Source: a virus (lineage: Duplodnaviria > Caudoviricetes). From it: a stretch of 24,666 nt of DNA. Position 1 is the first letter of the stretch; the number at the start of each line of letters is the position of its first letter. Shown here piece by piece: positions 1 through 24,666 of the stretch. Below the pieces are notes generated by a model. That model worked only from the letters and a program-made list of their open reading frames with translations. It did no database searches and was not told where the DNA came from. Location: IMG/VR virus record IMGVR_UViG_3300020045_000915, positions 1 through 24,666 of that record; one strand, written 5' to 3'. A program made the position numbers and the translations under genes.

Positions 1-1
1 A

Positions 2-244
<243 letters not shown>

Positions 245-248
245 TAAT

Positions 249-437
249 ATGTTTGTATATAGCATCAAGATTGCTGGTGATAATAAAGCATTAGTAGTAA
301 ATGGTACTGAACATAAAGTAGATGCAACTAATTCAAAGGTGGAGTCTTTAGAACAAATGACTCTACCAGAAGTAGTTAGAATGATTCGTGGTACTAAAAA
401 TGTAGTTGGAGTTCTTGGTAAATTTAAAGATAATTAA
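249..437 (+). CDS. hypothetical protein
   Basis: 62 aa ORF packed tightly between neighbours, A-rich initiation region. Confidence 0.6.
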   Translation: MFVYSIKIAGDNKALVVNGTEHKVDATNSKVESLEQMTLPEVVRMIRGTKNVVGVLGKFKDN

Positions 438-438
438 A

Positions 439-723
439 ATGAATAGTATAATAGATAATTTTTTTGAGATTGATAGCAATCCATTAAAGACTCCAGAAGA
501 ATTAGTAATAGGAAACTCCTACGCAACTAAATTTGGAGAAATAATTAAGGTAATGTCTACTAATGAAATAGATGATTCAGTAGAATATTCAGTTGTTCAG
601 AGAAGTGAAATGGTTGAGGGCGAGTTAATTACTAATTTAGATGCCAAACCATTAAACCTATTCTGGATATTAACTAGAAATAATGCTAGTAAAACTACTC
701 CGTATGAAAACGATACCAATTAA
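439..723 (+). CDS. hypothetical protein
   Basis: ATG at 439 directly after the upstream TAA (435-437) is a better start than 406. Confidence 0.6.
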   Translation: MNSIIDNFFEIDSNPLKTPEELVIGNSYATKFGEIIKVMSTNEIDDSVEYSVVQRSEMVEGELITNLDAKPLNLFWILTRNNASKTTPYENDTN

Positions 724-1066
724 GACTGATAATGATAAATTCTATAGGCAATTCTTAGAGGTTCTAAGAAGCGTTCCACCTATTAATAAGTTGAGACCTA
801 AAGAATTAGATGTACTTGCTGAGATAGTTAGACAGAATAGTTTATTGAAGGATTATCCAGAAGAACATAAAAATACCATTCTATTATCACAGGCTTCTAA
901 GAAAGAGATTATGGATAAAATTAATATTGGAGCTGATAGTTTAAATAATAATCTTTCAGTACTTAGGAAATTTAATATTCTTACAAAGGATAATAGGTTG
1001 AATAAGTTTTTTAATGGTATTGAATTTGGTGGTAAATTTGAGTTGAACTTTACATTTAAAGAATAG
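704..1066 (+). CDS. putative winged-helix/HTH DNA-binding protein
   Basis: LRPKELDVLAEI and KKEIMDKINIGADSLNNNLSVLRKFNIL resemble a wHTH; ATG 704 preferred over 683. Confidence 0.55.
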   Translation: MKTIPIKTDNDKFYRQFLEVLRSVPPINKLRPKELDVLAEIVRQNSLLKDYPEEHKNTILLSQASKKEIMDKINIGADSLNNNLSVLRKFNILTKDNRLNKFFNGIEFGGKFELNFTFKE

Positions 1067-1068
1067 TT

Positions 1069-1251
1069 ATGTTTGAGGATATTGATGATTATAACGATGA
1101 CCTACAGGAAGAGTTTATCGGGGCTATAGAGCCATTAATTCCAAAGGATGGACTAGTACTTCATGTGATGAATAAATGTGGCGAATTAGAGGATATGGTG
1201 ATAGGATTAGATAGTATAAAAAAATACATAAGTAAGCTAGGTAAAAAATGA
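1069..1251 (+). CDS. hypothetical acidic protein
   Basis: 60 aa ORF, ATGA overlap with the next gene. Confidence 0.55.
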   Translation: MFEDIDDYNDDLQEEFIGAIEPLIPKDGLVLHVMNKCGELEDMVIGLDSIKKYISKLGKK

Positions 1252-1538
1252 TAGTACAGAAAGAAGTTCAAGATATTGTTGTTAAGATAGCTTCTGATAA
1301 AAATCTACCTATTAAGACTGTATCTGATATTGTTATGTCGCAATTTGAATATACTGTTGGTGAGATTCGTAAAGGAGAAGATGCTAAACCATTGACTTAT
1401 AAGAATATACTATTAAAGTATCTAGGTACATGGTCTTATAACCATAAGAAAGCTTATAATATTACCAAGAAAGTTGGTAGAGATTTAACTGATTTTGAAG
1501 AAAATGAAAGATGGAAGTATGAAAAATATGGATTGTAA
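1248..1538 (+). CDS. HU/IHF-like DNA-binding protein
   Basis: IVVKIASDKNLPIKTVSDIV...NILLKYLGTWS matches the HU/IHF helix-turn-helix plus 'I.L.gfGtF' pattern; IHF-like genes are conserved in crAss-like phages. Confidence 0.65.
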   Translation: MIVQKEVQDIVVKIASDKNLPIKTVSDIVMSQFEYTVGEIRKGEDAKPLTYKNILLKYLGTWSYNHKKAYNITKKVGRDLTDFEENERWKYEKYGL

Positions 1539-1977
1539 ATATTATGTACCAGAAATAAGTGAATTTCATGTAGGATTTGAATATGAAAAGAAATATGGAT
1601 TTTCAGATGGAACCGTAAAAACTAAAGAGCAATATGATTTAGCCACATGGAATAAAGAAATATTTCTAAATGGATTTGCCCCATATATTGAAAGGAGTCT
1701 TACTGGAAGAAATGCGGAAAATGGGCTATGCGGAATTCGTGTTAAATATCTTGATAAAGAAGATATAGAAAGTTTGGGATTTAAATATGTAAAACAAGGT
1801 TGGGCTGAAACATCAATGATATTTAGAGATAGTAGTTTCGATGGAGTTGAAATATATTTTAGAAATGATTATACTTTAAAAATATCACATGCAAATAATA
1901 TTGTAAGATTTGAAGGTTCTGTAAAAAATAAATCAGAGTTAATTAAACTACTTAAAATGCTGAATATCAATGCGTAA
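1528..1977 (+). CDS. hypothetical phage protein
   Basis: KYYVPEISEFHVGFEYE and RVKYLDKEDIESLGF look like a Bacteroidota-phage small-protein family; start uncertain (1495-1528). Confidence 0.6.
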   Translation: MDCKYYVPEISEFHVGFEYEKKYGFSDGTVKTKEQYDLATWNKEIFLNGFAPYIERSLTGRNAENGLCGIRVKYLDKEDIESLGFKYVKQGWAETSMIFRDSSFDGVEIYFRNDYTLKISHANNIVRFEGSVKNKSELIKLLKMLNINA

Positions 1978-2569
1978 TATTACTGAAGGTTACCAGAAGA
2001 ATAGTAATTTCTGGGATGAGAATCCACAATTAGCTGTTATCAATCCATTTAAATCACTTCTAAAGGATGATAAATCTAAAGGTAAGATTGATTCATCTAA
2101 TTTGATGTGGGCTATAGCATTGATTAATCATCCTAAGTCAGACTTATATTATGTTGAAAATAAGGAGTTTGTAATAGCTAAAGATATGTTAGGTTTAAAA
2201 GAGTCTAGCATTGATAAGTTTTGGGATAATAATAAATATTTAGTAGAAGCATTTACTGGAGCTTGTTTATCACAGGCAGAAAGGTCTTTAGTTGATTGGT
2301 ATGATTATATGCGTAAGAGAGATATATATCTTAAGAATACGGAGTATTACTTTGACCAATATAAAACTGATAATAATGGTGATAATATAGTTTCTAAGAC
2401 TGGACAATTTGTTACAGAAAAAGGTACGGCCGAGCAACTAGATAAAGCATGGGGTGCATCTAAATCTATGTGGGCTGATTATGAGAAGATTATAAAAACT
2501 GTTTCTGAAGAAGAAGTTGTAGTTAAGAATAAGAGAGAGAAGAGTTCAACAGCTAAAGGAGAGATTTAA
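1970..2569 (+). CDS. conserved helical protein, candidate terminase small subunit
   Basis: 199 aa, helical, charged C-terminal tail, last large gene before the terL locus; function inferred from position only. Confidence 0.4.
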   Translation: MRNITEGYQKNSNFWDENPQLAVINPFKSLLKDDKSKGKIDSSNLMWAIALINHPKSDLYYVENKEFVIAKDMLGLKESSIDKFWDNNKYLVEAFTGACLSQAERSLVDWYDYMRKRDIYLKNTEYYFDQYKTDNNGDNIVSKTGQFVTEKGTAEQLDKAWGASKSMWADYEKIIKTVSEEEVVVKNKREKSSTAKGEI

Positions 2570-2570
2570 T

Positions 2571-2780
2571 ATGTTTAAATATATTAGGAATTTAATTGAT
2601 ATAAGAAAAAATGACCCAGTAAAAGGTTGTAAATTATATAAATCAGAAGGATGATCTCATGTAGATGGATTTTTATGTGATTTTCCAAAATGTTCAATGC
2701 AATTAGAATACGAATTATTTATACTGGAACAAGAACTTGATATTCCATTTAAACTAAGACATTATAATAATGGTAAATAA
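2571..2780 (+). pseudogene. 69-codon Cys/His-rich ORF with an in-frame TGA at 2652-2654 (pseudogene, sequencing error or recoded stop)
   Basis: Manual translation MFKYIRNLIDIRKNDPVKGCKLYKSEG*SHVDGFLCDFPKCSMQLEYELFILEQELDIPFKLRHYNNGK; fills the gap exactly, starting 1 nt after the upstream stop and overlapping the next ATG. Confidence 0.7.
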
Positions 2781-3558
2781 CGATAACTTTCTACTAAAGG
2801 AAATACCTAGTGAAAATATATACTATGTATATGGATATTATCTAGAAGATGATACTCCTTTTTATATTGGTATGGGTCATGGGAATAGAATGGTTTGTCA
2901 TACGTGGCCATCTAAAAGAAATGAAAGAAAAACAATATTTTATAATAAGTTAAATAAATTAATAAACAATTGTATTCCATATTATTATAAAAAGATATAT
3001 GAAGATTTATCTATAGAAGATGCTATAAAATTTGAAATGGAATTAATTAGTGAATTCGGTAGGAAAGATTTAAAGACTGGTATACTATATAATCTTACTG
3101 ATGGTGGCGAGGGACACAAGAACTATAAAAGAAGTCTAGAGACTATAGAAAAGGTTAGACAAAAGAATACTGGAAAGGTAAGAACTGATGAATTTAAATC
3201 TAGATTAAGTAGGTTGCATACTGGTAAAGTTGTATCCGATGAAACTAGATTAAAGTTATCTATTATTCAAAAGGGAACTAAAAAGCCGAAACCATTATCT
3301 TCCTTGCCAAATTATAAAAGAACCGCAGCGCTTAAGAAGAATAATCCTGAGTTTTCAAAAAAGATGTCTGATGCAATGAGATTATTATATGGTAAAAATG
3401 TTATACAGATAGACGCAAAAACAAATGAAGTAGTTAAATATTGGGACAATCATATTGATGCAGCCATAGAAGTTAATGGAAGGCCAGATAGAATTATTGA
3501 AGTATGTAATGGTGTTATGAATAAACATAAAAAATATTATTGGAAATATAATGGTTAA
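2770..3558 (+). CDS. free-standing GIY-YIG homing endonuclease with NUMOD3-like repeats and a C-terminal NUMOD1/IENR1-like domain
   Basis: YYVYGY...PFYIGMG...R catalytic motif, E..LI...G..LYNLTDGGEG, repeats RSLETIEKVR / RTDEFKSRLS / VSDETRLKLS, and KNVIQID...VVKYW...IDAA...IIEVCNG...YYWKY. Confidence 0.88.
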   Translation: MVNNDNFLLKEIPSENIYYVYGYYLEDDTPFYIGMGHGNRMVCHTWPSKRNERKTIFYNKLNKLINNCIPYYYKKIYEDLSIEDAIKFEMELISEFGRKDLKTGILYNLTDGGEGHKNYKRSLETIEKVRQKNTGKVRTDEFKSRLSRLHTGKVVSDETRLKLSIIQKGTKKPKPLSSLPNYKRTAALKKNNPEFSKKMSDAMRLLYGKNVIQIDAKTNEVVKYWDNHIDAAIEVNGRPDRIIEVCNGVMNKHKKYYWKYNG

Positions 3559-3589
3559 TAATGACAATTTTTTATTAAAGGAGATTCCA
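2770..3589 (+). repeat. recoded 39-bp direct repeat (2770-2808 and 3551-3589), both copies encoding MVNNDNFLLKEIP
   Basis: atggtaaataacgataactttctactaaaggaaatacct vs atggttaataatgacaattttttattaaaggagattcca: 9 differences, all synonymous. Confidence 0.95.
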
Positions 3590-5830
3590 AAGTTTCATCC
3601 ATTAATCCAGAGGCACGAAAGATTAACATTCTTTAAAGACGTTAAGAAACGCATATTCGAGGGTGAATGGGTTGGAGGTCGTTGGTGTCCACCAGAATTA
3701 TACTTTCATGTAAACCTATCAACTATACAATTCTTAGGTGGCGGTAGAAAGGTACAAGGTATTGGCCAGCCATGGTTTAGGGATATAGAATGGGAGAAAG
3801 CATTTATATATTCTGAAGCTTGTGGGTTTAGTGGATTTATAGATGACCAAGTTTATACTTGTTTAAGAGTTGTTCAAACTGAAACTAAGGATGAGATTTA
3901 CCGTGATTTCTGTTTAGATAATAAAGGTGTTAAGATTGAGAAGAATTATAGAGCTATATTTACTTCTACTGGAGAGTTAAAGAAGTATATGAATGTTAGA
4001 GAATACTTCTGGCGAACAGATATGTCTAGCAGTTTTGGTAAAGCAATATATCTTAATAATGCTAAAAATGTAATAGATTTCGAGGGACGTGGTGGTGGAA
4101 AATCTTACTGGTCAAGTAGTTGTATACAACATAACTTACTTACAGATGGAGGACGAGATTATGATGAATACTTGGATGGTAGAAAGAATGGTAAATTAGT
4201 ATCTATATCTCAAACTCTAGTAGCAGCTATTGAGGCCAAATATAGTGGTGATTTAATGAGTAAAGTAAAATTTTCATTAGAACATCTACCTGGAGAAATC
4301 AATATAAGGCTCAATGGTGAAGATAAAAGTTTTCCTAGTCCATTAATGCCAGACCTTGGTGGTTCGTGGGAATCTGGGGCTAAGAATCCAGTTCATGATA
4401 TGCTATCAGGAAGTTCTATAATACATAGAACATTTCAAGATAATCCACTTGCTGCGAATGGTACTCGTCCGACTAGAGCATTTTTAGAAGAAGTTGGTTT
4501 CTTATCGAATGTACAAGAAGTATTGGGTGCAGTAGAAGCTACTCAGCCTAATAAACAGTCTAATAAATACTTACCAATATATATGCTAGGAACTGGTGGT
4601 TATACTACCACTGGTACTGCTATATGGCTTAAGCAAATATTCAATGACCCAGAATCTTATGATTGTTTATCATTTGATGACCAATGGGAAAATAAAGGAA
4701 AAGTTGGATACTTCTTACCAGCCACTAGAACAATGAATGATTTTAAAGAAGGTCCTAATTTGATATCAAATGAAGTTAGAGCATTAAAATCAATTGAAGA
4801 TGGTCGTGAGAAGGCCAGGAAATCTAATAATAAGATTAAGATTCTTACCACTATAATCAATCAACCACTAACTCCATCAGAGGTATTTATGACTATTGAT
4901 GGTAATTTCTTTCCAGTAGAAGATTTAAGAGCTAGGCTACAAGTGGTTGAGTCTAATCCTACTATATTTAATCAATCATATAAGTATGAAATGATGATGA
5001 TTGACGGAAAGGTATTTCCCAAGCTATCTGATAAAAAAGTTATTAGGGATTTTCCTATTAAGAAAGGTATTGATATGGATACTCCTATAGAAGTATATGA
5101 GTTACCAAAAAAGAATGGTAATGGAGATATTCCATATGGTAGATACTTAGCAAGCTGGGACCCGATTGATGTTGATGGTAATGATGATACTTCTCAATCA
5201 TTACAATCAATCTTTATAATGGATTCATGGACTGATAGGATTGTTGCTGAATATACCGCTAGAACTTATCTAGCTGCTGAATATTATGAACAAGCTAGAC
5301 GATTATTTATGTACTTTAATGCTTTATGTAATTATGAGAGTAACCTAAAAGGCCCATATGCATACTTCTTAAATAAGAATAGCTTGCATTTATTCTGTGA
5401 TACACCAGATATATTATCTGATAAATCAATTGGTGGCAAGGCTGGTGTTGGTAATAAAAGTAAAGGTACTCGTGTTGGAGGTAATGCAAATGGTAGCCCA
5501 ATTATAAACTATGGTGTAAATGAGATACTTGCGTGGATAGAATCACCAGCTTATGATAAGCCAGAAGGAACTAGAGTTATGGATACTTTACAAGGTCCGC
5601 AACTTCTTCGTGAATTAATAAGTTATTCTCCGCAATTAAACTGTGATAGAATCTCATCACTTATATTATTAATGATAATACGAGCTGATAGGAAAAGAAT
5701 TACTGATGTTTCTAAGACTCAAAGTGTAAAATCTAAGGCAAGTGACCCATTATGGTCGAGACCGTTTGGTGGGAATCATAGAAACTTATATGGTGGATAT
5801 GCACAACAAGATATGAATAGATTACGCTAA
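3551..5830 (+). CDS. terL: terminase large subunit (crAss-like)
   Basis: Walker A EGRGGGKS, Walker B AFLEEVG, motif III YMLGTGG, RNase H-fold nuclease YLASWDPID...NYESN...NCDRIS; 759 aa, upstream of the portal gene. Confidence 0.93.
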   Translation: MVNNDNFLLKEIPKFHPLIQRHERLTFFKDVKKRIFEGEWVGGRWCPPELYFHVNLSTIQFLGGGRKVQGIGQPWFRDIEWEKAFIYSEACGFSGFIDDQVYTCLRVVQTETKDEIYRDFCLDNKGVKIEKNYRAIFTSTGELKKYMNVREYFWRTDMSSSFGKAIYLNNAKNVIDFEGRGGGKSYWSSSCIQHNLLTDGGRDYDEYLDGRKNGKLVSISQTLVAAIEAKYSGDLMSKVKFSLEHLPGEINIRLNGEDKSFPSPLMPDLGGSWESGAKNPVHDMLSGSSIIHRTFQDNPLAANGTRPTRAFLEEVGFLSNVQEVLGAVEATQPNKQSNKYLPIYMLGTGGYTTTGTAIWLKQIFNDPESYDCLSFDDQWENKGKVGYFLPATRTMNDFKEGPNLISNEVRALKSIEDGREKARKSNNKIKILTTIINQPLTPSEVFMTIDGNFFPVEDLRARLQVVESNPTIFNQSYKYEMMMIDGKVFPKLSDKKVIRDFPIKKGIDMDTPIEVYELPKKNGNGDIPYGRYLASWDPIDVDGNDDTSQSLQSIFIMDSWTDRIVAEYTARTYLAAEYYEQARRLFMYFNALCNYESNLKGPYAYFLNKNSLHLFCDTPDILSDKSIGGKAGVGNKSKGTRVGGNANGSPIINYGVNEILAWIESPAYDKPEGTRVMDTLQGPQLLRELISYSPQLNCDRISSLILLMIIRADRKRITDVSKTQSVKSKASDPLWSRPFGGNHRNLYGGYAQQDMNRLR

Positions 5831-5883
5831 GTCTATAAAACTTTTCAAATATTTTATTTATCAAATTAAATTTCGTAACCTTG
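5829..5883 (+). promoter_or_regulatory. putative portal-operon promoter: AAGTCTATAAAA box plus Bacteroidota-type -7 element (TAACCTTG)
   Basis: Box at 5829, -7-like element at 5876-5883; same geometry at 9830 and 15978. Confidence 0.6.
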
Positions 5884-5902
5884 TACATTTAATCAAAGAA
5901 CT

Positions 5903-8236
5903 ATGTTTAGTAAAGATACATTAATGACTCCTCCACAAAAGAAGTCAACCAAGGAAAAATATTTAGATGACAAGCAATGGTTTAAGGACTGCATGGATGC
6001 ATATGAATATCAAGCATTATACTATGAGCAAGAGATTCATAGAAAGATGATTGTTCACTTCAATATGGATAATGGAGAGATTGACCAGAATGAAATGGAA
6101 AAGGTGTTTAATCCAATGGGATTGAATGGTAATACTTCACCTTCATCTGTAAAGAACTTTCCTATAGTAGTTCCTAAGATAGATTTATTGGTAGGAGAAG
6201 AGGCTAAGAGGAGGTTCGATTGGACTGTAAGGTCAATGAATGTCAACTCTGAAAGTAAAGATACTTCAGTATTATTTGATATGTTCTTGAATATAGCAAT
6301 AGATGAGTTTAAGAAAGAAGTTACTGATGAAAAAGAGTTAGAGCAACGTATTAAAGAATACGCTAGATTTGCTAAGTATAAGTATAAGGATATCAATGAG
6401 ATAACAGCTACTAAGATTCTTACTTATCTAGTTAGGAATTATGTAGTTCCTTATCAATTTAATAAAGGATTTAGAAATGCATTAGTTGCTGCTAGAGAAA
6501 TATATCGTATTGATATTGAAGGAAATGAGCCTATTTTGAAAGTATGTGACCCACGAAACGTATTCCTTATAAAGAAAGGTGATTCAGAAAGAGTTGAGGA
6601 TTCAGAGGCTATTATAGAAATTACTTATGAATCTGTTGGTAAAATTATAGATGCCTTCTATGACGATATAACTACAGAAGATTTAGAGTCTTTAGAAAAA
6701 GGACAGTGGCGTACTGGTAAGGGTAATAGTCCAGGGCAACTAGGATACTCACATAAATTACCTCCAATATTCTCAAACCTAGACTTTGGTAATGGGCCAG
6801 GATTTACAGATATAAATGACTTCAATAATACCAACTTCAAACTAGGATTGCCTTATGATATGCAAGGTAATGTTAGAGTTGTCCGTGGTAGATGGATGGG
6901 TCGTAAAAAAATAGGTATAGTAACATATTTTGATGATAACGGTGATGAAGATGAAAAGACCGTATCAGAATATTATAAGATAGATAAAGATGCTGGTGAG
7001 ACAATTAGATGGATATGGGTTAATGAGGCGTATGAAGGGGTTAAAATTGCAGACCATATATACCTTAAACTACAACCTCGTAAAGTACAAATGCGTTATT
7101 ATGATAATAAATCGAAGTGTTTTTTAGGTTATGTTGGTTCTGATTATGGTAAGTCCTTGATGGGTCGTATGGAGTCTTATCAATATCTTTACAACGTATA
7201 TATGAATAAGTTGGAAACTTTATTTAATAAATATAAAGGTCCAATTTATGAACTTGATATTTCTAAAGTACCAGATGAATGGGAAATGGATACCTGGTTG
7301 TATTATGCTGAAACTATGGGTTGGGCGGTAATTGACCCAATGAATGAAGGCAAGAAAGGTGCTGCTATGGGTAAACTTGCTGGTAGCTATAATACTACTG
7401 GAAAGGTATTAGACCCAAGAGTAGGAGATTATATTCAGCAAACTATTCAGATGCTACAACACATTGAGCATCAAGTAGGTTCTATTGCTGGGGTATCTGA
7501 ACAGAGACAGGGCCAGATTGAGAATAGAGAGACTGTTGGTGGTGTTGAAAGGGCTGTTACTCAGAGTTCACACATTACAGAAAAATGGTTCTTCCTACAT
7601 GATGAAACTAAGAAAAGAGCATTAGCCGCATTATTAGATACTGCTAAGCAATTATGGTCTAAGAATAAGAGCAAGAAATTATCTTATGTAATGGATGATA
7701 TGTCTAGGGATTTTATTGAATTTAATGCCGAAGACTTTGCATCTACTGAACAAGATATATTTATTAGTAATAGTAATCATGATGCTAAAATTAGTGATTT
7801 GATTGAATCGTTAGGACAATCATTTGTTCAGAATGGAATGGGAAGTATTCTTATTGAATTAATGCAAACTAATAGTATTGCTGAAAAGAATCTTATCATG
7901 AAGGAACAAGAGGAGAAGATGCAGCAACAGGCTCAACAGGCACAAGAGCAACAGTCTCAGATAGCTCAAATGCAAGCAGAACAACAATCCAAGGAAAAGC
8001 AAGCCGAGTTAGACTTTAAGTATAAGGAACTTGAAATGAAAGTTGAGTTAGAGTATGCTAAACTAGAGGCTATGACTGGTAAAGAAGTTGAATCAGACCC
8101 AACTAAGGATAGGCAAGTTGCATTGGCCGAGAAGAAGGCTGGTGATGACTTAAATATAAAACAACAATCACATGCTGAGACTGTTAGGCATAATCAGGCA
8201 GCAGAACAAATTAGTAAATTATCTAAAACTAAATAA
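5903..8236 (+). CDS. portal protein (crAss-like)
   Basis: 777 aa after terL; NFPIVVPKIDLLVGEEAKR, SLMGRMESYQYLYN, IAGVSEQRQGQI..RETVGGVERAV.QS; Gln-rich coiled-coil C-terminus. Confidence 0.9.
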   Translation: MFSKDTLMTPPQKKSTKEKYLDDKQWFKDCMDAYEYQALYYEQEIHRKMIVHFNMDNGEIDQNEMEKVFNPMGLNGNTSPSSVKNFPIVVPKIDLLVGEEAKRRFDWTVRSMNVNSESKDTSVLFDMFLNIAIDEFKKEVTDEKELEQRIKEYARFAKYKYKDINEITATKILTYLVRNYVVPYQFNKGFRNALVAAREIYRIDIEGNEPILKVCDPRNVFLIKKGDSERVEDSEAIIEITYESVGKIIDAFYDDITTEDLESLEKGQWRTGKGNSPGQLGYSHKLPPIFSNLDFGNGPGFTDINDFNNTNFKLGLPYDMQGNVRVVRGRWMGRKKIGIVTYFDDNGDEDEKTVSEYYKIDKDAGETIRWIWVNEAYEGVKIADHIYLKLQPRKVQMRYYDNKSKCFLGYVGSDYGKSLMGRMESYQYLYNVYMNKLETLFNKYKGPIYELDISKVPDEWEMDTWLYYAETMGWAVIDPMNEGKKGAAMGKLAGSYNTTGKVLDPRVGDYIQQTIQMLQHIEHQVGSIAGVSEQRQGQIENRETVGGVERAVTQSSHITEKWFFLHDETKKRALAALLDTAKQLWSKNKSKKLSYVMDDMSRDFIEFNAEDFASTEQDIFISNSNHDAKISDLIESLGQSFVQNGMGSILIELMQTNSIAEKNLIMKEQEEKMQQQAQQAQEQQSQIAQMQAEQQSKEKQAELDFKYKELEMKVELEYAKLEAMTGKEVESDPTKDRQVALAEKKAGDDLNIKQQSHAETVRHNQAAEQISKLSKTK

Positions 8237-8238
8237 TA

Positions 8239-8781
8239 ATGGATGAAAAAGTAATTAGTAATGCCTTCTCGGTTAATAAGAAGAAGGCTTACTTATCAGA
8301 TAAAATGATTCAATTGATTAATAAACAGATTCAATTGGAATTTAATGCTGGGCAATTATACAAATCAATGTCAACATGGTGTGAATATATTGGCTGGGAA
8401 GGACTTGCTAAGTTCATGAAATCACATGTTGAAGATGAGCATATGCATATGAATAAATTATATGAATATGCATTAGATAGACAAGTTAATCCAATTACTC
8501 CAGCAGTAATATCTCAGCCAACTGCATTTAAGGACTTAAAAGATATTCTTGAGAAGTCATTAGCCCATGAGGAATTGATTGAAAATAGTTACAAAGAAGC
8601 AGTTAAGATTGCTTTTTCAGAGAATGACCATACTAGTTATCAATTCTTATTATGGTATCTCAATGAACAAGTAGAAGAGATTGCGTTGATGAGTAAATGG
8701 TTAGATAGATTAAATATTACTGGATGTGACCAAAAGGGAATGTTCTTTATTGACCAAGAAATACTTGAGTCATTAGATTGA
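8239..8781 (+). CDS. non-haem ferritin (FtnA-like)
   Basis: LINKQIQLEFNAGQLYKSMS.W, GLAKFM...EDEHMH, HEELI, FLLWYLNEQVEE ferroxidase-type motifs. Confidence 0.9.
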   Translation: MDEKVISNAFSVNKKKAYLSDKMIQLINKQIQLEFNAGQLYKSMSTWCEYIGWEGLAKFMKSHVEDEHMHMNKLYEYALDRQVNPITPAVISQPTAFKDLKDILEKSLAHEELIENSYKEAVKIAFSENDHTSYQFLLWYLNEQVEEIALMSKWLDRLNITGCDQKGMFFIDQEILESLD

Positions 8782-8825
8782 AAAGTTATATAAACATAAT
8801 TATTTAATGATATAGGTATAATAAT

Positions 8826-8856
8826 TTTATTTATAAGATTATTGTATCTATATTTG
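8826..8856 (+). promoter_or_regulatory. Bacteroidota housekeeping-type promoter (-7 TATATTTG)
   Basis: TAnnTTTG at 8849-8856, weak -33 (TTTA), upstream of ATG 8881. Confidence 0.55.
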
Positions 8857-8880
8857 TGAAAATAATTAATAAAAAATAAT

Positions 8881-9825
8881 ATGGAGTTAGAAAAAGTAGT
8901 GGAGAGATTTGTAAAGCATCCAAAACAATTAACTAATGGAGCTAAGTATTTAAGTAATTTATGGAGGTGTGATATAGAAGTAGTGTATGAGGCTAGAAAG
9001 ATTGTTAGAGATAAATCAAAAGTTATTGTAGAGCAGGTTAAGAAAAGATTGCCAAAGATATTAATATTTGATATCGAGAGTAGCCCAAGCATTAGTTATA
9101 CATTTGGAAGATTTAAAACTAATGTAAATTGGGACCAAGTTGAACAGGAGCCAATAATGTTAACTTGGTCAGCAAAATATTTATATAGTGCTGAAGTAAT
9201 GTCAGACAAGATAACACCAGAAGAGGTTCTTCGTGCTGATGATAAAAGAATTGTTACAAGTTTACATAAACTAATGGGAGAATCCGATATAGTTATAGCA
9301 CATTATGGTGACAGGTTTGACATACCATTACTGAATGCTAGGGCTATTCTAAATGGCTTGCCACCATACAATACTGTAAACTCTATAGATACTAAAAAGG
9401 TTGCATCTGGAGTATTTAAATTCCCTTCTAATAAGTTAGATGCCCTGGCTAAATACTTTGGATTACAAGGCAAGATAAAGACTGAATTTCAACTATGGAT
9501 TGATTGCCTAAAAGGCATTCCATCTGCTATAGAAGAGATGAGAGTTTATAACGTTCAGGATATTATTGCGCTCGAGGAGGTGTACTTAAAACTACGTCCA
9601 TACATTAAAGCACATCCAAATGTTTCATTGTATAACGATATTCAGGAAAAACAATGTTGTAATTGTGGTTCTACTAATATAGAAGAAATAGAGGATAAAT
9701 TGTACTATACTTCAGTTGCTGCATATAAAATGTATCGTTGTAAATGTGGTGCAATTAGTAGGGGTAGAAAAACTGTTATAGAGAAATCTAAGAATATTAA
9801 CACATTAACAAGTGTAGGGAAATAG
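8881..9825 (+). CDS. DEDD / RNase H-like 3'-5' exonuclease with a C-terminal Zn ribbon
   Basis: ILIFDIES (ExoI), AHYGDRFD (ExoII), YNVQDI (ExoIII), CxxC (CCNCGS) and YRCKCG. Confidence 0.85.
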   Translation: MELEKVVERFVKHPKQLTNGAKYLSNLWRCDIEVVYEARKIVRDKSKVIVEQVKKRLPKILIFDIESSPSISYTFGRFKTNVNWDQVEQEPIMLTWSAKYLYSAEVMSDKITPEEVLRADDKRIVTSLHKLMGESDIVIAHYGDRFDIPLLNARAILNGLPPYNTVNSIDTKKVASGVFKFPSNKLDALAKYFGLQGKIKTEFQLWIDCLKGIPSAIEEMRVYNVQDIIALEEVYLKLRPYIKAHPNVSLYNDIQEKQCCNCGSTNIEEIEDKLYYTSVAAYKMYRCKCGAISRGRKTVIEKSKNINTLTSVGK

Positions 9826-9829
9826 ATTT

Positions 9830-9884
9830 AAGTCTATAAAAGATTTGTGAAATTTGGATTTTCCGAATTAATATATTATACTTG
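9830..9884 (+). promoter_or_regulatory. putative capsid-operon promoter: AAGTCTATAAAA box, -33 TTTG, -7 TATACTTG
   Basis: Box 9830, TTTG 9853-9856, 20-nt spacer, TATACTTG 9877-9884. Confidence 0.65.
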
Positions 9885-9904
9885 CAAATAATTTATATTA
9901 GAAT

Positions 9905-11041
9905 ATGGCTAAGAAGAGCGAAGAATCGGAAGAAGTTTTTGGAGAAGACTTTAACCTACTGGATGATGGAATGGAAGAATTCCTGACAGAGAAATTGGGC
10001 AGTTCAACTGCTATTGTAAATGACGAAGAAAGTCAAGTAGATGACATTATTGAACAAGTAAGTAAAGTAGAAGAAGATGTAGTTGAAGATGCTACTAATG
10101 ACGAAGAAAATATTATTAAGGAGGATACCGAATCCAATAGTAATGAAAACTCTTCTTCTCCACTGGTTCCATATGCTAAATATCTAAAGGAAGAAGGTAT
10201 CCTCCCTAATTTTGATATAGAAAAGTTTGATGGCAGCATTGATGGATTACGTGAAGGAATGTTCACTGAGATTAATCAAGGTGTTGAGGCTTATAAAAGT
10301 TCATTACCAGATGCAGTAAAACATATCATAAATAACTATGAAGCTGGCGTACCACTAGAACGTCTATTTCAGATAGATGCAGATAGAACAAAATACACTA
10401 GTATTTCAGAAGATGATTTATCTGATGAAAATAATCAGAAAGAACTAGTACGAGATTATCTATCTAAAACTACTAAGTATTCTCAAGAGCGTATAGAAAG
10501 AGATATTCAGAGATTAGTAGACTTGCAGGAATTAGAAAGTGAAGCTAAGTCAATACTTCCAGAATTGGTAACAATGCAGAATGATATTGAGAAGCAAGAG
10601 TTGGAGTATGTACAACAACAGAAAGTCGTAGCCGAGGAGAATAGATTAAAGGAATTAGAGACTCTTCAAAAGACACTAGAATCTACTGATGAGATTATTC
10701 CTGGAAATAAATTATCTAGTGTACTTAGACAAAAGATATTTAAGAATCTTACAACTCCAGTCGGATATACAGAACAAGGTCAACCGCTAAATAAGTTAGG
10801 TGCATATAGACAGAAAGAACCAGTTAAGACTGAAATTATTCTAAACTATATATTTGAAGCTACTAATGAATTTAAAGATTGGTCAACATTTAGTAAAGGG
10901 GCTAAAAGAGCTGTAATATCAGAGATAGAGAATATGGCTAAAACAATGGACTATAATACTTCTCAAGGTAAAACTGCGATAATGACTAAAAGTTCTTCTG
11001 CTAATAAATTCCTTAAAGAAATTGATAATTTTGAATTTTAA
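9905..11041 (+). CDS. acidic scaffold-like head assembly protein (conserved crAss-like gene preceding MCP)
   Basis: Very acidic disordered N-terminus, coiled-coil centre, immediately upstream of the MCP gene. Confidence 0.65.
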   Translation: MAKKSEESEEVFGEDFNLLDDGMEEFLTEKLGSSTAIVNDEESQVDDIIEQVSKVEEDVVEDATNDEENIIKEDTESNSNENSSSPLVPYAKYLKEEGILPNFDIEKFDGSIDGLREGMFTEINQGVEAYKSSLPDAVKHIINNYEAGVPLERLFQIDADRTKYTSISEDDLSDENNQKELVRDYLSKTTKYSQERIERDIQRLVDLQELESEAKSILPELVTMQNDIEKQELEYVQQQKVVAEENRLKELETLQKTLESTDEIIPGNKLSSVLRQKIFKNLTTPVGYTEQGQPLNKLGAYRQKEPVKTEIILNYIFEATNEFKDWSTFSKGAKRAVISEIENMAKTMDYNTSQGKTAIMTKSSSANKFLKEIDNFEF

Positions 11042-11068
11042 TAATATAACAAACTAAATTTAATAAAA

Positions 11069-12559
11069 ATGAGTGTATCTAAATCAGCATTCCCCTCGCT
11101 AAGAGTCGAATCAAAAGATTGGTCTGGACTGACCACAGAAAATCACTTGGGTGCATTGTTCGGTGAACAACCTGAGAAGATTTCTAAATTTATCTCTCGC
11201 CTGGAGTATCTTGACTTAGGTGAAGATTTAATCTCGTACATGGAGCAATTCCCAGTTCATTATCTTGAAGATGATAAAGAATTTGAGTGGATGCTACAAG
11301 GTGCTGAGGAAAAAAATATTCCATTAGTAAAAGCTACTGACCTTGCAGGGACTCCAGTTGCAGCCACTGATGAATTCGGTAAAGGGATTTCACGATTCAT
11401 TGTATACTTCAATGAAAAAATGTTCTTCCAAACACATGTAATTGCTGGACCAAATCCTGACCTTTACAAATTGTTGGTTAAAACTGAAGGCGAACAAAAA
11501 GGTGCTTATTGGGCATATGAAGTAGAATTGGTAACTGGAGATGTGAATCTTTATGTACCTTACGAAGAACTAGTTGCTGGTACTCGTTGGCATGTTGAAT
11601 ACTCTTTGAGTGAGCAAACATTGTCTAAAACAGGTTCTGATATTAGCTTTACTTCTCCATTCCGTATGGCAAATCGTATGTCTATGATGAGAAAGAAACA
11701 TCTTGTTCCTGGAAATATGATTAATAAAAAAGCTAATGACCCAGTTGTATTTGGTCTTCATGGTAAAGATAACACAACCTTTACTACTTGGTTAAATAAA
11801 ATTGACTGGGAATTCCGTCGTCAATTCCGTCGTGAAAAAGCTCGTCTGTTGATGTTTGGACAATCTAACCGTATGGCTGATGGTTCTTATGCGAACATTG
11901 GTGAGTCTGGCTATGAAATCAAAGCTGGTATGGGATTGCGTGAGCAAATATCTCCATCAAATATCATGTACTATAATAAGTTTGATATTGAAGCATTTGT
12001 AGATTATTGTTTGAGTTTATCTGTAGGTAAATTGCCACAAGATTCTCGTAGATTTGTAATTGGCACTGGTGAGCATGGTTTGAAAATGATTTCTCGTGCT
12101 ATTGAAAAATATGCTACTGCATCTGCTCTTGAATACGAACGTATCCCTGGATTAACTGGTGGGGCTCAAGCTTCTTATCAACGTCCACAGTATGTGAAAT
12201 TGGCTGATATCAATGGTATTAAATTAGAATTCTTACATTTGTCTCATTATGATGACCCTGTTCGTAATTCTATCAAACATCCAGATGGTGGTCTTGCTGA
12301 ATCTCATCGTATGACTATTATGGATTTTGGTACACAAGATGGTACTCCTAATATCCAGTTAGTTCGTGCTAAAGGATTTGAAGAGCAATTTGCTTATATT
12401 CCTGGATTACGTGACCCTTATACTCCTGGCGGTATGGGAAAACCAAAAATGGCGGCTACATCTGTAGATGGTTATGAAATCCATAAAGCTGATTGGTTTG
12501 GTGTGATTGTTAAAAATCCTATGCGTATGGCCGATTGGATTCCTAATGTGTTAAATTAA
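11069..12559 (+). CDS. major capsid protein (crAss-like, HK97 fold)
   Basis: WSGLTTENHLG N-terminus, FTSPFRMANR, IKAGMGLREQI, YDDPVRN..KHPDGGLAES.R, GLRDP; codon usage of a highly expressed gene (CGT, GCT, TCT). Confidence 0.92.
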   Translation: MSVSKSAFPSLRVESKDWSGLTTENHLGALFGEQPEKISKFISRLEYLDLGEDLISYMEQFPVHYLEDDKEFEWMLQGAEEKNIPLVKATDLAGTPVAATDEFGKGISRFIVYFNEKMFFQTHVIAGPNPDLYKLLVKTEGEQKGAYWAYEVELVTGDVNLYVPYEELVAGTRWHVEYSLSEQTLSKTGSDISFTSPFRMANRMSMMRKKHLVPGNMINKKANDPVVFGLHGKDNTTFTTWLNKIDWEFRRQFRREKARLLMFGQSNRMADGSYANIGESGYEIKAGMGLREQISPSNIMYYNKFDIEAFVDYCLSLSVGKLPQDSRRFVIGTGEHGLKMISRAIEKYATASALEYERIPGLTGGAQASYQRPQYVKLADINGIKLEFLHLSHYDDPVRNSIKHPDGGLAESHRMTIMDFGTQDGTPNIQLVRAKGFEEQFAYIPGLRDPYTPGGMGKPKMAATSVDGYEIHKADWFGVIVKNPMRMADWIPNVLN

Positions 12560-12583
12560 GAATTATCGGATTTTTTACTAGTA

Positions 12584-12634
12584 TATAATATTCTTCATAG
12601 TGATTGGTAATTCTGTCACTATGAAGACATTATA
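12584..12634 (+). other. long hairpin 3' of the MCP gene (terminator or mRNA stabiliser/processing site)
   Basis: TCTTCATAGTGA (12592-12603) pairs with TCACTATGAAGA (12616-12627); outer TATAAT/ATTATA; no clear U tract. Confidence 0.65.
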
Positions 12635-12674
12635 ATAAATAAATAATGATACGTGGAGAGTATCTAAATAAATA

Positions 12675-12706
12675 TTTGGTAATATCAAATATTATTATTA
12701 TATTTG
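12675..12706 (+). promoter_or_regulatory. Bacteroidota housekeeping-sigma promoter
   Basis: Full consensus TTTG-N20-TATATTTG upstream of ATG 12744. Confidence 0.75.
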
Positions 12707-12743
12707 CAGCCAAATTAAATAAAGAAGAGTAATTTATAATTAT

Positions 12744-13637
12744 ATGGAAAAAGAAAAGATGAGTTATGACGAGGCTGTTGCCTTAGTTCTAAAACCAGGT
12801 GTAACTATTCAGGTTAAACCAGTTATAAGGGAGAGAGCATTCTTTCCAAAAGGACATGATGGAGAGTTTATGTATACTGGTGTGATTAAATCATATCAAT
12901 TACCATATTCAAATAACACTCGTTCGTATGTAAAAGTATTTGATACACAAGAAGAGCAAGAAGCTTTCGAGGTGTTAATGAATAAGGAGCGAGGGTCTCT
13001 AAGTATATTTAATAGAGAGAGTCCATTCTGGTTAAAATATACAGTCGATGTAACAAAAGATGGAAAGGTATTAGACTTGTCATTAGTTGCTCACTGCTTA
13101 GAACATAAATTATTGCAGGCGTGTACTCATAGGATTGCGCAGGATTGGTCTACTAGACATAAACCTGGAATGGATTTCGCATTAGTAAATGATACTCAAC
13201 TTAGAGAAGCTGATAATCATAGGGCTGATATTACAGAAAAAGCAATGGACTTCTTTATTAAGATTCGTAAGAGTAATAGTAAAATGTTTAATGTATTGAG
13301 ATTACTAGAAAAGATGCCACCTAAAGAATCTATTGATAAAACAGATTTCTTAAAGACAGAGATTCTTAAAGTAATTGACCAGAAAGAAGTTGGTAAGAAA
13401 AATATCAAGAATATTAATGATTTCATTACTATTATGAATGATGCTAGATTTGAGAATAAAGTATTGATTTATGATGCAATGGATATTAATGAAATAAAAC
13501 TATTAAATGGGATGTTTAAGATTACTGCCACTGATACTATCATGGGTAAATCAATTGAACAAGCTGCTGAATGGTTAGATTTATTACAGAATCAAGAAGA
13601 AAAGATTCTATTACAACAACGAGTTAAGAAGGCATAA
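12744..13637 (+). CDS. conserved crAss-like protein downstream of MCP (gene 75-like), function unknown
   Basis: 297 aa, syntenic position, own promoter. Confidence 0.6.
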   Translation: MEKEKMSYDEAVALVLKPGVTIQVKPVIRERAFFPKGHDGEFMYTGVIKSYQLPYSNNTRSYVKVFDTQEEQEAFEVLMNKERGSLSIFNRESPFWLKYTVDVTKDGKVLDLSLVAHCLEHKLLQACTHRIAQDWSTRHKPGMDFALVNDTQLREADNHRADITEKAMDFFIKIRKSNSKMFNVLRLLEKMPPKESIDKTDFLKTEILKVIDQKEVGKKNIKNINDFITIMNDARFENKVLIYDAMDINEIKLLNGMFKITATDTIMGKSIEQAAEWLDLLQNQEEKILLQQRVKKA

Positions 13638-13661
13638 TAACCTAATAATAAAGATATTACA

Positions 13662-14657
13662 ATGACCGCAAACGAGCAAAAATTTTCCTTTCAATTAAAG
13701 TTTGATAGCCTATTTGAATTTAGCGCCCCAGCATATGATGACCGTCACATAAGTTATCTATTGACTGAGGCTCAATTCAGAGTGTTTATTAAACGATATA
13801 ATCCAATTGGAAATAAGTACCAGAAGGGATTTGAAGGTAATGAACAACGTAGACGTGATTTAGAGCAGTTAATTAAACCTGCTTCAATATTGGGTGATAC
13901 TGTTACTAATTTAGGCTCTTATAAATGCACATGGTTAATATCTAATAAAACTATTACCATAGTTGCTGGTGGAACTTATACTAATACTAAAGGCCTTAAT
14001 GTTGGACAAACTATAACTGGCCTTGGAATTGGCTTGGGTATTACTGGAACTAATATTATTAAAAGTATAATTAGTGACACTGTATTTACTGTATCTGATA
14101 TACCATCCGCTGCTGGAACTGCTGTTTCATTACTAAGTGCATTAGGTAAATCAAGCTCTCAAGGTGGAGTCCATCCATACGGTATATTCTTAGACTTACC
14201 AAGTGATTTCCTTTATGCTGTTGAAGAAGCTTGTACTTTAAAAAATACAACTACTTCAATTACTAAAGCAACTGAATCTTGGATTAGACCAGTTAGACAT
14301 GATGAATATTTAGCTAATGTAAATAATCCATATAAGAAGCCATATAAGGACTTAGTTTGGAGAATGGATATATCTAGGGTTCAACATGCAGAAGGTGTCA
14401 CTACGGCCACAGCAACAGCCAAGAGGGCTGAATTAATTATACCTAGTGGTTATAGTTTAGTAGAGTATAGAACAAGATATTTGGCAATGCCACCATCAAT
14501 AGTTGTTGATGAATTTGAACCAGAGAATCAGAAACATTGTGTACTTGATGAAACATTGCACAGAGAAATAGTAGATGAAGCTGTAGCAATTGCTCAAGCT
14601 GCTGTAAAAAAAGAAGAATATCAAATAGGACGTGCTGAAACTGCTCAGTCCGAATAA
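13662..14657 (+). CDS. crAss-like head-tail ring/adaptor protein (gene 74-like) with a beta-rich insertion
   Basis: SYLLTEAQ...GFEGNEQRRRDLEQL N-terminus, NNPYKKP, CVLDETLHREIVDEAV C-terminus. Confidence 0.7.
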   Translation: MTANEQKFSFQLKFDSLFEFSAPAYDDRHISYLLTEAQFRVFIKRYNPIGNKYQKGFEGNEQRRRDLEQLIKPASILGDTVTNLGSYKCTWLISNKTITIVAGGTYTNTKGLNVGQTITGLGIGLGITGTNIIKSIISDTVFTVSDIPSAAGTAVSLLSALGKSSSQGGVHPYGIFLDLPSDFLYAVEEACTLKNTTTSITKATESWIRPVRHDEYLANVNNPYKKPYKDLVWRMDISRVQHAEGVTTATATAKRAELIIPSGYSLVEYRTRYLAMPPSIVVDEFEPENQKHCVLDETLHREIVDEAVAIAQAAVKKEEYQIGRAETAQSE

Positions 14658-14688
14658 AAACAATTTAATAATTTAATTCTTAATCAAA

Positions 14689-15909
14689 ATGATTGGACAA
14701 GGAAATGTAACCCATCTATTGGTGGGTAAAGATTTGGCTCTATTGGGCGAAACAAAAACTAGAGCGGATTTGGCTTTGGGACAATTAGGTATATTTAAAG
14801 TAGGTGCTAAAACTGCTATTGATGGAACTACAGATTTAGTTGCTGGAGACCGTTTTAGTATTGCTACATTGAATAGTAAAGGTGTAATTGTAGAAACACC
14901 AGTTATCGAGTATGATAATATTAAAAGTAAATCATCTACTGTATATGCAGCTCCGTCTGTACGCTCTCGTGCTATTGGATTTAATGGAACTTCTGGTTCT
15001 ATTGACCCTATTAACTATGCCAACTATGTAGCTCACGTATTCTGGAAAGATAACAGTAAAACATTTGGTCAAGGTATTCCAGTAAAGTTTGCTGCTTATG
15101 CTGCTGATGGTTCTGCCACTCAAGCTGAAGTTGCTGTTGGGCTTGTAAATAACTTTAACAAGAACTTTAAGCGTGAGAAACCGAAATTAATTAAAGCCGA
15201 GGTTTTGATTAATTCTGCTGGAACTATTGTTCCTACTGGAGCTGGTACTATTAACTTTGTAAACGGTTCTAAGTATGTAAAATTCAATACTGATATTGCT
15301 GATGCTACTGGAGCTGTTGCTATTGCTGTCGGTGATTATATTAAAGTTGCAACTGGTGTTACTGTTCCTGCATATAAAATTGTAGCAATTGATACTACTA
15401 GTGATGTTGCTACATTAGATACCCCTTATCAAGGAGTAACTGCATTGGCCGTTGCTAATGCTACTGCTAAAGTAGTTTACGCTGCTGCCGCTACTGCTGC
15501 TGATTGTGGAATTAAACTTACTGGAATGCCTCTTACTGAAGGTTTTGAGCCAGGCGTAATTCGTTGGGACTTTGTTGAGTTTGAAATTCAATTGGGTTCT
15601 GAGGTTGGTGCTACTACTCAAAGTGTAATTACTAATCCTTCATTGGGTGCTGGTACTTATTATGAAGTAGCTCAGAATGAATGGTTCTTGAAAGGTAATC
15701 GTGGTGAAGCATGGCGTGTTGGTAACTATCCTAAGACAATTACTTTGGAAGCTACATCAGGTAAAACTTATGACCAATGCGTTATCAACTATGCAACTAC
15801 TAATGCTCAAACGATTGACCGTACAGTTAATTCTTATGGAAGTGTTATGATTGCTGTTGAGGCTGGTTCTGCTGGATATACTGCATTGTTGGATGTTGTA
15901 AATATCTAA
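14689..15909 (+). CDS. abundant virion structural protein, probable auxiliary capsid/decoration protein (gene 73-like)
   Basis: Ala/Thr/Gly-rich, high-expression codons, SLGAGTYYEVAQNEWF...G.RG motif, followed by a terminator; role inferred from synteny. Confidence 0.6.
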   Translation: MIGQGNVTHLLVGKDLALLGETKTRADLALGQLGIFKVGAKTAIDGTTDLVAGDRFSIATLNSKGVIVETPVIEYDNIKSKSSTVYAAPSVRSRAIGFNGTSGSIDPINYANYVAHVFWKDNSKTFGQGIPVKFAAYAADGSATQAEVAVGLVNNFNKNFKREKPKLIKAEVLINSAGTIVPTGAGTINFVNGSKYVKFNTDIADATGAVAIAVGDYIKVATGVTVPAYKIVAIDTTSDVATLDTPYQGVTALAVANATAKVVYAAAATAADCGIKLTGMPLTEGFEPGVIRWDFVEFEIQLGSEVGATTQSVITNPSLGAGTYYEVAQNEWFLKGNRGEAWRVGNYPKTITLEATSGKTYDQCVINYATTNAQTIDRTVNSYGSVMIAVEAGSAGYTALLDVVNI

Positions 15910-15929
15910 TAAATAACTTAATCTAATAA

Positions 15930-15966
15930 TAAAGGGGATGGGCAAAAGTCCTTCCCCTTATTTTTT
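15930..15966 (+). terminator. rho-independent terminator
   Basis: AAGGGGATGGGC-AAAA-GTCCTTCCCCTT stem-loop followed by ATTTTTT. Confidence 0.85.
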
Positions 15967-15977
15967 AATAACAACTA

Positions 15978-16032
15978 AAGTCTATAGAAACTATATTTAA
16001 TTTGTATATGAAATTAGAATGTAGTATATTGC
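15978..16032 (+). promoter_or_regulatory. putative fibre-operon promoter: AAGTCTATAGAA box, -33 TTTG, -7-like TATATTGC
   Basis: Box 15978, TTTG 16001-16004, 20-nt spacer, TATATTGC 16025-16032, just after the terminator. Confidence 0.6.
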
Positions 16033-16069
16033 GACTTTGAAATAAAATAACAATTTAATAATATATACA

Positions 16070-16387
16070 ATGGGAAAGATTTTAGGATTTGGTAAAGGAC
16101 AACAAGGAAATACTTTACGATTAAACTATAAAAATTACTTTGCTGAAATTGGGTTGCATAATGGTAAATTTGTATTCTATGTAAATGGTGATGTAGTACA
16201 TAATTTAGGTACAATTGAATCTGATATAGCATTAAAAGCTAATGCTGCATCTCCAGTATTCACTGGGACTACTACAATGGCATTGCCTATTTATGCTGAT
16301 ATTACTGCCGCTAAAACTGCTGGATTAACTATTGGAAAACTATTTCAAATAACTACCACTGGAGTAGTTACTGTAGTAAATTCGTAA
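16070..16387 (+). CDS. small fibre-like structural protein (possible head fibre)
   Basis: LKANAASPVFTG fibre repeat; C-terminal YADITAA..AGL.IG.LF...TG motif shared with ORF 17365. Confidence 0.55.
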   Translation: MGKILGFGKGQQGNTLRLNYKNYFAEIGLHNGKFVFYVNGDVVHNLGTIESDIALKANAASPVFTGTTTMALPIYADITAAKTAGLTIGKLFQITTTGVVTVVNS

Positions 16388-16413
16388 TTCGCAAATCACG
16401 AATAATAATAATT

Positions 16414-16439
16414 TAATGGTAATAGAAATATTACCATTA
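16414..16439. other. perfect 11-bp hairpin with GAAA tetraloop
   Basis: TAATGGTAATA-GAAA-TATTACCATTA in the intergenic gap. Confidence 0.75.
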
Positions 16440-16459
16440 GCCAATTCAAATAAATAACT

Positions 16460-16924
16460 ATGGATATTAAACAAGGAAATACTATACAATTTATATCTGT
16501 ATTCAAAGATACTTCAACTGTAGATGCTAATAATTGGGACGAAGTTGATAATGTAATTCTATATGCATATACATGTTTATCATATATAGTTAAGTTTTCT
16601 CTTGTACCAATGTCTGGTTATAATCAATTAAGACGCATTGATTCCACACATCTATTGGGCGCAATAACTCCACAGCAATCTAAGTTAATGCTTGGTGAGT
16701 TAATGATGGAATTATGTATTAAAGATAAAGGAACTGTTCTAGCTGATGGCGGAGATAGCTATATAACTCCCTCGCTAGCATATGATGGTGGAGATTCTAC
16801 TATTGTTCCATCTTCTGTATTAGATGGTGGATATGCGCTAGATTTAAATATAGAAGAAGTTGGTATAAATGGAACTGAAGTTGGAATAACTATTACTGAA
16901 TCTATTATTAAAGCTGAAGTATAA
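16460..16924 (+). CDS. hypothetical structural protein (BppU N-terminal-like beta sandwich?) with three DGG repeats
   Basis: IKQGNT start, ITPQQSKLM.G motif, DGGDS/DGGDS/DGGY repeats. Confidence 0.5.
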   Translation: MDIKQGNTIQFISVFKDTSTVDANNWDEVDNVILYAYTCLSYIVKFSLVPMSGYNQLRRIDSTHLLGAITPQQSKLMLGELMMELCIKDKGTVLADGGDSYITPSLAYDGGDSTIVPSSVLDGGYALDLNIEEVGINGTEVGITITESIIKAEV

Positions 16925-17352
16925 TGAATTACAGTACAGAAATAATACTTAATCCTATTTACCAAAATAGTGATTTTGATATAAATCCAATTAATGTAGA
17001 TATTGGATTAGACTTAAGCTTAATAGATTTCTCAATAGAAATATTATTAGGTTCAAATATAACTATTGGTGGAAATGGAACTGGACATGATATTAAATAT
17101 GAAAATGCAATACTACCAACTAAATCAATATTAGAATATACTGGAAATGTAGTTGTTACTGATACTTCAACTAGTACATTAATAAATATTCCACTTCAAA
17201 CAATACCAAATTCATCATTAATTACATACCAAGCAACTCCTCCTTTAAATCCAAAATTAAATGATTTATGGGTGTCAACAGTTACATTAATTCAATATCA
17301 ATGGATTGGTTCTTGGGTTAATTTCAATTTACAATCATTAGTGAACTTATAA
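16924..17352 (+). CDS. hypothetical structural/fibre-associated protein
   Basis: TAATG coupling to the upstream gene; PPLNPKLNDLWV...YQWIGSW motif typical of fibre modules. Confidence 0.55.
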   Translation: MNYSTEIILNPIYQNSDFDINPINVDIGLDLSLIDFSIEILLGSNITIGGNGTGHDIKYENAILPTKSILEYTGNVVVTDTSTSTLINIPLQTIPNSSLITYQATPPLNPKLNDLWVSTVTLIQYQWIGSWVNFNLQSLVNL

Positions 17353-17364
17353 AACTTAAATAAA

Positions 17365-18234
17365 ATGAGTACAGCAATTAAATTACGTGGTGATACCACA
17401 GAAAATTGGACATTAAATAGTTCTGTTATATTGGCAGTTAGAGAAATAGCAGTTGATACAGATTTAAATAGATTTAAAATAGGTAATGGGACTTCCACAT
17501 GGGCTCAATTAAACTTCATGGATAAATCTCTCGAAGATGCATTAGGATTGAAGGCTAATTTAGCTAATCCAACATTTACTGGGAAAGTAGTCGTGCCAAT
17601 TCCAAATGGGGACACATCAGCTACCCAAGCTGCTAGGCATGGGACTCTTGATGATAGGGTTCCAGAACCTAACAGCCTTACATTGAATAGATATTTACGC
17701 TCAAATGACGATGGAACTTCTCATTGGAGTGCCGATGTTGCGCCATTGGCTAGTCCAACATTTACTGGAACCGTATCTGGCATTACCTCATCAATGGTTG
17801 GACTTGGAAATGTTACAAACGAAAGTAAGTCTACAATGTTTACAAACCCGACTCTTACTCAAAATATTACAGAGGTTTTAGTTGGGACTGTCACTAGCGT
17901 TGGGTCTACCACGATAACTGGCACTGGCACTAACTTTTTGAGTTTTAAATCTGGTGATATATTTACACAGATTGGAGGTCCAACTATAACATTTACAATA
18001 AATACAATAACCGATGACTTAACGCTAAATGCAACTGCAAATGTAACCTCTTACTCTGGGATGGTTGGAACTATCGCTAGAACTGGTCCGCAATCTGTAG
18101 ATATTATAAAAGTTAATGGTACTAGGGGCTTGGAGATTTTAACCGAAGTGTTTGCTGATAACACCGCTGCTGCCGCATTAGCCATTGGAACCATATATAG
18201 AACATCTACTGGAGTTTTAATGATTAAATACTAA
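17365..18234 (+). CDS. fibre protein with an Mtd/hyaluronidase-type N-terminal domain
   Basis: IKLRGDTTENW...ILAVREIAVDTD..RFKIGNG...W..L, KANLANPTFTG / APLASPTFTG repeats, VGLGNVTNES. Confidence 0.75.
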   Translation: MSTAIKLRGDTTENWTLNSSVILAVREIAVDTDLNRFKIGNGTSTWAQLNFMDKSLEDALGLKANLANPTFTGKVVVPIPNGDTSATQAARHGTLDDRVPEPNSLTLNRYLRSNDDGTSHWSADVAPLASPTFTGTVSGITSSMVGLGNVTNESKSTMFTNPTLTQNITEVLVGTVTSVGSTTITGTGTNFLSFKSGDIFTQIGGPTITFTINTITDDLTLNATANVTSYSGMVGTIARTGPQSVDIIKVNGTRGLEILTEVFADNTAAAALAIGTIYRTSTGVLMIKY

Positions 18235-18249
18235 TCATTTAATACTTAA

Positions 18250-18304
18250 ACTATAACTTTTTTATATAATATTTTTTTTATATGGAAAAGTTATAGTATC
18301 TTTG
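18250..18304 (+). promoter_or_regulatory. promoter (-7 TATCTTTG, 18297-18304) overlapped by a 12-bp inverted repeat
   Basis: ACTATAACTTTT (18250-18261) / AAAAGTTATAGT (18286-18297), 24-nt spacer. Confidence 0.6.
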
Positions 18305-18332
18305 CCATAATTTATAATTTAAATATATAACT

Positions 18333-21059
18333 ATGTTTCCATCAAATCCAACTATAAATGATTCTCATATTGAACAGAATAAAACCTTCGTCTATAATGG
18401 CGAGGGTTGGGTTCTGCAACCTGATTTAGGTGCTATTGATGGAAGTAAATGGGAAGATAGTGGGCTAACTCAAATAGTTCCAAAAGATTTAAAACATATT
18501 CCATCCTCAATAATTGACGATTTACCATCAGTCGGCGCTATCGACTCAATTTCTTTCGGAGGTGTTCCGATTGATATAATTGACAAGGATGTTGATTTGG
18601 AAGGTGTTGTTGCGAAATATGACGGGGTTGAAGTGATGAGCCCAGAAAATGACACTATGCAATTAGCAGATGTTAAGCTTTCAAGATATGCAAATGACAC
18701 ATACAGAGCCACATTTGCGACAAATGACGGTGCTGGAAATGATATTATAGGGACTTACGCAACCAAAACAGAAAACAACTCCAAGCAATCACTGAATACA
18801 GGATATATTGATGGAATGGTATTGTCAATTAATGCCGATACTACGAAATTCAACATTGCTTCTGGGCACTATGTTATTAGCGATAATAATTCATTAAGTC
18901 CAACGGCAATAATTAAAACTTTTGTGGGCGTAACTGCTCAATCCATTATTTCAATGGCTGCAAATGCTACCTACATTGCTTTAGATAGCAATATGGCTAT
19001 TGTTCAACAGGATTATCCATTTACGGACATTCAGAGACGAACACTTTGTTTAATTGGGGCTGCTATTCATTCAAACCATTTAGTAATAAATGCAGTAAAT
19101 GAAATAAAAGCTCCTATTACGGGAGACGTTAACCAACTTCATGACTTTATTAAAGCGGTCGGAGCATTGAATTTAAGCGGAAATGTTTACTCGTCGAATA
19201 GTGGAATGCTTTTAAATAAATCAGCGGGTGTTATTTTCGCTTTAGGAATAAACGCTTCTAATCCGCTCGACCCTCATCAAATAACAATACCATTACAAAC
19301 AGGGTTATCGTTCCGCTATCGCCTGCAAAATGGCACTGAATATGTTGATAGAACAACTATTGACCCAGCAAGTTATGATTTAAATGGGGTACTAACTCCG
19401 ATTCCAGGCACTAAATACACAGTTCAATATATTAATCTATTTCAAAGTGGATTAACTCGGATTCAGTACGGACAAAAATATTATGCAAATTTTGACGAGG
19501 CAAAAGCTAATTTCGAAATTGATCCGTTTATTACAGAAACAAACATAGCGGATAACGCTGTATTTCGTGCATTTCTTATTTTAAAAGGAAGTGCTACAAA
19601 TTTAGCTACTGAAATCGCAGCGGGAAGAGCAATGTTTATTCCAGTTGATAAGTTCGGAAATGTAATTAGTGGCGGATCGGCTGCATTGACCTATGATAGC
19701 ATTATTGCTGCACTAGGTTACATTCCTGCAAGCCCTACCGATTTGGCTTTGAAAATAGATAAAACTCAAAACCAAATAACCAAAGACCCAACTGGATTTC
19801 ATGAACCATCTCTAGTTGTAGTTACAGGCGATTCGGTAACAAGAAAAATAACATTAAGCGGAACAGTTGCGGCATCTTACAGAGGTGAACTTGTAGCTGA
19901 GTTAATTCCTACTTGGTTAAGCCCTGCACATGGAGCTGATACGACTAAAAAGTATTTCCTATCGCATAATGGAACTACAGCTTCATGGAGTGAAAGCATT
20001 TGGACGTTTGATTTGATTCAGATTGCTATTGCAAAATACGATAATGTTAATGCTACATGGAAGTATTACCGTGAGCCGCATGGCTTAATGAATTGGGCTA
20101 CACATAAAGAACTACATGAAACCATAGGTACATACAAGGGTGCTGGTGGCGATATTACCGACATTATATTAGATAGTACAGTAGCCGCAAATCGTAGGCC
20201 AAATCTATCTAGTTTAATTATCAATGACGAGGATTTACAAACTACAATTTCAGCACTTACATCTAAGCTATACACTCAATTTAATTTAACAGGTGCAAGC
20301 ATTGAAAATACGGTTTTAGATCAAGCGGACATTGTTAAGTTATTAGTCGATAGACCTTACTACAATCAATTTACAACTGAATGGGTAAATACTTTAATGC
20401 CTGCCAATTCTGTTTCAACTATTTGGATTTACGCTCAACCAATGGCAGCCGATGCTTTTAGTCAGAAACATAGACTTTTATTTGTTCAACCTCAATGGAT
20501 TACGCAAGCTACAGGATCTGGTTCACCCGCAATTTTAACGGCTGTAAATACTGAAAAACTTAGAAACAGTTCTGAATTAAATCTGAATGGATTAGTAGCG
20601 GAGGAAATTGTTTGTATTTCCAAAATGATTATTGCTTATGTTGGAGGTAATTGGGTAGTTAAGAGCTTAGTTAATATTACAGGAAGTAAAGTTTTACAAA
20701 GCAACGCGCCAGCAGGTAGTGGAATCACATCTGTTGAGCATGATGAGACTTTGGTAGGTCTAGGGACTGTGGCTAGTCCGCTAGGTGTTGCTGATAAATT
20801 TAAGCTTTCAATACAAAAAACAGGAATTGGTTTAGCTCCTATTTATTCACCTTATCCAGGAACTAGAATTGTAACATCTGTAACTTTAGCTAATAATTGT
20901 ACAGATATTTCTATTAGTAGGAAAAGATCTGGAGTTACAACAAATTATAATAAAACTACTTTAGTAGGAGTTGAGTTTTTAGCTACAGATGATTTCATAA
21001 TAGTAGACTTAACAATTGCTGCAACTTATATAAATGCTAATGCTTTAATAATTTTTTAA
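18333..21059 (+). CDS. large modular fibre/spike-like virion protein
   Basis: 908 aa; FPSNPT...FVYNGEGW N-terminus, DGAGNDIIGTYATK, IIAALGYIP, SVEHDETLVGLGTVASPLGV fibre linker motifs. Confidence 0.65.
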   Translation: MFPSNPTINDSHIEQNKTFVYNGEGWVLQPDLGAIDGSKWEDSGLTQIVPKDLKHIPSSIIDDLPSVGAIDSISFGGVPIDIIDKDVDLEGVVAKYDGVEVMSPENDTMQLADVKLSRYANDTYRATFATNDGAGNDIIGTYATKTENNSKQSLNTGYIDGMVLSINADTTKFNIASGHYVISDNNSLSPTAIIKTFVGVTAQSIISMAANATYIALDSNMAIVQQDYPFTDIQRRTLCLIGAAIHSNHLVINAVNEIKAPITGDVNQLHDFIKAVGALNLSGNVYSSNSGMLLNKSAGVIFALGINASNPLDPHQITIPLQTGLSFRYRLQNGTEYVDRTTIDPASYDLNGVLTPIPGTKYTVQYINLFQSGLTRIQYGQKYYANFDEAKANFEIDPFITETNIADNAVFRAFLILKGSATNLATEIAAGRAMFIPVDKFGNVISGGSAALTYDSIIAALGYIPASPTDLALKIDKTQNQITKDPTGFHEPSLVVVTGDSVTRKITLSGTVAASYRGELVAELIPTWLSPAHGADTTKKYFLSHNGTTASWSESIWTFDLIQIAIAKYDNVNATWKYYREPHGLMNWATHKELHETIGTYKGAGGDITDIILDSTVAANRRPNLSSLIINDEDLQTTISALTSKLYTQFNLTGASIENTVLDQADIVKLLVDRPYYNQFTTEWVNTLMPANSVSTIWIYAQPMAADAFSQKHRLLFVQPQWITQATGSGSPAILTAVNTEKLRNSSELNLNGLVAEEIVCISKMIIAYVGGNWVVKSLVNITGSKVLQSNAPAGSGITSVEHDETLVGLGTVASPLGVADKFKLSIQKTGIGLAPIYSPYPGTRIVTSVTLANNCTDISISRKRSGVTTNYNKTTLVGVEFLATDDFIIVDLTIAATYINANALIIF

Positions 21060-21060
21060 T

Positions 21061-21330
21061 ATGATACAAATAACAGAAACAATACAGTATAATAAGGGTA
21101 TACTGCCTCTAAATAGTCAATCAGATGAATTTAAAGCATGGTATTATAAAAATGTAGGAAATAAAGAAAATGATTTATCTTATGTGCAATCTTACGACCA
21201 ATATAATAGACCTTATGTTAGAATAGTTGAGATTGATGAATTTGAGATAGGTATATTCCCACAATATCTTGAAGAAACTAATGCTAGTTGGGCAATGAGT
21301 GGAATAAATGTAACTTTAAAATTTAAATAA
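21061..21330 (+). CDS. hypothetical protein
   Basis: 89 aa, 1-nt gaps to both neighbours. Confidence 0.65.
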   Translation: MIQITETIQYNKGILPLNSQSDEFKAWYYKNVGNKENDLSYVQSYDQYNRPYVRIVEIDEFEIGIFPQYLEETNASWAMSGINVTLKFK

Positions 21331-21331
21331 T

Positions 21332-23716
21332 ATGACAGGAAATTTATTTAAAAATAGAAGTTATACAAATGGTACAGCAGTATTTGTCCATACTTATTTA
21401 GGTCATGATGATTTTGGAAATGGAACAAGAGAATATCCTTATAGGAGTATATCTAAAGCTGTTGCTAATATGGGTGGGAGAGCTAATATAGTGTTCAGAG
21501 GATGTAGTAATGCGTACTTTAGTTATACGGGTAATATAATTGGAGATGATATTAACCAAGTAATGTTGTATATCCAGTATTCTACCAATGGAGTTCATTC
21601 CATATCGAACTTAACATTTGATAGGATAAATGCAGTTAATAATCAAGGAGGATCAACAATAGATAAGTGTATATGTAATTTGTCAACTAGTGGTGTAACA
21701 GGTGATACCAATTATACTATATATCCAAAGTATTCATTTTTTGTACTATTATCAAATACTATATCTCAGTCAGCATCTAAAATAATACATAATTGTACTA
21801 TAGGTACTTATACGCCATGGAATGCGAGTGGAGCACTATCTAATAAGAACATGTTAGTTTATAATAACCTAACAACATCACCTACAACAGGAACATATTG
21901 GGTATTTTCTAGCAGGTGTACATTTACTGGAATAACGAAACCTAATTTTACAAACAATAGTAAAGGAAATATACAACTTCTTAGAGATGCTTATGGAAAC
22001 CAATCATTATTCACAAAAGACATTTTTGGCAATGAAACATTTCAAGTAATCAAAGAAGAATGTGATGGTGGCTCACATCCAAATATATTTAATAGATATC
22101 AGATGGCTACTGGTTTATTATCGACTCAAATAAACGCATTAGATAGTAAAACATCGATAACATTAACTGATATAGGTGGAGATATAATATTTGGAACAAC
22201 TGGAAAATTAATATTTAAAAATGCAGCTGGCGAAGTAGACCAATTCATTTATACAAATCAAGCTGCAGGAGTATTTACTGGAGTCAGTCAAACTTTCTCA
22301 TATCAACATTTAATAAATGAAACTTGCATAAAATATGGTGACGTTTTAGATTTTACATTAAATACAGATGTTAGAAATGAAGCTCTTTGGGCATCAGACA
22401 TAGGTGGCTATGTAGGATGTTTTGCTCCAATTATTCCTGCTAATGACGGAGCTACTGTATACAATGTTGGAGATAATGGAATAGTTACTGCTACAGCTGG
22501 AGATATGATGCTTTACAATGCAGACAAATCACTTTCTTTTCAATCTAGTACATCAGGATTGCAAAAATGGAATAGATTGAGCACAAATGAATTATTAACA
22601 ATTCCTAAAGGAGCTGTATTTAAAGGTGGGAGAGCAGATTCAACAGATGGTTCACCATTAGGTTTTTATTTTGGTAAAAAACAATATCTAATGACTACCA
22701 ATGAAGTAATTGCAGGAGGTACTTTAAAACAAAATACAACATATAAAGTATCGAATAATACAGCTTTTGGAATAACAGAAGCGATAATTTATGGCAATAG
22801 TCAAATTCTTCCTTATTATTTTTTTAATACAAAACATATAGGAACTATTAGTGTGACTGCTGGAAGTAATATAGTTACTGGGGCTGGTACTATATTTACT
22901 AAGATGTTTAAAGCATTAGATACATTTACTATTCCATCAACAGCAGGAGCAATTACTAAAACAATTACATCTGTAGATTCAGACACACAAATGGTTATGA
23001 ATTCAACTTATGCAGGAGCATTAACAGCAGTACCTTATCAACCACCATTAACTTTTTCTAAATTAAATGCTGGTAGTACGACTAAGGTAATTGAAATAGC
23101 TAATACTCCAATGCAAAGTATGGAAGTAATACCTTATGAAGATGATGGTATAACTCAATCGTTAAGTCAACATAAATTTTCAGCACCTTTTTCAGGTAAT
23201 GTAATGTTATTAAATTATACTGCTACAGGTGCAACAAGATTTGGAAAAACTACAGGAGATCCAGTATTATTTGCTCATTTAGATGAAGCTCAATTTATCG
23301 CTGATTATGTAACTCCTGTACCAACTAAATTAGCAGTTGCTACTGGTTCAGGAGCGTTAACTACAATAACAGTAGTAGATGCTAGTAGTTATCCAAATGG
23401 AACAGGATTATGTGGTAGATTAGTAATTAATGGAGTTTTATTTAATTATACATCAAGAAGTGGAAATGTATTTACTGGACCATCTCAAACTATTGGTGCA
23501 AATTCTATAGATACTGATGTATTTCCTTATAATTTAAGTAATGATAAAATTGCATATTATAAAGGAACAAGTATTACTGATGGATGGCAAATATCAAATG
23601 CTGATCAAGAGTATGGAACACTTTCATTATGTTCATTTTTTACATCTATTACACCTGCTTTAAGTAAAGTTAAACTTGAAATTAACGGACATTTTGATGT
23701 CGGATATGATTATTAA
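21332..23716 (+). CDS. large beta-rich tail spike/adhesin-like protein
   Basis: GHDDFGNGTREYPYRSISKA motif that typically precedes right-handed beta-helices; Thr/Gly/Asn-rich modules. Confidence 0.6.
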   Translation: MTGNLFKNRSYTNGTAVFVHTYLGHDDFGNGTREYPYRSISKAVANMGGRANIVFRGCSNAYFSYTGNIIGDDINQVMLYIQYSTNGVHSISNLTFDRINAVNNQGGSTIDKCICNLSTSGVTGDTNYTIYPKYSFFVLLSNTISQSASKIIHNCTIGTYTPWNASGALSNKNMLVYNNLTTSPTTGTYWVFSSRCTFTGITKPNFTNNSKGNIQLLRDAYGNQSLFTKDIFGNETFQVIKEECDGGSHPNIFNRYQMATGLLSTQINALDSKTSITLTDIGGDIIFGTTGKLIFKNAAGEVDQFIYTNQAAGVFTGVSQTFSYQHLINETCIKYGDVLDFTLNTDVRNEALWASDIGGYVGCFAPIIPANDGATVYNVGDNGIVTATAGDMMLYNADKSLSFQSSTSGLQKWNRLSTNELLTIPKGAVFKGGRADSTDGSPLGFYFGKKQYLMTTNEVIAGGTLKQNTTYKVSNNTAFGITEAIIYGNSQILPYYFFNTKHIGTISVTAGSNIVTGAGTIFTKMFKALDTFTIPSTAGAITKTITSVDSDTQMVMNSTYAGALTAVPYQPPLTFSKLNAGSTTKVIEIANTPMQSMEVIPYEDDGITQSLSQHKFSAPFSGNVMLLNYTATGATRFGKTTGDPVLFAHLDEAQFIADYVTPVPTKLAVATGSGALTTITVVDASSYPNGTGLCGRLVINGVLFNYTSRSGNVFTGPSQTIGANSIDTDVFPYNLSNDKIAYYKGTSITDGWQISNADQEYGTLSLCSFFTSITPALSKVKLEINGHFDVGYDY

Positions 23717-23718
23717 TT

Positions 23719-24168
23719 ATGATATACAATTTAACCGTAAAAAATTTAACGTCAAACGTATCAGGAGCTCTAGTATCAATTACTAGGACTTCTGATAGTT
23801 TTGAAGAATTTAGTGGAACTACTAATGCTAGTGGATTAATAAGTGCCACATTGACTAATTCTACGGATTTTACTGTAACCATAACAGATAGAGGTACAGT
23901 AGCTAAATTTGATTTATTAACTGCTTTAACTACTATAACTACTTCATATTATCTAATTCGTAGCTTACTAACAAGTTTTGGTATTACTTTAGATTATGGA
24001 GTTATACCTCCTGATTCTAATAAAAAATACAATGCTAAACTTACAAGTTTCGGTATTACTTTAGATTATGGTACTATTGCAACTAAAAATTATTTTAAAA
24101 CTAAAATGAATACTTGGGGAATTACTATTGATGAAGGTATGAGCAGTTTTATATATGAAGTATTATAA
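23719..24168 (+). CDS. hypothetical protein: Ig/transthyretin-like N-terminus plus three C-terminal repeats
   Basis: VSGALVSI...GTTNASG; repeats LTSFGITLDYG x2 and MNTWGITIDEG. Confidence 0.6.
   Translation: MIYNLTVKNLTSNVSGALVSITRTSDSFEEFSGTTNASGLISATLTNSTDFTVTITDRGTVAKFDLLTALTTITTSYYLIRSLLTSFGITLDYGVIPPDSNKKYNAKLTSFGITLDYGTIATKNYFKTKMNTWGITIDEGMSSFIYEVL
23971..24137 (+). repeat. intragenic direct repeats, period 72/69 nt
   Basis: acaagtttYggtattactttagattatgg at 23971 and 24043 (28/29 identical); degenerate third copy at 24112. Confidence 0.85.
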
Positions 24169-24254
24169 AAATATTTAAAATTAAATATGGTAAACAAAAT
24201 ATGAAACAATAACATAAATTAAATGGCAACTATAAAAGCAAAAATAAATGGGGT

Positions 24255-24569
24255 ATGTTAGCCATAATCCTATTTGCCATCTTTAACGGGCAAGTCATTA
24301 ATTGGCAACAAGGAAAGACAGCGGATACAGGATGGCATATTACATCGTTTATTATTAGGGCTTGTTTAGTTCTTCAAGCACCCACGATAGGCTTAGGCTT
24401 AATATTCGGGGTGCTTGCCTGGGCTGGATACAATCTTATCATTAATTTTATTATGGGCGAAAAATGGGATTATTTTGGAAAGTACGACTTTTTGAAAGGT
24501 TGGGTTTATTGGGTTTTAAATATATTAATTTTAATTGGAGGGGTAATTTTAGTAATATACAATATATAA
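24255..24569 (+). CDS. small multi-pass membrane protein
   Basis: 3-4 hydrophobic stretches, Trp/Gly-rich. Confidence 0.6.
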   Translation: MLAIILFAIFNGQVINWQQGKTADTGWHITSFIIRACLVLQAPTIGLGLIFGVLAWAGYNLIINFIMGEKWDYFGKYDFLKGWVYWVLNILILIGGVILVIYNI

Positions 24570-24596
24570 AGTAATAACAGTTTTAAAACAAATGAA

Positions 24597-24666
24597 ATGA
24601 GTGAAGATTTAGAGAAACAAACAGTAGCAGCACTAGGTAGCCAAACTGGAGAGATACCAACTACTA
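24597..24666 (+). CDS. 5' end of a CDS running off the window (MSEDLEKQTVAALGSQTGEIPTT...)
   Basis: ATG at 24597 after an A-rich leader, open to the window end. Confidence 0.45.
   Translation, partial: MSEDLEKQTVAALGSQTGEIPTT

Follow-up and report, generated by a model that had tools for sequence, protein, structure and literature searches.

The terL locus and its duplicated start

The window, that is, the whole stretch of 24,666 nucleotides that was analysed, is a fragment of a crAss-like phage from a single metagenomic contig and has a match to Crass_capsid (PF23898) at position 11069. Its TerL (3551-5830) belongs to phrog_6681 (E 1e-70), with Cellulophaga phage phi14:2 as the best annotated match (33.5%). 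The two nearest terL relatives, L001 and L002 (86% over 300 aa), have an uninterrupted gene, while in the window terL lies directly behind a GIY-YIG endonuclease ORF whose end, stop codon included, shares 8 nt with the terL start. The features of the locus are as follows.

1970..2569, + strand: conserved left-flank gene of 199 aa upstream of terL, 83% nucleotide identity to L001
2571..2780, + strand: small variable ORF with an internal TGA, its TAA overlapping codons 3-4 of the first start
2770..3558, + strand: GIY-YIG endonuclease ORF (phrog_314), an in-frame fusion with copy 1, 262 aa
2770..2808, + strand: copy 1, the native first 13 codons of terL, which now encode the nuclease N-terminus; 38/39 nt identical to L002 and 36/39 to L001
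2809..3589, + strand: 781 nt (net) that empty alleles lack, with a one-base ambiguity at the left edge (2808/2809)
2818..3114, + strand: GIY-YIG catalytic domain, about residues 17-115, with residues invariant in the alignment
3223..3549, + strand: DNA-binding tail, NUMOD3 motif at residues 152-173 and I-HmuI-like C-terminal module
3551..3589, + strand: copy 2, replacement terL codons 1-13, peptide unchanged, nine silent changes
3590..3616, + strand: terL codons 14-22, where the sequence departs from that of X2 record 9, the nearest empty allele
3551..5830, + strand: intact terL, 759 aa, of the same length in L001 and L002

The original prediction had described a common start of the nuclease and TerL, and we reproduced it. 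Both proteins begin with the same 13 residues, MVNNDNFLLKEIP, and their coding copies differ at 9 of 39 nt (positions 6, 12, 15, 18, 22, 25, 33, 36, and 39), all of them silent. No other 13-residue peptide occurs twice across the six frames of the window, and random placement of nine substitutions gave an all-silent outcome in 0 of 200,000 trials. Even when their flanks are counted, the copies share exact runs of at most 8 nt. Each ATG is overlapped by the stop of the ORF before it, also as described (TAA at 2778-2780 and at 3556-3558, in the -1 frame). A -1 frame stop at the terL start is present in L003, L026, and L032 as well, and it is a by-product of the native start. Since this stop is native and the ORF upstream of the nuclease is broken by a TGA at 2652, translational coupling is uncertain.

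That upstream ORF (2571-2780) has 69 codons, with the in-frame TGA lying within a Cys-rich stretch, and no homolog was found among the loci fetched. It is not part of the cassette, because its 3' part occurs in an empty allele (X7 record 17, 0 differences to the window over 2700-2809). The ORF could be a pseudogene or reflect an error or read-through; TGA terminates 2 of the 27 window genes. The L001 ortholog of the 199-aa left-flank gene stops 3 nt short of the terL ATG.

The nuclease is a homing endonuclease of phrog_314 (E 1.4e-17) in which Y21, Y32, G34, G36, R40, E89, and N108, including the Y32-x-G34 motif, are invariant among 20 aligned relatives. The LEM-3-like GIY-YIG family PF22945 matched 9 of 11 family members, the window protein not being one of these, and NCBIfam gave no match. 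The structure model had a mean pLDDT of 75.7, with residues 1-12 below 50; Foldseek returned no match to it at E 0.001, the weak matches being to I-HmuI, PD-T4-3, UvrC, and I-TevI domains (best E 0.003-0.004). The protein has the catalytic motif and the separate, modular DNA-binding tail of GIY-YIG homing endonucleases, and its optional presence at a fixed site with empty alleles is likewise that of a homing endonuclease.

We then compared the two copies as coding sequences. The codon index was 0.81 for copy 2 vs 0.56 for copy 1, the codons of copy 2 being the genome-preferred ones, and copy 2 matched the distant relative L007 at 34 of 39 nt. The divergence of copy 2 is explicable by drift or by a foreign allele, with no need for selection for immunity, and what had been called recoding may be partly drift, or the allele of another lineage. 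A sigma-70 scan gave 19 sites, compared with 13.6 +/- 3.3 in shuffles, and nothing specific; folds of the start region were weak. CNNNG is the motif of I-TevI-type enzymes, and inspection of copy 1 by eye found it absent there.

Empty alleles and the extent of the insertion

The original prediction assigned the native start to the nuclease and the replacement to terL, and the comparison of empty with occupied terL loci bore this out: the empty alleles nearest to the window match copy 1. The start of L002 agrees with copy 2 at 29/39 nt and that of L001 at 27/39, compared with 38/39 and 36/39 for copy 1. Silent differences to L002 affect 1 of 12 codons in copy 1 and 10 of 12 in copy 2 (Fisher p 0.0006), the background over the rest of terL being 214/620. 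When all 17 other terL starts were considered, 9 were nearer to copy 1, 3 were nearer to copy 2, and 5 tied. The gene itself is patchy, in that 12 of 609 overlapping windows elsewhere in it have at least 9 silent differences in 12 codons relative to L002 (maximum 10). The divergence of copy 2 is extreme within terL, yet it is not off the scale.

The insertion was delimited with empty alleles from sequencing runs. Records 8 and 9 of run X2 match the window from 2768/2769 to 2809 with 1 and 0 differences, respectively, and then rejoin it within terL. The two joints, 2809>3617 (26 intervening letters) and 2809>3668 (77 intervening letters), each correspond to a net 781 nt. Past 2809, X7 record 17 extends for 24 letters only, reading KFHPLIQK. 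Since the empty alleles join copy 1 to terL, copy 1 is native and the insertion lies after codon 13.

The foreign tract extends beyond the duplicated codons. By hand count, X2 record 9 differs from the window at 10 of 26 letters in codons 14-22 and at 2 of 32 from codon 23 onward; relative to L001 and L002, the divergence of terL persists to about codon 33. The codons of the tract past codon 13 include amino-acid changes. Because the divergence continues to codon 22, the cassette replaces about 22 codons and not 13, and we infer that codons 14-22 belong both to the cassette and to the predicted target site. In the empty allele of L001, codons 14-33 of terL (L001:3040-3099) have G or C at 16 of 20 third positions, compared with 16 of 77 in codons 34-110, and look as if rewritten at the predicted target; the corresponding codons of L002 have G or C at 12 of 20 third positions.

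An arrangement of this kind could have been produced by the assembly, as a chimera of two phage strains, the window being a single metagenomic contig and none of the runs listed containing half or more of the stretch. The right junction was recovered from two other runs (X3 record 22, 3505-3655; X4 record 14, 3374-3623), with 2 differences each, both runs being from one study and the depth of all supporting run contigs being low (2-3.4). No DNA contig besides the window spans the left junction at 2808/2809, and bins 2810-2900 had no coverage among the seven runs compared. Support for that junction comes from proteins, as four proteins, assembled independently and drawn from two source collections, have the left fusion. 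We give hardly any credence to a chimera and conclude that the window is none, and that the nuclease-terL arrangement is not a one-off.

The same 781 nt could also be a self-splicing intron with its ORF in frame with exon 1. Intron ORFs are typically fused in frame to the upstream exon, a point in favor of this reading. A phage terL can be spliced, as in ICP1, according to the accessible text of PMC10448857. Against it, no Rfam intron was detected in 2000-6500 even at E up to 10 (five chance hits), the ORF and copy 2 together leave no part of the interval free, and terL is complete without splicing. Judging from the list of mismatches, no register within the duplication pairs an exon-final U with an intron-final G, and neither a ribozyme core nor the splice sites of a group I or II intron were found. 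Run X13, which is probably DNA, contained no 781-nt joint. An intron is thus highly improbable, and the splicing-free residence originally proposed agrees with the Rfam scan, which gave no sign of splicing.

Recurrence at terL and at other genes

Four further proteins (P0002, P0007, P0008, and P0121) open with the same 13 residues and continue as homologous nucleases, three of them with a different DNA-binding tail. The protein P0002 is 81% identical to the window protein (98% over the catalytic domain, 67% over the tail), while P0007 and P0008 are 55% identical to it over the catalytic domain and 10-14% over the tail. The nuclease P0003 begins with MINNSNFI, as does the TerL P0132. The C-termini YGKQ and YD (P0007, P0008) and YDG (P0002) would be compatible, as peptide sequences, with an overlap of the same style with a TerL ATG. 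In X4 record 16, a nuclease end resembling that of P0007 (7 of 11 residues, by hand) precedes a start similar to copy 2 (5 differences), and the codons 14-22 behind this start are a further variant.

The identity of the peptide in the nuclease had been taken to imply either a recent insertion or a selected function, such as targeting the nuclease to the packaging machinery. Recency does not follow, as the same peptide stands on nucleases with the low identities given above. A domesticated packaging accessory, which would keep the TerL peptide to bring the nuclease to the portal or the small terminase, would agree with the 13 residues being identical on five nuclease proteins and with HNH nucleases beside terL that can act in packaging (PMC10448857, in the part available). 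It is very unlikely, however, given that the close homologs P0004-P0006 and L042 lack the peptide, that residues 1-12 appear unstructured in the model, that such a nuclease is missing immediately upstream of terL in 54 of 57 related loci, and that the layout is found at non-terminase genes too. The peptide is better read as a left homology arm plus start site than as a packaging-targeting signal.

Of the 57 distinct terL loci in IMG/VR, 3 are immediately preceded by a related nuclease; L042 has its own start and L059 and L134 are cut off 5', so that no confirmed start capture was found in this set. A path in which a nuclease with its own start came to lie before terL first and captured the terL start later is plausible. 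The catalytic-domain tree leaves 8 of 16 inner branches open and allows both a single and a repeated origin of start capture at terL. The pair of the window protein and P0002 and the pair of P0007 and P0008 agree with each other almost completely up to residue 37 and diverge afterwards; because the identity ends there, grafting by recombination is possible and the age of the insertion is not directly readable.

We also searched for a second full occupied locus. None was found in viral contigs with the nuclease as the query (2 loci; 6 loci) or with a degenerate start pattern (8 stretches). The 15 stretches from metagenome contigs comprised 12 terL starts with no second start and 3 chance matches, and genome contigs gave 0 of 164 candidates, with 1 weak unrelated match in a separate search. 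A profile search of cluster representatives (146 new ids) yielded no further clear TerL-like N-terminus, P0231 being weak.

The layout was then looked for at other target genes by counting distinct nuclease/next-gene pairs in the fetched loci, with 5'-truncated ORFs dropped. At least 5 of the 6 residues after Met were shared in 2 of 52 nuclease/next-gene pairs and in none of the 587 other pairs (p 0.0065); when 4 of 6 residues sufficed, the counts were 2 of 52 and 2 of 587 (p 0.035). The L205 and L196 pairs, each with 4 of 6, were set aside as non-nuclease background. This search, suggested along with the original prediction, returned L190 and L158, to which the cultured phage "tikkala" is added below.

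At L190 (946-1762), the GIY-YIG nuclease and the next gene, which we take to be a small gene in front of a terminase-like ORF, start MNIKETK and MDIKETK, respectively. Related starts were nearer to the nuclease's copy in 76 of 80 cases (3 nearer to the gene's copy, 1 tie), and the upstream contexts were so in 80 of 80. At L158 (922-2776), the GIY-YIG nuclease and the next gene both start MSLLDKV. Here the coding copies tie in 63 of 71 relatives, i.e., they are not distinguishable, and the upstream context favors the nuclease's copy in 28, the gene's in 42, and neither in 1 of the 71; several loci match the upstream context of the nuclease at 29-30 of 30 nt. A GIY-YIG gene and the gene behind it at L152 (2401-3172) both start MSLL.

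In "tikkala" (L370:1324-2728), the native start context of a tail-tubular gene belongs to a GIY nuclease, which carries the upstream context plus the first 8 nt of this gene as they occur in crAss001 (L373:1449-2159). The tail-tubular gene behind the nuclease differs from that of crAss001 at 21 of its first 52 nt and at 16 of the 659 that follow. Alignment of crAss001 and the PhiCrAssBcn phages with it begins only at nt 53, and the replaced stretch comprises the gene's first 50-80 nt. The "tikkala"/crAss001 pair is the same layout with a shorter capture.

In PhiCrAssBcn18 (L369:1393-2100) and crAss001 (L373:214-915), a nuclease lies one gene further upstream, before an HU/IHF-like gene; in PhiCrAssBcn18, the 3' end of the gene preceding the nuclease differs from that in "tikkala", possibly a C-terminal replacement. 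Flavobacterium phage FpV4 (L368:1254-3757) was set aside as a case of capture, since the next ORF resembles the second half of an interrupted helicase. The FpV4 nuclease N-terminus and this ORF have KQINPV in common, with silent differences, and the locus is possibly an unannotated intron.

Proposed mechanism and relation to known systems

The data show the anatomy of the locus, which copy is native, how far the 781-nt insertion and the foreign tract reach, and that the layout recurs on other nucleases and at other genes. We consider it quite probable that these features reflect a free-standing cassette that has captured the terL start, supplies divergent codons in place of the first 22 or so, and likely spreads by homing with no need of splicing. 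During mixed infections, an empty terL would be cut by the nuclease within its 5' end, near codons 10-22. The 13 native codons plus the upstream DNA would serve as left homology for the repair and terL from codon 23 as right homology, the nuclease and the replacement start being copied together. Immunity of the occupied allele would follow from the break in its native half-site and from the altered sequence of the rebuilt site. Expression of the nuclease would depend on the start context of terL, and terL itself would be translated by re-initiation at the ATG overlapping the nuclease stop. With exact runs of no more than 8 nt between the copies, their mismatches would also make it harder for recombination to remove the cassette. 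The agreement of copy 1 with the empty alleles likely persists because this is their own sequence, exchanged at each homing.

The nuclease could instead be a relic that no longer homes here or that cuts a distant gene, with a drifted or foreign copy 2 that has no role in immunity. T4 free-standing enzymes cut hundreds to thousands of base pairs away, as the available part of PMC2988022 has it, and the preferred codons of copy 2 and the patchiness of terL would fit as well. On the other hand, the ORF is full length with intact catalytic residues, the catalytic domain has been conserved in P0002 far more than the tail, the foreign tract has its middle at the insertion point and stops at codon 22-23, and the flanks are near-identical between empty and occupied alleles. 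We regard a relic as unlikely, and the active cassette remains our preferred reading.

The closest known system is the gene-hybrid element of fungal mitochondria, in mirror orientation. As far as the accessible text of PMC3630166 goes, mobile endonuclease ORFs form hybrid genes there (atp6 of Allomyces macrogynus; atp6, atp9, cox2, and nad3 of Glomus), and PMC4019555, of which a part was available, also deals with such elements. Both the fungal elements and the window cassette place an intron-free endonuclease in an essential gene, with a divergent replacement of the displaced part and a displaced native copy that matches empty relatives; in the fungal case, too, the reading frame of the ORF can continue that of the host gene, and the one in atp9 is GIY-YIG (PMC3630166, same portion). 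The fungal elements replace the C-terminus and carry the replacement piece at their 5' end, whereas in the window the N-terminus is replaced and the replacement piece lies at the 3' end. Only in the window is the displaced native piece the start of the nuclease, and the host is a phage and not an organelle. The "N-terminal duplications" of Tremella, as described in the consulted part of PMC7315562, are copies of the following exon at the 5' end of the insert and so have the fungal orientation.

In T4, GIY-YIG enzymes cut the empty allele and the repair copies their gene with co-conversion of the flanks (PMC2988022, available sections). The Seg enzymes resemble the window nuclease in the GIY-YIG domain with a modular DNA-binding tail, the lack of an intron, the vicinity of essential genes, the overlaps with neighbour genes, and the co-conversion; they differ, in the same sections, in being intergenic and cutting at a distance, while the window nuclease lies inside a coding sequence, is fused to it, duplicates its start, and has a putative target next to it. 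Of the marks of the Seg type, the window nuclease has no intron or intein around its gene (own stop at 3556-3558, separate terL ATG) and lacks the intergenic position, the insertion being after terL codon 13. The genes mobE in Aeh1 nrdA and mobA in T4 gene 60 likewise reside without splicing inside an essential phage gene, but their hosts are split into two chains, whereas TerL of the window is rebuilt whole by duplication (PMC2988022, in part). Engineered home-and-rescue drives follow the same logic, a nuclease homing into an essential gene and carrying the rescue; they are synthetic, use Cas9 in Drosophila, and offer an analogy only (PMC7968924, from the part at hand). In the available text of PMC10448857 and PMC12724721, which describe nucleases near terminases, a start duplication was not met. 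The literature searched, mostly the main text of openly available papers, held no phage report of N-terminal capture with replacement. Start capture with replacement is apparently undescribed in phages; its mirror image has been described in fungal mitochondria.

Some integrative elements, such as SXT/R391 at prfC and e14 at icd, likewise restore the gene they enter by supplying a replacement for its end, but they do so with a site-specific integrase and att sites, whereas the 781-nt cassette has no integrase.

The locus is a well-supported instance of an apparently undescribed, likely widespread pattern in which a selfish nuclease can occupy a packaging-motor gene with no intron, intein, or split protein. 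Its target site is predicted from sequence alone to within about 70 bp. Homing would exchange the first 20 or so codons of terL among lineages, and gene callers and TerL phylogenies would be faced with mosaic N-termini. The "tikkala"/crAss001 pair makes the general mechanism testable on sequences of cultured phages. A bolder reading, which we offer tentatively as possible though somewhat doubtful, is that the crassvirus terL start is a long-lived home-and-rescue platform. One 13-codon stub would have served a series of tail-swapping GIY-YIG nucleases, each bringing a rewritten terL start plus codons 14-22, the empty alleles would diversify those codons to escape, and start capture would join splicing and gene splitting as a third general way for homing nucleases to reside within essential genes of phages.

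Other observations concern terL relatives and the rest of the window. The TerL proteins of L008, L009, L010, L012, L013, and L014 are 940-1100 aa long, with an insert near residue 181, and database homologs of this length carry PF05203/PF05204, which suggests that the insert is an intein, a second selfish element in terL. In the window, a ferritin-like gene (PF00210, E 2e-34) lies at 8239-8781 (+), between the portal gene and an RNase H-like exonuclease gene. The peptide LTSFGITLDYG occurs twice, 72 nt apart, at 23968-24078 (+), and an 11-residue repeat, also 72 nt apart, is found in the minus-strand translation at about 596-700 (-).
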